Below, in pieces: positions 1 to 64,000 of a DNA stretch of 64,000 nt. The notes below the pieces were generated by a model that was not told where the DNA came from, did no database searches, and saw nothing but the letters and a program-made list of their open reading frames with translations. This stretch comes from an uncultured Bacteroides sp. Lineage in GTDB: Bacteria; Bacillota; Clostridia; Christensenellales; CAG-917. The stretch is from positions 4,461 through 68,460 of the forward strand of contig CAZXUW010000001.1 of the NCBI GenBank assembly GCA_964644355.1, written 5' to 3'. The position numbers were made by a program, and so were the translations under genes. Within the stretch, counting starts at the first letter, position 1, and every line of letters starts with the position of its first letter.

Positions 1-198
1 GAAGCCAACTCTGATGAACAACAGAGCAGATCGCTCTCAAGACTGGGATTACCTTGGACAATTGATGAGGAAGAAGCACTTATCGAGGAGTATACACAAG
101 CCCATTTGACACTCAGAGAGATTGCAAAGCTTCACGATAGAACCCCCAACGGAATACGACTAAGATTGAAAAGCCTTGGGTTGTTGAGAAAAGAATAA
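1..198 (+). CDS. 3' end of an ORF truncated by the window edge; C-terminal helix-turn-helix-like tail
   Basis: Frame +1 is open from base 1 to TAA 196-198. Translation: ..SRLGLPWTIDEEEALIEEYTQAHLTLREIAKLHDRTPNGIRLRLKSLGLLRKE. The W-x3-EE / IA-x4-R / I-x2-RL spacing resembles a Myb/SANT- or sigma-region-4-type HTH. A terminator follows. Confidence 0.45.
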   Translation, partial: EANSDEQQSRSLSRLGLPWTIDEEEALIEEYTQAHLTLREIAKLHDRTPNGIRLRLKSLGLLRKE

Positions 199-216
199 AA
201 CAATGAAAGAGTTTAT

Positions 217-256
217 GCAGGCATAGCCTCAAGTCGAGAAATATGCCTGCTTTTTT
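217..256 (+). terminator. Rho-independent terminator
   Basis: GCAGGCATA (217-225) pairs with TATGCCTGC (242-250), followed by TTTTTT (251-256). Confidence 0.6.
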
Positions 257-319
257 ATTGTTTTTTTGCGGTGTTTTTCGCCATTTTTTTGAGAGTTTTT
301 TGAGTATTGAGTTTATATT

Positions 320-880
320 TTATCTCAAAATCGGTTGTAGCTGTTTGCCGTTGAGAGCGTTTTCTATTGTGGGGATGAGCAGTGACATATCCGCAATAAG
401 TGAATGCGGTTTTTTGATAGAGTCGTCTTGCGAGAATGGAACAAAGTATACATTCTTTGTGTTGAGCAAAGAGCCTATGTTTTGGGCATTCGCACCGAGG
501 GCATCGTTGGAAGAAACGCTCAAAATCACGGGTTTTTCCGTGCGGAGAGTTGCCTTTGCCGTCATGGTGACGGGGGTGTCTGTGATGCCGTGTGCGAGCT
601 TGGCAATGGTATTGCCTGTGCAAGGTGCTATAACAGTGCAATCCAAGCCGACTTTGGTTAAGTTTTCAGCCTCTACAATGGATTTTAAGGGGGTTTTGCC
701 CGTCTTGTGAATAATCAGTCGTTCAAAGTCCGATTGCTTGAAAAATCGTGTGTCAAACTCGCATACGCTATAACTGAACACAGGGATGACATCATACATT
801 TGCGTCAGCTCGTCCAACACGTTTATAAGTGCAGAATGAGTGCAGAATGAGCCTGTTATTCCAAGTGCTATTTTCTTCAT
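320..880 (-). CDS. spoVFB: Dipicolinate synthase subunit B (flavoprotein-like)
   Basis: 186 aa. GITGSFCT.., VIAPCTGNTIAKLAHGITDTPV, SSNDALG, FVPFSQDD..KP.S and a C-terminal QLQPIL are colinear with my recollection of B. subtilis DpaB. SD AGAGGTGG lies upstream. It sits directly downstream of spoVFA. Confidence 0.9.
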   Translation of the reverse strand: MKKIALGITGSFCTHSALINVLDELTQMYDVIPVFSYSVCEFDTRFFKQSDFERLIIHKTGKTPLKSIVEAENLTKVGLDCTVIAPCTGNTIAKLAHGITDTPVTMTAKATLRTEKPVILSVSSNDALGANAQNIGSLLNTKNVYFVPFSQDDSIKKPHSLIADMSLLIPTIENALNGKQLQPILR

Positions 881-935
881 AAATCCACCTCTTTTTATAT
901 GTAGTGCGATCTAACGTGGTGACCGATGCCGGTGA

Positions 936-1742
936 TTATCGTGAGTTTTCGCATGCCATTATTACGTTGTAGAGTGCAAGGGCGGAGCTATATGGGCAGT
1001 AGCGTGCAGGGAGAGCAGGGTATATGTCGGCATTTATGCCGAGATGCCTTGCATAGTCCATATTTATGGCAGGTTTTGACGCCAAGTCGATATATATACA
1101 GTTTTCCCTCATGCTCATAAGCTCTTTGTCGCTGACGATTGACGAGGGTACGGTGTTGATGACAACATCGTAATCGGCAAAATCAAAGGTGTTTAATGCT
1201 ATCACCTTGCGAGCAACGGCGTATGCCGGGCGTAGAGAGGAATTGGTTGCAATATCGACTTTGGTGTCAAGTCTGTCGAGCAATCTTGCCACGGCACTTC
1301 CGGTGCGTCCAAAACCCATGATAAGCACATGCATATCTTGCAAAGATTTGGGGGATTGCTTTATGATGATTGAAAGTGTACCCTCTGCTGTCAGGCGAGA
1401 ATTGATTGCTTGGAATTGCTCGTTTATCGAGTAGTTTTCAAGTGTAATATCTCTGCTGTTTGCAAGAGCTACCGCCTCATCCAATATCCTTCCGCAATAC
1501 ATCTTTGTGCCATCCTCAACGCTTGAGAGGGCGTGCGCATCAATGAGGATATTGGGTGCAAATATATGCGTTGGCATAGCGAATTTTGCACTTGCAAGCA
1601 TAGCATCGAGATACAGCATTCTTTCATCGCTTTGGTGTACGATAGGCTTGATTGTTTTCATACGGCATTGTATGTAAAGAGGATGATTTTTTGTTAACGT
1701 GGCATTGTCAAAAGGTGTGGCAAGAGGATCAAGAGGTGGCAT
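936..1742 (-). CDS. spoVFA: Dipicolinate synthase subunit A (NAD(P)-binding)
   Basis: Contains a GFGRTGSAVARLL Rossmann motif and NTVPS, with the overall DpaA layout. No SD precedes either candidate start. Homology to DpaA N-termini favours the internal ATG at 1661 (MKTIKPIV..). The longest ORF starts at 1742. Confidence 0.85.
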   Translation of the reverse strand: MPPLDPLATPFDNATLTKNHPLYIQCRMKTIKPIVHQSDERMLYLDAMLASAKFAMPTHIFAPNILIDAHALSSVEDGTKMYCGRILDEAVALANSRDITLENYSINEQFQAINSRLTAEGTLSIIIKQSPKSLQDMHVLIMGFGRTGSAVARLLDRLDTKVDIATNSSLRPAYAVARKVIALNTFDFADYDVVINTVPSSIVSDKELMSMRENCIYIDLASKPAINMDYARHLGINADIYPALPARYCPYSSALALYNVIMACENSR

Positions 1743-1762
1743 AGTATAAAGAGGAGGCGTTT

Positions 1763-2770
1763 ATGGAGAGGTATTTTCTTGGCAACAATACGGGCTTTGG
1801 ATTTTTCAATTGTTACGACAACGAGCTGAAGGATATGGACAGAGTTGTTTTGCTCAAGGGCGGTCCCGGAACGGGAAAATCATCCTTGCTCAAGCGGATA
1901 GCTAGCGAGGCAAAAGAGCGTGGCTTTGACTATGAGCTGTGGTATTGCTCGGGGGATCCGCAAAGCCTTGACGGAGTGTATATAAAGGACAAGAATCGAG
2001 CCGTTGTGGATGCCACCTCTCCGCATGCAATCAATGCGGATATGCCGATAATAAAGGATATAATATTTGACGTTGCAAACGGACTTGACAGAGATAAGCT
2101 TGCCGGTGTTAGAGATGAGATTGAAAAACTAATAAAACGCAAAAAAACGATGTTTATGCGTGCATATCAGCACTTAAAGTGTGCATTATGTCATTTTGAC
2201 AATCAAATTGAAAGTCAAAAAAGGTGTGTTGACGAGGTTGGAATAAGGGCGTATTGCTCCTCTATTATTAAGCGTTTTGGAGTGATTGACAACGGTGGTA
2301 AAAAACGCAAGCTTTTCTCACGTGCCATTTGTCCTAGCGGTGAGAGTGAATATTTTGACCATCTCAAAGACAAAAACATTGTGCTTGTCAAGGGCGGAGT
2401 TTTGGCAAAAAAGATTTTCTTTGAGGAACTGGATAAGCTCTTGCATGTGGGCACATTTTTTTTGAACCCGCTCTCGCCAAACGTCATAGAAAGTGCTTGC
2501 GTCGATAAGTATGCGTTTGTCGGCAATGATGAATCGGTTGGCATCGAGGTGTGCGAGAGTGTGAATCTTGATGAGTTTCAAAAGGGTATCGACGAGGATT
2601 GGAATGTTCAAGAGCGTAACGCATGCGTGCTAGAAGAAGCGTTTGCGGTGGATTGTTTGAACAAGGCAAGACAAGCCCATTTGGCTCTTGAGGACATCTT
2701 TGTGTCCGCAATGGATTTTTCAGGGCACAGTGAGATATACAAGAAAATAATAAATGTATTGTTTGAGTGA
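1763..2770 (+). CDS. P-loop NTPase of the PRK06851-like family (conserved in spore-forming Firmicutes, function unknown)
   Basis: 335 aa. GNNTGFGFFNCYD..VVLLKGGPGTGKSSLLKRI (Walker A) ..CSGDPQSLDGVYI..DATSPHA matches the pattern I recall for PRK06851 proteins. SD AAGAGGAGG lies 6 nt upstream. Confidence 0.7.
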   Translation: MERYFLGNNTGFGFFNCYDNELKDMDRVVLLKGGPGTGKSSLLKRIASEAKERGFDYELWYCSGDPQSLDGVYIKDKNRAVVDATSPHAINADMPIIKDIIFDVANGLDRDKLAGVRDEIEKLIKRKKTMFMRAYQHLKCALCHFDNQIESQKRCVDEVGIRAYCSSIIKRFGVIDNGGKKRKLFSRAICPSGESEYFDHLKDKNIVLVKGGVLAKKIFFEELDKLLHVGTFFLNPLSPNVIESACVDKYAFVGNDESVGIEVCESVNLDEFQKGIDEDWNVQERNACVLEEAFAVDCLNKARQAHLALEDIFVSAMDFSGHSEIYKKIINVLFE

Positions 2771-2778
2771 GATGTGTA

Positions 2779-2807
2779 TTGACAAAGGCTATCTTATTTG
2801 GTATATA
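2779..2807 (+). promoter_or_regulatory. Sigma-A-type promoter placed for a leaderless transcript of the acyltransferase gene
   Basis: TTGACA (2779-2784), 17-nt spacer, TGgTATATA extended -10 (2799-2807). Only 7 nt (AATTTGT) separate it from ATG 2815, and there is no SD. Confidence 0.55.
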
Positions 2808-2814
2808 AATTTGT

Positions 2815-4143
2815 ATGGCAGACAAGATAGCAAACGTCAATAAAAACAATCCGCCCTTCTCAAGGTTTTTGAGCAAGGTGTTTTTGGGGTTGTGCACTAT
2901 CGTAAGTCCGCTATTGCACTGCAAGAGCAGACAATCCGAGGCATTCAAAACGCAAAAGAAAAGCGGTGCAATGCTTGTGCTTTGCAACCATTTATCCGCA
3001 TACGATTTTATTCACTTTGCATCTCAAATGCATCCTGCTCCGCTAAACTTTGTCGTTGCGGAAAATATGATGTATTCATCCGCCGTGTTCGCAAAGCTTA
3101 TCAAGGGATATCATGCAATAACAAAAAAGCAATATTATGCGGACGTTCAATGCATAAAGAGCATAAAAAGGTATCTCGATGCAGGGATAAGCGTGCTCAT
3201 CGCTCCTGAAGGCAAGGTGTCGGCGGACGGCGTTACCGGTGCAATTATTCCCTCTATTGCAAGGCTCGTGCAGTGGCTTGGGTACCCTGTTGGCGTCATC
3301 AAATTGAGAGGAGCAAGCATTGCTCGTCCAAAGTGGGCGAACAAACTGAAATTGACAAGGCGTGGCAGTGTGTATGCCGATTGCGATATGCTGTTTGCGC
3401 AAGAGCAGGTAAAAACACTATCCAAAGAGCAGATTCTCGACGAAATTTGCACGGCACTTGAGCATAACGAGCATGAGTGGCAGATTGAAAACAACGTAAT
3501 TTTCAAGGGTAAAGATTATGCGGTGGGCTTGGAGAGATTGTTGTACCGATGTGCAAAGTGCGGTGCGGAATTTGAAATGCATACACAGGGTGGCAACATC
3601 GTGTGCGACAAGTGTGGCAACACCGTCACGTACGGCTTTGACGGCAGATTGGTTGCAAGCGAGGGGAGCGTATCTCCTCAAAGGATAGATCTGTGGTATG
3701 CAATGCAAAGGGAAAATATAAGAAAGCTTGTCGAAAGAGAGGATTTTTGCCTTTGCGAAAGCGTAAGTTTGCTTGTTGAAAACGACAGCAAAAACGGCTA
3801 TAAATTTGTTGCAAAAGGGAAGTTGCAACTTGATTTGAGCAAAATTATTTTTGACTGCACGCAAAAGGAGCGTCCTATAGGCGTAAATGAAAAATACGGC
3901 GTTAGAGATATGAATTTTTCATATAATGAAAAGTTGGGTTTTGAAAGTGTTGAGGAGGAGTTTTTGCACGTTGAATTTCCCGCAAACAGGTGTGATACGG
4001 TGGCGTATTTGCCGGGGATTGCACTCGATTTGTATGACGATAAACACGTTTATAGGTTCCTTTTTGACGGCGTTCCGGCATCTACAAAATATGCCTTGGC
4101 AATCGAAGAAGTGTATAAATTTGTAACTATTCAAGAAAAATAA
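2815..4143 (+). CDS. Lysophospholipid (PlsC-family) acyltransferase with a C-terminal zinc-ribbon-containing domain
   Basis: 442 aa. H-x4-D box in LCNHLSAYD, PEG box in IAPEGKVS, and a CxxC..CxxC pair (CAKCGAEF..CDKCGN). Confidence 0.7.
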   Translation: MADKIANVNKNNPPFSRFLSKVFLGLCTIVSPLLHCKSRQSEAFKTQKKSGAMLVLCNHLSAYDFIHFASQMHPAPLNFVVAENMMYSSAVFAKLIKGYHAITKKQYYADVQCIKSIKRYLDAGISVLIAPEGKVSADGVTGAIIPSIARLVQWLGYPVGVIKLRGASIARPKWANKLKLTRRGSVYADCDMLFAQEQVKTLSKEQILDEICTALEHNEHEWQIENNVIFKGKDYAVGLERLLYRCAKCGAEFEMHTQGGNIVCDKCGNTVTYGFDGRLVASEGSVSPQRIDLWYAMQRENIRKLVEREDFCLCESVSLLVENDSKNGYKFVAKGKLQLDLSKIIFDCTQKERPIGVNEKYGVRDMNFSYNEKLGFESVEEEFLHVEFPANRCDTVAYLPGIALDLYDDKHVYRFLFDGVPASTKYALAIEEVYKFVTIQEK

Positions 4144-4181
4144 ACTACAAAATGAACGAAAAATTTTTACAAAAAATTTGC

Positions 4182-4207
4182 AAAAACCGCTATCTAATGC
4201 GGTTTTT
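4182..4207 (+). terminator. Rho-independent terminator
   Basis: AAAAACCGC (4182-4190), loop TATCTAAT, GCGGTTTTT (4199-4207), then a further T-rich run. Confidence 0.75.
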
Positions 4208-4241
4208 TGTTTTTGGTGCATATTTGCCGAGCTATTTGATA

Positions 4242-4270
4242 TTGACATTTGGGTTGCAATAATGTAGTAT
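4242..4270 (+). promoter_or_regulatory. Sigma-A-type promoter of the LRR lipoprotein gene
   Basis: TTGACA (4242-4247), 17 nt, TAGTAT (4265-4270). Confidence 0.55.
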
Positions 4271-4337
4271 TATATTTGTATACCTATATTTATGCGTGCG
4301 TGTATAGCGTGTGCGTATTCAATGGAAGGTGGAAAGT

Positions 4338-7300
4338 ATGAGAAAGAAAATCAGTTTGCTTTTGATAATTACACTCGGCGTAATTTTGACGTTTGTGCTT
4401 GTTGCTTGCAACACCACAGCACAAAGCCCCGAAGATTTGCCGGATTACGTCGGTGTGGAGGACGCTGAAATCGGAGAGGAGGTCAACACCTATCTCACGT
4501 TTACGTTCACCACACAAGCGACTTCTGTGTTTAAGAGTATTTACATTGATGAATTTGACATTTCAAGCATCAAATACACCGTTATTTACACGGACGGAGC
4601 AATCACCACTGAGGGACAAAAAGGTGACTTGTCCGAGGATATGCTCGACGATGAGAGCAAGTTGTTGATAAAACAAGCCGGACATCACATGATCCGTGCC
4701 TCGTTACAAATCGATGAGAACACGACCGCAAGCGGATCTTTCCCACTTCACCTCATGCAAAGAGGACAAACTATAGAAAAAGTTAAACTGACTTTTGAGT
4801 TGAACAATTCAAAGGCAAGCTTTGGTTCAACCGATGCTTCTGGCGATAAGGCTATCGTATGGGTGGATGAGGGAGCATCCGTCAAGTCTTGGGAGGAGTT
4901 TGTCAATACATTCCCGATGAAGAGCCTTGAGGGCAAAGCCCTTCAATCCGTGAGAATTGGAGACAAAGAGTATAGTGCAACAAGTTTCTCGGAAATCAAA
5001 TTCAACAATGATTTGACAATCAAGACAAATTGGACGGAAAACTATTATTACGTCAATTTCAAACTGAACGTTCCTGAAGATGCAACGTTGATAAGCGGTG
5101 CGGTTGATCCTACTCAAACGTTTGAATCAAGAGTTGCGGTTGTGCGTGGCCAGAAGGCAATCTCTCCAAAGAGTGAAGCTCTCAACGTGTACAATGGCTA
5201 CTACTTTGCAGGCTGGTATCTCGATGCCAACGGCAACGGCAAATGGGATGAGAGCGACACCGTTTGGAGCTTTGCAAAACCGATCACTTCCGACAATATC
5301 ACTCTTGTTGGACATTGGACAAGCAGATCTTATTCTTTCACACTTTACACAATGGGCGGAAATTTCTCCGCAAATACAACAAACCACGTTGTTGAAGGCA
5401 ACGCTATCAGCAGTGACGAGCTTGCAAAGCAAGCAGGATTTACGATTGTTGAGGCAGTCTCGCAATTCAGCCTCAAAGAAGGCAATTTGCAAAACATCGT
5501 GATATCCGGGTTTGCATACGGACACAACTACAATGAGTACATCATCAAGGTGCAGTTGTTCCAAGATGACGACAAAGTGACGTATTTGACGCTTGCGGAT
5601 ATAGTCGGCAACCTTATCAAGGGCAGTTCAAGCTACACGGTGGTTGACAACGTATATGCCGATTATCAGTGCACAACGCTTGCGGATATCAGCAAGGTGC
5701 ATGCAAATCTCGACGGCAGTGACGGCGTGGGTTACGTCAAGTGGAAGTTCAATGATCCCGACAAAAACGCCACCGATTATGCCAAATTGCGTCTTGAGAG
5801 ATTGAGTAGCTATTACGTTGACGTGCTCTTTAAGGGTGGTATCTCCAAAAAGGCGGACGGCAGTTTGCGTCTTGACAAGATCGCAGACGAATCCGTCAAT
5901 GAGATCATCATTCCGGCGGAGATTATCTATCAAGGCGAAACACATCCTATCACCGAGATTTCAGCCAATGCGTGTATGAACCTCAAAGCACTTGTCAAGA
6001 TTGATATGTCAGAGGCAAGCAATCTCACAAAGATCGGTGAAGCAGGTTTCAAATATTGTCCGCACCTCAGCGAAGTTATCATGCCTACAGCCGGCAACAT
6101 CAAAGAACTTGGCAAAGAGATTTTTGCAGAGTCCTCGTATGAGAAAAATTATGCACAAAGCGGTGCAAATGCAATCATCATCAACGGCGTGCTCTACAAG
6201 TACGTTGCAAACGACAGAGCGCAAACAACTTCAATCGACCTTTCCACAAGTGAGTTTGAATCTGTTGTGCGTATCGCAGACGGAGCCTTTGCGGATTGCA
6301 CAAATCTTGTGAGCATCACACTTGGCGACAGCATTGCAACAATTGACAACGGAGCTTTTGCAAATTGCTCCGCATTGCAAAACGTTTTGATCACGTCAAG
6401 CAGTAAACTCTCATATATCGGCGAGAGTGCGTTTGACGGAACAAAGGTTATTTCAAGTGTAAGCAACCACTATAAATCTGATTACAAAGCAGTTATAATC
6501 GGCGGAATATACTACCGCTTTATCGATACGCAAGCAACGGATGCAACAATCCCGGACGGTATTAAGTATATTGCTCCGCACGCATTCTTGGATTGCACCA
6601 AAGTGGAAAACATAATGATTTTGGATGCATCCGGCATACTTTCGATTGGCAAGAGTGCTTTCTCTGCTACAAAATGGGTGCAGAGAGCGGACAACAAGTC
6701 ACTTGTGGACGGATATATCGTCATAAACAACATCCTTTGTGATTATCCGGGCAACAACGGTGAGAACATCACTCTCCCGTCGGGTGGCAAAACCACAATC
6801 GTCGAGGATGCATTCTACACCTCCGCTCAAGCGGTAAGAACCGTCAAATTCGGCAAAAACATCGCAAAGATCGAGGACTATGCCTTTAGAGGTATGCCTA
6901 TTGTTGAAAGCTTCATATTCTCTGAAGTGAGCGTTGGCGCCGACGGATTGGTGGGAGCACCTCAATTGTCTCAAAACGCCTTTGCCGATGCAACGGGCAA
7001 ACTTGTCAACAACGTCAAATTCTTCTTCTCTGCAAGCGTCATCAACTATCTTGACAGCTTGAGCAAGAGAAGTGCCGTATCAAATGACGAAATCACGTTG
7101 AGCTGGCTTAGATTGTATCAACTCAATACCGCAAACTTTGTTGCAGAAAAGATCGACGCCGTTTGGATTGACCAAAGAGTTATGCCCACAACATTGCTTG
7201 ATTTGGGCAATGGCAAAAACGCACTCGAATCCTTGTTTGATTTGAATCCGTCTTTGTTCAATAAAGCTCTTATTGTCATGGGCAACACGGGCGTCACAAG

Positions 7301-9098
7301 AGAGGAAGCATTGAGTTTCACTGCAAACGAAGTGAATTTGGTGCCTATTGTCAAGGATGATGCAAGCTTTGGTTCCTACTATGAGGAGGGAGTTGACAAA
7401 TACGTTGTCAAGTTCAAGTATGCAGACAGCGTGGACGGTTGCCATATCAATGCAAACGATAGCAACGTGTACGTCGTCAAGGTTGTCAAGGCAGTGAAGG
7501 GCACTCCGTCATTCTATGACTCTGACAATTATCAACACAACAACATCGGCGTCAATCTTGACGGCAAGAATAGCGGGGATTACTATATCAACGGTTTTGC
7601 TCAAAAAGAGGGCGTAACGGTTCCGACATTCTATACCTCATATAACAGCGCAAACCACAAGTTCACCTTCAAATATAATGACTTTGATGGTGTTGAACAC
7701 GAGATTGACAACGTTCACGTGAATGGCTTTGCTACGTCAGCGGAAAAACAAAACGCAACAGCAAGCTTTGTCGTGGACTTCTATGGCATTGGTGAGTATA
7801 GATTTGAGCTTACCTACAATGTGGAAGAAGCAAAGATTGTCAGTTTTGAGCAAGTCGGTGCAATTTCAATTCCGCTCAACAGCAACGCAAACGAGTCAAT
7901 ACGCAACTTCTATGCGGAGCTTATTGGAGAGGATAAGGAAAGAGAGCGTGTCGCATTGAGTTCGGCAAACGGATTTAGCGTTATATCAGGTTCGCTTGAC
8001 TCATCAACGCTTGGCATCCACACAATGACCGTAAAGTATTTGTCACAGAAAGTTGACAGTGCACTCACCGGCACAATCGTATACTCCGTTGTGCTTGAGG
8101 CGGATGAAAGTTTGTTCACATATGAAGTGATCGACACAACGGCTAAGACAGCAAGAATCGTATCTTGCTCGCAAGACAAAGCAAGCACAATCGTCATTCC
8201 GTCCACTTGCACAATCAACGGTGACGAATACACTGTTACGAGAATTGGCACTGCAAACTCATCAAGGGGCGTGTTTGAAGGCTTCAAAAACTTGAAAGCC
8301 GTCTACCTTGCACAAAGCATCAAGTATATCAGCAACAACACATTCAAAGATTGTACCTATCTTGCAAACGTCTACACCGCTGAGAACGTGAACGTTGCGT
8401 TCGCACCGCTTACTAGTGTAAACTGGACGGCTGTTGGTGACGAAATAATTTCAAACAATGAAGTGCATCAAAACGTAAAGATCGTCAATCTTAACGGCAT
8501 CACGCTTGAATCTGATGACACTCTTGCTATTGGTGCAAAGTATTCCCAAACGGATGCAAGTGGCAAAAAGTACGTGTTCACAGTCGTTGCGGTGGATATC
8601 GCACTTGAGCAAAAAGTTGAAGTTTTCTTGCCGGATACCATCCAACAAAATCCGTCAATCACCTATGGCAAGCTGGATATCGTGCCGAATATGTATTCAA
8701 GCGAAAGCGGATTGATGTTCACAACATCGAATCACGTCACGTCTTCTCTCGTTGAGATAGGCAACAATGCATTCAGTGGTTGCGAGAGCTTAAAGAGTAT
8801 TGATTTGAGCAAAGCAAGCAAGCTTGACAGAATAGGTGCGTGTGCATTCCAAGGTTCCGGACTTGTGCAAATAGACCTTTCAAGCAACACGGCACTCAAA
8901 GCAATCGAGAGCCAAACGTTTGAGGATTGTCGCTCACTTGAAACGGTGAAGCTTTCAAGCAGTATTGATCATATCTATGCACAAGCATTCAAGAAGTGCG
9001 CGTCACTTGCAACAATTGACGGAGGTAGTGGAAGCATCGTGGTTGACTCCACCGCATACAATCAATGTGACAAGCTTACGAAGGCACCAAAACTTTAA
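4338..9098 (+). CDS. Large surface lipoprotein with BspA-type leucine-rich repeats and a Listeria-Bacteroides (Flg_new) repeat
   Basis: The ORF opens at 4311. ATG 4338 is preceded by GGAAGGTGGAA and yields MRKKISLLLIITLGVILTFVLVAC (lipobox L-V-A-C). It has a YYFAGWY..W.F...IT.D..L...W Flg_new-type repeat. It has many BspA/TpLRR units, e.g. IADGAFADCTNLVSITLGDSIATIDNGAFANCSALQNV, IGNNAFSGCESLKSIDLS and IESQTFEDCRSLETVKLS. Confidence 0.85.
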   Translation: MRKKISLLLIITLGVILTFVLVACNTTAQSPEDLPDYVGVEDAEIGEEVNTYLTFTFTTQATSVFKSIYIDEFDISSIKYTVIYTDGAITTEGQKGDLSEDMLDDESKLLIKQAGHHMIRASLQIDENTTASGSFPLHLMQRGQTIEKVKLTFELNNSKASFGSTDASGDKAIVWVDEGASVKSWEEFVNTFPMKSLEGKALQSVRIGDKEYSATSFSEIKFNNDLTIKTNWTENYYYVNFKLNVPEDATLISGAVDPTQTFESRVAVVRGQKAISPKSEALNVYNGYYFAGWYLDANGNGKWDESDTVWSFAKPITSDNITLVGHWTSRSYSFTLYTMGGNFSANTTNHVVEGNAISSDELAKQAGFTIVEAVSQFSLKEGNLQNIVISGFAYGHNYNEYIIKVQLFQDDDKVTYLTLADIVGNLIKGSSSYTVVDNVYADYQCTTLADISKVHANLDGSDGVGYVKWKFNDPDKNATDYAKLRLERLSSYYVDVLFKGGISKKADGSLRLDKIADESVNEIIIPAEIIYQGETHPITEISANACMNLKALVKIDMSEASNLTKIGEAGFKYCPHLSEVIMPTAGNIKELGKEIFAESSYEKNYAQSGANAIIINGVLYKYVANDRAQTTSIDLSTSEFESVVRIADGAFADCTNLVSITLGDSIATIDNGAFANCSALQNVLITSSSKLSYIGESAFDGTKVISSVSNHYKSDYKAVIIGGIYYRFIDTQATDATIPDGIKYIAPHAFLDCTKVENIMILDASGILSIGKSAFSATKWVQRADNKSLVDGYIVINNILCDYPGNNGENITLPSGGKTTIVEDAFYTSAQAVRTVKFGKNIAKIEDYAFRGMPIVESFIFSEVSVGADGLVGAPQLSQNAFADATGKLVNNVKFFFSASVINYLDSLSKRSAVSNDEITLSWLRLYQLNTANFVAEKIDAVWIDQRVMPTTLLDLGNGKNALESLFDLNPSLFNKALIVMGNTGVTREEALSFTANEVNLVPIVKDDASFGSYYEEGVDKYVVKFKYADSVDGCHINANDSNVYVVKVVKAVKGTPSFYDSDNYQHNNIGVNLDGKNSGDYYINGFAQKEGVTVPTFYTSYNSANHKFTFKYNDFDGVEHEIDNVHVNGFATSAEKQNATASFVVDFYGIGEYRFELTYNVEEAKIVSFEQVGAISIPLNSNANESIRNFYAELIGEDKERERVALSSANGFSVISGSLDSSTLGIHTMTVKYLSQKVDSALTGTIVYSVVLEADESLFTYEVIDTTAKTARIVSCSQDKASTIVIPSTCTINGDEYTVTRIGTANSSRGVFEGFKNLKAVYLAQSIKYISNNTFKDCTYLANVYTAENVNVAFAPLTSVNWTAVGDEIISNNEVHQNVKIVNLNGITLESDDTLAIGAKYSQTDASGKKYVFTVVAVDIALEQKVEVFLPDTIQQNPSITYGKLDIVPNMYSSESGLMFTTSNHVTSSLVEIGNNAFSGCESLKSIDLSKASKLDRIGACAFQGSGLVQIDLSSNTALKAIESQTFEDCRSLETVKLSSSIDHIYAQAFKKCASLATIDGGSGSIVVDSTAYNQCDKLTKAPKL

Positions 9099-9120
9099 TC
9101 AACTAGTGTTTATAAAAAAC

Positions 9121-9152
9121 CGCCTTTCCAAATACGGAAAGGCGTTTTTTTT
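9121..9152. terminator. Bidirectional rho-independent terminator (LRR gene on +, asd-dapA on -)
   Basis: CGCCTTTCC (9121-9129), loop AAATAC, GGAAAGGCG (9136-9144). T8 lies downstream and an A-run (9114-9119) lies upstream. Confidence 0.8.
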
Positions 9153-9176
9153 ATCATTGTGTCGGTCGGTACAATG

Positions 9177-9233
9177 ATAATGAATAATTGCGGGTGGGGT
9201 ACTGCCTACACCCGAACGCACACTCGTTCATTG
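9177..9233 (+). repeat. Copy A of the stop-codon-anchored intergenic repeat family
   Basis: ATAATGAATAATTG-CGGGTGGGGTACTGCCTACACCCGAACGCACACTCGTTCATTG aligns with copies at 14817-14874 (+) and 54661-54718 (-). Internal stems are CGGGTG/CACCCG and GAACG/CGTTC. Confidence 0.6.
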
Positions 9234-9251
9234 TTTATTTGAAAACACTTC

Positions 9252-10124
9252 TTAAATTATTGCACGCATAATTTCTTCAAGTTTGCGTGAGTTTTCAGCC
9301 GTCATTTTGGTCAAGGGCAGTCGCATATCTGGATTGCACAAGCCTTTGAGTGCAAGAGCTTGTTTTATTGGGATTGGATTCACCTCGCAAAACAGAGTCG
9401 ATATCAAGGGCAAAAGTGCAAGTTGCATCTTGCTTGCTTTTGCAAAATCTCCGCGTAGGGCAGAGTCTGTCATATCTGTTATTTTTTTTGGCAGGAGGTT
9501 GCTTGCAACGCTTATGACGCCTTTTCCGCCCATTGCCATTGTCGGCACGGTGAGTGCATCATCTCCGCTGTAAACGCTCGCTTTGCCCTCTACAAGGCGA
9601 ATACACTCCATGATTTGCGACATGTTTCCGCTTGCCTCTTTGATTGCTACAACGTTGTCGTTTTCCTCCACAATGCGTTTGAAGGTGGAAGGGAGCAGAT
9701 TTACCCCCGTTCGAGAGGGAACGTTGTACAGAATAATGGGAAGACTCGTGGCACTTGCAATCCTTTTGTAGTGCTTCACGAGTCCTTCTTGCGTGCATTT
9801 ATTGTAGTATGGCGTGACAACGAGCAATGCGTTGACACCGAGCTGTTGAGCGGTTTTGCAAAGCTTTACGGCATGCTCCGTATCGTTGGAGCCGGCACCG
9901 ACAATCAAGGGAATTTTGTTTGCGATTTTGCTCTTTGCAATTTCAATGATTTGCCGTCTCTCACTTTGCGATAGCGTTGCACTTTCACCTGTAGTTCCAA
10001 GCAAAACAAGTGCGTTCACCCCGCCGTTAAGCTGATATTCTATGAGTTTTTCGAGAGCATTTTCATCCACTTTATCTTTGGCAAAAGGCGTAACCAAAGC
10101 GGTTGCCGTGCCCTCAAAAATCAT
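9252..10124 (-). CDS. dapA: 4-hydroxy-tetrahydrodipicolinate synthase
   Basis: 290 aa. ALVTPF, GTTGES.TLS, a YNVPSRTG-type motif and the overall DapA layout are present. It abuts the asd stop. Confidence 0.93.
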   Translation of the reverse strand: MIFEGTATALVTPFAKDKVDENALEKLIEYQLNGGVNALVLLGTTGESATLSQSERRQIIEIAKSKIANKIPLIVGAGSNDTEHAVKLCKTAQQLGVNALLVVTPYYNKCTQEGLVKHYKRIASATSLPIILYNVPSRTGVNLLPSTFKRIVEENDNVVAIKEASGNMSQIMECIRLVEGKASVYSGDDALTVPTMAMGGKGVISVASNLLPKKITDMTDSALRGDFAKASKMQLALLPLISTLFCEVNPIPIKQALALKGLCNPDMRLPLTKMTAENSRKLEEIMRAII

Positions 10125-11135
10125 TTATGCCTCCTCTGCGTTTTTGATGAGCAGTTCAACGATTTGAACAGCGTTTGTTGCGGCACCTTTGCGGATGTTG
10201 TCTGCAACCACCCACAGGTTTGCACCACTGTCAACACTGTCGTCAAGACGTATTCTGCCAACGTACACTTCGTCCTTGTTTTCTACGTCCAAAGGAGTGG
10301 GGTATACGCCGTTTTCAGGATCGTCCATAACGACGATATTTGCAAAATTATTGAGTGCGTTTACGATCTCGTCTTTTGAGCATTTTTGCACGAATTCGAC
10401 GTTTATCGACTCAGAATGACCGTAGAACACCGGAACTCGCACAGTTGTGGCTGTTATACGCAGGCTGTCGTCATGCAAAATCTTGCGTGTTTCGACAATC
10501 ATTTTCCACTCCTCTTTGGTGTATCCGTCTTGCATAAAGACGTCTATGTGGGGGAGTGTATTGTAGGCAATAGGACGAGGGAATTTCTTTGGGGCAACGC
10601 CGTTTATGCCGTCCTTCAAATCATTGTATCCTTGCACGCCTGCACCCGACACTGCTTGATAGGTTGAGTACACAATTCTCTTGATGCCAAACTTGTCGTA
10701 GAGCGGTTTGAGTGCAACGACTGCTTGAATTGTAGAGCAGTTTGGATTGGCAATTATACCCTTGTTCCACTTGACGTCCTCGGGATTGACCTCCGGCACC
10801 ACAAGCGGTACGTTTTCATCCATACGCCATTGAGAGGAGTTGTCCACAACGATGGCACCTGCTTCAACAAATATCGGAGCAAATTCTTTGGATACTCCAC
10901 CGCCTGCAGAGAATAGGGCAAAATCAACTTTGCCTTTGAGAGCAAGCACATTTTCGCGAGTAAGCTCGATAACCGTGTGCGCTTTGCTCATAAACTCGAT
11001 TTGCTTGCCTGCACTGCGTGCCGATGCAAAAAGATAGTAGTTTTCAACAGGAAGATTCTTTTCTTCCAATACTTCAAGAAACTTGTTGCCAACCATTCCG
11101 GTTGCACCAACCACAGCGATGTTAAATTTTTTCAT
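10125..11135 (-). CDS. asd: Aspartate-semialdehyde dehydrogenase
   Basis: 336 aa. N-terminal VVGATGMVG Rossmann motif and active-site NPNCSTI. SD GGAGG lies 5 nt before the ATG. Confidence 0.93.
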   Translation of the reverse strand: MKKFNIAVVGATGMVGNKFLEVLEEKNLPVENYYLFASARSAGKQIEFMSKAHTVIELTRENVLALKGKVDFALFSAGGGVSKEFAPIFVEAGAIVVDNSSQWRMDENVPLVVPEVNPEDVKWNKGIIANPNCSTIQAVVALKPLYDKFGIKRIVYSTYQAVSGAGVQGYNDLKDGINGVAPKKFPRPIAYNTLPHIDVFMQDGYTKEEWKMIVETRKILHDDSLRITATTVRVPVFYGHSESINVEFVQKCSKDEIVNALNNFANIVVMDDPENGVYPTPLDVENKDEVYVGRIRLDDSVDSGANLWVVADNIRKGAATNAVQIVELLIKNAEEA

Positions 11136-11162
11136 ACTGCCTCCATGCCCCTTATGTACAAA

Positions 11163-11191
11163 AATTTAGCACCGTATTTTGCGGATGTCAA
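11163..11191 (-). promoter_or_regulatory. Sigma-A-type promoter of asd-dapA
   Basis: On the minus strand: TTGACA (11191-11186), 17 nt, TAAATT (11168-11163). No riboswitch-sized leader follows. Confidence 0.5.
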
Positions 11192-11300
11192 TCAAATGTT
11201 GCATTCCTTATACAATATTTTATGTCGGGCAACACATTTTTGATTATAAAACTTGAAAATAGGGCTATGATTAATGAAAAAATATATTTTTATGTTTTGT

Positions 11301-11329
11301 TTGATATTTATCGTTTTATAATGTATAAT
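11301..11329 (+). promoter_or_regulatory. Sigma-A-type promoter of the 11361-14816 operon
   Basis: TTGATA (11301-11306), 17 nt, TATAAT (11324-11329), with TG immediately upstream. Confidence 0.55.
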
Positions 11330-11360
11330 TGATACTATCTATAGATATGTAGGAGTGTTT

Positions 11361-12497
11361 ATGGCAAACAACAATCCAAATTCAGCGTATAATATGCCAC
11401 AAAAGCCAAAGAAGCTTTTGCTTGGCAAACTTTTTACGGATGCTCAAGTCAAGGTTGAGCCCGAGGAGCCACAAAAGATGCTCGTTGCGGGGCTTGCCGA
11501 GGCAAGGATTCAAAAGGAATATCCGGACACTTTTTTCAAAAGAGCGGCGGCGGTTTTTAGAGGCGAATTCTCTTTGCTTTTCAAAGCATCGCTGTTTATG
11601 TTGATTTTTGCACTTCCGTTCATTGTGATGTACGTGTGGTTCCACGGCTACTTTGAGAGTATGACGTTGAGCGGTATTTACAACTTTATGGGCGATATCG
11701 GCGTCGGCTTCCCCGGTGGTGGAGATAGTATAGCGGTGAGCGTTGGCAATCTGTATCGCAACGTCAATATGCCCGTGATGGCTATGTACGGAGCATGCCT
11801 CCTCTTTGGTTCGCTGGGGTTGGCGGGCGTGTTCTATTGTGCAAAACGCAGTTATTATCAGAATTATTACAAGAATTTCACCCGCACTTTCTGGATGGGC
11901 TTTGCAAAGTATTGGTGGCAATTCTTGCTCACGGGGCTTTTCATGGTGGTTGTAGGACTTGGCATGGTTGAGGCTCTTATGTACCTTTTGGAGCAACAAG
12001 CTTTGGGTACGGCAGGCGCAGGTGCATATTGTGCGGTTGTGTTCAGCTGGATATTCGGTGCACCGCTTTTGTTGATCCCAATGATTATGATGGGCTTGCT
12101 CACAAGTTATCAACTCAACATTTGGCAGTGTTTCAAGAATGCAATCGTCATCATTGTCAACAATCTTGTCGTGGTGCCGTTTGTGGCAATCGTCAGTGCG
12201 ATTCCGCTTGTTATCCTTGTGTGGAACAACTGGCTTGGCACAATCGTGTGCGTCGCAATGGCTCTTATTGGTGCCACGTTCATGGCGCTTTGCTGGATAG
12301 CTCTTGCAAGCAGAGGTATGGTCAAGTGCAGAAATCGCCTTGAAGATTCCCAAAAGGCACAAAAGATCGCAGAGCGTAAAGCAGGCAAACAAAATCCGTA
12401 TACAAACGGCACGGTCGTTTCCAACAATCAAAAGAAGAAAAAACAACAACAAAACGCAAAACCATATCAAAATCCAAAGAAGAAAAAGAAAAAATAA
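11361..12497 (+). CDS. Polytopic membrane protein with a poly-lysine C-tail (unknown function)
   Basis: ATG 11361 lies 5 nt after AGGAG. There are several hydrophobic spans (FSLLFKASLFMLIFALPFIVMYVWF, LLFGSLGLAGVFY, WWQFLLTGLFMVVVGLGMV ..). The tail is ..QKKKKQQQNAKPYQNPKKKKKK. The stop overlaps the next start (TAATG). Confidence 0.7.
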   Translation: MANNNPNSAYNMPQKPKKLLLGKLFTDAQVKVEPEEPQKMLVAGLAEARIQKEYPDTFFKRAAAVFRGEFSLLFKASLFMLIFALPFIVMYVWFHGYFESMTLSGIYNFMGDIGVGFPGGGDSIAVSVGNLYRNVNMPVMAMYGACLLFGSLGLAGVFYCAKRSYYQNYYKNFTRTFWMGFAKYWWQFLLTGLFMVVVGLGMVEALMYLLEQQALGTAGAGAYCAVVFSWIFGAPLLLIPMIMMGLLTSYQLNIWQCFKNAIVIIVNNLVVVPFVAIVSAIPLVILVWNNWLGTIVCVAMALIGATFMALCWIALASRGMVKCRNRLEDSQKAQKIAERKAGKQNPYTNGTVVSNNQKKKKQQQNAKPYQNPKKKKKK

Positions 12498-14212
12498 TGG
12501 CACAAGTTTTGGGTTTCAACCTATCAAAAGAGGATTATTTGAACCTTGCCAAAGAGGCTTTTTCACAAGATCAGATCGAAAAGGGAATTGCCAATTTGAA
12601 AAAGGCTTTGACAAGCGATGCTACTTTCACAGATGCATCGCTTGCACTTTCTAATGCCTATGCGTCTTTGGGAGCGTGGGAGATGGCAAATCAAGTGCTG
12701 TTCGATGCTCTTGCCACTCATCCCTGCGAGAAGGATAGAAATGATATTTTCTATCAGCTGGCAATGAATTTTTTGGACTTGAAACTTGTTGACACTGCAG
12801 AATATTATTTGAGAGATATTGCCGATGCGTTCGGCTTGGAAATCCCCGACAATTTGGACGAGATTGTGGACGACTCTCAACATGGGAGCGGTTTTAAGGT
12901 GGTGTATCCGCACGGTGACGATTATTATGAAAAGATTGTCGCAAACGGATACAAACTTTTGCATGAGCATCGTTTTGACGAGCTTGTCGCACTCATGGAC
13001 GAGGTGGATCCCAAGTCAAAACTGAAAAATACCGCCAATCATCTTGTGCTTGTTGCACTCATGATGAAAAACGATATTGACAGCGTGATTGCAAATGCAC
13101 AAAAAATGCTTGCACAAGACAAGGACAATTTGTCTGTGAAATGCACGCTTGCAACCGCATATTTGATGGAAGAAAAAAGCACGGAAGCATATGCGGTGAT
13201 TGATGAAATCCTCAGCAAAGATTACACGGATATGAGTGATGTGCTGATGATATTGCCCATTTTGGTGAATCTTGAGATGCATGCGGAAGTGGTTAAATAC
13301 ACACGCCTGGTTCTTGCAACTTTGGATATTCAACCTTGCACGCTGTTGTGGCTATCGCAAGCACTATACAACTTGGGACAGAAGGACGAGGCTCGCAGAA
13401 CAATGGTGAAGGCTCGCACGATATTTGCGGATAGTTCGCCTGCACAATACTATCTTGACTTATACGCTCAAAACCCCGAAAAAGTGGACTATTCTTTGGA
13501 GTTGCCATATTCCGAAAAGATGACAAGATACAAGAAATTGGAGACGTTTTTGAAGATGTCTCCGGTGGGGATTCAGCACGTTGTGGACGACAAAGACGAT
13601 GAGTGCGAAAAGATGCGTGAGTTGCTCAACTGGGCTTTTATCGGCAACGGAGAGAAACTTAAACTGCTGATTGCGGAAAATTTGTCAAAAGTTACATCCG
13701 CTTGGGTTGATAAATTTGTGAGAAAAAAACTTGTGTCGGTGGATCTATCGTTTGATCTTATGTCACGGCTTATGTTTTGTCTTGTCAAGGACAATTGCTT
13801 CAAGCTTTGCTTTGACGTGGTGGCACAGGACAGATTTAAGAGCATTGAGATAACTTTCCCCGATGCGTTCTACAAGATGCCACTATCTTTGCACGGTGCG
13901 ATTGCTTATTGCTATGCGGACATCGTGTTCACCGACGAGGAACCGAATGAGTATCTTGCAAGACTCACAAGCATAATCAACGGCATGGTGAGCCTTGATG
14001 AGAACGGCAAGCTTAAATATGCAAAACCTCAATACAAGAGGTTGTCAACACTCAGAAGCACTCACACGTTGATTGGAGTGTTGCTCTGCAAGGTGTATGA
14101 GGACGAGGACGAAAATATGAAGGAGATCACAGTCAGACGATATGAGCTGAATGAGAGAACTTTCAATAAATATTATGATTTGATTTTTGGAGACGACGAT
14201 GGACGAGAGTAA
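12497..14212 (+). CDS. TPR-like helical-repeat protein (unknown function)
   Basis: 571 aa. The N-terminal half has TPR-like A/L/Y periodicity (..ALSNAYASLGAWEMANQVLFDAL.., ..LSQALYNLGQKDEARRTM..). It is translationally coupled on both sides. Confidence 0.65.
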   Translation: MAQVLGFNLSKEDYLNLAKEAFSQDQIEKGIANLKKALTSDATFTDASLALSNAYASLGAWEMANQVLFDALATHPCEKDRNDIFYQLAMNFLDLKLVDTAEYYLRDIADAFGLEIPDNLDEIVDDSQHGSGFKVVYPHGDDYYEKIVANGYKLLHEHRFDELVALMDEVDPKSKLKNTANHLVLVALMMKNDIDSVIANAQKMLAQDKDNLSVKCTLATAYLMEEKSTEAYAVIDEILSKDYTDMSDVLMILPILVNLEMHAEVVKYTRLVLATLDIQPCTLLWLSQALYNLGQKDEARRTMVKARTIFADSSPAQYYLDLYAQNPEKVDYSLELPYSEKMTRYKKLETFLKMSPVGIQHVVDDKDDECEKMRELLNWAFIGNGEKLKLLIAENLSKVTSAWVDKFVRKKLVSVDLSFDLMSRLMFCLVKDNCFKLCFDVVAQDRFKSIEITFPDAFYKMPLSLHGAIAYCYADIVFTDEEPNEYLARLTSIINGMVSLDENGKLKYAKPQYKRLSTLRSTHTLIGVLLCKVYEDEDENMKEITVRRYELNERTFNKYYDLIFGDDDGRE

Positions 14213-14816
14213 ATCAAAAGACGAGATGCTTGGCAAACTCAACACAATGTTGGACGAAAGTCTTTCTTACGCAACAAGGCTTGATGCTTATGAATATTTG
14301 CTTGAGGACTGCGAGCCGATTGTTGAAAATATGGTTGAAAAGATTTATGCCCTTGAGGGCGAAACGGGCAAAATGCTCATGGAAGTGCTTGCTCAATACA
14401 AGGGCAACAAAGCCATTTTCATGGGGCTTGTCAGCTATCTGTACAAGGGAGAGGACGTTGCTCTTTTTGCAAGGCTTATCGGCTCATACGGTGATGAGCA
14501 GGGCATAGAGGTCATCAAAACTTTCTGCGAAAGCTATGAGCCTAATTACAATGAGTATATGGAGCTTCGCAACGCCGTTGAAGAATTGGGCGGTGATTTT
14601 GATTTGAAGCAAGATTTTTCAGACGATCCGTTTTATCGTTTCCTGAAAGGTCTTGACGAGGAAGATGAGGATAGCAGAAGATCTCCGTTTGAAGATTATT
14701 TCAACTCCTCCAACGAGCACCATCACCACCATCACGATGATGACGACGATTGTGACTGTTGTGACCATGACGATTGTGACGATGATGATTGTGATTGTTG
14801 CGACGACGAAGATTAA
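14199..14816 (+). CDS. Acidic helical protein ending in a His6 + Asp/Cys-only tail (putative metal-binding)
   Basis: ATG 14199 lies 7 nt after GGAG and overlaps the upstream gene's last 14 nt. The C-terminus is ..NSSNEHHHHHHDDDDDCDCCDHDDCDDDDCDCCDDED. Confidence 0.7.
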   Translation: MDESKSKDEMLGKLNTMLDESLSYATRLDAYEYLLEDCEPIVENMVEKIYALEGETGKMLMEVLAQYKGNKAIFMGLVSYLYKGEDVALFARLIGSYGDEQGIEVIKTFCESYEPNYNEYMELRNAVEELGGDFDLKQDFSDDPFYRFLKGLDEEDEDSRRSPFEDYFNSSNEHHHHHHDDDDDCDCCDHDDCDDDDCDCCDDED

Positions 14817-14874
14817 TTAATGAATAATGAATAATTGGGGGGCTCTGCCCACACACGAACGCTCACTTATTCGA
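14817..14874 (+). repeat. Copy B of the stop-codon-anchored intergenic repeat family
   Basis: TTAATGAATAATGAATAATTGGGGGGCTCTGCCCACACACGAACGCTCACTTATTCGA starts directly after the TAA at 14814-16. It fills almost the entire 60-nt gap to the convergent gene's stop at 14877. Confidence 0.65.
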
Positions 14875-14876
14875 TT

Positions 14877-15887
14877 TTATACGCAACCTAGATTGGCACG
14901 CTTTGCGTGCTTTTCTTTTGCCGTTTTTATTATGTAAATTGCAAGACGCACAATTACTATTGCCGTCAACACAATTCCGCAGACACTGTTGAAAGGGTAG
15001 AGATTGTCAACGATATTGTCAAAGCCAAAGAAGCTCAACGGATATGCTATGAGCAAGCAAAAGAACACCACAAAAGACTTGTGATTTTCATCCGCAACAA
15101 ATTGTAAACGCTTTGTGTGGCGGGCAAAATCAATCACGCTGTCACTCACGATTTTCAGCGAGGATACGAGGGTTGTGAAGATTGCTCCGGCAATCAAAAC
15201 ACCAGAGAAAAATTTTAGGTGAAGTTGTTCAGAAATTGCCAAAACGGGCATTAAACTGCCGTTTGTGTCAGATAAAACTACCGTTTGGAGCATAAACAGC
15301 ATTGCAAACATAAATATGCAGATAATGATGCAAGATGCAAATATTTGTTTGAAGGTGAGCTGTTCGCCCTCTTTGGATATCACCACCCCACCGAGCAAAA
15401 CGTCCAATCCGCTATACAGAATCGGCTTTGAGAGCGAGAAGGGGAGCGTGTAGGACGGTGTGTCAAGTCTTGCAAAAATCAAAGCTATTGACAGCACTAT
15501 CAGCGGTACGATTATGACGTTGAGAATGCGTATTTTTTCTATGCCCAGCACAACTATCGCACCGCCAAGAATTGTCATAGTAAGTCCAAAGACAAGCGGG
15601 ATCCCGCTCATCGATTGCATGATATAATCACCGCCTGCAAGCATGGAGCATAAAGATATGCTTGCGGATAGAAAGATAAAGAAGCCAACTATTCTGCCTT
15701 TGGGCATAAGTCCCAACTTGCCGGCTATCAAGAATAGTGCACACAGCAAGGACATAAACACGGATGAGATTGCCACGTTGAGAGGAGATGCCTCTCCAAA
15801 GTAAAGTGCGATTTCTCGCCCCGACGAGAAGCCTGCTCCTATTGCCGTACCGATGTATAATGCGGATGTTTTGAGAGATTTTTTCAC
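14877..15887 (-). CDS. YkvI-family membrane protein (putative transporter)
   Basis: 336 aa with a GTG start. YIGTAIGAGFSSGREI matches the YkvI-family GAGFASGQE signature, and there are about 10 hydrophobic spans. Confidence 0.7.
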   Translation of the reverse strand: MKKSLKTSALYIGTAIGAGFSSGREIALYFGEASPLNVAISSVFMSLLCALFLIAGKLGLMPKGRIVGFFIFLSASISLCSMLAGGDYIMQSMSGIPLVFGLTMTILGGAIVVLGIEKIRILNVIIVPLIVLSIALIFARLDTPSYTLPFSLSKPILYSGLDVLLGGVVISKEGEQLTFKQIFASCIIICIFMFAMLFMLQTVVLSDTNGSLMPVLAISEQLHLKFFSGVLIAGAIFTTLVSSLKIVSDSVIDFARHTKRLQFVADENHKSFVVFFCLLIAYPLSFFGFDNIVDNLYPFNSVCGIVLTAIVIVRLAIYIIKTAKEKHAKRANLGCV

Positions 15888-16014
15888 GAGAAATTATATG
15901 ATGGATTATCCAAAAATATGAACGTGCAATTTTGCCTATAAAGCAAGGCGATTGTGGATGTTGCTTATAGTTACCGCAACAAATTGTGTTTCGACAAAAA
16001 ATATCAAATTATGC

Positions 16015-16043
16015 TTGAAATAGTTTTGTTTTCGTTGTAATAT
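16015..16043 (+). promoter_or_regulatory. Sigma-A-type promoter of the DUF4364 gene
   Basis: TTGAAA (16015-16020), 17 nt, TAATAT (16038-16043), with TG upstream. Confidence 0.5.
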
Positions 16044-16105
16044 TTGAAATCGTAAACGCATTGCTTTTGACAAGATTGCAATGCACGCTTTTGAGGGTTC
16101 AACTT

Positions 16106-16651
16106 ATGGGATACGAACAAGACTCTTTCATCACCAATCAACCGCTTGACAGCAAGGTGCAAAAACTTGTGATTCTTTTCGTATTCGACAAAATGGCAAT
16201 TCCCCTTGCCGAAAGCACTTTGCTTGACATATGCTCATCGGACAACAACTGGCTCAGCTATATGGAATGCAAGCAATGTCTCATCGAGCTGTTGGACACC
16301 AATCTCGTCTATAGAGTGCCAAAGGGTGACATGCTCAACATCACGCAAGACGGCATAAGTTGCCTATCCTTGTTTTTCACCAAGATTCCGTCATCCATCC
16401 GTGACGAAATTGTGTCATATGCTCGTGAAAATCGCATGCGTTTCAAAAAACGACAATCATATTTTTGCGATTATTCCAAAAATGCAGACGGCACCTACAC
16501 CGTGATTATGCGTATCAACAACGACATCACCACGCTTATGGAAATCAAACTTGTGGTTGCCAACCGTCAGCATGCAAAATATCTTTACAAAAACTGGGTT
16601 GACAAGGCGTCCACCACTTACTCGCTTATCTACGACAATTTGATTGAATAA
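16106..16651 (+). CDS. DUF4364 family protein (Clostridia-typical, putative regulator)
   Basis: ATG 16106 follows GAGGG. KLVILFVFDKMAIPLAESTLLDICSSDNNWLSYMECKQCLIELLDTNLV follows the DUF4364 pattern (K.xIL..L....PL....I..F.......Y...QQ.L.EL...L). Confidence 0.65.
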   Translation: MGYEQDSFITNQPLDSKVQKLVILFVFDKMAIPLAESTLLDICSSDNNWLSYMECKQCLIELLDTNLVYRVPKGDMLNITQDGISCLSLFFTKIPSSIRDEIVSYARENRMRFKKRQSYFCDYSKNADGTYTVIMRINNDITTLMEIKLVVANRQHAKYLYKNWVDKASTTYSLIYDNLIE

Positions 16652-16702
16652 GGATTGTTTTGGTGATGAAATCTCAAAAATACCGTGTTTAACAAATGAT
16701 AC

Positions 16703-16750
16703 AAAACGGCACTTTATCTGCATAAAATTTGCAAATAAAGTGCCGTTTTT
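16703..16750. terminator. Bidirectional terminator between convergent genes
   Basis: AAAACGGCACTTTA (16703-16716) pairs with TAAAGTGCCGTTTT (16736-16749). An A-run lies upstream and a T-run downstream. Confidence 0.8.
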
Positions 16751-16772
16751 GCAATATTGCGACTTTAATCAA

Positions 16773-17411
16773 TCAATCCTCATCGTTTGTTTTTTCAACG
16801 TTTGCAACATCACTTGCATCGTCATTGATGTCTTTGGTTTGCTTTGTGCGGAGTGCAGACATTTGTGTTTTTGGACGTATTTTTTCAAGTCTACCGACGT
16901 ATAGCACAAGTATTGCAATGAGTGTTGACACCACTGCTTGCACGATGTTTTTGGGTAGGGATACGAGTGCCGATTCGAGAGTGCCGTAAAAGAGCCATTT
17001 GCACAAAAAATATCCGCCTGCCATAAACGTTGTGCACAGCAAACAATTGAGCGTGGCAAACAAAATTTTGAGAGCTTTTTGCTTTTTTGTGGGGGCTGAA
17101 AACCTATCGAATTTTGCGTAAATAACCTTGAATAATAAGCCTGCAACAAGCCCTTCGATTGCCTTGATGATCAAGGTGTACACCATGGTTGCAGGGTAGG
17201 TGGTTAGGTCGGCAAGAAAGGCTCCCAAGCCTCCTGCTATCATTGCGGTGAGAGGGTTGAACAGTGCCCCTGCAATCAAAATTGCGCCGTCACCGATGTT
17301 GAAATTGTACGCACCTGCGGTTATGCCAATGAGGGTGCACACATACACAATTGCCGTCATAAGCCCCGTGTAGGCTACAAATCTGATAGAGAACTTTGCT
17401 TCATTTTTCAT
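16773..17411 (-). CDS. ribU: ECF-transporter S component, riboflavin-specific by riboswitch context (RibU-like)
   Basis: The true start is ATG 17411 (MKNEAKFSIRF..), directly after the riboswitch terminator. It is a ~6-TM protein with the ECF-S motif GDGAILIAGALFNPLTAMIAGGLGAFLADL. The substrate assignment rests on the FMN riboswitch. Confidence 0.75.
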   Translation of the reverse strand: MKNEAKFSIRFVAYTGLMTAIVYVCTLIGITAGAYNFNIGDGAILIAGALFNPLTAMIAGGLGAFLADLTTYPATMVYTLIIKAIEGLVAGLLFKVIYAKFDRFSAPTKKQKALKILFATLNCLLCTTFMAGGYFLCKWLFYGTLESALVSLPKNIVQAVVSTLIAILVLYVGRLEKIRPKTQMSALRTKQTKDINDDASDVANVEKTNDED

Positions 17412-17600
17412 AAAAAAATCTCCGTTTTTTTGCGGAGAAGGACAAAATGCAAAAATCTTGCGACTTTTGCTTGCTACTCCTTCCCAGTCTGACTTTACAG
17501 GCGGTTGCGGAATCTCACCGCATCGGCTGTTGGGGCTGTTGGACTTGTCCGCTCTAGGCGGCATTACCACCGGTTGGGATACACCCACCCAAAGAATAGA
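17412..17600 (-). promoter_or_regulatory. FMN riboswitch (RFN element) with terminator/SD-sequestering expression platform
   Basis: The minus-strand RNA reads CUUUGGGUGGGUGUAUCCCAACCGGUGGUAAU..AGAGCGGACAAGUCC..GCGGUGAGAUUCCGCAACCGCCUGUAAAGUCAGACUGGGAAGGAG. This parallels the RFN consensus (CUUCGGGGCAGGGUGAAAUUCCCGACCGGCGGUA..GGUG.AUUC..AACCGACAGU.AAGUCUGGAUGGGAGAAGGA). Terminator UCUCCG-CAAAAAAA-CGGAGA-U7 (17412-17438) contains the GGAGA SD. Confidence 0.85.
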
Positions 17601-17617
17601 TATTGTTTGATGCGAAG

Positions 17618-17647
17618 ATTATATAACCGTTTTTCTCCATTTGTCAA
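17618..17647 (-). promoter_or_regulatory. Sigma-A-type promoter of the FMN riboswitch-ribU unit
   Basis: On the minus strand: TTGACA (17647-17642), 18 nt, TATAAT (17623-17618). Confidence 0.55.
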
Positions 17648-17708
17648 TCAAAGCGTGTAAAAACATGCCGGGATGGCATGTGAAGATTGTGCAGAATGAA
17701 AATATCTA

Positions 17709-17737
17709 TTGACATTGATCAATATTGGTTGTATTAT
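17709..17737 (+). promoter_or_regulatory. Sigma-A-type promoter of the giant adhesin gene
   Basis: TTGACA (17709-17714), 17 nt, TATTAT (17732-17737). Confidence 0.6.
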
Positions 17738-17814
17738 AGTATCGTATAAAATAATGCGTGTATGCGTGCGAGACGTGCGTGTACGCAATTATCACCAAAC
17801 CCGAGGTGGAATTT

Positions 17815-20800
17815 ATGAGAAACAAATCAATGAGTAGTTCACGTTCAATCGCAAGATTCATGATTCTTGCACTTTGTTTTGTGATGATGTTCACGCTGTC
17901 ATTTGCTTTGATTGAGCAATTGCAAAATGGTGTGGTAGGCGCTGCCGGCACAATCAATGTTTATGATGCCGACTCTTATACCGGTGTAAACATTCAGCCG
18001 GATAACAACGGCTTGTCTGCATACAACACCGGTCTTGAAAGCATTATGATGGGCACCAGCTCTGCAGATGCGAAAACCGAGTGGTCTGTCGGAGACATAA
18101 CTTTTAATGATTGGGAATTTAAAAAATCGGATTTCAGTTATGCATCTGAAAATAGCAAAGTCAAATCTATGGACGTAAGCCAAATAACGCAAGGTGGCTC
18201 AACGGTTACGATTATCAATTCGCCATTGGACGGAAACGATTCCGTTGTGTTTGTTTTCAACGTTGCCTTGCCAAGCTATTTGCAAAAAATGTTGACCGGC
18301 AATGAGGAGTTTTCATTGACGTTTGATGCGGAAATAAACGTTTGCAGAGGTCAAGACGGAACCACCGATTGGAAACGTGCAATGGCAAAAATCGGTGCAT
18401 CTTCCGAGCCGATAAGTGCAACCAATAATAATCACAACGCTATTACTGGTGCAGATGTGGGGGGGAAGAAAAGACACGATAATTTGGGCTATCAATGGAA
18501 CGAAACTCAAAAAGGATACTCAAATGGTTCTTGGAAAGAGAGTGCGTGGGGCTCTGCGTTTAAGTTTTCGTCCGAAACGTTTGTTTTGAATAAACAGACT
18601 CCAAATATATACGTTTGTATCGGCATTGGTGATAGAAGTGGTTGTAATGTTGCATTCAAAGATTTCAAGCTTACAAACGTTAAAATTAAAAAGACAACCG
18701 TTGCAGACAGCGAATCTGTTTCACGTGTGGACGGTGCAAGCCCTGTTGTAAAGAGTCAATATGACACTGCGGTTACAGACAGTTTTGCTCCATACAGAAC
18801 AACAACGCAAAGCACTGAGGATTGGACTGTTTGGTACAGCTCAATTGTGAACAAACTTTCAAGAGCAACTGATAAAGTGAACAATGGTGTGGGTAGCCTT
18901 GCTTCATATACAAATCAGGATCTTGGAACAATTGGTACCGGCAACAATAAGTATTATAAAAAATCATCTATTACGTATCAAGATGCGTACAACTACCTGT
19001 CCGGCAAAGTGTACCAATTGGAATCGTATGAAAGTGACAAGGAAAACGGTACGGCAGTAAAGAACAAATTGGCACAAGAAATCGACATAAACTACGCATC
19101 GGGTATCAAGCAAGTTGTTGTCGGTGACCAATACCAAAATATGGATTCAGAGGCTACAGATAAAACCGAAGGGGCTGTATTTAGACTTTATGAGTTCCAA
19201 AAAGACAGTGAAGGAAATTATATCAGCCAAGGAAAGAGCATTTACGTCGAAGGCAAGATAGTCGGCTGGGCAGTTGTGTCCAAAAACAATAGAGCAGAAG
19301 TTGTGGTTGATACGTATATGTATACAAACGCAACTGTTATCACCAGAGTCTCCGACTATGGCAATATTGCAAACACTTGGAAAATTACATATTCCGGCAT
19401 CGATACAGAGGGACCGAACGTTGAGACAAATGTGGCTAGTGAGAATTATATCGGCACAAATATCGACAATATTGATTGGTATAGAAACGAGACTTTGTCT
19501 GCCGAGTGTGGAATTGACAGCACAGAGGATAGTTCAGATGCAAGTTTTTCTCCATACATTTGGTTCTACAACGTTGAGAGATCGGACACTGGCAGATTCA
19601 ATAGCAATATAGCAGAGTATGACTATTTGGATATAAAAACTCTTGGAATTTTGCCAATTGAATGCGGTGATAGCATTTCATCATTCAACTATGACTTCAA
19701 AAACGGACTTGCATCGGCACTTGGCTCCACGCAAGGGCCAATCAGCGGAGAGGCAAAAGGTGCAGGTTTTTATAGATTTACATTCTACATGTTTGACCTT
19801 GCAGGCAACAAGGGGGGTTACTCCACTTGCGTGATGAAGGTTGACTATGAGGACGTTGAGTATAGCCTTAACTTGAGCTATGGCAGTGGCGATAGCAAAG
19901 TCAACATCGTGCCGTCCAACACAAAAGTTGAGGACTTGAAAGCCAACGAAGTGCTCAACGGCGCATGGGCAACGAGCGATATCACGCTGAAAATCAAAAT
20001 TAACCAGTATAATACAGAAAGTGCAGATTCCTTTGTGGGATTCTCCGGTTATACACTTTCATTTGTGATTGCAGACGAGAAGTATGCATTTGTCGTTGAC
20101 GGATACGGCACTCATAGAAACGATATAATCGGCATCACAAAAGACGAATACGAGACAGTGTTTATGCAATATTTGTCTCCAATGTCTTCATCGGCTATAG
20201 CCGTTTCCAACAACAAGCACACAATTGACGTACAGACAGACATTGGTACTTTGCCTGTTGAGGTTGAATACAATCCGACAGAAAGAGAATTTGCATTCAC
20301 AATCAAGGCAGTGGAAGGCAAAAACTTTGCTTGGACAACAACGTTTGACACAAATCCCGGATGCTACAATAGAATTGGTGACATCGAGGATCTCAACGGT
20401 TACGTCAACGCAAGTTGGAACAGGGGTGTGCAAATGCTTCTTGACTGCACAAGTCCTGAAACTCCAGTTATGATGGATGACGAAAGTGCAGAACAGTTGT
20501 ACATCAACTCTCTTGGCAGTTATGACAGCTTGCCACAGGACAGAGTGTGGTTCACAGAGTCGCTCAAGAGCTATCCTGCAATCATAGAATTCTTTGACGA
20601 TATTATTGACTCGGACTATGCAAGCGGAGTCAACGTATACTATGGCTTCAAGGTGGTCAAGACACTTGACGAGCTCAAAGCACTTGGTGAACAGAAGATC
20701 GAAGATTTGATCGCAAGCAAGTCTTTTGACGGCATGCAGAGCTATTTCAACAAGTCTGACGTCAAAAACGGCTACAACTTCGACAGCAAGAGCACAGAGC

Positions 20801-23800
20801 TTGAAATTGACCTCATCCCCGGTCAAGATGCAGGTATGCGCGTGTTCTATGTTTGGGCAGAGGACCAAGCGGGCAACAAGTCCGCCGTCAACACGTATTA
20901 CGTGTTGGCTGACGTAAATCAATACACGATTTCTGCAACCGCAAAGAGCAATTCCGCCTTTGCAAAGGGCAGTGCAAACATCTCGTTTACAGGTGCAGAC
21001 GGTGTTGCGACAACCACCTTTAAGCGTGGCGAAACGGTTGTGCTATCTCTCGGGCTCATGGATGGTTATTCTCCTTTCTATTTGAGCTTGAACGGCACAA
21101 AACTCCTTGAGAACTATATGCCGAACGCCGATGATAATACCGGAGCGTACATTTGGTCTCAAATTGCAGGCACAACAGCTTATGTATCAACAGACGATTA
21201 TTCAATCGTAAACTACACGGTTGACGATAGCCAAACGCTTGGCAAACTCGATTCAAAACAAAAGTTTGAGTTTGCTCCGAGAAAGGTTGTGGGTTATACG
21301 ATCACGTCCAACAAAGTCGGCTACACCGCAGAACCTACAAACGTGAAGAATCAAGTGGTGTTTGACGATATTGCCACAAAGGACGTATATGAGGTCAGAT
21401 ACCTTGACGGCAGTGGCAACGTGCTCTATGCAACAAAAGACGGCTACACCACGGATATCACCAAGGCAGAGGGCTATAGCACAGATCCCGAGACGTCCAA
21501 TCCAAAGCTCTTTGTGCCGACAAACGTCGGAAATTACAAAGTGGCACTGTTCATTGACAAAAACAATGAGACATATGTGGATGGCAGATTTGCGATGAAC
21601 GATAGTGGTGAGCAAGTGTTGAGCGGTGCTGACTTTGCAATCATCAAAGGTACTGCCGTTATCACAGCAACTCCGTCAACAAGCGTTTACGGTGAGGGGT
21701 ACACGTTCAAATACGCAGTGAGCGGTATCACCGAAAGCGAGCTTATCAAAGACCTCAAGAAAGCGGGTATTCTTGCAGACGATCAAAGCATAATTGACAA
21801 ACTTGCTCTCAACGTTTCCGACTGGAATTCGTCCATAGTGTACAACGTCGGCGCATATCAGATTGTTTGCAAGATTGCATTGAACAACGTCAGTGACAAC
21901 TATGACGTGATTTATGAGGATGCAACGTATACAATCACACAACGTGAAGTGTACGTGTATGCTCTTGGCGGAGAGAAGCAATACAAGCAAGTCGATCCCG
22001 ACCTCAAATTCGGTGTAAGCAAGACTGCATTCTCTGTGGATACTCTTGCAGGCATTTTTGCAGGATACAGACAAGATACACAAGCAACCGCCGATAGCAG
22101 TGAATACGTCGTGTACTATGCAGACGGCAGACTCGCTCGTGAAAGCGGTGAAGTGGTTGGCAAATATAGCTATATCAACACAGCAAGCAGATTTGATGTA
22201 AATTCCAACTATAGAATCGTGCTTCAAACAACAAATACGTTTGAAATCAAGCAAAGAGTGGTCACTCTCGACGCGAGCGGTCAATCAAGCGTATATCCAT
22301 ACGGCACAATGGTGAGCGAAAAGCTTGCCGAGATCAATCCGATCTACCGACTTTCTGCAAGTGACGAGGCTATTGCGGACGAAATTGCAGAGCTTCTCAA
22401 ATCACTCACGCTTGACTCAACTGCAATCACCCTCGATTCAACGGGTTATGATTCAGTGACAGGTTATGGATTTGTGCTCACGGCAGACGAAACAGCCAAC
22501 CTCAAGCTTGTTGTGGATCCAACGGCACAATACGTCATTTACGTGACGGAAGAAAACACAATCATTATCAGAGCAAAAGCCGGTGTGACGTTTGCAAGTG
22601 TATATGGTCTTGTGTCAAGTGAAAACTTCGCATTGCCGTATTCTGCAGACAAATTTGAGATTGTCGGCACACCGAGCGGTGAATATACAAGCATAGCTTG
22701 GACGGCAAACATCGGTGTTGCAAGCAAGCTTGTGGGTGCGGGCAACTATGTTGTGACATTCTCCGATGCAAAACTTATGAATGGCGAAACGGCTCTTGCA
22801 GACAGCGTTGTTGTCGAGAAGGTCGTTTACACGGTAAATCCGGCAAACGTCGTGATCAAACCCGTTGTGCAAAACACCGCAAAGACATATGGTGAGGATG
22901 ACAGCGTTTATGGAATAGATTTTGAAATCGTATCCATCGAAGGCATCACGCCTGAAGAATTTGCAACCGCAATTTCTATGGATGTGAGCGAATTGAAGAA
23001 CGTTATCGTCGGTGCATATTCAAGAGCAATATTTGACAAGAACGGCAACAAGCTCGATTATGCAACAAGATATGACTCTGCAACCGCAAACGACGTCATC
23101 ATCGGCACGGACGGCAGATATTACGGCATAGCAGTTGCAAACAGCTTTGGTTCAAGCAATCCAAACTTCAGCGTTGAAGTATCTTTGGACGATGAGTTGA
23201 AGCTTGCAATCAATGCAAAAGAGATTGCAATCCACACAAAGGATCTCGTTGGTATAAGCAAGTATTACGATGGCACAACGGCTGTGCATTACGGCACGAT
23301 TTCGATGTACAATATCGCAAGCTATCTTGCACGCACTATGGATGACGTTGCTCTCTCTGCAGAGGCAGTGTATGGCTCGCAAGGCTCTGCAAGCACATAC
23401 ACAACGACACATATCGAGATGAACGGCTTCAAACTTGTTGGTGACGATGCTCACAACTACGTGCTTGCAAATATTGTCAACGACGGCGTCAATAGCAGAG
23501 TGGGAAGCTACAGCGATGGCAACTTTGTAACTTTAGAGGGAAGCGAGATTGCAGTCGGTGAAAGCGTGGTTGTTAGAATCTTCTTCATTGACAACACAAG
23601 CAACGCAGAACAAATCTGCATCAACATGGGCTTCATCGGCATTGTCAAGAGCGACATTACCATAACAAAGCAATATGATAATACAAACAAGCTTGACGTA
23701 AGCAATATCTCCTTCAAAAACGGTGCCGGCACAAGCTTGGTGGCAAACAACAAGAATATGATTCTTGTCAGTGAGCTCAGCGGTGTTTTCTCGGGCAGAG

Positions 23801-26800
23801 ACGTTGGCACAAACTATCTCATCAGCAAGGTCACCGTATTCCTTCCGTTCAACGAGGACGATCTTGACGGAATAGACGTCAAGGGTGTCACAAGCGACGA
23901 CGAATATTATGATCCTCAAGTGCAAGTCACAAAGACCACTTACACCGATGCAAACGGCGTTGAACAACACGGCGTGATGATCACAATCTACAGTGTTGGT
24001 GCAACCATCACAAAGCGTGTGCTCAATGCGGATAGCTTCACTTCAATAACGGCTGTTGATCGTGAATACAACGGAAACGAGACTGTCGGCATCAACTATC
24101 AACTTGCAGACGGAGCACTCGGCAAGGGCGATGAAAAGAGCCTTGAGCTTGTGCTCGAGGGCACAATCGACAGCAAGAATGCAGGCAGACATACCGTCAA
24201 GAGCTTTGCTGTCAAGGAGTTGTCCGACAAGGCAAACTACACTGTCGATCTTGACTCTATCGCATCTCGCTTCTCATCTGTAGAGGCTGAGATTTCCAAG
24301 GCAACACTTGTGCCGATCGTCACTTTTGAAGAAAAGATTTACGATGCAACAAGTGCTATCAACGTAACGTCTATCGCACGTACTACAAGCGGAGTGAAGT
24401 TCTACTTTACAACAGCATATGCCGATGAGCTTCAAGCAGAGCTTGGCTGTGTATCCTTTGACACGAGCAAGGTGTCCTTTACACTTTCACTCAACGGCAA
24501 GGCAAATGCAGACGTTCAAGCCAACGGCAAGCACAACGTGCTTGTGTCCGGCATGGAAATCATATTTACGGGCACATCCGCTCAAAAGGCAGACTTCATG
24601 CAAAACTTCAAACTTGCCGGCTCAAGATACAGCAGTTTGGACAATAAATACGTTGCAATCACCGACGTAAGCGAGGGTGCAATTGCAGACTTTGAGCTTC
24701 TTGACTTTGTGGAATTGAAGCAAAAGGAAATCAAGCTTACGTCAAACGACTTCAAGATTGCAGACAAGATCTATGACGGCTCAGCCGATGCAGTGATCAC
24801 AATCGACATCAAAAAGGATGCAGAAGGCAATCAAAGACTCGCACTTGACGAGCATGAAGGTTTGCTTGAAGTGGTTGCAAACGGTAGGTTTGAATCGAGA
24901 TTGGCAAGAGACAATAGCAAAGTTATCATTGACAAAGACAGCATTGAATTGAGAGTCAAGAGCGGTACCGACGGCGCATCCATCATCGGCAACTACAAGC
25001 TCGTTCTCACTTACGATCCTGAGGTGTACGGCAACATCAAGCCACGCCCGGTCGGTGTCAGTGCAAGCTTTGGCACACAAGAATACAACAGTCAAGAAAA
25101 CGTCAAGAACGTAAGTTATACGTTGGACGGCGTTTTGGAGGCTGACAAGCGCAAATTGACAGTCCGCACAGTTGGCGGAGCATACTTTGACGACAAGAAC
25201 GTTGCTTTGGACGTTGACGGAAACATCATCGCAAAGAACGGCACCGCATACGGTGTTGAACTCAGCAACGATCTTGCAAGCAACTATACCGCAACAATCA
25301 AGTCTGCAACGGAAATTGCAGGCAGAAAGCTTGTTGCATACGTCAAAGACAACGGCGATTGGGTGTACAAATCAGCGGTTGCAAGCGAAGACGAGGGCAA
25401 AGTCGCAAACTACTACTATGCGCTTGAAACAACTCAAAAATACATCCTTGCATCGAGCACTGATAAGCTTGCATCGGCAATAGCAGATAATGCAATCGTC
25501 GGCTTCAACATCATCGGTGGCAAAGACGTGTATATGCTCGCATCCGATTATACGGGTGACGAATATACAGGAGAGGGCAGCTATTATGACGGCGAGCTTG
25601 CCGAGGCACTTGCTTATGTATACGGCGAGGGTACAGTCACAAAACGTGTTGTTAGAATCAGCTCAAGCGGTATCCAAAAAGCAGTAGATTCATTGGCATT
25701 CACCAAACAGTATGACGGCACAGCAAAGTTCACAGGCGTGAATGGTATAGATTATTTCGTTACATCGGCGGCGGTCAGCAATGTTATCGAAGGCGACGAG
25801 GTGCTTATTGAAAGCGTAACAGCCATGTATGAGAGTGTCAGAGTCGGCTCCACAAACGTTGTGTTTACAATATCCGGCATCACCGGTAAGGATCGCTCCA
25901 ACTACACCGAAGTGGGCACTGCATCTTTGAGTGTCCGCCTCTCTGCAACGATCACACCTATGACGATAGACGCACAACTTGCGGATGCACAGCGTGTGTA
26001 CGGCTCAAATGAAACGCCGAGCAACGTTGTATACTCAATCAACGGAAGTGAATTGATCAAAGACGGCAAATTGTTCTATATGAACTACAAAGAGTGGCTT
26101 GTCGCAACAGGCTTTATCGCAGACGTAGCAAGCTCCGTTGACGAGGCAGACAAAGTCTATGTCGAGAGCGAGAGTATGTTGGCAAGAAGATATAATCTTG
26201 TTGATGGCGCGTTTGTTGCGGATAACGCAGGCGAATACATCCGCATGGGTGGTTCAAACGACACGATCACCGAGTTGCCAAAGGCAAGAGCACAATTCAC
26301 ATCAACCAAGCCCAATGCGGGCACAACCGCAGAGTCCTACACGTTGACTTCCGGCAAAGCCGCAAACTACGTATTCAACCCAATCTATACACACGGTGAT
26401 ACAAGCACGCTTGAAGTCGTCAAGAAAGACATTTATATCGTGACAGAGACAAAGGACTTTGCAAAGACCTATGGCAGTGCAAATCCTGAAATCAAGCTGT
26501 CCGTATTGGATGCAAGCGGTGCAAACGGATTTGCTTCCAACGACCAATGGAACACCATCTTCAAGGTAGGCAGTGTGGATTATGGCCCTGTTGCCAAAGT
26601 TGGCATATTCAACCGCACGACGGGCAAGATCGTCAAGACGGATGATATGGCAAAGATAAGCGCAGCCCTTGGCGATGACGAGGTGTACGTATTCTATCTT
26701 GAAGCTCCAACCGGTGCAAATTATTCAAGCATTGCAAACTACACAATTCACTATCAAGATATTGACGGCGTGTCAAAAGACGGCAACTCGAATGCAGTGT

Positions 26801-28344
26801 GGAAGCTTGCATCCTTCACAAAAGAGGCAGCAACGCTCACAATCACGTTGCCTGAGGTCACGGGCGTAAGCGTCGGCTCAAGCGAGGAGAACGTCTTTAC
26901 GTATAGCTATGGCGTCAATTGGATCAACGAGGTGCTCCGTGGCGAACTTGCGACTGACGAAGTGAGATTCCTCATCAACGGTGTTGAGAGCGAAGCAATC
27001 AACGCAGGCATTTACGAGGGCAAGATCATCCTCAAGCGTTATATCAACGCAAACGGTGACTTTGTGTCACAAGAAAACAAGGATAGCAACGGCTACTTTA
27101 TCGAGTGGACAAGCGGTGAGACAAACGTCAAGATCACCATCAACAAGCAGACAATCCACCTCACGGCAAACGGCATGAGCGTTTACTATGACGGAAGCAA
27201 CCAAAGCTATTCCACAGACAAGATTTTAAGCACTGAAATCAAGGATGAGACAAGCTTCGATAAGCTTGAAAATGGCACTGATTACACCATTTCTTACGAG
27301 TTGCTCGACACAAAGACGAACAAATATACAAGCATCAGTGCAAGCGACGTCAAGAATGCAGGCAAATATCGTGTCACGGTGGCATTTACAGATGCGTTTG
27401 AAACACGCCATCCCAACCTTGCAAAGGGTGCAAGTGTCAAAGCAAGCATGGACATCATCAAGGCAATCATCAATGTGACAATCTCAACGGATGGCTTCAC
27501 GGGCGGCAGTGCAATGATTGACAATGCAAAAGTGACGTCACTCTCTCAAATGTTCGATTCAAATGCAAGATACGAGATCGGCTACACCGTCGCAATGGAC
27601 GAAAAGAGCAATGCCGACAGTATTGCAGTTGACAAGTCACAAACAAAACTTGTCGTCAGCAAGAACGGAACAAGCATGAGCCTTGATCAAATCAATGAAG
27701 CAGGCAAGTACACGTTTGCAATCGTGCTCAATGACGAGTCACTTGACGCAAACAACTACACAATCAACGGCGGTGCAGGCGTGCTTGAACTCAAGGTCAA
27801 CAAGATCAACGATGCAAATGGCAACGCACTCGACTTGGGTGAGGGTACAATCACTGCAAATAGACTTGTTGTCAAGGAGATCGCAAACGGCACAACGCTC
27901 GCAACCGATGCTGCATATCTTGAAACAATCAAATCACACGTGTCATCCTTGAGCAAGCAAGCAGGCTATGCAACGGATGCAAGAGTGTCTGCAGTCTACA
28001 GAGTCACACTCTATTGCGATGACAGAATCGTCACGCCGGACGGAGATATCACCGTGTCCGTTGCAATGCCCGACACAATCGACGGCATGGACGGCATAGT
28101 GCTCTACACGGTCACGGAAGACGGCGGTTTGCAAAAGCTCACCGACTACAGAGTTGAGAATGGCAAGATTGTTTACACCACCGATTACGTGAGCGGAATC
28201 GTGTTTGTGGACACCAATCCTGAAGCACTCGCACCGTGGATAATCTACACAATCATAGCAGTGGTATCCTTTGTGGTGCTCGTGGTGGTGGCAACCGTGG
28301 TTGCAATCGTCATCCGCAAAGCTCGCCTCAAGAAGCTTGATTGA
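17815..28344 (+). CDS. Giant (3509 aa) membrane-anchored surface adhesin with MBG/YDG-type repeat modules
   Basis: ATG 17815 follows GAGGTGGAA. Signal peptide is MRNKSMSSSRSIARFMILALCFVMMFTLSFAL. There are repeated ~90-aa modules with YGE/YG..P and Y-D/N-G cores (KTYGEDDSVYG, KYYDGTTAV, KQYDNTNKL, DREYNGNETV, KIYDATSAI, DKIYDGSADAV, KQYDGTAKF, VYYDGSNQSY). A single C-terminal TM helix (PWIIYTIIAVVSFVVLVVVATVVAIVI) is followed by RKARLKKLD. Confidence 0.85.
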   Translation: MRNKSMSSSRSIARFMILALCFVMMFTLSFALIEQLQNGVVGAAGTINVYDADSYTGVNIQPDNNGLSAYNTGLESIMMGTSSADAKTEWSVGDITFNDWEFKKSDFSYASENSKVKSMDVSQITQGGSTVTIINSPLDGNDSVVFVFNVALPSYLQKMLTGNEEFSLTFDAEINVCRGQDGTTDWKRAMAKIGASSEPISATNNNHNAITGADVGGKKRHDNLGYQWNETQKGYSNGSWKESAWGSAFKFSSETFVLNKQTPNIYVCIGIGDRSGCNVAFKDFKLTNVKIKKTTVADSESVSRVDGASPVVKSQYDTAVTDSFAPYRTTTQSTEDWTVWYSSIVNKLSRATDKVNNGVGSLASYTNQDLGTIGTGNNKYYKKSSITYQDAYNYLSGKVYQLESYESDKENGTAVKNKLAQEIDINYASGIKQVVVGDQYQNMDSEATDKTEGAVFRLYEFQKDSEGNYISQGKSIYVEGKIVGWAVVSKNNRAEVVVDTYMYTNATVITRVSDYGNIANTWKITYSGIDTEGPNVETNVASENYIGTNIDNIDWYRNETLSAECGIDSTEDSSDASFSPYIWFYNVERSDTGRFNSNIAEYDYLDIKTLGILPIECGDSISSFNYDFKNGLASALGSTQGPISGEAKGAGFYRFTFYMFDLAGNKGGYSTCVMKVDYEDVEYSLNLSYGSGDSKVNIVPSNTKVEDLKANEVLNGAWATSDITLKIKINQYNTESADSFVGFSGYTLSFVIADEKYAFVVDGYGTHRNDIIGITKDEYETVFMQYLSPMSSSAIAVSNNKHTIDVQTDIGTLPVEVEYNPTEREFAFTIKAVEGKNFAWTTTFDTNPGCYNRIGDIEDLNGYVNASWNRGVQMLLDCTSPETPVMMDDESAEQLYINSLGSYDSLPQDRVWFTESLKSYPAIIEFFDDIIDSDYASGVNVYYGFKVVKTLDELKALGEQKIEDLIASKSFDGMQSYFNKSDVKNGYNFDSKSTELEIDLIPGQDAGMRVFYVWAEDQAGNKSAVNTYYVLADVNQYTISATAKSNSAFAKGSANISFTGADGVATTTFKRGETVVLSLGLMDGYSPFYLSLNGTKLLENYMPNADDNTGAYIWSQIAGTTAYVSTDDYSIVNYTVDDSQTLGKLDSKQKFEFAPRKVVGYTITSNKVGYTAEPTNVKNQVVFDDIATKDVYEVRYLDGSGNVLYATKDGYTTDITKAEGYSTDPETSNPKLFVPTNVGNYKVALFIDKNNETYVDGRFAMNDSGEQVLSGADFAIIKGTAVITATPSTSVYGEGYTFKYAVSGITESELIKDLKKAGILADDQSIIDKLALNVSDWNSSIVYNVGAYQIVCKIALNNVSDNYDVIYEDATYTITQREVYVYALGGEKQYKQVDPDLKFGVSKTAFSVDTLAGIFAGYRQDTQATADSSEYVVYYADGRLARESGEVVGKYSYINTASRFDVNSNYRIVLQTTNTFEIKQRVVTLDASGQSSVYPYGTMVSEKLAEINPIYRLSASDEAIADEIAELLKSLTLDSTAITLDSTGYDSVTGYGFVLTADETANLKLVVDPTAQYVIYVTEENTIIIRAKAGVTFASVYGLVSSENFALPYSADKFEIVGTPSGEYTSIAWTANIGVASKLVGAGNYVVTFSDAKLMNGETALADSVVVEKVVYTVNPANVVIKPVVQNTAKTYGEDDSVYGIDFEIVSIEGITPEEFATAISMDVSELKNVIVGAYSRAIFDKNGNKLDYATRYDSATANDVIIGTDGRYYGIAVANSFGSSNPNFSVEVSLDDELKLAINAKEIAIHTKDLVGISKYYDGTTAVHYGTISMYNIASYLARTMDDVALSAEAVYGSQGSASTYTTTHIEMNGFKLVGDDAHNYVLANIVNDGVNSRVGSYSDGNFVTLEGSEIAVGESVVVRIFFIDNTSNAEQICINMGFIGIVKSDITITKQYDNTNKLDVSNISFKNGAGTSLVANNKNMILVSELSGVFSGRDVGTNYLISKVTVFLPFNEDDLDGIDVKGVTSDDEYYDPQVQVTKTTYTDANGVEQHGVMITIYSVGATITKRVLNADSFTSITAVDREYNGNETVGINYQLADGALGKGDEKSLELVLEGTIDSKNAGRHTVKSFAVKELSDKANYTVDLDSIASRFSSVEAEISKATLVPIVTFEEKIYDATSAINVTSIARTTSGVKFYFTTAYADELQAELGCVSFDTSKVSFTLSLNGKANADVQANGKHNVLVSGMEIIFTGTSAQKADFMQNFKLAGSRYSSLDNKYVAITDVSEGAIADFELLDFVELKQKEIKLTSNDFKIADKIYDGSADAVITIDIKKDAEGNQRLALDEHEGLLEVVANGRFESRLARDNSKVIIDKDSIELRVKSGTDGASIIGNYKLVLTYDPEVYGNIKPRPVGVSASFGTQEYNSQENVKNVSYTLDGVLEADKRKLTVRTVGGAYFDDKNVALDVDGNIIAKNGTAYGVELSNDLASNYTATIKSATEIAGRKLVAYVKDNGDWVYKSAVASEDEGKVANYYYALETTQKYILASSTDKLASAIADNAIVGFNIIGGKDVYMLASDYTGDEYTGEGSYYDGELAEALAYVYGEGTVTKRVVRISSSGIQKAVDSLAFTKQYDGTAKFTGVNGIDYFVTSAAVSNVIEGDEVLIESVTAMYESVRVGSTNVVFTISGITGKDRSNYTEVGTASLSVRLSATITPMTIDAQLADAQRVYGSNETPSNVVYSINGSELIKDGKLFYMNYKEWLVATGFIADVASSVDEADKVYVESESMLARRYNLVDGAFVADNAGEYIRMGGSNDTITELPKARAQFTSTKPNAGTTAESYTLTSGKAANYVFNPIYTHGDTSTLEVVKKDIYIVTETKDFAKTYGSANPEIKLSVLDASGANGFASNDQWNTIFKVGSVDYGPVAKVGIFNRTTGKIVKTDDMAKISAALGDDEVYVFYLEAPTGANYSSIANYTIHYQDIDGVSKDGNSNAVWKLASFTKEAATLTITLPEVTGVSVGSSEENVFTYSYGVNWINEVLRGELATDEVRFLINGVESEAINAGIYEGKIILKRYINANGDFVSQENKDSNGYFIEWTSGETNVKITINKQTIHLTANGMSVYYDGSNQSYSTDKILSTEIKDETSFDKLENGTDYTISYELLDTKTNKYTSISASDVKNAGKYRVTVAFTDAFETRHPNLAKGASVKASMDIIKAIINVTISTDGFTGGSAMIDNAKVTSLSQMFDSNARYEIGYTVAMDEKSNADSIAVDKSQTKLVVSKNGTSMSLDQINEAGKYTFAIVLNDESLDANNYTINGGAGVLELKVNKINDANGNALDLGEGTITANRLVVKEIANGTTLATDAAYLETIKSHVSSLSKQAGYATDARVSAVYRVTLYCDDRIVTPDGDITVSVAMPDTIDGMDGIVLYTVTEDGGLQKLTDYRVENGKIVYTTDYVSGIVFVDTNPEALAPWIIYTIIAVVSFVVLVVVATVVAIVIRKARLKKLD

Positions 28345-28356
28345 TAAAACAAAGTC

Positions 28357-28395
28357 AAAAATCACGCATTGCACCCGCAGTGCGTGATTTTTGTT
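28357..28395 (+). terminator. Rho-independent terminator
   Basis: ATCACGCA (28361-28368) pairs with TGCGTGAT (28381-28388), followed by TTTTGTT. Confidence 0.7.
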
Positions 28396-28559
28396 GTCAT
28401 CATCTATGCAAAAAAGACCAAATGAAAACAATTCAATCACATACAATATATAACAAATTTTAACCAATTTTGCAGTTAAGTTGTGTTTGCAAATGTAATG
28501 TGATAATATAATATAAAATTAATGATATTATAATATATCAATTTATAAAGGTGCTTAAG

Positions 28560-31500
28560 ATGAATAAACAATTCTTCAAGAAGTTTAGTGCAATTCTTGC
28601 TATCGTCCTTGTGATGATAGTAAGCATCTCAATGTTTGTAGCTTGTGACAAAATAGTGATCACCGGCAAAACGGATACTCAAAAGGTTGCTGAAGCAAAG
28701 TCTGCTCTTGTTCTTGGCAAGACAACTTATGCTGATAACTTTACACTTCCTACAAGTGGCAAAAATAATGCTACCATTTCATGGACTCTCAAAGAAGCGA
28801 GTGAGTATTTGTCAATAAGCGGAGCAAATGCAACTGTTATAAAGCCAGAAACCGAACAAGAGATTACACTTATTGCAACTATAGTTGTCGGGAAGGCAAG
28901 CGACACAAAAGAATTTGATATTATAATCACTGCAACCAGTGTACCTATTCAGACACATACGATTGTTTTTAACGAAACATCTCTTGTGACAATTGCCGTT
29001 TCAAACGGTGATATTCCTGTTGCAAGCGGAAGCGCACTTGCAAGCGGAACAGTTCTTACAGTTAAAGTTACACTTAAAGATTCAACAAATTACGAAGTAT
29101 CAAAGGTGTTGCTCAATGGGCAAGAGTTGTCTCAAAGTGATGGTTCATATACGTTCACTCTGGATGAAAATTCAACGATTACAGTTGAGACAAAATCGTT
29201 GTCCACAGACAATATTGGCACAACAGCCAATCATCCATATTCTGTTGCGAAAATTATTGAGTGGACAAATAGTCTTTCACTTAAAGATGGTGAATACACC
29301 GATAGCAAGTATTATTTGAGAGGTATCGTCAAGAGTTTTGAGGCTGGAGATTCAACGAAATATGTAAAGAATGTTTATCTTGTTGATGAAGCAGGCTCCT
29401 CCACCTCTTTCTTGGTTTATTCTTGCGATTTCACAAGTGAAGTGGCAAGTGTTAACGTTGGTGATACAGTTGTTGTATATGGTGCGATAAAGAATTATCA
29501 AGGCACCATTGAGATGTCAAATGTTCGTGTTGGTGACACGCAGATACATTCTTATCCCGAGTTTATTTCCAGAGAAGAAGGTCTTGGTCTTGGCACTATC
29601 AGTATCGGCACAGCCCCCAATGCGGATGTTGTTATAGGTGAAAATCAAACATCCGGCAAGAATGGCACGACGTTTACATTTACTGTTACACCGGACAAAG
29701 GTTATAAAGTCACAGCTGTTAAGGTCAATGGCGTAACGGTATCTGCAGATGATGACGGCGTCTACATCGGCACAATCAACGGAAACACAATCATAACCGT
29801 TTCAACAAGCAAAGAAGGTTCTTCGTCAACCGGTGGCGGTTCGGTTTCTTCCAATGCAAATTGGGCAACTGATTATAACGGATATTACAAGAGTTTGGTT
29901 GGAAACACCTCAACAGGTGCAGCATTCAGAAGTGCGCTTGCAAGCATTGTGAAGAGCACTTACAAGGAAACTTCAACGTATAGCGGACTTACAACATATT
30001 TTAAGCAAACCGACGAAGATCCGAACAACCCATCAAATATGATTTGGTGGTATTCAGGAACGTCGGTATCAAAGAATATCGGTACAACCAACCGTGAACA
30101 CGTGTGGCCAAAGGACGGCGGAAAAGCTTTCCCTGCAGAACAAGGTCCAAGCCGAGATCTTCACCACATGCGTCCTACCGATACGACTTTGAACTCCTCA
30201 CGTGGCAACAATAGCTTTGCCGAAGTGACTGGTGGAAAAGAAGTTAAACAAAACGGCATTACAAATTATACAAGCGCAATCAATGGTGGCAGTGGTGTGT
30301 GTTACACAGGCAACTCATATTTCTATCCGTCTGCAGGAATGCGCGGTGCAACTGCAAGAGTGCTCATGTATGTTCAACTCATGTGGGGTGATGAGTATTC
30401 ACTCAAATTTGTGGAAGGCGCAGGCAACTGCAAGACAATAGGCGATATAAAAACGCTTATGAAATGGCACCTTGAAGAGCCTGTATCCGAGTTTGAAAAA
30501 ATAAGAAACGAAAGAGTTTTCGGCATCCAAAAGAATCGCAATCCGTTTGTCGATTATCCTGAACTTGCAGAGAGAATTTTCTGCTATGATGGTCAATCAT
30601 ACAACAACGCACTTCTTGAAGTTGTCAATGAATACAAAGGTGCAACAAACACGGACATTGAAAGCATTACTCTCAGTGCATCATCAGTGCCGGTAGGCGG
30701 TTCTGTGGGCTTGAACGCAACTTATTCACCAAGCAATGCAAATGCAGACGTTACTTGGTATTCAAGCAATCCTGCTGTGGCAACTGTCGATGCGTATGGC
30801 AGAGTGACTGGTGTTAGCGTTGGCAAAACGACTATAACAGTTATGAGCACCAAGAATACAAGTGTCTATGCATCTGTTGAGATCAATGTTGTTTCGATTT
30901 CATCAATACAAGTTATTGGTGTGCCAACAAAAACTGCTTATGATGAGGGCAACAAGTTTAATCCTGCAGGTTTGAGTGTAAAACTCATTTATTCAGATGG
31001 AAATACCGGTGTTGCCGACGTTGAAAACTGTGAATGGCTTGACGGATTAACAGGAAGAGATACCTTGTCGGTTGGCACAACAACCGTCACGTGCAAGTAT
31101 GGCGGTTTGCAATACACTGTTTCTGGTATAACCGTAAGCAAGATGCAAGGAAGTGTGATTACACTTACAAGAACGTCAGTGTCGTGGGCGGGCAAGTATG
31201 ATTGGTGTACATGGACAAGCGGTAATGTGAGTGGAAAGGTGTATGGCTATGGTCAAAACGCCTACAATGCAATTCAGCTGAACAAAACAAAAGATTATTG
31301 TTATTTGATCAACACTACGGCATTGCCAAACATTACAAAAATAAAAATAACAACAGCGGAAGGTTGCAGTGCTGTATTCAGCATTCACACGTCCTCAACA
31401 CCTTTTGATACAACTTCAAAACCATATCCGAAAACAGGTACGTCACACGGAGAAAAAACTGTAACGAGTGACGGAACAACGTGGACTTTTGAAAATCTTG

Positions 31501-31589
31501 GCACAGAACAATATTTTGCAATAAACTACGTGTCAAGTAGTGTTAATGCAATGTATATTACAAGCATTGAAATAACTTATGGCAATTAA
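28560..31589 (+). CDS. Surface lipoprotein with an endonuclease I (EndA/Bsn-type) nuclease domain plus Ig-like (Big_2) and repeat domains
   Basis: ATG 28560 gives MNKQFFKKFSAILAIVLVMIVSISMFVAC (lipobox). The nuclease core is NREHVWPKDGG..RDLHHMRPTDTTLNSSRGNNSF (EH..P / DLHH.RP....N..RGN). Big_2-like sequence: ITLSASSVPVGGSVGLNATYSP..VTWYSSNPAVATVDAYGRVTGVSVGKTTITV. Confidence 0.8.
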   Translation: MNKQFFKKFSAILAIVLVMIVSISMFVACDKIVITGKTDTQKVAEAKSALVLGKTTYADNFTLPTSGKNNATISWTLKEASEYLSISGANATVIKPETEQEITLIATIVVGKASDTKEFDIIITATSVPIQTHTIVFNETSLVTIAVSNGDIPVASGSALASGTVLTVKVTLKDSTNYEVSKVLLNGQELSQSDGSYTFTLDENSTITVETKSLSTDNIGTTANHPYSVAKIIEWTNSLSLKDGEYTDSKYYLRGIVKSFEAGDSTKYVKNVYLVDEAGSSTSFLVYSCDFTSEVASVNVGDTVVVYGAIKNYQGTIEMSNVRVGDTQIHSYPEFISREEGLGLGTISIGTAPNADVVIGENQTSGKNGTTFTFTVTPDKGYKVTAVKVNGVTVSADDDGVYIGTINGNTIITVSTSKEGSSSTGGGSVSSNANWATDYNGYYKSLVGNTSTGAAFRSALASIVKSTYKETSTYSGLTTYFKQTDEDPNNPSNMIWWYSGTSVSKNIGTTNREHVWPKDGGKAFPAEQGPSRDLHHMRPTDTTLNSSRGNNSFAEVTGGKEVKQNGITNYTSAINGGSGVCYTGNSYFYPSAGMRGATARVLMYVQLMWGDEYSLKFVEGAGNCKTIGDIKTLMKWHLEEPVSEFEKIRNERVFGIQKNRNPFVDYPELAERIFCYDGQSYNNALLEVVNEYKGATNTDIESITLSASSVPVGGSVGLNATYSPSNANADVTWYSSNPAVATVDAYGRVTGVSVGKTTITVMSTKNTSVYASVEINVVSISSIQVIGVPTKTAYDEGNKFNPAGLSVKLIYSDGNTGVADVENCEWLDGLTGRDTLSVGTTTVTCKYGGLQYTVSGITVSKMQGSVITLTRTSVSWAGKYDWCTWTSGNVSGKVYGYGQNAYNAIQLNKTKDYCYLINTTALPNITKIKITTAEGCSAVFSIHTSSTPFDTTSKPYPKTGTSHGEKTVTSDGTTWTFENLGTEQYFAINYVSSSVNAMYITSIEITYGN

Positions 31590-31612
31590 TTGAAAAAATC
31601 AAACGCAAAAAG

Positions 31613-31635
31613 GCACGCTAACAGCGTGCTTTTTT
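31613..31635 (+). terminator. Rho-independent terminator
   Basis: GCACGCT (31613-19), loop AAC, AGCGTGC (31623-29), then TTTTTT. Confidence 0.8.
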
Positions 31636-31683
31636 CGTGTTTGAGGCGGTGTGGGCGGTTTTGGAGTTGATTGGATATTTAGC

Positions 31684-31712
31684 TTGAAAAACCATATCGG
31701 CAGTGGTATAAT
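31684..31712 (+). promoter_or_regulatory. Sigma-A-type promoter of rpiB (extended -10)
   Basis: TTGAAA (31684-89), 17 nt, TGgTATAAT (31704-31712). Confidence 0.6.
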
Positions 31713-31739
31713 GTTCTATAGAAATATGCGAGGTGACGT

Positions 31740-32183
31740 ATGAAAGTTGCAGTCGGTTGCGATCATGGTGGATATGTTTTGAAAGATGCCGTTGTATCTA
31801 CACTCAAAGATTTGGGTGCAGAGGTGGTGGATTTTGGGTGCTTTGGCACGGAGTCTGTGGATTATCCCAAGTTTGGCTATGCGGTGGCAAATGCCGTTGC
31901 AAGCGGACAGTGCGACACGGGTGTTGTGATGTGTGGCACGGGTATAGGCATTTCGATTGTGGCAAACAAGGTCAAGGGCATACGTTGCGGACTTTGCACC
32001 AATGCGTTTATGGCGGAGATGACCAAACGTCACAACAATGCCAACGTTATTGCTCTTGGTGGCAGGGTTGTCACGCCAGACGAGGCAAAAGACATTGTCA
32101 AAGCTTGGTACACTGCAGATTTTGAGGGTGGTAGACACCAAAATAGACTGGATATGATAAAAGAGATAGAAAAGAACAATTGA
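31740..32183 (+). CDS. rpiB: Ribose-5-phosphate isomerase B
   Basis: 147 aa. MKVAVGCDHGGYVLK.., CGTGIGISIVANKVKGIR, and ..NNANVIALGGRV are typical RpiB/LacAB motifs. Confidence 0.92.
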   Translation: MKVAVGCDHGGYVLKDAVVSTLKDLGAEVVDFGCFGTESVDYPKFGYAVANAVASGQCDTGVVMCGTGIGISIVANKVKGIRCGLCTNAFMAEMTKRHNNANVIALGGRVVTPDEAKDIVKAWYTADFEGGRHQNRLDMIKEIEKNN

Positions 32184-32209
32184 ATGCAAAGGATTGTGCG
32201 GAGATAGGT

Positions 32210-33487
32210 ATGAAGGATTTGTTTGTGTCATATTGCAATGACGATATAATCAAGGTGAAAAGCGTTGTGAGAGCACTGAAGTTTTATGGTGCGGAATGTT
32301 GGTTTCAGGACAGCGACAGCAATCAAGAGTTTCCAGAAGCCATCATAAAAGGCTTTGAAGAATCGTCAAATTTTGTGGTGTTTCTTTCCGACAGTAGCAT
32401 CAAATCAATGTACGTGCTCAACGAGATCAAGATTGCCATAAGTAAGCACCAAAAGGAAAGCAGTTTTCACATCGTGCCGGTGATTATCGGTGATTGCGAT
32501 ATAGATTCGTATGATTTTATGAAAATCAACGTGATGATAGGAAGCTTCAATTTCTTGTTTGAAAAAAAGTTTGAGAATGAGTACGATTTGGCTTTGAAAA
32601 TTTTGGATCAAGCAAATATTGAAAACAATATCACCGATAGCGTCAACAGCATTTATGACGGTGCAACGGATATTGAAAAAGAGAGACTTGCATCCCAAAA
32701 TAGATTTTTGAACCGCATTGTCAAGGGATATTTTGACGAGATATTTGACAATTTGCACTCACCATGCGTGTTGGACGTCGGTTGCTCTGACGGCAGTAAC
32801 GTTGTCAACAGGTTGTCGGACAGAGATTATTCTCAACTTGTAGGCATTGACAACAATGCGATTGATTTGCAAAGTGCTATTGACAATTTGCAGGACGACA
32901 AACACCACTTTTTCAACGTGGATATCACCGCCGATGATCTCGAGGAGCAATTGCAAAGCATTTTGCAGGAAACAGGCATAAAGCAGTTTGATCTTATCCA
33001 GTTTTCCGCAGTGCTCATGCACACCAAAAATCCCGAGCAAATACTTGCCACTATGCGTAAATTTTTGTCCAAAGGAGGATATATTTTCATCCAAGAGGAG
33101 GATGACGGCGTAAATTTGGCATACCCCAATTCCGACTTCTTTGACAGCTGTTTTTACCTTTATATGCACTCCAAAGAGTCCGGAGACAGACATATGGCAA
33201 GAAAGATCCCTTCCTTGCTTAAAAACAGCGGATATGGTGACGTGTCCTTGAAGTCAACAGCAATTTCATCGATTGATTTTGGCGGAGAGGAGAAGGAAAC
33301 ACTGTGGGATATGTATTTCAATCCGACCTATTGGAATGCATCCGAGGCAAAATTCTTTGATAATATCAAAGCAGTGGATGCGTTGGAAAACGCCAAGAGA
33401 ATGCACGACGACAAAAAGAGTGCCTATATGCGTGACGAGATATTCGTTATGTTGGGAGTGTTTTTCTTCACGGCAAGAAATCTGTAA
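32210..33487 (+). CDS. TIR-domain / class I SAM-dependent methyltransferase fusion protein
   Basis: ATG 32210 lies 7 nt after GGAG (alternative TTG at 32180). The N-terminus looks like TIR_2: DLFVSYCNDD, GAECWFQDSD, SSNFVVFLSDSSIKSMYVLNEIKIA, HIVPVIIGD. The C-terminus carries MTase motifs: VLDVGCSDG (I), LVGIDNN, FDLIQFSAVLMH, KGGYIFIQEED. Confidence 0.75.
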   Translation: MKDLFVSYCNDDIIKVKSVVRALKFYGAECWFQDSDSNQEFPEAIIKGFEESSNFVVFLSDSSIKSMYVLNEIKIAISKHQKESSFHIVPVIIGDCDIDSYDFMKINVMIGSFNFLFEKKFENEYDLALKILDQANIENNITDSVNSIYDGATDIEKERLASQNRFLNRIVKGYFDEIFDNLHSPCVLDVGCSDGSNVVNRLSDRDYSQLVGIDNNAIDLQSAIDNLQDDKHHFFNVDITADDLEEQLQSILQETGIKQFDLIQFSAVLMHTKNPEQILATMRKFLSKGGYIFIQEEDDGVNLAYPNSDFFDSCFYLYMHSKESGDRHMARKIPSLLKNSGYGDVSLKSTAISSIDFGGEEKETLWDMYFNPTYWNASEAKFFDNIKAVDALENAKRMHDDKKSAYMRDEIFVMLGVFFFTARNL

Positions 33488-33523
33488 TATAGCCGTTACA
33501 TTTATAGTTTGTTCAAAAAATAA

Positions 33524-33565
33524 ATAGAGGCAAAACGTCAACAATATAGCACGTTTTGCCTCTAT
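33524..33565. terminator. Bidirectional terminator between the TIR-MTase gene and queH
   Basis: A 14-bp stem: ATAGAGGCAAAACG (33524-37) pairs with CGTTTTGCCTCTAT (33552-65). T-rich sequence lies downstream and an A-run upstream. Confidence 0.8.
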
Positions 33566-33594
33566 CAATTTTGTGTATTTTTGTTTTGAAAAGA

Positions 33595-34239
33595 TTATTT
33601 TGACAAAGAAAAAGCGCAACCGCAATAGGCTTGACGATAGATGTTCCACTCCTTGCAAAGCTGAATAGAGCGAAGATATCCGTCTCGCTTTTTGAAGTTT
33701 GACGAGAGATAATTTACGCCGTATTTTTGAGCGATTTTTTCTCCTATTTCATTTATGAGTTGTGCGTTTTTGTGAGGACTCACTGTCAAAGTTGTTGCAA
33801 AAAAGTCGTATTTTTGAGCGTTTTTTTGCATAAAATCGGCACATTTTTCAAGGCGAAAATCAAAGCAAATCGAGCATCTGTCACCGCCCTCGGGGCAATT
33901 TTCATAGCCATCGACAAGTGACAAATATTCATCTGCACTTTGCGTGGGCACAACAAGCTTTACGTTGTCAAAGTGCGAAATCACGTCTTTAAGTGCCTTT
34001 TCACGCAAGATAAACTCCTCATTTGGCATAATATTGGGATTATAGAAAAACACCGTGATGTCAAAATACGGCGTGAGATACTCAAGCACACTGCTTGCAC
34101 AAGGCCCGCAACAGGCGTGCAGAAGCAAACTTTTGCGAACGGTGTCGTTTTTTGCTTTTTCAATCTCGTATTCAACTGTCCCGACAAGTGGCTTTTTCAT
34201 GTTTTCAGTATAATATGTTAAGATATTTTCCGCAACCAT
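33595..34239 (-). CDS. queH: Epoxyqueuosine reductase QueH (DUF208)
   Basis: LLLHACCGPCAS..FFYNPNI.P..E...R and the C-terminal ..QAYCGC.FS are the QueH Cys motifs. The start is uncertain (34239 or 34200), and no SD precedes either. Confidence 0.8.
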   Translation of the reverse strand: MVAENILTYYTENMKKPLVGTVEYEIEKAKNDTVRKSLLLHACCGPCASSVLEYLTPYFDITVFFYNPNIMPNEEFILREKALKDVISHFDNVKLVVPTQSADEYLSLVDGYENCPEGGDRCSICFDFRLEKCADFMQKNAQKYDFFATTLTVSPHKNAQLINEIGEKIAQKYGVNYLSSNFKKRDGYLRSIQLCKEWNIYRQAYCGCAFSLSK

Positions 34240-34247
34240 TTTTGTTA

Positions 34248-34276
34248 TTGTTTTATTAAATGTAGTATGTTATAAT
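34248..34276 (+). promoter_or_regulatory. Sigma-A-type promoter (extended -10) of the MacB-type ABC operon
   Basis: TTGTTT (34248-53), 17 nt, TGtTATAAT (34268-76). Confidence 0.5.
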
Positions 34277-34312
34277 ACATAGTGTATTGTGCACATCGCA
34301 CAAGGAGGAAGT

Positions 34313-34990
34313 ATGTCGCAAGTTGTTTTGAAGGCATGTAATATCAAAAAGACTTTCAGCGTCGGTGAGGTGCAAACGCCGGTGCTTAAGAGCGTTGATT
34401 TCTCTCTTGACGAGGGCGAGTTTGTTGCCATTGTCGGTGAGTCGGGAAGCGGAAAATCAACCCTTCTTTATATCCTTGCCGGCATCGACAAGCCGAGCGA
34501 AGGAGAGGTTGAATTGCTTGGACAAAGCATCTCAACCATAAGCGATGACGCTCTTGCCCAAATGAGGCGTAGAGATTTTTCATTTGTGTATCAGTTTGAC
34601 AATCTCGTGCCCAATTTGACGGTGTATGAAAACGTCACACTTCCTCTTATGCTTGACAAGAAAAAAGAGAGCGAATACAAAAATCACGTTGAGGAAATTT
34701 TGCAATATCTCGGCATTTTGGACAAGTCAAAGTCTTATCCAAGACAGCTTTCGGGAGGTGAGCAACAGCGTGTTGCGATTGCAAGGGCACTTGCCACCAA
34801 TCCCAAAGTCATATTCTTGGACGAGCCTACCGGTTCGCTTGACAAGGAGCGTGGCAGACAGGTTATGGAACTGCTCAAAGACATCAATCAAAATAGGGGA
34901 GTTGCACTTGTTATGGTCACACACTCTCCGCAACACGCAAGCTATGCATCACGCATTGTCGAAATGGAGGACGGAGTCTTAAAGAATTAA
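34313..34990 (+). CDS. ABC transporter ATP-binding protein (MacB/LolD-like)
   Basis: ATG 34313 follows AAGGAGG. Walker A GESGSGKST, signature LSGGEQQRVAIARAL, Walker B IFLDEPTGSLD. Confidence 0.9.
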   Translation: MSQVVLKACNIKKTFSVGEVQTPVLKSVDFSLDEGEFVAIVGESGSGKSTLLYILAGIDKPSEGEVELLGQSISTISDDALAQMRRRDFSFVYQFDNLVPNLTVYENVTLPLMLDKKKESEYKNHVEEILQYLGILDKSKSYPRQLSGGEQQRVAIARALATNPKVIFLDEPTGSLDKERGRQVMELLKDINQNRGVALVMVTHSPQHASYASRIVEMEDGVLKN

Positions 34991-35340
34991 TAATTATTAA
35001 CGGAATGTGCATATTCAAGGCGTGGAGTCGCAAGGCAACGACCGTAGCGAACGCCAAGCTTGACGATAAGTACGAGCGACTGTGTCGTCCATTGGCCACT
35101 GCTTGGCACACAAAGCGAAGTGGCACAGCTTTCAGCTGTTTATATTGCAGAACGCACGTTCACCGCTCGCTGTTCGTTCTAGCAACGAGCTAGCAATCGC
35201 TACCACAGGTCGATTGCGTCGGTGTATCCCCATGCAAAGCACTTGCCGCGGGTTCCCTTTTAAGGGGGAACGGCAATAGGGGAAACACCTGAGGAAGGGC
35301 GATTTAGAGAATTAAGCGTGAAACATTAAAAAATATGGAT
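34991..35340 (+). other. GC-rich, hairpin-dense non-coding insert between the ATPase and permease genes (candidate structured RNA or repeat element)
   Basis: No credible ORF is present. Nested stems visible by eye:
- GGCGT 35019-23 / ACGCC 35051-55
- GACGA 35062-66 / TCGTC 35085-89
- GCCACT 35095-100 / AGTGGC 35119-24
- ACAGCT-TTC-AGCTGT 35125-39
- AGAACG 35149-54 / CGTTCT 35175-80
- CTAGC-AACGA-GCTAG 35179-93
- GCAATCG 35193-99 / CGATTGC 35211-17
- GGTGTATCCCC 35221-31 / GGGGAAACACC 35279-89 (one mismatch). Confidence 0.5.
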
Positions 35341-35366
35341 ACGCTTGGAATAGAATATTAAATATT

Positions 35367-37784
35367 ATGTTGAAGTTGGCTTTTAGAAACATCACATCGA
35401 GACCTTGGAGGTTTGTGGCTACGATACTTGCTATCGCAGTGGTTGTTGCCATGTCTTTTTCGATGTTGTCGTTTAGATCTGCCGTGTACGACTATATTTA
35501 TGCAACGGAGATAGCGTTGTCGGGCAGAAGTGACATCACAATTTCAACAAACAGTTCAAGCAACAGCATCACAGAGATTTCATCCTCACTCAAGGCACTT
35601 GACGGAGTTGATGAATTTGTGCCGGTGCTCAAACTATATGCACTTCTTGGTGACGAATACGTCTCTTTGCGAGGCTTTGATCCGAGTCAATATCAATCTT
35701 TGCAAGACATCGAGCTTGAGAGCGGATATGTGGGCACAAACGGCAGTGACGTGATAATTTCCAAGTCGGCATCAGAGCATTTCAACATTGAGTGCGGTGA
35801 CGGAATAACACTGAAAATCGGTACGAGAAGCATCACTTGCTATGTTTCGGGCATTGCAAAAAACAGCGGATATTTCCTTTCGGATGCTCCGTTTCAAGTG
35901 ATTGGCGGAATAGAACAGTTCACCAAATTGGTGCTTGGCGTCAGCGGAAAGCTGTGCAATGAGATATACTTGGTTCTTAAAGACGGTGTAAGCGTTGAGG
36001 ATACAATCGCAACGATTTCGGGCATGGAACAATATCGAAACATGTACGTGACGTATTCCAAAAACGATGCGTACGTGGATGAGAGAACGGAGAGTTTGAC
36101 GGCTCCTGTCGTGCTTGCGGGCATTGCGGTGCTCCTTTTGGGCATTGCGATAATCGTGCTTTTGTATAGCATGAGCGAGGGAGAAAAGCGTGCACTTATT
36201 TCAAGATTGTCCGTTGTCGGTGCAACCAAAAGTCAAATTTTTGGCATATTCTTGATAGAAAGCGTTTTGCAAGCCGGGATAGGTGCAATATGCGGATCAG
36301 TGTTTGCAATAGGCGTATTTGTTGGGTTGCTGAAAATCACACTCTCTACTACGGTGACTTTTTCCGTGTCGATTTGGTATTTGTTGGCAGGCGGAATTAT
36401 TGGATTTGTCAGTGCGATTGCAAGCTCTCTTTTGCCAATCAACAAGGCGTTTAGAGTGAGCATAAGAGAGAACCAGCTGGACATCCAAAAGCAAACCGGC
36501 AAGAGATGGATTTTGCCAATCTGCGTGATATTGCTCACGGCGGTAGTGCTGATTGTGGGGGCGTTTGTCGATGAAATCACGGGCATATTCAGCCTCATTG
36601 GCATGTTGCTTGCACTGCTTGGATTGGGATTGTCAAGCACTCCGGCGCTAAAGAGTGTTGCAACACAAAGTGCCAAAACAAGCGAGCCCAGCGTCAAGAG
36701 TGCAAGCTTGAGCATGGTCAGGGAAAAGCGTTTTGCTCGCTCGTCTATATTGCTCACAACGGGTATGTCGATTGCCATGATGTTGTTTATGGCGTGGTCG
36801 CTCACCACAACGATATTCACCTCTTACGTGATGGAATTTGAACATATGATACTCGTCACCAACATTCGTGCAGACGTCAATGAGGACAGATTCAAGGATG
36901 TCGAGGGCGTTGACAATGCCACAAAAATGGTTTGGACAACGGCGGAAATGCAAATTGGCGATGAACAAGTCACGATGAATATTTTTGGTTCAAAAACGAT
37001 TGCGGAGATGATTGATTTTGAGTATATAACGCCAAAAGAAAGGGTTGATGAGCTTCTTTTGAGTGATAAACCATATGTTTTTGTCGATATTTCTCAATTC
37101 AAGCTGTATGGTGTCAAGGAGGGTGATACACTCACGATGACGCTTGGCAATGAAACACAACAAGTGATTGTGGGCGGAATTTTGAAGCATGAATTGTTCA
37201 GTGGAAAATATGTGGTCGTCTCACAAGAGGTGCTCAAAAAATATTTTAATGCGGATGCGGACACGGTGCTTGCCGTTGTAAATGACAACTATCAAGTGGA
37301 TGACGTTGTCGGCATTATGCGTGAAGAATTTGCAAGCAACAACTTCTACGTCGTTTCCGCTCTCGAGTTCTTTAGATGGGATATGGAAAGCATGATGGCG
37401 GTGTTTGACCTCATTGGTGCACTGTCAATCATCGTCGGATTATTTATATGTGCGGTGAGCATAACAGGCTCGATTATCGGCAGAGGAACGGCACAAAAGG
37501 GCAGAGTTGCTTTGCTAAATGCAGGTATGTCAAAGAGACAAATGCTCAAGGCGGAAATGTTTGAGTACGGCTTGATTGCATTGATTGCATTTGTTCTTGC
37601 ACTTGCGTGTTCGCTTGTGATAACGTATGCACTTATAAACGCACTCAGGCTGTTCGGCTTATACTTTGAGTTTATCTACGAGGCGTGGGTGACGATTACG
37701 GCAGGATTGGCAATAGCAACTTGCTATACGCTCACTCCGCTTGTGTTCAATTTCAAAAAAGGATATAATCTAAAAAGGGTATAA
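35367..37784 (+). CDS. ABC transporter permease, duplicated FtsX/MacB-type
   Basis: 805 aa. MLKLAFRNITSRPWRF is a typical FtsX-family N-terminus. There are two 4-TM FtsX-like blocks separated by large extracytoplasmic regions. No SD is present. Confidence 0.85.
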   Translation: MLKLAFRNITSRPWRFVATILAIAVVVAMSFSMLSFRSAVYDYIYATEIALSGRSDITISTNSSSNSITEISSSLKALDGVDEFVPVLKLYALLGDEYVSLRGFDPSQYQSLQDIELESGYVGTNGSDVIISKSASEHFNIECGDGITLKIGTRSITCYVSGIAKNSGYFLSDAPFQVIGGIEQFTKLVLGVSGKLCNEIYLVLKDGVSVEDTIATISGMEQYRNMYVTYSKNDAYVDERTESLTAPVVLAGIAVLLLGIAIIVLLYSMSEGEKRALISRLSVVGATKSQIFGIFLIESVLQAGIGAICGSVFAIGVFVGLLKITLSTTVTFSVSIWYLLAGGIIGFVSAIASSLLPINKAFRVSIRENQLDIQKQTGKRWILPICVILLTAVVLIVGAFVDEITGIFSLIGMLLALLGLGLSSTPALKSVATQSAKTSEPSVKSASLSMVREKRFARSSILLTTGMSIAMMLFMAWSLTTTIFTSYVMEFEHMILVTNIRADVNEDRFKDVEGVDNATKMVWTTAEMQIGDEQVTMNIFGSKTIAEMIDFEYITPKERVDELLLSDKPYVFVDISQFKLYGVKEGDTLTMTLGNETQQVIVGGILKHELFSGKYVVVSQEVLKKYFNADADTVLAVVNDNYQVDDVVGIMREEFASNNFYVVSALEFFRWDMESMMAVFDLIGALSIIVGLFICAVSITGSIIGRGTAQKGRVALLNAGMSKRQMLKAEMFEYGLIALIAFVLALACSLVITYALINALRLFGLYFEFIYEAWVTITAGLAIATCYTLTPLVFNFKKGYNLKRV

Positions 37785-37786
37785 AC

Positions 37787-39562
37787 ATGAAGAAAACCGC
37801 CAGAATCCTAGCAATATTTTTGATGATAACTCTGCTGTGCGGAGTGTTTTGTGCGTGCCACAAAACAAAAGACGATCCTGCCATAAAACGCACTACGGCT
37901 ATTGACAATGTTGCAAACACGTTTTTGAGCGGTGTTGACGACACTTGGACAAAGGATATGAGCATTGACAAGATCGCAAGCTTGGACAATGCGGGCGAAT
38001 ACATTGTTGCAAATGGTTGGCTAGATCTTGTTTGCAACGTGCTAAACAAGTCCAATATGCAGACTGCAAAGCTCAATCTGCTTGCGGATACGCTTGCAAG
38101 CGAGGATGGCAAGAAACTTGTTGGCGAGTTCTCAAGCAATGCAGAGCTTCTCATTCCACTTCTCAAAGACGTAGGTTTTTCATCTGAAGATATTTCGTCT
38201 TTGGCATATCTGCTTGTTGTTGAGATAACGTCCAACGGTGAGAGCACCATCCGCTCTATGATTGACACGCTTGACGACGTAAAGGACGCTTTGACCTCAT
38301 CGCAAAGCTCGTCGATTTCAAAAATAGACAACCTCAATGAAAACAGAGCCTCTGCAGAGCGCACGTTGGAAGTCATCAAGATGAGCGGAGAGGAAAGAGA
38401 TGAAATTTTGAGTGCGTTGGCAAAGGCAGAGAGTGCCTTCAATGAGCTTGTCGAATTTGCATACGACACATCTGTCGGCTCTATCACGGACGAGCTGTAT
38501 GACAGCTTGGTGAGTGACGAGGGCATACTCGGCAGTGTCAATGAGGAAGAAATTGCAATCGTCGTGCGTGCAATGCTTGCAAACGTGCAAGACCTTGCAG
38601 ATGCTCTTTCCAAAGATGATATTGCCAATCTAAACTCTGCTTTGGACTTGTTTATAAAACATTTTGACAACAATCAAATCACATCCTCTCTTTACGCACA
38701 GATCGTGGTGTATGCAAAGTACGCCTACATGGTGGTTGACGTCATTCCGTCCATATGCGACGTGGTTCTTGCAGGCTCTGACGTGTTGGCAAACAAGGAC
38801 TTTATCGAGGATATTTTGAAGGTCGCAAAACAAGCCGAGAACGGACAAATCAATTCGCAAACCAACTCCATCAACACGCTCATTCTCATTGCAAGAATGG
38901 TTGAGGGCATCATGAGAAGCGATAGTTTTAGATACGTGGATATCATGACGTTTGTTGACCAAATCAACGTGTCCGGAAAGGATGCATATCAAAAGGCAAT
39001 GCCGCTTATTGCCCTTGATTTGATGCTCAATATCACTACGTTCGTGGAAAACCCCGATGGCGATTCGCTCAATGCGGTGCATCCTAATATCGTGGAAAAG
39101 GACGATTTGACCACTATGGTGGGTGCGTTGCTGTTGAGTGCGTGTTTGGATCAGTTCAAAGAGGCATATTACACTTATACCGCAACGGGTGATGCGGACA
39201 GCTACACCAAGATGTTCAATATGGCAACGTGGTGTGCGTTTGAATATTTTGCAGACGAGTCAAATCCATACAATCCTAGCACGCAAACAAAGTCCTGGTA
39301 CAATTGGTGCATCAACACAGCCTTGCCAAAGGCAAACAGCAAAATTTCAAGTTGTGTGAGTGTTGTGCGAGATGATTTCAAAGCGTTTGTAAACGACTAT
39401 TTTGCAGACGATTCAAGCGTGAAGTCGGCAATTCATACACTTGCAAATATGAGCATAATCGAGGAGAATTTGTCAGAGAGCGAAGTGTCCGACAACTATA
39501 TGGCACTTCTTTGCGACAGTCGATTGCTCGGTTTTGCGTACGTTTTTCAGATGATTGCTTGA
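37787..39562 (+). CDS. Helical lipoprotein of unknown function, co-operonic with the ABC transporter
   Basis: MKKTARILAIFLMITLLCGVFCAC (lipobox). It is 591 aa, D/E/S-rich, with no motif I recognise. The start lies 3 nt after the permease stop. Confidence 0.75.
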   Translation: MKKTARILAIFLMITLLCGVFCACHKTKDDPAIKRTTAIDNVANTFLSGVDDTWTKDMSIDKIASLDNAGEYIVANGWLDLVCNVLNKSNMQTAKLNLLADTLASEDGKKLVGEFSSNAELLIPLLKDVGFSSEDISSLAYLLVVEITSNGESTIRSMIDTLDDVKDALTSSQSSSISKIDNLNENRASAERTLEVIKMSGEERDEILSALAKAESAFNELVEFAYDTSVGSITDELYDSLVSDEGILGSVNEEEIAIVVRAMLANVQDLADALSKDDIANLNSALDLFIKHFDNNQITSSLYAQIVVYAKYAYMVVDVIPSICDVVLAGSDVLANKDFIEDILKVAKQAENGQINSQTNSINTLILIARMVEGIMRSDSFRYVDIMTFVDQINVSGKDAYQKAMPLIALDLMLNITTFVENPDGDSLNAVHPNIVEKDDLTTMVGALLLSACLDQFKEAYYTYTATGDADSYTKMFNMATWCAFEYFADESNPYNPSTQTKSWYNWCINTALPKANSKISSCVSVVRDDFKAFVNDYFADDSSVKSAIHTLANMSIIEENLSESEVSDNYMALLCDSRLLGFAYVFQMIA

Positions 39563-39587
39563 CTGAAAAATGTAAATAATATATATT
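39559..39587 (+). promoter_or_regulatory. Sigma-A-type promoter of the TM1266-like/ABC operon
   Basis: TTGACT (39559-64), 17 nt, TATATT (39582-87). Confidence 0.55.
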
Positions 39588-39722
39588 ATTATCATCTTAA
39601 TAAACCTATCCCAAACAATGAATTGGCGCTCAACGGAGTGGAGGCTTTTCCCAAAACGATGGCTACGTGTGTCAAACAAATCGGAGTGTAAGAGGGGGAG
39701 TCAAGGCATAAGTTTGCTTTTC

Positions 39723-39754
39723 AACCACCGCTTTTGCACGGTGGTTTTTGTTTT
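39723..39754 (+). terminator. Intrinsic terminator inside the 5' leader (attenuator)
   Basis: AACCACCG (39723-30), loop CTTTTGCA, CGGTGGTT (39739-46), then TTTGTTTT. It lies 18 nt upstream of the ATG and ~130 nt downstream of the predicted TSS. Confidence 0.7.
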
Positions 39755-39771
39755 GAATAGAAGGAGTGATT

Positions 39772-40020
39772 ATGAAAAAAATAGGTGTTGTGGGCATAGT
39801 GCTCAAACCAAACAAGGGCTTGGCTCTTGAAATGCAAAAGGTGCTTGGCGAGTTTTCCGATATCATCATCGGTAGAATGGGCATTCCAAGAGAGGATGCC
39901 AACGCTATCGCACTCATCGTTGAGGGAACGCAAGAGAGAATAAGTGCCTTGTGTGGCAAGCTCGGCAGATTTGACGGACTCAACGTAAAATCTGTAGTGT
40001 GCCAAACTATCAATGATTAA
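39772..40020 (+). CDS. TM1266-family small ACT/NikR-C-like protein ('iron-only hydrogenase system regulator' family)
   Basis: 82 aa from ATG 39772 (AAGGAG lies 5 nt upstream). KKIGVVGIVL..SDIIIGRMGIP..ANAIALIVEGTQERISALCGKLGRFDGLNVKS matches my recollection of the TIGR03959-type pattern (..IIGRMGIP.....ISI.V.....I.ALTGKLG...GV.VK). Confidence 0.65.
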   Translation: MKKIGVVGIVLKPNKGLALEMQKVLGEFSDIIIGRMGIPREDANAIALIVEGTQERISALCGKLGRFDGLNVKSVVCQTIND

Positions 40021-40063
40021 CGATAAAATTACCTTACAAACTATAGAATTTCAAGAGGTATAT

Positions 40064-41080
40064 ATGAAAAAATCAATTTTAGTTTTTGTGACGATTCTTG
40101 TTGCAATCATCGCATGCGTATCATTTGTTGCATGCGATGGTGATACAAACAATGCCGACCGTTATCGTGACGGTGTTGAAAGCTTGACTTTTACGGCACC
40201 CGAGGGGACGCCGGCTCTTGCAATGCTCCGCCTTGTTGAGGACAACAAGATTATTGACGGAACAAGTGTGAATTATCAAGTGGTGAAACCTGCAAATATC
40301 GCAGTGGAAATGTCGTCAAAAAAGAGTGATATTGTGATTATGCCTGTCAATGCGGGGGCAAATCTCATTCGCCAAGGTGCAGATTATAAACTTGTGAGCA
40401 TAGCCGTTGACGGAAGTCTCTATATGGTTGGCAAAACCGCAAACGGTGGTGTGATAACCATGGACGACGTCAAGGGTAAGAAGATCGCTTGCATTGGTCA
40501 AACAGGCATTCCGGGGCTTGTGTTTAGATACGTTATGAAGGCAAACAACATTGAAATCGTGGACGAAAGCACCACTCCGGGTGAAAATCAGGTGAGCGTG
40601 CAATACGTTGCAGACGGCTCTGCCGGTGCAGTGCTGTTGGGTGACGGACGAGTGGACTTTATGGTTGTGGGCGAACCTGCTGCAACCGCTCAAACAAATA
40701 GACTCGGGCTCAATGCAGAGATGAATATGCAAACAGAATACGCCAAGGTCAGCGGAGAGAACAACTATCCGCAAGCCGGCTTGTTTGTGAGATGCGGACT
40801 TTGTGAGGATAATAGCTTTATGGGTGCTCTTTTTGAGGCACTATCCGCAAGCAAAGTTTGGGTTGGTGCAAACGCATCGAGCGTGAGTGAATTTGCAAGT
40901 GCACACCTATATGACGGTGCCGTTTTCCCTCCAAAAGCAGTGGGGAGATGTGCTGTCAATGCAACAAAGCTCGACGATGAGCAGAAAGGACAAGTTATTA
41001 CATTCCTTGAAAAAGTTATGCCAAAAGACTCTCAAGGAAATGCTATTGATTGGCAAAGTGCAAAAGCTTTGATTTTCTAA
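40064..41080 (+). CDS. ABC substrate-binding lipoprotein, NMT1/THI5-like (NitT/TauT family)
   Basis: MKKSILVFVTILVAIIACVSFVAC lipobox. The periplasmic-binding-protein-like layout is followed by a cognate permease and ATPase. Confidence 0.7.
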   Translation: MKKSILVFVTILVAIIACVSFVACDGDTNNADRYRDGVESLTFTAPEGTPALAMLRLVEDNKIIDGTSVNYQVVKPANIAVEMSSKKSDIVIMPVNAGANLIRQGADYKLVSIAVDGSLYMVGKTANGGVITMDDVKGKKIACIGQTGIPGLVFRYVMKANNIEIVDESTTPGENQVSVQYVADGSAGAVLLGDGRVDFMVVGEPAATAQTNRLGLNAEMNMQTEYAKVSGENNYPQAGLFVRCGLCEDNSFMGALFEALSASKVWVGANASSVSEFASAHLYDGAVFPPKAVGRCAVNATKLDDEQKGQVITFLEKVMPKDSQGNAIDWQSAKALIF

Positions 41081-41083
41081 GAT

Positions 41084-41878
41084 ATGAAAAAGGACGTGGC
41101 AAAAAAGAATAATTTGGACAAAAAGACGGCATGGCGGATTGCAAGCAATTTTGTATATCCGCTCATATCCCTTGCTCTTGTTCTTGCAATATGGGCGATT
41201 GTGGCAACGGTTAAGGACAATCCGCTCGTTTTGCCTATGCCGAGCGTTGTGATTGTACGCTTTTTTACGCTATGCACAGAGCAAGGATTTTGGATAAGCG
41301 TGGGCATGAGCCTTGCTCGCACATTCATTTGTTTTGCCATCGCGTTTGCATCCGCACTGCTGTTTGCCTCAATAGGCGGACTGTTGAACCCCGTGCATAG
41401 AGTGTTGTCTCCAATCGTCGCATTTTTGCGTTCGGCGCCCACGGTGGCGGTCATTCTCATCCTTTACGCATTCACGTCAAGTGAGATTATGGCGGTTGCG
41501 GTTGGCTTTTTGATTGCTTTTCCGATATTGTATTCGGCTTTTTATACAGCAATTGTCGGAGTTGACAAGGATCTCATCGAGATGGCAAAGGTGTACAAAA
41601 TTTCGCCCATCAATAGGGTGACGGGTATCTATTTGCCATCTATTGCAGAGTGTTTGTTTGACACAAGCAAATCCACGATTTCGCTCACGTTGAAAGTGGT
41701 TGTGGCGGCGGAGATTTTGACAGGTATAACAAAGAGTATAGGCGGAAAAATTGCCGTTGCAAACGCAAGTTTTGAGATTGCTTATTTGCTCAGTTGGACG
41801 CTTGTTGCAATCGTGTTTAGCTTTGTGTTGGAGGGCGTTGTGACACTCCTCAAAAAGCTTTGGGAGGAGTTGAAATGA
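41084..41878 (+). CDS. ABC transporter permease (NitT/TauT-type, BPD_transp_1)
   Basis: 264 aa with 6 hydrophobic spans. An EAA-like loop region (..DKDLIEMAKVYKISPINRVTGIYLPS..) is present. Confidence 0.8.
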   Translation: MKKDVAKKNNLDKKTAWRIASNFVYPLISLALVLAIWAIVATVKDNPLVLPMPSVVIVRFFTLCTEQGFWISVGMSLARTFICFAIAFASALLFASIGGLLNPVHRVLSPIVAFLRSAPTVAVILILYAFTSSEIMAVAVGFLIAFPILYSAFYTAIVGVDKDLIEMAKVYKISPINRVTGIYLPSIAECLFDTSKSTISLTLKVVVAAEILTGITKSIGGKIAVANASFEIAYLLSWTLVAIVFSFVLEGVVTLLKKLWEELK

Positions 41879-42507
41879 AAGACGTTATCCTTACAAATTT
41901 CAGTTGCAGTTATGGTGACAAGAGAATTTTCGATGACTTAAATTTACGTTTTGACGGGGGTAAAATCAACGTCATTTTGGGCGGTAGCGGTGTTGGAAAA
42001 ACCACTCTCCTCAATGCTATCGCAGGGCTGAAAAGCTATAGCGGAAGCATAGAGGGAAATGATGAGGGAATCGGCTATATTTTTCAAAAAGACAGGTTAA
42101 TCCCTACAATTTCGGTGTATAAAAACCTTGATTTGATATTAAAACGCGTTTACAAGGACAGAAAAGAACGCAAGCAACGCATACTCGATATGGCTGTTTC
42201 GCTTGAGATTGAGGACGTCTTGAAAAGCTTGCCGACTCAAATCAGCGGAGGGCAGGCACAGCGTGTGAGTATGGCTCGTGCATTTTTGTATCCGTGCGAC
42301 TTGCTCCTTTTGGACGAGCCGTTCAAGGCTTTGGACAACGCACTCAAAGAGAGACTCATCAAGAAGTTTGTGGAGCTTTGCAAAGTGAGCGGAAAGACCG
42401 TTCTTTTTGTCACTCATTCGCTTGACGAATGCAATCTTACCAACGGCAAACGTTTTTGTTTTGAGAAGGACGAGGAGGGTATAGCTCGCCTTGCTCTCGT
42501 TGAGTAA
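41875..42507 (+). CDS. ABC transporter ATP-binding protein
   Basis: ATG 41875 overlaps the permease stop (ATGA), with GGAGG upstream. Walker A GGSGVGKTT, signature ISGGQAQRVSMARAF, Walker B LLLDEPF. Confidence 0.9.
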   Translation: MKDVILTNFSCSYGDKRIFDDLNLRFDGGKINVILGGSGVGKTTLLNAIAGLKSYSGSIEGNDEGIGYIFQKDRLIPTISVYKNLDLILKRVYKDRKERKQRILDMAVSLEIEDVLKSLPTQISGGQAQRVSMARAFLYPCDLLLLDEPFKALDNALKERLIKKFVELCKVSGKTVLFVTHSLDECNLTNGKRFCFEKDEEGIARLALVE

Positions 42508-42677
42508 ATTCACATTGCGCAATGAGTGTGCAAAGGTGCAAAAATTGAGAAAATAGTGCTTGAAAAAGTTGCAAAAATATGGGCTTTTTCGGGCATTTTT
42601 TTGATGTTTTTTGCTTTGTTTTTGATGATAATTTTGATAAAATATATTTAATATTTATATACAAAGCTAAAAAACGC

Positions 42678-42706
42678 TTGCGTGTGCATTTGAATATGTG
42701 TATAAT
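42678..42706 (+). promoter_or_regulatory. Sigma-A-type promoter of the 788-aa lipoprotein gene
   Basis: TTGCGT (42678-83), 17 nt, TATAAT (42701-06), with TGTG upstream. Confidence 0.55.
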
Positions 42707-42747
42707 AGGTGTACTATTTGTAAAATGCTCATAATATGGAGTTTGAT

Positions 42748-45102
42748 ATGAAAAAGAAATTGATTGTCGCAACAGCTATCGTATTGATCATTGCTTTCAG
42801 CATGTCTTTGCTTGTTGGTTGTGACGAAATCTTCAAGAAGAACGAAAAGCGTGATGCTCAACAAATTGTGGCAACTGTCACATACGATGGTGCAAATCTT
42901 GGCAAACAAGTCAGCAACATCTACAAGTATGAGCTCGCAACAACCTTCAACAGCTATGCTTATATGTACGTCAATTACTACGGCATGAGCTATGAAGCAA
43001 CTGCAAATTATCTTGCACAATCACTTGCATCTCAAAGATTGCTTGCTCTTTATGCAACGGATAAGCTTGCAGGTATAAAAGGCAAGACAAGCATTGAAAG
43101 CCTTGCGGATTTGCTCACAAACAGTGAAATCAATCATGCAATCGAAGAAGCAAACGAGAGCATGTTGACAACGCTTGTGTCTCTTGTTGAGGACCTCATC
43201 ACAGAAGACAACGCAAACAATGCGTCTTCAAGCACAGGTTCCGATAAGGACGATACCACAGTTGATGAGAACACCTCTTTCACCGTGAGATTCTATTCAA
43301 ACGGCGGTAGCGACGTTGAAAAGCAAAAGGTTTATGCCAACGCAAAAGCCATAGAGCCGACCGAGCCTACAAAGACCGGTTATAAGTTCTACGGTTGGTA
43401 TGACAATGAAAACCTTGAGGGTGACGAGTTTGATTTTGACACTCCGATCACCATCAACCAAAAGCTTTATGCTAGATGGGAAAAATATGTTGCTCCACGC
43501 ACAGAGCTTCCAGAGGAAGAAGAAGTGGACGATTATGATCCCGAAGCAGATCTCGATGCAAACGATATTGCAGTGAAGTTCTTTGCAGAGAGCTACAAGG
43601 CAGATTTGTTTGACGACAGCAAAGAGGATAGCCTCTTCACAACAGAGTTCCTCAATGCAGATTTTGCAAGCAAGATCGATTCTGACAACCTTGTTGCAAC
43701 ACTCAAAGATTACATCAACGAAGGTTTGTCCGAGCTTGAGTCAACACTCACTTCAAATCTTTATCTTGACACATTTGAGGATTGCTACAACTACTACCTC
43801 AACAACCAATATCGCACGCTTGTTATAGAGAGCTTTGAGCGTTCTATCGGCGAGAGCAAGAACGTCACGAGAGAAGAAATCATTGCAGAATTCAATTCTG
43901 CAATCGCAAAGAACAAGGAAACGTTTGCAGGTAGCGACACGTCATACGAGTCCGCACTCACGGGCTCCTTGTCCTCCACATACTATCATCCAGAAAAAGG
44001 ATATGGCTTTGTCATCAACATTCTCTTTAAGCTTGACGACGAGTCAATGGAGAAGCTCAACGACCTTGCAACAATCAACCCGACCAACGTCGAAGCAGTT
44101 TTGCGTGAACGCAACAAGCTCATCTCAGAGATGACGGCATACGTTGCAAACCCGAGCTATGATGCAGAGGCAACCGTTGAGGATAAAGACGGCAACACTC
44201 TCGAATTGCGTGATCCTATGACGGATAAGAACAACCCGTACAACAACGTCGGCAAAGAAGCAGACACGACATACCAAGTTGAGGGTGGCAACAACTATCA
44301 ACAAATTGTCGAGTTCAAGCAAACAGACGGCGAGTGGGGCATTGTGTTCAACGCAACAGAGCATCCTGCAATGGCATATCTTATGGACAAAGTTCCTGTG
44401 TTCAGCACAGATACACAAAAAGGTCTCATCGAGCAAATTTACAACAGCTTCAACCAAGTTAAGTCCGCAGGTCTTGACAAGGCTCAAGAAGTGTATTGGC
44501 TCAGAAAGGTTGCAACAACGTGGGTATATCTCGTGTCAGACGACAGCGGTGCAACGTCAAGTGAATCCAACAATGGCGGACTTGGCTACCTCATCACTCC
44601 GGACGGCAAGGACAGCTCATATCTTGCAGACTTCACAACGTATGCTCGTAGCCTCATCACCAACGGCACAGGTTCATTCACAAACGGTGACGTGAGTGCA
44701 GATTGCTTCAAGGGTATCCAAGCAGACGGAACGTTTGCAGGCAACAACAAGGCATTTGTCATCGCAGACAGCCTAGTCACAGATGGTGTTGTCAAGTCTT
44801 CAACAAACGCATACGCAGGCGTGTTTGTGCTCCTCAACTCACTCACAGTGTGGGATGAGTCAAACGGCACATTCACAGAGGAAGATAAAGCCAACGGCAC
44901 ACTCCCAACAGATTATATCATCACCTATGGCAAGAGTGCCGATGACACCAAGACCATTTACGACACAATTCAAGACAGCATTCTCTCTGCAAAGAAGTCC
45001 GATGCTTACAATCTTGACGTCAACACAATGGCATCAAACAACAAAGATAGCATTGAGTATTTTGAGAAGGTTATCAAGCAACTTTGGGAAGACCTTGCAT
45101 AA
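42748..45102 (+). CDS. Large lipoprotein with one Listeria-Bacteroides (Flg_new) repeat; otherwise unknown
   Basis: MKKKLIVATAIVLIIAFSMSLLVGC lipobox. The FTVRFYSNGGSDVEKQKVYANAKAIEPTEPTKTGYKFYGWYDNENLEGDEFDFDTPITINQKLYARW repeat is present. Confidence 0.75.
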   Translation: MKKKLIVATAIVLIIAFSMSLLVGCDEIFKKNEKRDAQQIVATVTYDGANLGKQVSNIYKYELATTFNSYAYMYVNYYGMSYEATANYLAQSLASQRLLALYATDKLAGIKGKTSIESLADLLTNSEINHAIEEANESMLTTLVSLVEDLITEDNANNASSSTGSDKDDTTVDENTSFTVRFYSNGGSDVEKQKVYANAKAIEPTEPTKTGYKFYGWYDNENLEGDEFDFDTPITINQKLYARWEKYVAPRTELPEEEEVDDYDPEADLDANDIAVKFFAESYKADLFDDSKEDSLFTTEFLNADFASKIDSDNLVATLKDYINEGLSELESTLTSNLYLDTFEDCYNYYLNNQYRTLVIESFERSIGESKNVTREEIIAEFNSAIAKNKETFAGSDTSYESALTGSLSSTYYHPEKGYGFVINILFKLDDESMEKLNDLATINPTNVEAVLRERNKLISEMTAYVANPSYDAEATVEDKDGNTLELRDPMTDKNNPYNNVGKEADTTYQVEGGNNYQQIVEFKQTDGEWGIVFNATEHPAMAYLMDKVPVFSTDTQKGLIEQIYNSFNQVKSAGLDKAQEVYWLRKVATTWVYLVSDDSGATSSESNNGGLGYLITPDGKDSSYLADFTTYARSLITNGTGSFTNGDVSADCFKGIQADGTFAGNNKAFVIADSLVTDGVVKSSTNAYAGVFVLLNSLTVWDESNGTFTEEDKANGTLPTDYIITYGKSADDTKTIYDTIQDSILSAKKSDAYNLDVNTMASNNKDSIEYFEKVIKQLWEDLA

Positions 45103-45132
45103 ACCAATCTATTGAGTAAATAACGGCGTAGA

Positions 45133-45190
45133 AGCCCCACGAGAGGCAATCCGTGCAACAAGCAGGATTGACTACTGTGGGGCTCTTTTT
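45133..45190 (+). terminator. Long-stem rho-independent terminator
   Basis: AGCCCCAC (45133-40) pairs with GTGGGGCT (45177-84), with an inner CAATCC/GGATTG helix, followed by CTTTTT. Confidence 0.7.
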
Positions 45191-45245
45191 GTGCTCTTTA
45201 GCTCAATGTGGCATCCTTTACGTGCGGATAATCCCTTAAATACAC

Positions 45246-45375
45246 CAAGCTGTGCCAGCGCCTTCGTCGATGGAGGTTCTTGTGTTCAGTTATGGAGTTT
45301 AGGGTTTAGAGTTATGATTGCCTCACGGCAAGTTTAGGATGACAATTTCTTGACACGGCAAGCTGTGCCAGCGCC
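45246..45375 (+). repeat. Two direct copies of a 17-mer (CAAGCTGTGCCAGCGCC) 113 nt apart in a ~250-nt non-coding region
   Basis: Exact copies lie at 45246-45262 and 45359-45375. Flanks are partly similar (ACAC..; ..CTTCGTCG / ..CTTTGCACGTCG). The core AAGCTGTGCCA recurs in inverse orientation at 35121-35131. Confidence 0.7.
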
Positions 45376-45489
45376 CTTTGCACGTCGTGTCGGTCGCCAT
45401 AATCACCGTGCTGGCTGACAAGATTGGATAAGGGGCTGTCTTCCACAATAATTTAATATAATCATCACAATGTAGATTTCCTTGTGCTA

Positions 45490-45518
45490 TTGACACGGGC
45501 ATATCTTTTTGGTATTAT
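45490..45518 (+). promoter_or_regulatory. Sigma-A-type promoter (extended -10) of the GH31 gene
   Basis: TTGACA (45490-95), 17 nt, TGgTATTAT (45510-18). Confidence 0.6.
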
Positions 45519-45548
45519 ATTTTTAATACATATTTATATATAGGAGAT

Positions 45549-47660
45549 ATGGATATGAGGTTCTCTCAAGAGCTTGCACCATGCAAAAAAGAGAATACGA
45601 TCATCATCGGTGACATCAGATTGAGTGTCATTACCGACAGAATTTTGCGTATTGAAAAGTGCAGTTTGACTGACAACAGAACACAGCTTGTTATGTGCAG
45701 AAATTTTGCAAATCCGCAGTTTACATATGCAAAAAACGGCAATAAAGTATCGATTGAGACACGTTTGTGCAATTTTTCAATCAATTTGAAACAGCTCAAA
45801 GTGCTTGTCACGTTCAAGGCAAGTGGCAAGGCGGGAGTTGCTTCCAACAAGTTGAATTTGGGCGGTACTGCTCGTACGTTGGATGGCACTTTTGGATTGC
45901 TTGGCGGTTGGAAAGGCAAGAGGGAAAAGAAAGATCACTTCTTCATTGCTCACATTCGCAAGGGCATTTTTGCAACAAACGGTGTCAGTGAAATTGACGA
46001 CTCCGATTCCGTTTTGTTGCAAGCGGACGGCAGTGTTACGCCACGTCCTGCAAAGTGCGTTGACAAGTATATTTTTGCATTTGCAGACGATTATCTTGGC
46101 GGACTTGAAGAGTTTTATTCGCTCACAGGTCACACACCGCTTTTGCCCAAATACGTGCTGGGCAACTGGTGGTCTCGCTATCATATGTATACGGACAAAG
46201 AGTATCTTGAGCTGATGGATAAATTTGAGAGCAAGAATATTCCTCTCACCGTTGCCACAATCGACATGGATTGGCACATTGTCAAGAACGTGCCAAAAGA
46301 TGCGGAGTACAAGTCAATGCAGGGTGCCGGCTGGACAGGCTATACCTTTGAAAAGGAGCTATTCCCCGACTACAAGGCTTTTTTAGCCAATTTGAAGGGG
46401 AGAGGCTTGGCTGTGACAATGAACTTGCATCCTCGTGACGGTGTGCGTTATTTTGAACAGCAATATCCGGATATGGCAAGAGCATGCGGAGTGGATCCCG
46501 CAAGCAAAAAGACAATAGAATTTGACTTGACGGATAAGCGTTTTTTGAACGCATATTTTGACATCTTGCATCATCCGTATGAGGAGGATGGTGTGGATTT
46601 TTGGTGGATTGACTGGCAACAGGGCACAAAGTCCAAAATGGGTAACCTCGATCCATTGTGGCTACTCAACCACTATCACACGCTCGACATCAATCGTGAT
46701 GGCAACAACAGCGTGATACTCTCACGTTATGCAGGGCTTGGCTCTCATCGTTATCCGCTGGGCTTTTCGGGTGACACGCTTGTTTTGTGGAAAAGCTTGA
46801 AGCTTCAGCCGTATTTTACCGCTCTTGCATCCAACGCAGGCTACACTTGGTGGTCGCACGACATAGGCGGACATCTCATGGGACACGGTGACAACGAGCT
46901 GTATTTAAGATGGCTACAATATGGCGTTTTCTCTCCGATCAACCGCTTGCATTCCAACCATAAGGCACTCAGCAAAGAACCATGGAATTATCCGCAAGTT
47001 GAAAAAATTGCAGAGGATTTTATGCGGTTGAGACATAGACTTTTGCCATATTTGTACAGTGCAAACGTGCGTACCGCAAACGAGGGTGTGCCACTTATTT
47101 GCCCCACTTACTACTACTCAAAAGATAAAAACGCATATGCGAAAAAATGGCAAAATCAATACTATTTTGGAGAGCAAATGTACGTTTGTGCAGTGACGCA
47201 CAAGGGCAAGGGCGGACAAACAAAACAGAAAATTTGGCTCCCCCAAGGCAATTGGATAAACTTCTTCAATGGCGAAAAATTTGAGGGTGGCAAGGAATAT
47301 ACCATTGCTTGCAAGCTTGAGGAATATCCCGTATTCGTCAAAGAGGGGGCGGTTATCCCACTTCTTAAAACGGACACAAACAGCACGGACTTTGACAATA
47401 TCGAGCTTAGAATTTATCCCGGCGATGCAGTGTATACAATGTATGACGAGACGGGAAAAATCTCAATCGGCATGAAAAAGGACGAAAAAGGCTATGACGT
47501 CATCATCATTCCGCAAGATAGCAAAACAAGCAATCTAACCGTGAATTTTGTTGGTCTCAACCCATCTGGCATTTACGTCAACGACGTCGAAGTAGAGCCG
47601 ACAGAACTTGAGAATTTGCCATGCAAACCGATGAGAATTAGACTGGAAAACGCAAAGTGA
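45549..47660 (+). CDS. Glycoside hydrolase, GH31-like TIM-barrel (alpha-glucosidase/xylosidase family)
   Basis: 703 aa. IDMDWH..GWTGYTF...FPD, VDFWWIDWQQG, RYPLGFSGDT..W..L and WWSHDIGGH follow the GH31 motif order as I remember it. No signal peptide is present. Confidence 0.65.
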   Translation: MDMRFSQELAPCKKENTIIIGDIRLSVITDRILRIEKCSLTDNRTQLVMCRNFANPQFTYAKNGNKVSIETRLCNFSINLKQLKVLVTFKASGKAGVASNKLNLGGTARTLDGTFGLLGGWKGKREKKDHFFIAHIRKGIFATNGVSEIDDSDSVLLQADGSVTPRPAKCVDKYIFAFADDYLGGLEEFYSLTGHTPLLPKYVLGNWWSRYHMYTDKEYLELMDKFESKNIPLTVATIDMDWHIVKNVPKDAEYKSMQGAGWTGYTFEKELFPDYKAFLANLKGRGLAVTMNLHPRDGVRYFEQQYPDMARACGVDPASKKTIEFDLTDKRFLNAYFDILHHPYEEDGVDFWWIDWQQGTKSKMGNLDPLWLLNHYHTLDINRDGNNSVILSRYAGLGSHRYPLGFSGDTLVLWKSLKLQPYFTALASNAGYTWWSHDIGGHLMGHGDNELYLRWLQYGVFSPINRLHSNHKALSKEPWNYPQVEKIAEDFMRLRHRLLPYLYSANVRTANEGVPLICPTYYYSKDKNAYAKKWQNQYYFGEQMYVCAVTHKGKGGQTKQKIWLPQGNWINFFNGEKFEGGKEYTIACKLEEYPVFVKEGAVIPLLKTDTNSTDFDNIELRIYPGDAVYTMYDETGKISIGMKKDEKGYDVIIIPQDSKTSNLTVNFVGLNPSGIYVNDVEVEPTELENLPCKPMRIRLENAK

Positions 47661-47712
47661 TTCGGTTGAAAAATATTTTTGTCGGAAAAATTGTCAAAAC
47701 ACTGAAAAATGC

Positions 47713-47741
47713 TTGACTTATTTTAAGATATTTAATATTAT
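47713..47741 (+). promoter_or_regulatory. Sigma-A-type promoter of rplM-rpsI (followed by a ~90-nt leader, possibly an L13-type autoregulatory leader)
   Basis: TTGACT (47713-18), 17 nt, TATTAT (47736-41). The leader identity was not verified. Confidence 0.55.
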
Positions 47742-47839
47742 TATCAAGCATATTTTTGTAAGAGATATGTCGTTGCAAAGAACTAGCCCCTCGGAGCAAA
47801 GCACATTTCTTTCAAAAAACATTTTTGGAGGTTAGCACA

Positions 47840-48304
47840 ATGGCTAAGGATTTGTCTACAATGGCAAAAAACAATAAGTCTTATATGGCAAAGCCCGGCG
47901 AAGTGGAAAGCAAGTGGTACGTTGTCGATGCAACCGGTATGGTTCTCGGCCGTCTCGCATCTCAAGTTGCAACAATCTTGAAGGGCAAGAATAAACCACA
48001 ATACACTCCCAACGTAGACTGTGGCGACCATGTTATTATAATCAACTGCGACAAGATTGTCCTCACAGGCAACAAGCTCGAGGATAAATACTATCGTTAT
48101 CACACCGGTTACATTGGCGGACTCAAAGAAGTTCAATACAAGAAGCTCATGGCAGAAAAGCCGGAGTTCGTAGTGTACAAGGCAGTCAAGGGCATGCTCC
48201 CAAAGAACACTCTTGGCGCAAAGATGCTCAAGAAACTCCGTGTTTATCAAGGTGCAGAGCATGATCATCAGGCACAATGCCCTGTTGAGCTTAAGCTTAA
48301 CTGA
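47840..48304 (+). CDS. rplM: 50S ribosomal protein L13
   Basis: ..[46 protein letters not shown] 47840 lies 8 nt after GGAGG. Confidence 0.93.
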
Positions 48305-48318
48305 TTGAGAGGTGAATT

Positions 48319-48729
48319 ATGGCAACTAAGAAAACCAAGAAAGTCCAATATCTCGGCACAGGCAGAAGAAAGACAGCAGTCGCAAGAGTGCGTCTCATCC
48401 CCGGCGAAGGTCAAATTGTCATCAACAAGCGTACTCTCGATGAGTATTTTCCGCTTGACACGATGAAGCTCATCGTCAATCAACCACTCGTTGCAACAAG
48501 CACAACCGACAAGTTTGACGTATACGTCAACGTTTACGGTGGTGGTTACACCGGTCAAGCAGGCGCAATCCGTCACGGTATCGCAAGAGCTCTCTGCGTT
48601 GCAGACAGCGAAGCATACAGAGCAATCCTCAAGAAAGAAGGTTACCTCACACGTGATCCAAGAGCAAAAGAGCGTAAGAAATACGGTTTGCATAAGGCAC
48701 GTAAAGCACCTCAATTCTCAAAGAGATAA
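48319..48729 (+). CDS. rpsI: 30S ribosomal protein S9
   Basis: ..[27 protein letters not shown]... ends ..[18 protein letters not shown]. Confidence 0.93.
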
Positions 48730-48755
48730 TCAGGCGCATTCAAAACGCACAAACA

Positions 48756-48781
48756 AGCACGGCATTTTGCCGTGCTTTTTT
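48756..48781 (+). terminator. Rho-independent terminator
   Basis: AGCACGGC (48756-63), loop ATTTT, GCCGTGCT (48769-76), then TTTTT. Confidence 0.85.
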
Positions 48782-48813
48782 CTACGTCCTAAAATATTCA
48801 TTAAAATTACATA

Positions 48814-48842
48814 TTGACAATGCATATATTTACGCATATAAT
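48814..48842 (+). promoter_or_regulatory. Sigma-A-type promoter
   Basis: TTGACA (48814-19), 17 nt, TATAAT (48837-42): full consensus. Confidence 0.65.
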
Positions 48843-48906
48843 TTTTTTAATAAAGCTACGCAATGTATGATAGCGTACATTGTGTTTGAAAAGAAGGGAG
48901 GGTTTT

Positions 48907-49650
48907 ATGCCTAAATTTGTAAAATGCAAAAATTGTGGCGAGGCTATGCCTGTTGATATAACAAGCGAAGTTTTGCACTGCGAGCATTGTGGCAAAAAGT
49001 ACAAAAATCCGTATTTTAAGCCACAAGAAATCCTTGAAGAAGCTCCACCGCAAGCTCCTGTTGAGGAACCGATGGTCAAAGAGGAGCCGATGCCCGTTGA
49101 GAGTGCGATGTCCTTTGAGATTCCGTCTGCACCTGCTGAAGACGATCATAAAGAGCCTCGCAAAATCGTGCGTGCTCCAAAGAAAGGCGTGGCAATTGCA
49201 AGGCTTATCTTTGCACTTATTGCATTCGGTATAGCGTGCGGAATGCAAGTTGTGCCTTCTATTATCAATTATATATCTTATTCTTGGGAATATAGCGGAA
49301 GTGAGGAATTCTATCTTGCCATAATCGATTTTGCTATTTTGGTTGTGATTTTCGTGTTTTTACTTGTCAATCTTATCACGTCCGCAACCTGCGTAAGCGG
49401 AAAAGAAAGCAAAATCAAGTCCAATCGGTCGGGAGCAATCGCATCTGCGATATTCTCATTGCTTGTCACTCTTTGGTATGGTTACAGTGCGGTTAACGTT
49501 ACACTGTTATATTTGAACGCGGAAGGAGCAAAATCGGCCGTGAGCATAGTTATGATGGTGTGCCTTTACGTGATTCCCAACTTCATCGTGTTTATTTTGA
49601 GCTGCGTATGTGCAACTCAACTTAAGAAGGCAATCAAAAAATCCGTCTGA
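48907..49650 (+). CDS. Zinc-ribbon + proline-rich linker + 4-TM membrane protein; probably the N-terminal part of a gene split at an A6 run
   Basis: ATG 48907 follows GGGAGGG. MPKFVKCKNCGEAMPVD..LHCEHCGKKY (CxxC..CxxC), followed by TM spans. The stop at 49648-50 comes just after AAAAAA (49636-41). Confidence 0.7.
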   Translation: MPKFVKCKNCGEAMPVDITSEVLHCEHCGKKYKNPYFKPQEILEEAPPQAPVEEPMVKEEPMPVESAMSFEIPSAPAEDDHKEPRKIVRAPKKGVAIARLIFALIAFGIACGMQVVPSIINYISYSWEYSGSEEFYLAIIDFAILVVIFVFLLVNLITSATCVSGKESKIKSNRSGAIASAIFSLLVTLWYGYSAVNVTLLYLNAEGAKSAVSIVMMVCLYVIPNFIVFILSCVCATQLKKAIKKSV

Positions 49651-50107
49651 ATATTCTGTTGAGGTCAAAGAGACTGCTCCCGCTGTGCAAAATACTCCCA
49701 AGGCACCGGGCGAGCCAATCGGATACGTGCAAGTGCAAAATCAAGCACAACAGATGGGATACATTCCCGTTTACGGAGCAACGCCGAGCATGCGTGTTCC
49801 CGGAGCTAAGAGTGAGTTCAATGGCGGTCTTTTGAGCCTTATCGGCTTGAATATCGTCAACTGGCTCATCATAATTTTTACACTCGGTTTTGGTGTGCCG
49901 TGGGCTATTAGAAGGGAATATACTTGGCTTTATGAGCATCAAATTATTGACGGAAGAAAGCTTGAGTTCACCGGCAAAGCAGGAAGCTTGCTCGGACAAT
50001 GGATCAAGTGGTGTTTGCTCTCAATCATTACACTTGGCATTTACGCATTGTGGGTGCCAATCAAAAAGCAAAAGTGGATCACCGAACATACGCATTTTGA
50101 GGCATAA
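49610..50107 (+). CDS. DUF898/YjgN-like membrane domain; probably the C-terminal continuation of 48907-49650
   Basis: The frame is open from 49610 (GTG) with no SD. FNGGLLSLIGLNIVNWLIIIFTLGFGVPW...W.....IDGRKLEFTGKAGSL...I.W.LLSIITLGIYALWVP resembles DUF898. The frame is joined to the upstream ORF by deleting one A from the A6 run. Confidence 0.6.
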   Translation: MQLNLRRQSKNPSEYSVEVKETAPAVQNTPKAPGEPIGYVQVQNQAQQMGYIPVYGATPSMRVPGAKSEFNGGLLSLIGLNIVNWLIIIFTLGFGVPWAIRREYTWLYEHQIIDGRKLEFTGKAGSLLGQWIKWCLLSIITLGIYALWVPIKKQKWITEHTHFEA

Positions 50108-50131
50108 TTCGCAAGTTTTGCAAAACAACAA

Positions 50132-50163
50132 AAAGGGCAACGTCTTTCACGACGTTGCCCTTT
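50132..50163. terminator. Bidirectional terminator between convergent genes
   Basis: AAAGGGCAACGTC (50132-44), loop TTTCAC, GACGTTGCCCTTT (50151-63). Confidence 0.85.
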
Positions 50164-50191
50164 ATCATATCAAAAACAATGTTTAATCCAT

Positions 50192-51547
50192 TTATTTTGC
50201 AATTTCTTGGCAATATGCGTTGTGGGGGATAAGCTCCGCTTTTTTTGGTTTTGTCACAAAGAACATCAAGAGTGCACAAAGCATTGTCAAACAATCCGCC
50301 ACCGGAGTTGCTATCCACATTCCCGTCATTCCCCATAGATAGGAGAATAAATAGACGATGGGAAGTATGGTGACAAGTCCTTTCAGAATGGTGATAAGTT
50401 GAGCATACAAGCCCTTGTTGGATGCGGTGAAGTAGGCGGAAAACAGTTGGTTGAAGCCTGCAAACAGCACCGAGATGAAGTAGAGCTTTGTGCCGAGCAC
50501 GGCAAGCTCTTGCAGCTGTTCTTTGCCCTCGGAGTTGAATATGGATACAAAGCCGTCCGCTCCAAAGAAAAGAGCGAGATATTCTATGATGGCAACAACT
50601 CCCGTTGTGATGAGGGCGTAGCGTAAAACTTGCTTGATTTTGGCATGGTTGCACTCTCCGTAGCTGAAACTTATCATGGGTTGTGTGCCCTGTGAAATGC
50701 CGTTGAAGATTGCGTTTGTCACGTAGAAAATGTTGATGATAATTGCATATGCGGCAACCGCCGTATCTCCGCCAAGCTTTTTGAATAGGGAGTTGAACAC
50801 AAACAGCACGATTGCGGCGGTAATCTCGCCTATAAAGGTGGAAAGACCGAGCGTGCAAATTTGTCCGTACGTGTGGGCGGATAGCTTTGTCTTTTCAAAA
50901 CGGAAGGTGTTTTTCTTCCTTATAAAGTGTATGGAAACGATTGCAAGGCTGACGATTGGAGAAAAGCCTGTTGCAAGTGCCGCACCGAGCATATCCATAT
51001 TGCAAGGGAACACCAAGATGTAGTCAAAAACGATGTTGAAAAGGTTGCCCGCAAGGGATGCAATCATTGCAAGGCGAGGAGCGTTGTCATTTCTTACAAA
51101 GTTTTGAAAAACGTTGCTGAACATAAAGAAGGGAGCAAAACACAATATCACTTGAACGTAAGTTTTGCTGTTGGCATAAGTTGCGCCCTCTGCTCCGAGC
51201 ATAGTGGCTATCGGCCCTGATAGCGTCAAGCCGAGAATGAGGAATATCACGGCAAAAACCGAAGTGATAATAATGGTGTGTGAAAACACTTTGTTTGCAC
51301 CGCTGTGGTCTCCTGCACCTTTGCACATAGCCATTTTTGCTCCTCCGCCAACCGCAAAGAGCATGCCGAGTGAAAAAACTATGTTGAAAGAGGGTGCAGA
51401 TAGATTGAGGGATGCAAGTCCGTTTTCACCAAGCTTAAGCGAAACAAAGAATGTGTCTGCAAGAATGTAACAGCTCAAACCTATCATAGCTATTACGTTT
51501 GCAGAGACGTATTTTGCAAACTCTTTTAGTACGTGATTGTTTTTCAT
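50192..51547 (-). CDS. MATE-family efflux transporter
   Basis: The preferred start is ATG 51547 (MKNNHVLKEFAKYV..), after GGAGAAAAGG. It has 12 hydrophobic spans and MATE-like sequence (VIAMIGLSCYILADTFFVS.LG..GLA..). Confidence 0.85.
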   Translation of the reverse strand: MKNNHVLKEFAKYVSANVIAMIGLSCYILADTFFVSLKLGENGLASLNLSAPSFNIVFSLGMLFAVGGGAKMAMCKGAGDHSGANKVFSHTIIITSVFAVIFLILGLTLSGPIATMLGAEGATYANSKTYVQVILCFAPFFMFSNVFQNFVRNDNAPRLAMIASLAGNLFNIVFDYILVFPCNMDMLGAALATGFSPIVSLAIVSIHFIRKKNTFRFEKTKLSAHTYGQICTLGLSTFIGEITAAIVLFVFNSLFKKLGGDTAVAAYAIIINIFYVTNAIFNGISQGTQPMISFSYGECNHAKIKQVLRYALITTGVVAIIEYLALFFGADGFVSIFNSEGKEQLQELAVLGTKLYFISVLFAGFNQLFSAYFTASNKGLYAQLITILKGLVTILPIVYLFSYLWGMTGMWIATPVADCLTMLCALLMFFVTKPKKAELIPHNAYCQEIAK

Positions 51548-51560
51548 CCTTTTCTCCAAT

Positions 51561-51613
51561 AAAAAAGCGTCCATCATTGCATCTACAAAGGCCTACCAAT
51601 GCAATTATGACGC
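51561..51613 (-). terminator. Intrinsic terminator within the MATE 5' leader (attenuator)
   Basis: The minus-strand RNA reads GCGUCAUAAUUGCAU..(16-nt loop)..AUGCAAUGAUGGACGC + U6. It lies between the predicted TSS (~51652) and the SD. Confidence 0.6.
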
Positions 51614-51658
51614 ACCTATGGCGACTCGTCCGGCGACGAGAATATCTTTACAATCCGC

Positions 51659-51687
51659 ATTATATCAACTTAATATATCAATGTCAA
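51659..51687 (-). promoter_or_regulatory. Sigma-A-type promoter of the MATE gene
   Basis: On the minus strand: TTGACA (51687-82), 17 nt, TATAAT (51664-59): full consensus. Confidence 0.65.
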
Positions 51688-51718
51688 ACGAGAAAACGGC
51701 AAAGTTTTGTATATAATA

Positions 51719-51748
51719 CAAAAAAGTCGCAGATTGTGTATCTGCGAC
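51719..51748 (-). terminator. Rho-independent terminator of the XRE-family gene
   Basis: The minus strand reads GTCGCAGAT-ACACA-ATCTGCGAC followed by T6-7 (plus-strand A-run 51719-25). Confidence 0.85.
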
Positions 51749-51770
51749 CTTTGTGAAATCGGTGGGTGAA

Positions 51771-52703
51771 TTACTCTATGACATCGTCAGTGGTATCGGT
51801 GTCGTTTGTTTGGAAGTCAACGCGGATATCCTTTGTTTTTGAAGCATCGATAAAGGACTTTATCGTGCCGACAAGAACGTAGTATATCGGCAATGCACAG
51901 AAGATTATCCAGCCCGGATGCCACAAGTTCCACACACATCCCATCAGCAAATACACCGCCGTAACGATGATGGGGATGGGGAAGGCATTGGCATCCTTTT
52001 TGATGATCGTTTCAATTGTGGCGTCTACGATAAAGGGGAAGAAGAACACAAGCCAACCCGGATGCCATAGGTTGCATACAAAACCAATCACAAGATACGT
52101 CACAAGGCTTATGGTCATTGCACACGCGCTGAAGACTGCCTTGAGTTTCATGAACTTGTTGTCCTTGCCAAAACGAATATGACTTTTGGCTATATGAATG
52201 TCCTTCATGTCGCAATCGTCATCATTGTGGTCATCATCGTTGTCATCGTCGTCATTGTCATTGATGTGTATGTTTCCGACAATATTGTTTACAAGCTTGG
52301 CTATACCGCCGGTGATGTGCACTTGTTCGCCGTTTTTATCTTTGATATGTATGCCGTTTTCATCAATATGCACACTGTCTTTACGCACAGTGTTATCGTC
52401 ACAATCGGCACATGAAGTGTCGTTTTTGTCATCATTAACATTGTTTTGTGTGTTTTCTTCGCTGTTTTGATTATCGTCTGAACACGTTGAATCGTCGGAT
52501 TTTTCAAAGCCCAACAGTTCGTCAAGACTCACGTTGTAAAGCCTTGCAAGTGCGATAAGATTGTCTGTGTCGGGGGAGCTTTCGCTTCTTTCCCACTTGG
52601 ACACGGCTTGCCTTGACACGCCCAACATGTCCGCAAGCTCGTCTTGCGAATAGCCGTGTTGTTTTCTCAATTCATAAAGCCTATTTGCAGTTGTAATATC
52701 CAT
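51771..52703 (-). CDS. Membrane-anchored XRE-family HTH regulator with a poly-Asp linker
   Basis: N-terminus LRKQHGYSQDELADMLGVSRQAVSKWERSESSPDTDNLIALARLYNVSLDELL is an HTH_3 domain. The middle region is NDNDDDDNDDDHNDDDCD. The C-terminal TM pairs each carry a (N)LWHPGW motif. Confidence 0.85.
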   Translation of the reverse strand: MDITTANRLYELRKQHGYSQDELADMLGVSRQAVSKWERSESSPDTDNLIALARLYNVSLDELLGFEKSDDSTCSDDNQNSEENTQNNVNDDKNDTSCADCDDNTVRKDSVHIDENGIHIKDKNGEQVHITGGIAKLVNNIVGNIHINDNDDDDNDDDHNDDDCDMKDIHIAKSHIRFGKDNKFMKLKAVFSACAMTISLVTYLVIGFVCNLWHPGWLVFFFPFIVDATIETIIKKDANAFPIPIIVTAVYLLMGCVWNLWHPGWIIFCALPIYYVLVGTIKSFIDASKTKDIRVDFQTNDTDTTDDVIE

Positions 52704-52809
52704 AAAGTACCTCTCGTTTTTTGGTGCCTTTATTGTCGCATATATTGGGGAAAGGTGCGACCTATTTTGCTTGTCAATTCCGCAACTATCGGTTGCAAAT
52801 GTGTTAATT

Positions 52810-53385
52810 CTATTTCTTTATGCCACAAACTTGATACATTTTGTCTGTGGAAATTGCTATATCCACATCAAAGTAAGGCTCAAACATTTTTGCCATTTCT
52901 TCGCAAGAGGGTAGGTCTAAAGAAACGTGCGGTGCACACTTGTGATGCTCTCTCAATGCCTCTCGGCTCATGCCGTGAGCAACGCTCAAACGTCCGCCTC
53001 GTTTGGTGAGGGAGGCAAGTTTTGCAATCAATCTGTCGGGATTGGGGAAGTGAGGGAAAGCGTTGTACACCATGACAAAGTCAAATTGTTTGCCAAAGTC
53101 GTATTCCTCAACGTCGGCACATATCACTCTCAACTGCGGATATTTGCTTTGTGCGATTTCAATCATCTTGGGGGATATGTCAATGCCTGTTAAATCCGCC
53201 ACGTTTCTGTTGAGATAATCCTCAAAAAGAACGCCTGTGCCACAGGCAACGTCAAGCACGTCGATGCCCTCTCGCACACCGCAGTTGTCCAATATCGTTG
53301 AGATGATTTGCGCATCTTTTATTATGCCTGCATCCCATTCGGGGGCACATCTGTCAAAAAAATTTATTACGTCTTGTTTGTTCAT
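52810..53385 (-). CDS. Class I SAM-dependent methyltransferase
   Basis: 191 aa. Motif I VLDVACGTGVL, then IDISPKMIE, FDFVMVYNAFPHF and GGRLSVAH. No SD is present. Confidence 0.8.
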   Translation of the reverse strand: MNKQDVINFFDRCAPEWDAGIIKDAQIISTILDNCGVREGIDVLDVACGTGVLFEDYLNRNVADLTGIDISPKMIEIAQSKYPQLRVICADVEEYDFGKQFDFVMVYNAFPHFPNPDRLIAKLASLTKRGGRLSVAHGMSREALREHHKCAPHVSLDLPSCEEMAKMFEPYFDVDIAISTDKMYQVCGIKK

Positions 53386-53473
53386 CGTGATTTAGTTTGT
53401 TTTCTAAAAGTGTGTTGTGTGCGTAATCTAAAGTGTAGCCGAAACATTCAGCCGATGGGCGTATATTTGGATA

Positions 53474-53514
53474 GGCTCCGCCTTGTGCAATTATTCAGTA
53501 TTAACTATTTATTA
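53474..53514 (-). repeat. Degenerate copy (Z) of the stop-anchored repeat, starting at the ispDF stop codon
   Basis: The minus strand reads GAT-TAA-TAAATAGTTAATACTGAATAATTG-CACAAGGCGGAGCC. It shares GATTAAT.. and the exact 9-mer GAATAATTG with copies A and B, followed by a small GC hairpin (GGC-GGA-GCC). Confidence 0.4.
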
Positions 53515-54642
53515 ATCAATTGTAGACTGACACAGGAGTGCAGTTGCAAAGCAAGCAATTGATTTGCAATCTCCCAGATCTCCAACTTGTTCGTTTGTCG
53601 TTGCGGTTATGCCTATATGTTTGCAGGGGATGCCCAGCACGCTTGACATATTGTTGCGCATAAGGTCAACATATGGTGCAAGCATTGGGCGTTCTGCGAT
53701 GATCGCAACGGATATATTGACGAGGGCATAGCCTTTGTCATTGGCAAGTTTGAGCACGGTTTTGAGCAAATCTATGCTGTCCGCATCATCATATTTGCTG
53801 TCGTCCACGGGGAAGAGATGTCCAATGTCCTTTTCGCCGATTGCAGACAAAATCGCATCCATAATAGCGTGAACTGCGACATCTCCGTCAGAGTGGGCAA
53901 CAAAGGCAAACTCGCAAGGGATAAGCGTTCCAAGCAGTTTTATGCCGTTGCCGACCTTGAAACGATGTATGTCGTATCCTATTCCGTACAGGTTTGTTTT
54001 CAAGTCGTCTTTTGTTGTGATTTTGACGTTGTTTTTATCTCCGTCCACGGCTTTCACGTCTCCGTGAGCATATTTTTGCACGACACCAATGTCGTCATAA
54101 AAATCACAATCGCATTGAGAATATGCCGTTAGAAGCCTGTTTTTTTCAACACATACAGGGGTTTGCACTCTGCGATAATCCGCTCTGTCAACGCTTGATA
54201 CGCCGTCTTTTACACACACAAGTGCATCGGTGAGTTTAAGAAGGGGCAGTGAAGCTCCACACTCAATAGCACCGTCAATGACGTTTTGTATGGTTTTTTG
54301 TGTCACAAACGGACGAGCACCGTCGTGAATCATGATGTATGCACAATCGTCCTCTATTGCTCGCAATGCGTTTTTCACCGTCTGTGTGCGACTGTTTCCG
54401 CCGTTTGCGACGATGATGCGATTGTCGTCGATATTGGCATTGTCAAGAGAGTTGAGCAACTCATCACTATACGAGGGGTGAATCGCAACGATAATTCTGC
54501 TTATTTGCTCAAAATGCAAAAAGGGCTTGATTGCTTCCACAACCACGCAAGAGTTTTTGCAGGGAGCAAACAGTTTGTTCTCTACGCCGTAGCGTTGAGA
54601 CATGCCTGCCGCTGTAATAATTAGATTTATATTTTTTTTCAT
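53512..54642 (-). CDS. ispDF: Bifunctional MEP cytidylyltransferase / MEcPP synthase
   Basis: The N-terminus IITAAGMSQRYG.. is IspD-like. The C-terminus GIGYDIHRF..GHSDGDVAVHAIMDA..G..DIG..FP is IspF-like. ATG 54642 is preferred over TTG 54648. Confidence 0.9.
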   Translation of the reverse strand: MKKNINLIITAAGMSQRYGVENKLFAPCKNSCVVVEAIKPFLHFEQISRIIVAIHPSYSDELLNSLDNANIDDNRIIVANGGNSRTQTVKNALRAIEDDCAYIMIHDGARPFVTQKTIQNVIDGAIECGASLPLLKLTDALVCVKDGVSSVDRADYRRVQTPVCVEKNRLLTAYSQCDCDFYDDIGVVQKYAHGDVKAVDGDKNNVKITTKDDLKTNLYGIGYDIHRFKVGNGIKLLGTLIPCEFAFVAHSDGDVAVHAIMDAILSAIGEKDIGHLFPVDDSKYDDADSIDLLKTVLKLANDKGYALVNISVAIIAERPMLAPYVDLMRNNMSSVLGIPCKHIGITATTNEQVGDLGDCKSIACFATALLCQSTID

Positions 54643-54660
54643 AATCAAATAGTGGGATTT

Positions 54661-54718
54661 CGAATAAGGGTGTGTTCGGGTGTGGGTGTCCCGCCCTCAA
54701 ATATTCATTATTCATTAA
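54661..54718 (-). repeat. Copy C of the stop-codon-anchored repeat, intercistronic between rqcP and ispDF
   Basis: The minus strand reads TTAATGAATAATGAATATTTGAGGGCGGGACACCCACACCCGAACACACCCTTATTCGA. Its first 12 nt (ATT AAT GAA TAA) encode the last three residues and the stop of rqcP. Confidence 0.65.
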
Positions 54719-54953
54719 TAATTCGGTACATCGTTTCGGCACTTTGCTTGGTTTGATGTTCGTCAACGGACAGCACCTCAAAACACATTTTGCTGTTGCC
54801 GAAAGCAACGGTGACGACGTCTCCGACTTTGACGTCTTTAGATGGTTTGACGACTTTGCCGTTGATCTCTATACGACCGCCGTCGCAAGCCTCTTGAGCA
54901 ATGGTGCGACGTTTGATGACTCTGGATACTTTCAAAAATTTGTCTATTCTCAT
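54708..54953 (-). CDS. rqcP: Small S4-domain RNA-binding protein (YabO/RqcP, Hsp15-like)
   Basis: 81 aa. MRIDKFLKVSRVIKRRTIAQEACDGGRIEINGKVVKPSKDVKVGDVVTV is the S4 fold and closely parallels my recollection of B. subtilis YabO. Confidence 0.7.
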   Translation of the reverse strand: MRIDKFLKVSRVIKRRTIAQEACDGGRIEINGKVVKPSKDVKVGDVVTVAFGNSKMCFEVLSVDEHQTKQSAETMYRIINE

Positions 54954-54960
54954 AAATTAT

Positions 54961-54989
54961 ATTATATTTCAAGCGTACGCTTAAATCAA
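54961..54989 (-). promoter_or_regulatory. Sigma-A-type promoter placed for a leaderless rqcP transcript
   Basis: On the minus strand: TTGATT (54989-84), 17 nt (containing the 12-bp palindrome AAGCGTACGCTT), TATAAT (54966-61). Then 7 nt (ATAATTT) to ATG 54953, with no SD. Confidence 0.55.
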
Positions 54990-55043
54990 GAGGAAATAAT
55001 ATAAAAATTATGCAAATTTATTATATTTATATGCGTGCGACGC

Positions 55044-55072
55044 TTGACAGGCTTGATTTTTCAATATATAAT
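55044..55072 (+). promoter_or_regulatory. Sigma-A-type promoter of rpoB-rpoC(-metK)
   Basis: TTGACA (55044-49), 17 nt, TATAAT (55067-72): full consensus. A ~200-nt leader follows, with the CCTACCCC (55098-105) / GGGGTAGG (55124-31) hairpin. Confidence 0.65.
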
Positions 55073-55281
55073 AGAAAACTGCACAATAATGCGAATACCT
55101 ACCCCTAAAACACCTCGTTTTTGGGGGTAGGGGGTTATAATTACATAGTGGTTGTAAGCTCAAAATTTGCAAAAAGGTGCAGATTTTGATGAAATTTGCG
55201 AATGGCGAAAAAATATTTTTCAAAAATTCAAAAAAATTTTTTCAAGGTCGAAAATAGGCAATTTTTTTAAGGAGTGAATAT

Positions 55282-58200
55282 ATGTCCCAAAGAATTCACA
55301 ATCAAATGTACGGAACGACAGAAAGACGTGATTTTTCGCAAATCAAAGACGTTTTGCCTATTCCGTACCTCATTGAGGTGCAAAAGAATTCCTACGCAAC
55401 CTTCATTGACACCGGCATTGACGAAGTTTTCAAAGATTATTCTCCAATCGTTGACTTCTCCGGCAGATTGAAGCTCGAGTTTTTGTCTCACAGACTTGAC
55501 GGTGAACCAAAGTACACTGTCAAAGAGTGCAAAGACCGTGACACCACGTATGAAATTCCACTAAAGGTGAAGGCTCGCCTCACCAACACGGAAACCGGTG
55601 AAGTGGTTGAACAAGAAGTGTTTATGGGCAACTTCCCGCTCATGACAGATTCCGGTTCATTTGTTATCAACGGTGCAGAGCGTGTTATTGTTTCACAACT
55701 TGTTAGAAGCCCCGGCGTCTACAATGACAGAGAGCTTGACAAGAACGGTGTTCCTCGCTTCAAGACAACCGTTATTCCAAACCGTGGTGCTTGGCTTGAA
55801 TACGAGCAAGACTCCAACGAGGTGCAATGGGTGCACGTTGACAGAACAAGAAAGATCACCGCAACAACGCTTTTGAGAGCGTTGGGATATGGCACCGATC
55901 AAGAAATCATCGACCTCTTTGGCGGAGACGAGATGATTGTCAAGACCTGTGAAAAAGATGCTCAATGCAAAACAGCCGAACAAGGCAAGATCGATTTGTT
56001 CCGTCGTTTGCGTCCGGGTGAAGTTCCCACCGTTGAAGGTGCGGATATTCTCATCCACAACACATTCTACGATTACAAGAGATACGACCTTGCAAGAGTG
56101 GGACGTTACAAATACAACAAGAAGCTCGCTTTGGCAACACGTATTGCAGGCTACACCCTCGCAGAGGACGTCGTAAGCCCGATCACGGGTGAAATCCTCG
56201 CACAAAAGGGCGAAGTCGTTGACGAGGCAAAGGGCAAAGAAATACAAAACAACGCAGTCAACGTCGTGTGGCTTGCATATGCCGATCAAGACGGCAAAGA
56301 GAAGAAATTCAAAGTTATCGGCAACAACACAGTCGATCTCGATGCCTTTGTTGATTGCAACCCCAGAGAGCTTGGTATTCTTGAAAAGGTTTACTATCCA
56401 AACCTCAAGCAACTCATGGAAGAATTCGGTGACAATCACGATCAACTTCTTCTTGCAATCCGCACTTCTGTCGATGAGCTTGTCTACAAGCACATCACAC
56501 TTGACGACATCGTTGCAATCGAGGACTACAACCTTGGTTTGCGTTACGGCTTTGGCACTTGCGATGATATCGACCATTTGTCAAATCGTCGTGTGCGTGC
56601 GGTTGGCGAGCTTTTGCAAAACCAATTCCGTATCGGTATCTCTCGTCTTGAGAGAGTCATCAAAGAGAGAATGGCATCTGCACAGGAGAATGCAGATCTC
56701 ACACCTCAAACACTTATCAACATCCGTCCTGTTACGAGTGCTATCAAAGAGTTCTTCGGATCCTCACAGCTTTCTCAATTCATGGATCAGCCCAACCCGA
56801 TCGCAGAGCTTACGCACAAGCGTAAACTTTCCGCACTCGGCCCCGGCGGTTTGAACAGAGAGCGTGCAAGCTTTGAAGTGCGTGACGTTCACCACTCACA
56901 CTATGGACGTATGTGCCCGATTGAAACTCCTGAAGGACAGAACATCGGTCTTATCACATCCTTGTCCTCATATGCAAAGGTCAACGAGTACGGCTTTATC
57001 GAGACTCCGTACCGCAAGATCGACAAGGCAACCGGCGTTGTTACGGACGAAGTTGTGTATATGGCGGCGGATGAAGAAGATAAATACGTCATTGCACAAG
57101 CAAACGAACCGCTCGATGAAGAAAGCAAGTTTGTTCGCAACCGTGTCAACTGCCGTATCCAAAAGGACATCCGTGAAGTTCCAAAAGATCAAGCAGACTA
57201 CATGGACGTCAACCCCAAACAGCTTATTTCAATCGCAACGGCACTCATTCCGTTCCTTGAAAACGACGATACAAACCGTGCTCTTATGGGCTCCAACATG
57301 CAACGTCAGGCAGTTCCGCTTCTCAAGCCTCAAGCTCCTATGATCGCAACGGGCGTCGAGCATAAGATTGCTTACGACTCTGGCGTGTTGAAGATTGCAA
57401 AGCACGACGGTTTTGTCAAATACGTTGACAGCAACCAAATCGTTATCGAATGCAACGACGGCACAACGGATACTTACATTTTGAGCAAGTTTGAGCGTTC
57501 AAACCAATCAACTTGCATCAACCAGCATCCGATTGTCAACAAGGGCGACAGAGTGTATGGTCCGCAATATGACGAAAACGGCAACCTCATCAAAGAGGGC
57601 ACCGTCATCGCAGACGGTCCTGCAACAGAGAACGGCGAGCTTGCTCTTGGCAGAAACATGCTTATCGGTTTCATGTCTTGGGAAGGCTACAACTATGAGG
57701 ACGCTGTTCTTATCAGTGAGGAGCTTGTTCGTGACGACTTGTACACTTCAATCCACATTGAAGAATACGAAATCGAATGTCGTGATACAAAGCTTGGCGA
57801 CGAGCAAATCACAAGAGATATTCCAAACCTCAGCGACGAAGTTTTGAAGAACCTCGATGAAGACGGTATCGTCATGGTGGGTGCAGAAGTCAAGCCGGGC
57901 GACATCCTCGTCGGAAAGGTCACGCCAAAGGGCGAAACGGAACTTACACCTGAAGAAAGATTGCTCCGTGCAATCTTCGGTGAGAAGGCAAGAGAAGTTA
58001 GGGACACTTCCTTGCGTGTTCCGAACGGCGAGAGCGGTATTGTTGTGGATGTCAAGATATTCACAAGAAAGAATAAAGACGAACTCGCACCGGGCGTCAA
58101 CAAACTCGTCAGAGTGTACATCGCACAAAAGAGAAAGATCTCCGTCGGCGACAAGATGGCGGGCAGACACGGCAACAAGGGTGTTGTTTCAAGAGTTCTT

Positions 58201-59103
58201 CCAAAGGAAGATATGCCATTCTTGGCAGACGGCACACCGCTTCAAATCGTGCTCAACCCACTCGGCGTTCCGAGCCGTATGAATATCGGTCAAGTTTTGG
58301 AAGTTCACCTTGGACTTATCGCACATATGCTTGACTGGAAGGTCGCAACACCTGTGTTTGACGGTGCAAACGAGCAAGATATCAAGCAATTGTTCTTGCA
58401 ATGCGGTCTTGTCAACGAGGACGGCGAGGTTGACGGAAAGATTCAACTTTACGACGGAAGAACGGGCGAACCGTTTGAAAACCGTGCAACAGTCGGTTAT
58501 ATGTACTACCTCAAACTGCATCACTTGGTAGACGACAAGATCCACGCAAGAAGCACAGGTCCGTACAGCGTCATCACGCAACAACCGCTTGGTGGTAAGG
58601 CACAATTCGGCGGACAACGTTTTGGTGAAATGGAAGTTTGGGCACTCGAAGCTTACGGTGCTGCAAACATCTTGCAAGAGATCTTGACGGTCAAGTCGGA
58701 TGACGTGGTTGGTCGTGTCAAGACGTATGAGTCAATCGTCAAGGGTAGCAACGTTTCAGAGCCTGGCATTCCGGAATCATTCAAGGTGCTTGTCAAAGAG
58801 TTGCAATCGCTTGCACTCGACGTCAAAGTGCTCACAGAGGACAGAGACGAAGTCAAGCTCCGTGATTACGATCCGGATATCGACTTTGAGAATATTGCAA
58901 CCAAGAAGCATGAGGAGCTTAAAGAAATCGACATCCTCGGCGAAAGCAACATCTTTGGTGACATCACCGAGACAAGCAAGTCCGACGTGGATACAAGCCT
59001 GTTTGATACAGACGATGATGACGAAAGCTTCTTCAGCTCCCTCACTGAAGGCACTGTCGATGAAAACGACATCTTCAATATCAACCCTGTTGATGAAGAC
59101 TAA
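55282..59103 (+). CDS. rpoB: DNA-directed RNA polymerase subunit beta
   Basis: 1273 aa with AAGGAG SD. Canonical blocks are present (..[25 protein letters not shown].., ..[19 protein letters not shown].., ..[19 protein letters not shown]..). There is an acidic C-terminal extension ending ..NINPVDED. Confidence 0.97.
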
Positions 59104-59117
59104 TAGGAGGCGACAAT

Positions 59118-62977
<3,860 letters not shown>

Positions 62978-62978
<1 letters not shown>

Positions 62979-64000
62979 TGGAAAAAAGATTTTTTACATC
63001 TGAAAGCGTGACGGAAGGACATCCCGACAAGGTGTGCGACCAGATCGCAGACGCAATACTTGACGACATTTTTGCGGAGGACAACTCCGCAAGAGTCGCC
63101 GTTGAGGTGTGCACAACAACGGGTATGGTTATGGTTTTGGGTGAGGTGACAACATCTCACTATTGCGACATACCCTCAATTGTGCGTGGCGTAATCAAAG
63201 ACATTGGATACAACGACAGCTCATTGGGCTTTGACTATAAGACATGTGCTGTTTTGAGCTCTATTGACGAGCAATCTCCCGACATTGCAATGGGCGTGAA
63301 CGATGCAACGGATCGTGACGGTATCGATCTTTATGACAAGACGGGTGCAGGCGATCAAGGTATGATGTTCGGTTATGCTTGCGATGAGACAGAGGATCTT
63401 ATGCCTCTGCCTATCACGCTTGCCCATGCTCTCACTCAAAGACTCACAGAGGTCAGAAAGAGTGGGGAGCTTGATTGGTTGCGTCCTGACGGAAAGGCTC
63501 AAGTCACCGTTGAGTATATCGACGGCGTGCCCGAAAGAGTGGATACAATCGTTGTGAGCACTCAACACTCTGACAAGGTCGATTTGGAGGAGATTGAGAG
63601 TGAAATTATCGCAAGAGTCATCAATGTTGCGATTCCGAGCGAGTATATCGATGACGACACAAAGATTTACATCAACCCAACGGGTAGATTTGTCATCGGC
63701 GGTCCTGCAGGGGATAGCGGTGTGACTGGTAGAAAAATTATCGTTGATACGTATGGTGGTTTCTGCCCTCACGGCGGTGGCGCCTTCAGCGGTAAGGATC
63801 CGACAAAGGTTGACAGAAGTGCATCGTATATGGCACGTTACATCTGCAAAAACCTCGTTGCATCGGGTGTGTGCAAAAAGGCACAATTGCAGGTTGCTTA
63901 TGCAATCGGCATGGCTCATCCGGTGTCCATTCTTGTTGATACGTTCGGCACGGGCATTGTGAGTGATGAGATCCTCTCCAAAGTTGTGCGTGACGTGTTT
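62978..64000 (+). CDS. metK: S-adenosylmethionine synthetase (partial, runs off the window end)
   Basis: The ATG overlaps the rpoC stop (TAATG at 62976-80). [29 protein letters not shown].., ..[12 protein letters not shown].. and ..[16 protein letters not shown].. are present. The frame stays open to base 64000. Confidence 0.93.

Follow-up and report, generated by a model that had tools for sequence, protein, structure and literature searches.

Several described systems resemble the repeats analysed here. REP sequences and REPINs are short imperfect palindromes dispersed between genes, often at gene 3' ends; the RAYT enzymes recognise a GTAG tetranucleotide plus the palindrome, and REP classes differ between related strains that carry orthologous RAYTs (Nunvar et al. 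2013, PMC3686654; Bertels and Rainey 2011, PMC3116915). Bacterial MITEs such as Correia, RUP, BOX and ERIC are small and restricted to particular lineages, are bounded by terminal inverted arms, and can overlap gene ends and provide stop codons (Delihas 2008, PMC2229807). In Beggiatoaceae, Cyanobacteria and Bacteroidetes, TAACTGA heptamers stand in free-standing tandem arrays that hold stops in three frames, overlap the stop codon of the gene upstream and come before genes lacking a Shine-Dalgarno sequence; the argument that copies falling inside genes are lost has already been made for them (MacGregor 2015, PMC4679880). Gut-1 (RF01706) was reported as a likely RNA with covariation, found in human-gut metagenomes only (Weinberg et al. 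2010, PMC2864571). Rfam has listed it since 2010 as 'human gut only', an orphan family to which no organism or function is assigned.

The window, as it is called throughout, is a 64-kb stretch of DNA from an uncultured Clostridia bacterium. Among its genes are rpoB/rpoC, an ispDF fusion and genes for surface proteins of the BspA-type LRR and Listeria-Bacteroides-repeat kinds; its GC content is about 44%, and the nearest named homologues of its proteins are labelled 'MAG: Clostridia bacterium'. The repeat copies that it carries consist of AT-rich inverted arms of TGAATAA heptads around a GC hairpin beginning ATTGCGGG, followed by an invariant GAAC. Like REP sequences, they are short imperfect palindromes dispersed between genes and often placed at gene 3' ends. 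They share with REP, BIME and REPIN sequences a mosaic of conserved and variable modules, a bulged stem, a sequence class that differs between related lineages, and a conserved tetranucleotide abutting the palindrome (GTTC, on the reverse strand). They differ from REPs in having no GT[AG]G foot, GAAC/GTTC being analogous to it and not identical, in their Firmicutes host and in their AT-heptad arms bearing stop codons. No RAYT (Y1) transposase gene was found in the 64-kb window or the fetched loci, and no transposase or recombinase gene is encoded in the window or beside the members L004, L005 and L021 described below.

With MITEs the repeats share their small size, lineage-restricted distribution, overlap with gene ends and provision of stop codons. 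They also have terminal inverted arms: GAATAA/TTATTC in copies B and C, ACAATGA/TCATTGT in copy A, 13-16 bp in L004 and 10 bp in the sister-species locus L008. They differ in that no parent insertion sequence is seen and in that the arms of the window copies measure only 6-10 bp; no direct repeat that could represent a target-site duplication flanks A, B, C, L004 or L005. The likeness to TAACTGA repeats lies in the tandem heptamers and three-frame stops. The heptamer of the window is TGAATAA, however, in only 1-2 units, and its heptads form the arm of a larger palindromic element. An integron attC site was considered and rejected: CCCGAAC / GTTCGGG departs from RYYYAAC ... GTTRRRY in having C and not R at position 4, and there is no second core site.

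Repeat copies in the window

A preliminary description of this DNA had listed three copies of about 58 nt and a degenerate fourth one at the ispDF stop. The sequences of copies A, B and C were found at the positions claimed (Table 1). A search of the window with the pattern of the AT block, ATGAATAATGAATAWTTG, at up to 3 mismatches gave 4 matches against 0.28 expected, and none of 100 shuffled sequences reached 4. The GC-rich block CCYACACMCGAACRC occurs exactly three times in the window, each time colinear with the AT block of A, B or C. Global alignment gives pairwise identities of about 75-80% across about 60 nt, the non-AT part included. The three copies thus constitute a true repeat family, whose likeness goes beyond chance. 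The fourth copy, Z, stood only as a remnant, with the common TTAAT..TGAATAATTGC and an nhmmer E-value of about 0.07-0.15.

Table 1. Features of the repeat copies in the window and of the corresponding sites in sister species
Feature	Position or locus	Strand	Context or content
Bidirectional intrinsic terminator	9121..9152	.	immediately upstream of copy A
Extra hairpin ATCATTGT-GTCGGTCGGT-ACAATGAT	9153..9178	+	immediately 5' of copy A
Copy A	9171..9235	+	after the bidirectional terminator belonging to the 1595-aa LRR gene and before the convergent dapA stop (9252)
Copy B	14817..14876	+	whole spacer from the 205-aa gene's TAA (gene end 14816) to the stop codon of the convergent membrane-protein gene of 336 aa (14877-14879)
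Copy B, 5' arm/linker	14821..14834	+	two TGAATAA heptads; stops in three frames
Copy B, GC-rich hairpin GGGGGC-TCT-GCCCACACAC and conserved GAAC	14838..14860	+	
Copy B, 3' arm TTATTCGA	14867..14874	+	complements heptad GAATAA
Canonical intrinsic terminator of the 205-aa gene	14895..14919	+	20 nt 3' of copy B, inside the 3' end of the convergent gene
Remnant Z	53474..53514	-	directly 3' of the ispDF stop; retains TTAAT..TGAATAATTGC only
Copy C	54660..54718	-	within the 65-nt spacer from the S4-domain gene to ispDF
S4 stop	L008		...ATC AAT GAA TAA (AATGAATAA), then TGATATC-hairpin units (ATGATATC array)
ispDF stop	L010 (89% relative)		TGA inside AAATGATATC, the first linker of a Gut-1-like array
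205-aa gene stop	L042		GAG TGA TAT (GUGAUAU) + hairpin TGCACGCAAGCGTGCA + GTTGCGGAGAATTT... (GTTGCGGAG)
205-aa gene stop	L019		solo linker AATGATATC / GAATGATATCCC
A site	L042		plainly empty

The possibility that the copies can be aligned only through AT-rich low complexity beside stop codons, raised in the preliminary description as a ground for doubt, was thereby addressed. Taken by itself, the AT block is short and rich in stops, and the assignment of Z rests on it. In A, B and C, however, the identity extends into the non-AT half, so low complexity does not explain their likeness; together with the shuffling result and the presence of the same composite in other genomes, this refutes a chance origin for A, B and C, to which we attach a vanishingly small probability. 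The density is 3-4 copies per 64 kb in the window. Searches of the window for further repeats and for tRNA or tmRNA genes returned no additional repeat family and no such gene, and a search of the literature for the heptad dimer as a string returned no match.

We aligned 8 distinct members of the family, namely C, both A and B in the versions of two strains, and three sequences from other genomes; about 8 distinct sequences of the family were available in all. Along the alignment the order is TGAATAA heptads, TTG, a bulged GC helix of the form GGGYGGG-loop-CCCRC(A)CCC, GAAC and a 3' arm TTATTC. The GAAC (GTTC when read in reverse) is shared without change by 7 of the 8 members, and together with the GC hairpin forms the best-conserved part of the family. 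The stops in all three frames attributed to the AT block are confirmed by TGAATAATGAATAA. The GC hairpin of copy C, GGGCGGG-ACA-CCCACACCC, contains one C.A mismatch, and the 5' arm of this copy is formed by the S4 gene codons N-E-stop (AATGAATAA). In copy A the arms flank a GC hairpin GGGTGGGG-TACTG-CCTACACCC. Copy A also carries one extra hairpin upstream, unlike the single GC hairpin of B and C.

The main structure is the GC helix in the 5' half together with an outer helix between the GAATAA of the heptads and the TTATTC of the 3' arm. The 3' CGAA..TTCG hairpin proposed earlier is small and not a significant structure, with z-scores of -0.5 to -1.5 for single window copies folded against shuffles. 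B and C folded alone give z = -1.06 and -0.46, and the reverse strand gives -0.01 to -2.1. Fuller members, in contrast to B and C alone, folded clearly more stably than their shuffles, with z-scores for L004 (-3.8), for copy A with its upstream hairpin (-3.25), for L021 (-2.4) and for copy B of strain L018 (-2.3); beside L021, L004 and L018, the window copies look degraded. In the alignment, 91.7% of the cells of the GC helix are paired, compared with about 40-45% in controls with slid partners, and one pair switches from C-G to U-A in three sequences. Covariation measures on the 8 members showed no excess over column shuffles and no strand-consistent covariation.

The AT heptads could also be read as a DNA-binding site for a regulator or for a nucleoid or recombination protein. 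The heptads make inverted arms, and in copy A a Fur-box-like GATAATGA.TAAT is found: its sequence GATAATGAATAAT nearly matches two hexamers of the consensus Fur box, GATAATGATAATCATTATC. We consider such a site highly improbable. The copies lie at gene 3' ends and not at promoters, the Fur-like match is present in one copy only and without palindromic half, and the best-conserved parts are not the heptads but the GC hairpin and GAAC. The Fur-box reading itself was rejected, since copy A alone fits it and the location is wrong.

Gene context, stop codons and orientation

The association with stop codons noted earlier was found again for B and C. Copy B begins directly behind the TAA of the gene for the His/Asp/Cys-tailed 205-aa protein and takes up all 60 nt as far as the stop codon of the convergent gene for a membrane protein. 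In copy C the stop of the S4-domain gene sits inside the AT block. Copy A is not anchored in this way: it lies about 55 nt past the stop, behind a canonical bidirectional terminator, and ends 18 nt before the stop of convergent dapA. The anchoring of copies on stop codons is real. It results from the arms and linkers, which hold TGA or TAA in all frames and so supply or abut the stop of the upstream gene. Because the arms carry stops in every frame, survival at gene ends explains the anchoring equally well as targeting of stop codons; insertion may still be aimed at them.

The copies had also been said to share the orientation of the gene immediately upstream. This holds in the window, where C and Z alone are informative, as A and B both sit between convergent genes and follow the rule automatically. 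Beyond the window it breaks down: L004, which follows mfd, and L005, which follows a MatE gene, are antisense to both neighbouring genes.

No copy is followed by a long U-tract on the forward strand, as the preliminary description had stated. Within the copies, a scan of the forward strand for terminators called only the weak 5-bp 3' hairpin of copy A (9214-9229). Intrinsic terminators follow many other genes of the window, therefore the element is not the general terminator of this genome. The terminator of the 205-aa gene is conserved in sister species, and copy B, which lies between the stop codon and this canonical terminator, is accordingly transcribed.

Read on the reverse strand, the GC hairpin is followed by a U-rich tail (AAUUAUUCAUUAUUCAUU) and might act as a weak terminator for dapA (A), the membrane-protein gene (B), mfd (L004) and the MatE gene (L005). 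At all four sites a gene ends just upstream of the reverse-read element, and C, the sole window copy in an operon with co-directional neighbours, has the non-terminating orientation. This function nevertheless appears very unlikely to us. The tail is interrupted and contains only about 50% U, no reverse-strand call came from the consensus scan, the reverse-strand folds are weak (see above), a canonical bidirectional terminator already stands 30 nt beyond copy A, and the arrangement at L021 does not fit. With no forward U-tract behind the GC hairpin and the reverse tail uncalled, the copies were not classed as intrinsic terminators. A promoter reading, with AATAAT as -10 element followed by a 5' hairpin, was rejected as well: it fits L021 and C, not A, B, L004 and L005.

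Related repeats in strains, other genomes and sister species

Full copies were found only in strains that are 99-100% identical to the window in nucleotide sequence (99.1-99.9%; L001-3 and L015-18). Copy B is present in strains L015-L018. In L018 it has one heptad against two in the window, a 3-nt indel, TTGCGGGTGGGC in place of TTGGGGGGC, and a hairpin of fuller form (CGGGTGGGC-TCT-GCCCACACAC). In the hairpin 5' of copy A, the loop segment GTGTCGGTCGGTAC is replaced in strain L015 by its exact reverse complement GTACCGACCGACAC, with shared flanks. Within the species, copies change through slippage of their heptads, through small indels and through inversion of a hairpin loop.

A search beyond the window was carried out with a strict two-block pattern on one genome per species. 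It returned 2 matches in the genomes of 185,579 species, one in a Clostridia MAG from sheep rectum and one in an Acutalibacteraceae MAG. The same pattern gave 1 match in the JGI metagenomes, inside a coding sequence and attributable to chance. The two MAG copies, L004 and L005, share an element of about 150 nt between flanks that cannot be aligned, in which long symmetric heptad arms enclose an intact core, TGGGCGGGACACCCGCACCCGAAC; L004 has up to 5 TGAATAA units and terminal inverted arms of 13-16 bp. On the viral contig L021 an intact member lies between two co-directional genes, after a terminator-like hairpin; these flanking genes look like phage structural genes and have no Pfam match. 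A scan of viral sequences with the core pattern gave 0 matches, and with GAATAATTGNGGGYGGG it gave 19, nearly all of them chance matches in coding DNA or ordinary terminators. In the viral contigs L022 and L023, heptamer arrays grade into TGAATAA x3 + TTG + hairpin.

To compare orthologous 3' ends, as the preliminary description had proposed, loci of strains and relatives were fetched via the window proteins. Among relatives with 73-89% ispDF protein identity, nhmmer found no full copy. The spacers of three further relatives, L019, L042 and L043, were read directly and scanned for heptad and linker motifs; L019 and L042, at 77-85% nucleotide identity to the window, lack a copy of this kind. 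In the relatives the spacers in question are occupied by different content. The sister-species spacers begin on the same stop codons and hold arrays in which GUGAUAU/AUGAUAUC linkers are joined to hairpins (Table 1). The A site is the only one that is plainly empty in a relative, and those of B, C and Z are filled with different repeat content. Across all fetched loci, L019, L042 and L043 included, the TGAATAA type of the window species and the GTGATAT/ATGATATC type of the sister species are mutually exclusive: the content is of one type throughout a genome, and sister species have another type at the corresponding sites.

These arrays relate the repeats to Gut-1, whose consensus is CAAUGAAAU-hp-GUGAAAU-hp-GUGAAAU-hp-UGAAAUUGCUG. 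The array of L012 passes the Gut-1 gathering score, with 51.9 bits against a threshold of 50, and that of L010 reaches 42.6 bits. At stop codons where the window has copies, sister species thus carry arrays that match or nearly match Gut-1. Further points of likeness are the 7-nt AU-rich linkers containing UGA, which read GUGAAAU / GUGAUAU in Gut-1 and UGAAUAA in the window, and a junction ...UGAAAUUGC / UGAAUAAUUGC that, by eye, looks alike in both. The window copies form one long bulged GC hairpin and their linkers are adjacent, whereas in Gut-1 linkers of the GUGAAAU type stand between short hairpins, of which there are three or more. Gut-1 has moreover been described as a free-standing non-coding RNA of no known organism or context. 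The window copies have no Gut-1 score, either in the window at gathering scores or around copy B at E<=10, and are therefore not members of Gut-1. Against Rfam, the window gave an FMN riboswitch alone at gathering scores; at E<=10, copy B and the L004 element gave noise only, with no relevant family. The statement that the repeats belong to no nameable class thus holds in that no curated RNA family matches the copies; what it missed is their kinship with the hairpin arrays of Gut-1.

Parts of the repeat appear to be common to both lineages. The core start ATTGCGG is found in window copies and sister-species arrays alike, and by-eye comparison suggests that a frame AATGAATAA...TTATTCA encloses the array in one sister species and partly in a second. 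The array of L008 is closed by 10-bp inverted arms, CAATGAATAA/TTATTCATTG, the 5' arm being the S4 codons N-E-stop. In L012 the array ends in GATTGCGGAATATTTGA-AAA-CTTATTCA, compared with GAATATTTGA-[28-nt GC insert]-CTTATTCGA in copy C; GAATATTTGA is common to the two. The sequence AATGAATAA encoding N-E-stop at the S4 gene is thus also present in L008, which has no copy of the window type. As the more distant L012 ends its S4 gene differently, AATGAATAA at this stop probably dates from the common ancestor, and to judge from the shared sequence it is probably part of the repeat frame in both lineages. An apparent richness of the sister arrays in UUCG/GNRA tetraloops was dropped after a closer look at the loops.

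Gut-1 thereby gains a genomic context: spacers of uncultured Clostridia that start on stop codons, with a modular frame and a variant in a sister species.

Possible readings: mobile repeat or RNA module

The sister-species spacers hold a different version of the repeat, which argues for a fast-turnover system of REP or MITE type rather than a conserved regulatory signal. We propose, with about even confidence, that the copies are one species' own version of a modular repeat of uncultured gut Clostridia, a repeat that is interspersed between genes, forms hairpins, and is non-autonomous and REP/MITE-like. Its frame would consist of a 5' arm of TGAATAA heptads (AATGAATAA...), a core beginning ATTGCGG and a 3' arm ...TTATTC(A/G). 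In the window species the core would hold one bulged GC hairpin and then the invariant GAAC; in the sister species, the same frame would hold GUGAUAU/AUGAUAUC linkers alternating with short hairpins, that is, the Rfam Gut-1 motif. Such DNA, comparable to a REP/BIME (REPIN) or a MITE, may be copied or converted via its own hairpin by an enzyme encoded elsewhere, and the reverse-strand GTTC with its imperfect palindrome may parallel the GTAG-plus-palindrome of REPs. Anchoring on stop codons would then be a by-product, insertions surviving only at the very end of a gene: a copy there closes the reading frame immediately, and one further inside would be lost. Among the three options offered in the preliminary description (an RNA element of the 3' UTR, a protein-binding site and a miniature insertion element targeting stop codons), the last fits best, because full copies are limited to one species, content differs at the same sites and indels occur within the species; its part on the targeting of stop codons was not borne out.

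Since the elements are transcribed within 3' UTRs and operon spacers, their hairpins probably affect mRNA ends, as a secondary effect suggested by position, and the copies may have a role in RNA processing or stability. In a stronger form of this idea, the repeat is a selected RNA module: the AU-rich heptads and GC hairpin would serve as intercistronic or 3'-UTR punctuation, with cleavage in the AU-rich linker by an endonuclease such as RNase Y, and with hairpins protecting the 3' end newly made on the upstream fragment and the 5' end newly made on the downstream one. The Gut-1 arrays of the sister species would then be the same device built with several hairpins. Sense orientation within operon spacers is indeed seen for C, Z, L008, L010 and L021, copy B precedes a canonical terminator, the same spacers are occupied across species, Gut-1 was classed as likely RNA with covariation by its authors (PMC2864571), and the GC helix is retained with one compensatory pair. 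Against such a module stand the antisense orientation of L004 and L005 to both neighbours, the position of copy A behind a terminator on its own strand, covariation no higher than in shuffles and the degraded look of the window copies. In addition, A has a G.U pair on the forward strand although it lies mainly in the reverse-strand dapA transcript, and C has its C.A mismatch on the transcribed strand. Wobble and mismatch thus favour opposite strands in A and C, each time the less transcribed one. We regard a selected module as rather unlikely. The conserved occupancy of the spacers could also be turned against a mobile repeat, as it could mean descent in situ under selection, i.e. function.

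A reading that combines both ideas seems unlikely to us. Gut-1 and the TGAATAA/GC-hairpin repeat would be lineage versions of one stop-anchored spacer system of gut Clostridia, kept uniform inside each genome and rewritten from species to species by a dedicated trans-acting enzyme, and their transcribed modules would be intercistronic signals for RNA processing and insulation.

If the same spacers are truly rewritten with genome-specific content, this would amount to a REP/RAYT-like system in Firmicutes and offer a tractable case for the concerted evolution of dispersed repeats. The repeats also matter for annotation: stop codons arise within their arms or directly beside them, Shine-Dalgarno sequences are erased by the arms, for example at ispDF, and gene callers run open reading frames through the arms, as in L010.

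Inverted palindromic segments

Between shared flanks, the segment of a ATCATTGT/ACAATGAT hairpin reads GTGTCGGTCGGTAC in the window (9161-9170), which is the exact reverse complement of GTACCGACCGACAC in L015 (4963-4972), a strain 99.8% identical to the window. A comparable change was observed in the terminator of the gene for the 205-aa acidic protein: its loop (window 14901-14903) is TTT in the window and AAA in the sister species L042, and a Lys codon of the convergent membrane-protein gene is thereby changed to Leu. Both changes are palindrome-mediated inversions. The 205-aa protein itself varies from 189 to 244 aa in close relatives, and its tail is divergent in sequence among those compared.

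Short repeats at gene boundaries

In two viral contigs (L022 and L023), the first TAG within a long array of heptamers serves as the stop codon of the terminase large subunit. The heptamers, CAGTTAG/TCAGTTA, are the reverse complement of TAACTGA, and the array grades into three TGAATAG/TGAATAA units followed by TTG and a GTCGC-TTCG-GCGAC hairpin. Inside the terminase ORF, a SYQLSVIS stretch is the translation of such heptamers.

In the window, copy C of the intergenic repeat is followed by ispDF without a recognisable Shine-Dalgarno sequence (54643-54660, minus strand; …AATCCCACTATTTGATTATG). In relatives, GGAG/AAGGAAG-type sites occupy this position. A third kind of short repeat, with 5-6 units of CGCTCGRACAATT, is present in the spacer between S4 and ispDF in the 73% relative L012 (9760-10000); within it, CCCACACACTCGGAC resembles CCCACACACGAAC of copy B.

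In the 89% relative L010 (1272-1340), the methyltransferase ORF predicted by the gene caller runs 31 codons further upstream, through the Gut-1-like array. The true start is probably ATGAAC, which is in use in the window too.

Other features of the window and its relatives

The TIR-methyltransferase fusion protein may be defence-related. The unit upstream of the MacB/FtsX-like permease gene is about 375 nt long in the window. In L012 it measures about 330 nt and is present as two tandem copies, with the Gut-1 arrays directly 5' of them. Gene coordinates alone give a spacer 329 nt shorter in L013 than in L012, so that L013 probably has a single copy. The sole Rfam match of the unit is a weak one to c-di-GMP-I-UAU (20 bits, gathering score 65.9). 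Downstream of the FMN riboswitch lies an ECF-type riboflavin transporter gene.

Coordinates of features in the window, relatives and viral contigs
Feature	Position	Strand	Remarks
205-aa acidic protein, family unassigned	window 14199-14816	+	His6 run, Asp/Cys-rich tail
FMN riboswitch (RF00050)	window 17472-17601	-	66.8 bits, gathering score 66.2
TIR domain fused to SAM-dependent methyltransferase domain, one protein	window 32180-33487	+	Pfam TIR_2 + Methyltransf_31
Conserved, structured-looking unit	window 34991-35366	+	upstream of MacB/FtsX-like permease gene
Same unit in relatives	L012 14895-15225 and 15222-15550; L010 1-100		
Heptamer array at terminase large-subunit stop	L022 5270-5400	-	
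Heptamer array at terminase large-subunit stop	L023 4815-4960	+

Follow-up and report, generated by a model that had tools for sequence, protein, structure and literature searches.

Three described classes of bacterial repeat, the BOX, REP/BIME and MITE classes, appear by analogy to come closest to the sequence that we analyse here. The BOX elements of Streptococcus pneumoniae are modular intergenic repeats of the form boxA-boxB-boxC. REP units are palindromes of about 35-40 nt that are mobilised by RAYT transposases, and a REP pair situated between malE and malF, within the ABC transporter operon malEFG, stabilises the upstream message and sets subunit ratios. Examples of MITEs include the Correia/NEMIS elements of Neisseria, RUP of the pneumococcus, ERIC, and bcr1 of Bacillus cereus.

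Our subject is the gap that separates the ATPase and permease genes of an ABC operon in the window, i.e., the whole 64-kb stretch of DNA that was analysed. We put at roughly 0.8 the probability that 34985-35310 represents a single member of an interspersed repeat family that is non-coding, modular and rich in hairpins, and that abounds in an uncultured lineage of human-gut Clostridia. The gap holds a copy of a multi-copy repeat, which is inserted relative to compact forms of the operon and is tied to no gene class or Rfam family. The feature is real and its explanation ordinary, in that an odd-looking operon is accounted for without a new riboswitch.

The original prediction identified the two genes as an ATPase and permease of the MacB type, and Pfam and NCBIfam matches bear this out (Table 1). 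The ATPase reading frame, whose likely start is the ATG at 34313, ends at 34990, and the ATG of the permease lies at 35367, leaving a gap of 376 nt (34991-35366); the exact ATPase protein is also encoded on Logan contigs. The gap was said to be richer in GC than any other intergenic region, and so it is: its GC content is 0.479 overall (0.543 for 35000-35299), the highest among the 20 window intergenic gaps of at least 80 nt, the rest of which range from 0.25 to 0.435. The stop-rich A/T block noticed at the end of the ATPase gene is also there, in that AATTAATAATTATTAA includes the stop codon of the ATPase, and the final codons of that gene (AAG AAT TAA) belong to the A/T head of the insert or border on it. 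Past about 35310, the remaining spacer contains a small hairpin (AAGCGT 35314-19 / ACGCTT 35341-46) 5' of the permease ATG, and on our reading of the sequence 35316-35366 offers no clear Shine-Dalgarno motif before that start codon.

Table 1. Coordinates of the two genes, of the repeat and of its parts in the window
Feature	Position	Strand	Basis
ABC ATPase gene, LolD/MacB type	34313..34990	+	Pfam ABC_tran 3.6e-39; NCBIfam LolD-like
Whole repeat element, long variant of a modular dispersed non-coding repeat	34985..35310	+	BLAST, nhmmer, full-length homologues
A/T head block AATTAATAATTATTAA, stop codons in several frames	34985..35000	+	Short form of the AATTAATAATTAATAATGAATAATTAATAATTG block
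Conserved 5' body	34995..35128	+	80% identity to the L003/L008 copies; 36 metagenome copies with the 30-nt core
Hairpin CAGCT-TTC-AGCTG, then TTTATATT	35125..35139	+	Pairing complete (100%) in 3 homologues, with a compensatory A-U to G-C change
Central segment, long variant only	35130..35220	+	Homologous only to L028:6362-6640(-) and L047:3310-3529(-)
Conserved 3' domain	35221..35302	+	12 copies aligned
GAGAATTAA, near-repeat of AAGAATTAA at 34982-34990	35307..35315	+	Direct repeat, 11/12 bases matching, spacing 325
A/T-rich residual spacer, outside the repeat	35316..35366	+	Sequence reading; no family homology past ~35310
Permease gene, MacB_PCD + FtsX, 805 aa	35367..37784	+	Pfam; 15 orthologues, 52-55% identity

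A comparison with orthologous ABC operons, which had been proposed as a check, shows that this spacer is not an ancestral part of the locus. With the permease as query and one genome taken per species, we recovered 15 orthologous loci from uncultured gut Clostridia, 13 of which also hold an ATPase (81-84% identity). In five of these 13 operons (L001, L002, L010, L013 and L014) the two genes are separated by a single nucleotide; the other eight have unrelated or mosaic spacers of 64, 64, 70, 103, 104, 218, 218 and 455 nt, which are assemblages of short modules that differ in content and do not represent one conserved sequence. The C-terminus of the ATPase also differs, reading ...MEDGLLA* or ...V* at compact loci vs. 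...MEDGVLKN* in the window, where the last codons and the stop lie inside the A/T block. Because the compact orthologues have a 1-nt spacer and the ATPase ends differ, the spacer in the window is an insertion into a gene pair that normally abuts. The point of entry was the ATPase stop codon or a position immediately 5' of it, the A/T head of the element now provides that stop, and the junction between the two genes has been hit repeatedly by inserts.

The inserted sequence belongs to a dispersed family. Homology between the window and the family covers 34995-35305, and family similarity ceases at about 35305-35310; in BLAST searches, 20-38 collected loci align over 34995-35128 and seven to eight over 35222-35302. 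An nhmmer profile built from 22 other copies, with the window excluded, matches 35025-35128 at E = 1.3e-21, and it finds a dozen or more diverged further copies within the same collected stretches. Full-length homologues exist at unrelated loci (L028:6362-6640(-), 72% identity; L047:3310-3529(-), 68%). At L003/L008, a sequence about 80% identical to window 35025-35125 occupies a different intergenic gap, between a TM1266-family gene and the gene for an ABC substrate-binding protein, and in other relatives this gap measures only about 26 nt. In L012, the spacer between ATPase and permease has parts that are found again, at 93.6% identity, 5 kb downstream.

The copy-number check called for by the original prediction led to the same result in metagenome contigs of relatives. 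A 30-nt search core, derived from hairpin 35095-35124 (GCCACTGCNTGGCNCACAAAGCGNAGTGGC), matched 36 stretches in human-gut metagenome contigs, on both strands, with five copies on UOJS01000012.1 (218 kb), three on ERZ808262 NODE_17, and pairs on three further contigs. Assembly UOJS01 alone carries at least 11 exact-core copies on five contigs with coverage of 46-53x, so that in relatives the sequence is both multi-copy and present in unrelated contexts with unique flanks. Homology around the core extends from about -120 to +210 (some 330 nt), and the flanks beyond share nothing; the element is therefore about 320-330 nt long, reaching about 480 nt where nested inserts are present. The copy in the window is a long variant whose 3' domain (35222-35302) is found in about ten further copies. 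Within the 64-kb window, a repeat search (seed 11) and the profile detected no second copy of the body, and four A/T head modules are present there. The core pattern has no match in viral contigs and the element none in plasmid and phage collections, such that it is not obviously phage- or plasmid-borne. Relatives with the repeat are named in public records as Christensenella sp. UBA6880/UBA7571 and uncultured Clostridiales UMGS bins. Judged by searches of Rfam and of the literature, in which we found no family and no description, the repeat family appears to be undescribed. Since the spacer is a copy of a multi-copy repeat, it represents an insertion and is no RNA regulator devoted to this ABC operon. 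Of the readings originally offered, that of a miniature non-autonomous repeat is supported by the multi-copy family, by the unique flanks of its members and by its absence from orthologous operons.

Copies of the family are modular. Many begin with a AATTAATAATTAATAATGAATAATTAATAATTG block, usually followed by a GC hairpin, and 27 such A/T head blocks occur in 549 kb of sequence examined, four of them in the window (at 9179, 14819, 34985 and 54716(-)); in three of these (14819, 34985 and 54716(-)) the block contains the stop codon of the co-oriented upstream gene. The 5' body that follows forms the hairpins GAGTCGCAAGGCAACGAC, CTTG..CAAG and GCCACTGC..AGTGGC (35095-35124), and the next hairpin, at 35125-39, is the sole terminator-like site in the gap, and a weak one. 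The central segment contributes a hairpin at 35193-35217 (GCAATCG..CGATTGC), which is 100% paired and shows two compensatory double changes. The 3' domain comprises a closing helix (35221-31/35279-89), hairpins at 35233-41 and 35243-76 (inner stem 35252-71) and a purine-rich tail, TGAGGAAGGG. Copies may also carry nested inserts, e.g., a 158-nt piece with 10-bp inverted ends that lies within the loop of the CTTG..CAAG hairpin.

Two further resemblances had been remarked upon within the gap, and neither holds. The first linked it to a repeat at 45246/45359 through the 11-mer AAGCTGTGCCA, which is shared with 45247/45360 and occurs three times vs. 0.06 expected. The closest homologues read TGGCACGGCTT in its place, the differing base being one side of a compensatory pair, and, the 11-mer apart, nothing in 45103-45548 is homologous to the element or to any collected locus. 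Because the 11-mer is unconserved in the closest homologues and is accompanied by no further homology at 45103-45548, we regard the match as coincidence. The second, between GAACGCA/CGTTCA and one arm of the same repeat, is a trivial short match.

The hairpins of the element are not simply a consequence of its base composition. Shuffled sequences, named by the original prediction as a possible refutation, fold less well than the gap: The minimum free energy of the plus strand is -127.8 kcal/mol, compared with -106.1 +/- 5.7 kcal/mol for dinucleotide shuffles (z = -3.79), and for the minus strand z = -3.62. In an alignment of 22 copies, RNAalifold predicted 61 pairs, seven of them with compensatory double changes. 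When the originally proposed fold of the 3' domain, with its 11-bp closing helix enclosing two hairpins, was tested on homologous copies, 90% of cells were paired vs. 44-54% with slid partners, and four pairs showed compensatory changes, a level that none of 500 shuffles reached; that helix is therefore well founded. In three long-variant copies, the hairpins 35125-39, 35193-217, 35233-41, 35243-76 and 35252-71 are 87-100% paired. The total of local hairpins preserved in homologous copies is six, and compensatory changes are seen in four. Only part of the folded gap survives this comparison: The local hairpins (35125-39, 35193-217 and the 3' domain) are retained, whereas the long-range helices of its minimum-energy fold are not conserved in long-variant copies. 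Because pairing is maintained with compensatory changes, the local hairpins are real and under constraint, and this constraint acts either at the RNA level or on single-stranded DNA.

This constraint bears on the best of the alternatives, that the family is a multi-copy functional RNA (a self-cleaving or processing RNA, an sRNA, or the guide-type RNA of an RNA-guided mobile element) that has spread through its function as RNA and not as selfish mobile DNA. Over about 300 nt, unpaired positions that hardly vary are numerous and stand alongside helices with compensatory changes; the plus strand carries invariant G-U pairs and, in family copies, folds better than the minus (mean MFE, -94 vs. -83.5 kcal/mol); the conserved unpaired segments and the better plus-strand folding may leave room for a function at the RNA level. 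The high identity among copies can, however, simply reflect recent spread, and neither the gap nor the consensus-like copy L036 matched any Rfam family at its gathering threshold, nor the HEARO and IS605-orfB models even at E <= 10. A tRNA/tmRNA scan of the gap was also negative. A consensus scan, which provides weak evidence, found no promoter-like site in 34991-35366, and an independent sRNA gene has no support from the same scan, there being no promoter-like site and only one weak terminator-like hairpin inside the element.

The orientation and neighbours of the copies also speak against an RNA whose function explains its distribution. With flanking genes called by a codon-usage score, the orientations of the upstream and downstream genes relative to the element were (+,+) in 16 cases, (+,-) in nine, (-,-) in six and (-,+) in one; i.e., between co-directional genes there are 16 sense and six antisense copies, with nine copies between convergent genes and one between divergent genes. 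The upstream gene is co-oriented in 29/37 cases by raw count. The sense bias is not firm: For co-directional pairs it falls to about 12 vs. 6 once the same site in several samples is counted a single time, and the A/T head modules are split 15 vs. 11. Copies thus occur in both orientations, 3' of genes or within operons, with hardly any in the promoter region of a divergent pair, and they adjoin unrelated genes with no gene class associated. Among 255 predicted flanking proteins there is no recurrent protein family or transposase. Taken together, these observations render a functional RNA family an unlikely explanation of the repeat.

Far less probable is control of the permease by a cis-regulatory RNA of its own, for instance a riboswitch or attenuator like a c-di-GMP-I variant. 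The position of the element directly 5' of the permease and its stable structure would fit, as would the lone sub-threshold Rfam match in the gap, to c-di-GMP-I-UAU (RF03168) at 34999-35093 (20.4 bits, E = 0.088; scan at E <= 10). This match, however, falls 45 bits short of the gathering score of 65.9 and is absent from the consensus-like copy L036, so that the cmscan search of Rfam that had been suggested yields no family and, at best, a match of chance level. Moreover, five orthologous operons have a 1-nt spacer and others have unrelated inserts, and the same element adjoins unrelated genes, gene 3' ends and convergent gene pairs. The cis-regulatory reading is thereby largely refuted. The original suggestion of a locus-specific regulatory RNA or sRNA is not supported: We find for it no Rfam family, no promoter-like site and no association with a gene class. 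An RNA-level operon insulator, which was also suggested, may be a secondary effect at most, and is not what defines the sequence.

It is scarcely credible that the gap is what remains of a decayed protein-coding gene formerly situated between those for the ATPase and the permease. The gap does contain ORFs of 62, 65 and 69 aa, and many family copies display a 35-codon ATG-initiated frame (MSAELDEQYKRLRRPLATAW...). Yet a Pfam search with four ORFs of the gap returned no match at E <= 1, which agrees with the original statement that these 376 nt hold no credible ORF. The window and some other copies have no ATG for the 35-codon frame, which is interrupted by in-frame stops (GAATAG) in L008 and L043 and by 1-nt indels in L024, L028, L029 and L030, and whose variable sites are located in hairpin loops and at second codon positions. 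Also telling against a decayed gene is that the sequence, some 330 nt in length, exists in many copies and always between genes.

The behaviour of the element in short-read assemblies raises the question of whether the window itself is correctly joined. Three Logan assemblies with an identical ATPase all end at window position 35133, within the hairpin at 35125-39, and a Logan assembly with an identical permease starts at 35270; in L003, a 9-N scaffold join directly follows GTGGCA, and the same locus is continuous in metagenome L056. Breaks or joins within the element occur in four independent assemblies. Given how k-mer graphs are resolved, this pattern indicates that in the samples concerned the graph can be extended in more than one way from each of the 30-mers 35104-33 and 35270-99, and further copies or variants probably exist in the lineage of the window. 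A chimeric join of repeat copies in the window assembly would accord with the fact that none of the Logan contigs fetched spans 35134-35269 (with breaks at 35133 and 35270), but it is wholly improbable because two independent homologues (L028:6362-6640 and L047:3310-3529) run unbroken across both break points with the same order of segments.

We return, then, to an inserted repeat, and to how it might have arrived. Terminal inverted repeats are absent from the copy in the window and from those at L036 and L055, the best inverted candidate in the window copy being an 11-nt match, 82% A/T, at 34982-92/35356-66. A candidate target-site duplication, AGAATTAA, flanks the window copy alone, and other copies show no copy-specific duplication; a comparison of filled and empty sites at the TM1266/SBP junction likewise gave no clean duplication. 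The similarity between 5' TTCGAAGACGGAAC and 3' TTGTAGAGGAAGAAC was rejected as a target-site duplication, being family-wide and not copy-specific, and the GAGAATTAA/AAGAATTAA pair could be either a target-site duplication or the leftover of a split A/T block. The sampled flanks of copies contain neither an autonomous IS with the same ends nor a RAYT-like gene. Because we find no inverted ends, no convincing duplication and no recurrent transposase, both mobility and its mechanism are inferred only: The element would be non-autonomous, and would have been spread in trans by some enzyme or by recombination between modules.

A more ambitious proposal, which we consider doubtful, is that these elements constitute a new superfamily, characterised by an A/T head with stops in all frames, a multi-hairpin body, modules nested in loops, and the lack of inverted ends and of an adjacent transposase. 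Such a superfamily would either spread by a route other than that of classical MITEs (e.g., hairpin- or RNA-directed insertion) or have a transcribed plus strand with an RNA activity of its own, for instance in processing, self-cleavage or the stabilisation of messages, by which subunit ratios are set in colonised operons. Should its mobilisation turn out to depart from the usual, given the absence of inverted ends and the nesting of modules into hairpin loops, the family would merit broader attention. In any event, an abundant repeat in poorly known gut Clostridia that breaks short-read assemblies affects the quality of metagenome-assembled genomes and strain typing.

The consequences of the insertion for the operon can be outlined from its structure. 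Because the gap has no promoter-like site, the element is presumably without a promoter of its own and would be read through within the operon mRNA. Insertion would uncouple the stop of the ATPase gene from the start of the permease gene. By analogy with the REP pair between malE and malF, the conserved hairpins, one of which precedes UUUAUAUU, could lend stability to the message of the upstream ATPase gene or, alternatively, could partly attenuate expression of the permease. Any such effect on expression would probably be a by-product of the inserted repeat and not the action of a dedicated regulator.

Of the systems to which the repeat can be compared, the UAU variant of the c-di-GMP-I (GEMM-I) riboswitch offers a weak local resemblance only (34999-35093), which is far below threshold and unconserved in copies, and the genomic distribution of the repeat is incompatible with a riboswitch. 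Elements of the IS200/IS605 type and omega/reRNA relics share with it hairpin-rich ends with no inverted termini and no obligatory target duplications, and likewise occur as multi-copy structured non-coding sequences of a few hundred nucleotides. They differ in that the repeat has no HEARO or IS605-orfB match in Rfam (E <= 10) and no recurrent tnpA, tnpB or iscB-like neighbour. With MITEs, the repeat shares small size, lack of coding capacity, multiple copies, insertion polymorphism between relatives and the tendency to break short-read assemblies; MITEs are also non-autonomous, and they can be transcribed together with neighbouring genes and change how these are expressed, as we suppose for the repeat. 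However, the terminal inverted repeats that define MITEs are absent here, and no parent IS was found in the flanks.

The likeness to BOX elements, which we draw by description only, is that both are non-coding, multi-copy and intergenic, vary in their combinations of modules and have stable predicted hairpins, and that both often lie in or beside operons with no transposase of their own, and are co-transcribed, as seems probable for the repeat. We know of no sequence relationship between the two, and the family in gut Clostridia differs in being longer (about 320 nt, up to about 480 nt), in its stop-rich A/T head and in its uncultured host. REP/BIME sequences resemble the repeat in placing hairpins 3' of genes and within operons, and in being rare between divergent genes, whereas the body of the repeat is a multi-hairpin structure of about 320 nt, and the sampled flanks contain no RAYT-like gene. 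Because the inverted ends expected of a MITE are lacking, we describe the element as working like the BOX, REP/BIME and MITE classes and file it under none of them. As an insertion that adds conserved hairpins between the two genes and would remove their stop/start coupling, it offers a natural test case for the retuning of ABC subunit stoichiometry by repeats.

The short modules dispersed through the window at three positions (see table) belong to the same repeat system as the element that occupies the spacer between the ATPase and permease genes of the MacB-type ABC operon. In all three, the A/T block reads AATGAATAATGAATAATT... and the GC hairpin is formed by GGGGGCTCTGCCCAC and GGGCGGGACACCCAC; at two of them, the A/T block (at 14819 and at 54716) contains the stop codon of the upstream gene.

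Coordinates of repeat modules, inserts and the conserved leader
Feature	Sequence	Positions	Strand	Character or context
Short repeat-system module	Window	9179-9250	+	A/T block, GC hairpin, CGAAC..TTATTCGA
Short repeat-system module	Window	14811-14875	+	A/T block, GC hairpin, CGAAC..TTATTCGA
Short repeat-system module	Window	54655-54724	-	A/T block, GC hairpin, CGAAC..TTATTCGA
Different ~148-nt insert	L003	3788-3929		ACCGCACTTGTCCTCGC...; ATPase/permease spacer
Different ~148-nt insert	L008	3798-3929		ACCGCACTTGTCCTCGC...; ATPase/permease spacer
Different ~148-nt insert	L012	3684-3825		ACCGCACTTGTCCTCGC...; ATPase/permease spacer
Further recurrent module	L003	8430-8540		GCGAATAACTGCGTCAG..GTACG hairpin..CTTCCTTGTTCTTCATCT; also many metagenome loci (e.g., L023, L031 and L043 flanks)
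158-nt nested insert	L032, L033, L042, L048, L049, L051			10-bp inverted ends (CACGCACAAG / CTTGTGCGTG); type-B repeat copies
Conserved leader	Window	39559-39760	+	5' of TM1266-family regulator gene (39772-40020) and SsuA-like ABC importer

The ~148-nt insert present in the same spacer of three orthologous loci constitutes a second repeat family. It is bordered in L003 and L008 by ATTGC(T/G)T, possibly a 7-nt target duplication, and the orthologous locus L015 has an empty site there. The further recurrent module is intergenic, lies in both orientations, and occurs in the same genomes as the repeat. Copies of the repeat can themselves be interrupted: in the conserved 5' body, the CTTG..CAAG hairpin of type-B copies carries the 158-nt nested insert in its loop, the copies being 95-100% identical to one another, and an additional ~50-nt insert precedes TTCCCC in L030 and L049.

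Breaks inside the repeat were seen in independent assemblies. Among the Logan contigs encoding an identical ATPase or permease, three have their 3' ends at window position 35133, and one has its 5' end at 35270. A 9-N scaffold join spans positions 9007-9015 of L003, and L056 is continuous at the same place. Separately, the contig end of L002, another orthologous locus, consists of Nextera adapter sequence (CTGTCTCTTATACACATCT..., positions 8385-8423), i.e., adapter left untrimmed in a publicly deposited metagenome-assembled genome.

Elsewhere in the window, the gap at 45103-45548 ranks second in GC among gaps (0.435). It is preceded by a terminator-like hairpin, and within it the 17-nt sequence AAGCTGTGCCAGCGCC is directly repeated, with copies at 45247 and 45360; a search for homology to this gap in the fetched loci found none in any. 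In the open reading frame at 32180-33487 (+), a TIR_2 domain at the N-terminus is joined to a methyltransferase domain of the class I SAM type, an unusual architecture that is possibly defence-related. An FMN riboswitch at 17472-17601 (-) scores 66.8 bits, just over the Rfam gathering score of 66.2.

The leader upstream of the TM1266-family regulator gene contains a promoter-like TTGACT and two tandem blocks, each composed of AAACGATG, a variable stem and CGGAGTG(T/G)A(A/G)G, after which comes a terminator hairpin (CAACCACCGC..GCGGTGGTTTTTG). No match to this leader was found in Rfam. It is kept in 12 orthologous loci, with covariation in both the stems and the terminator, and looks like a candidate for an undescribed riboswitch or attenuator.
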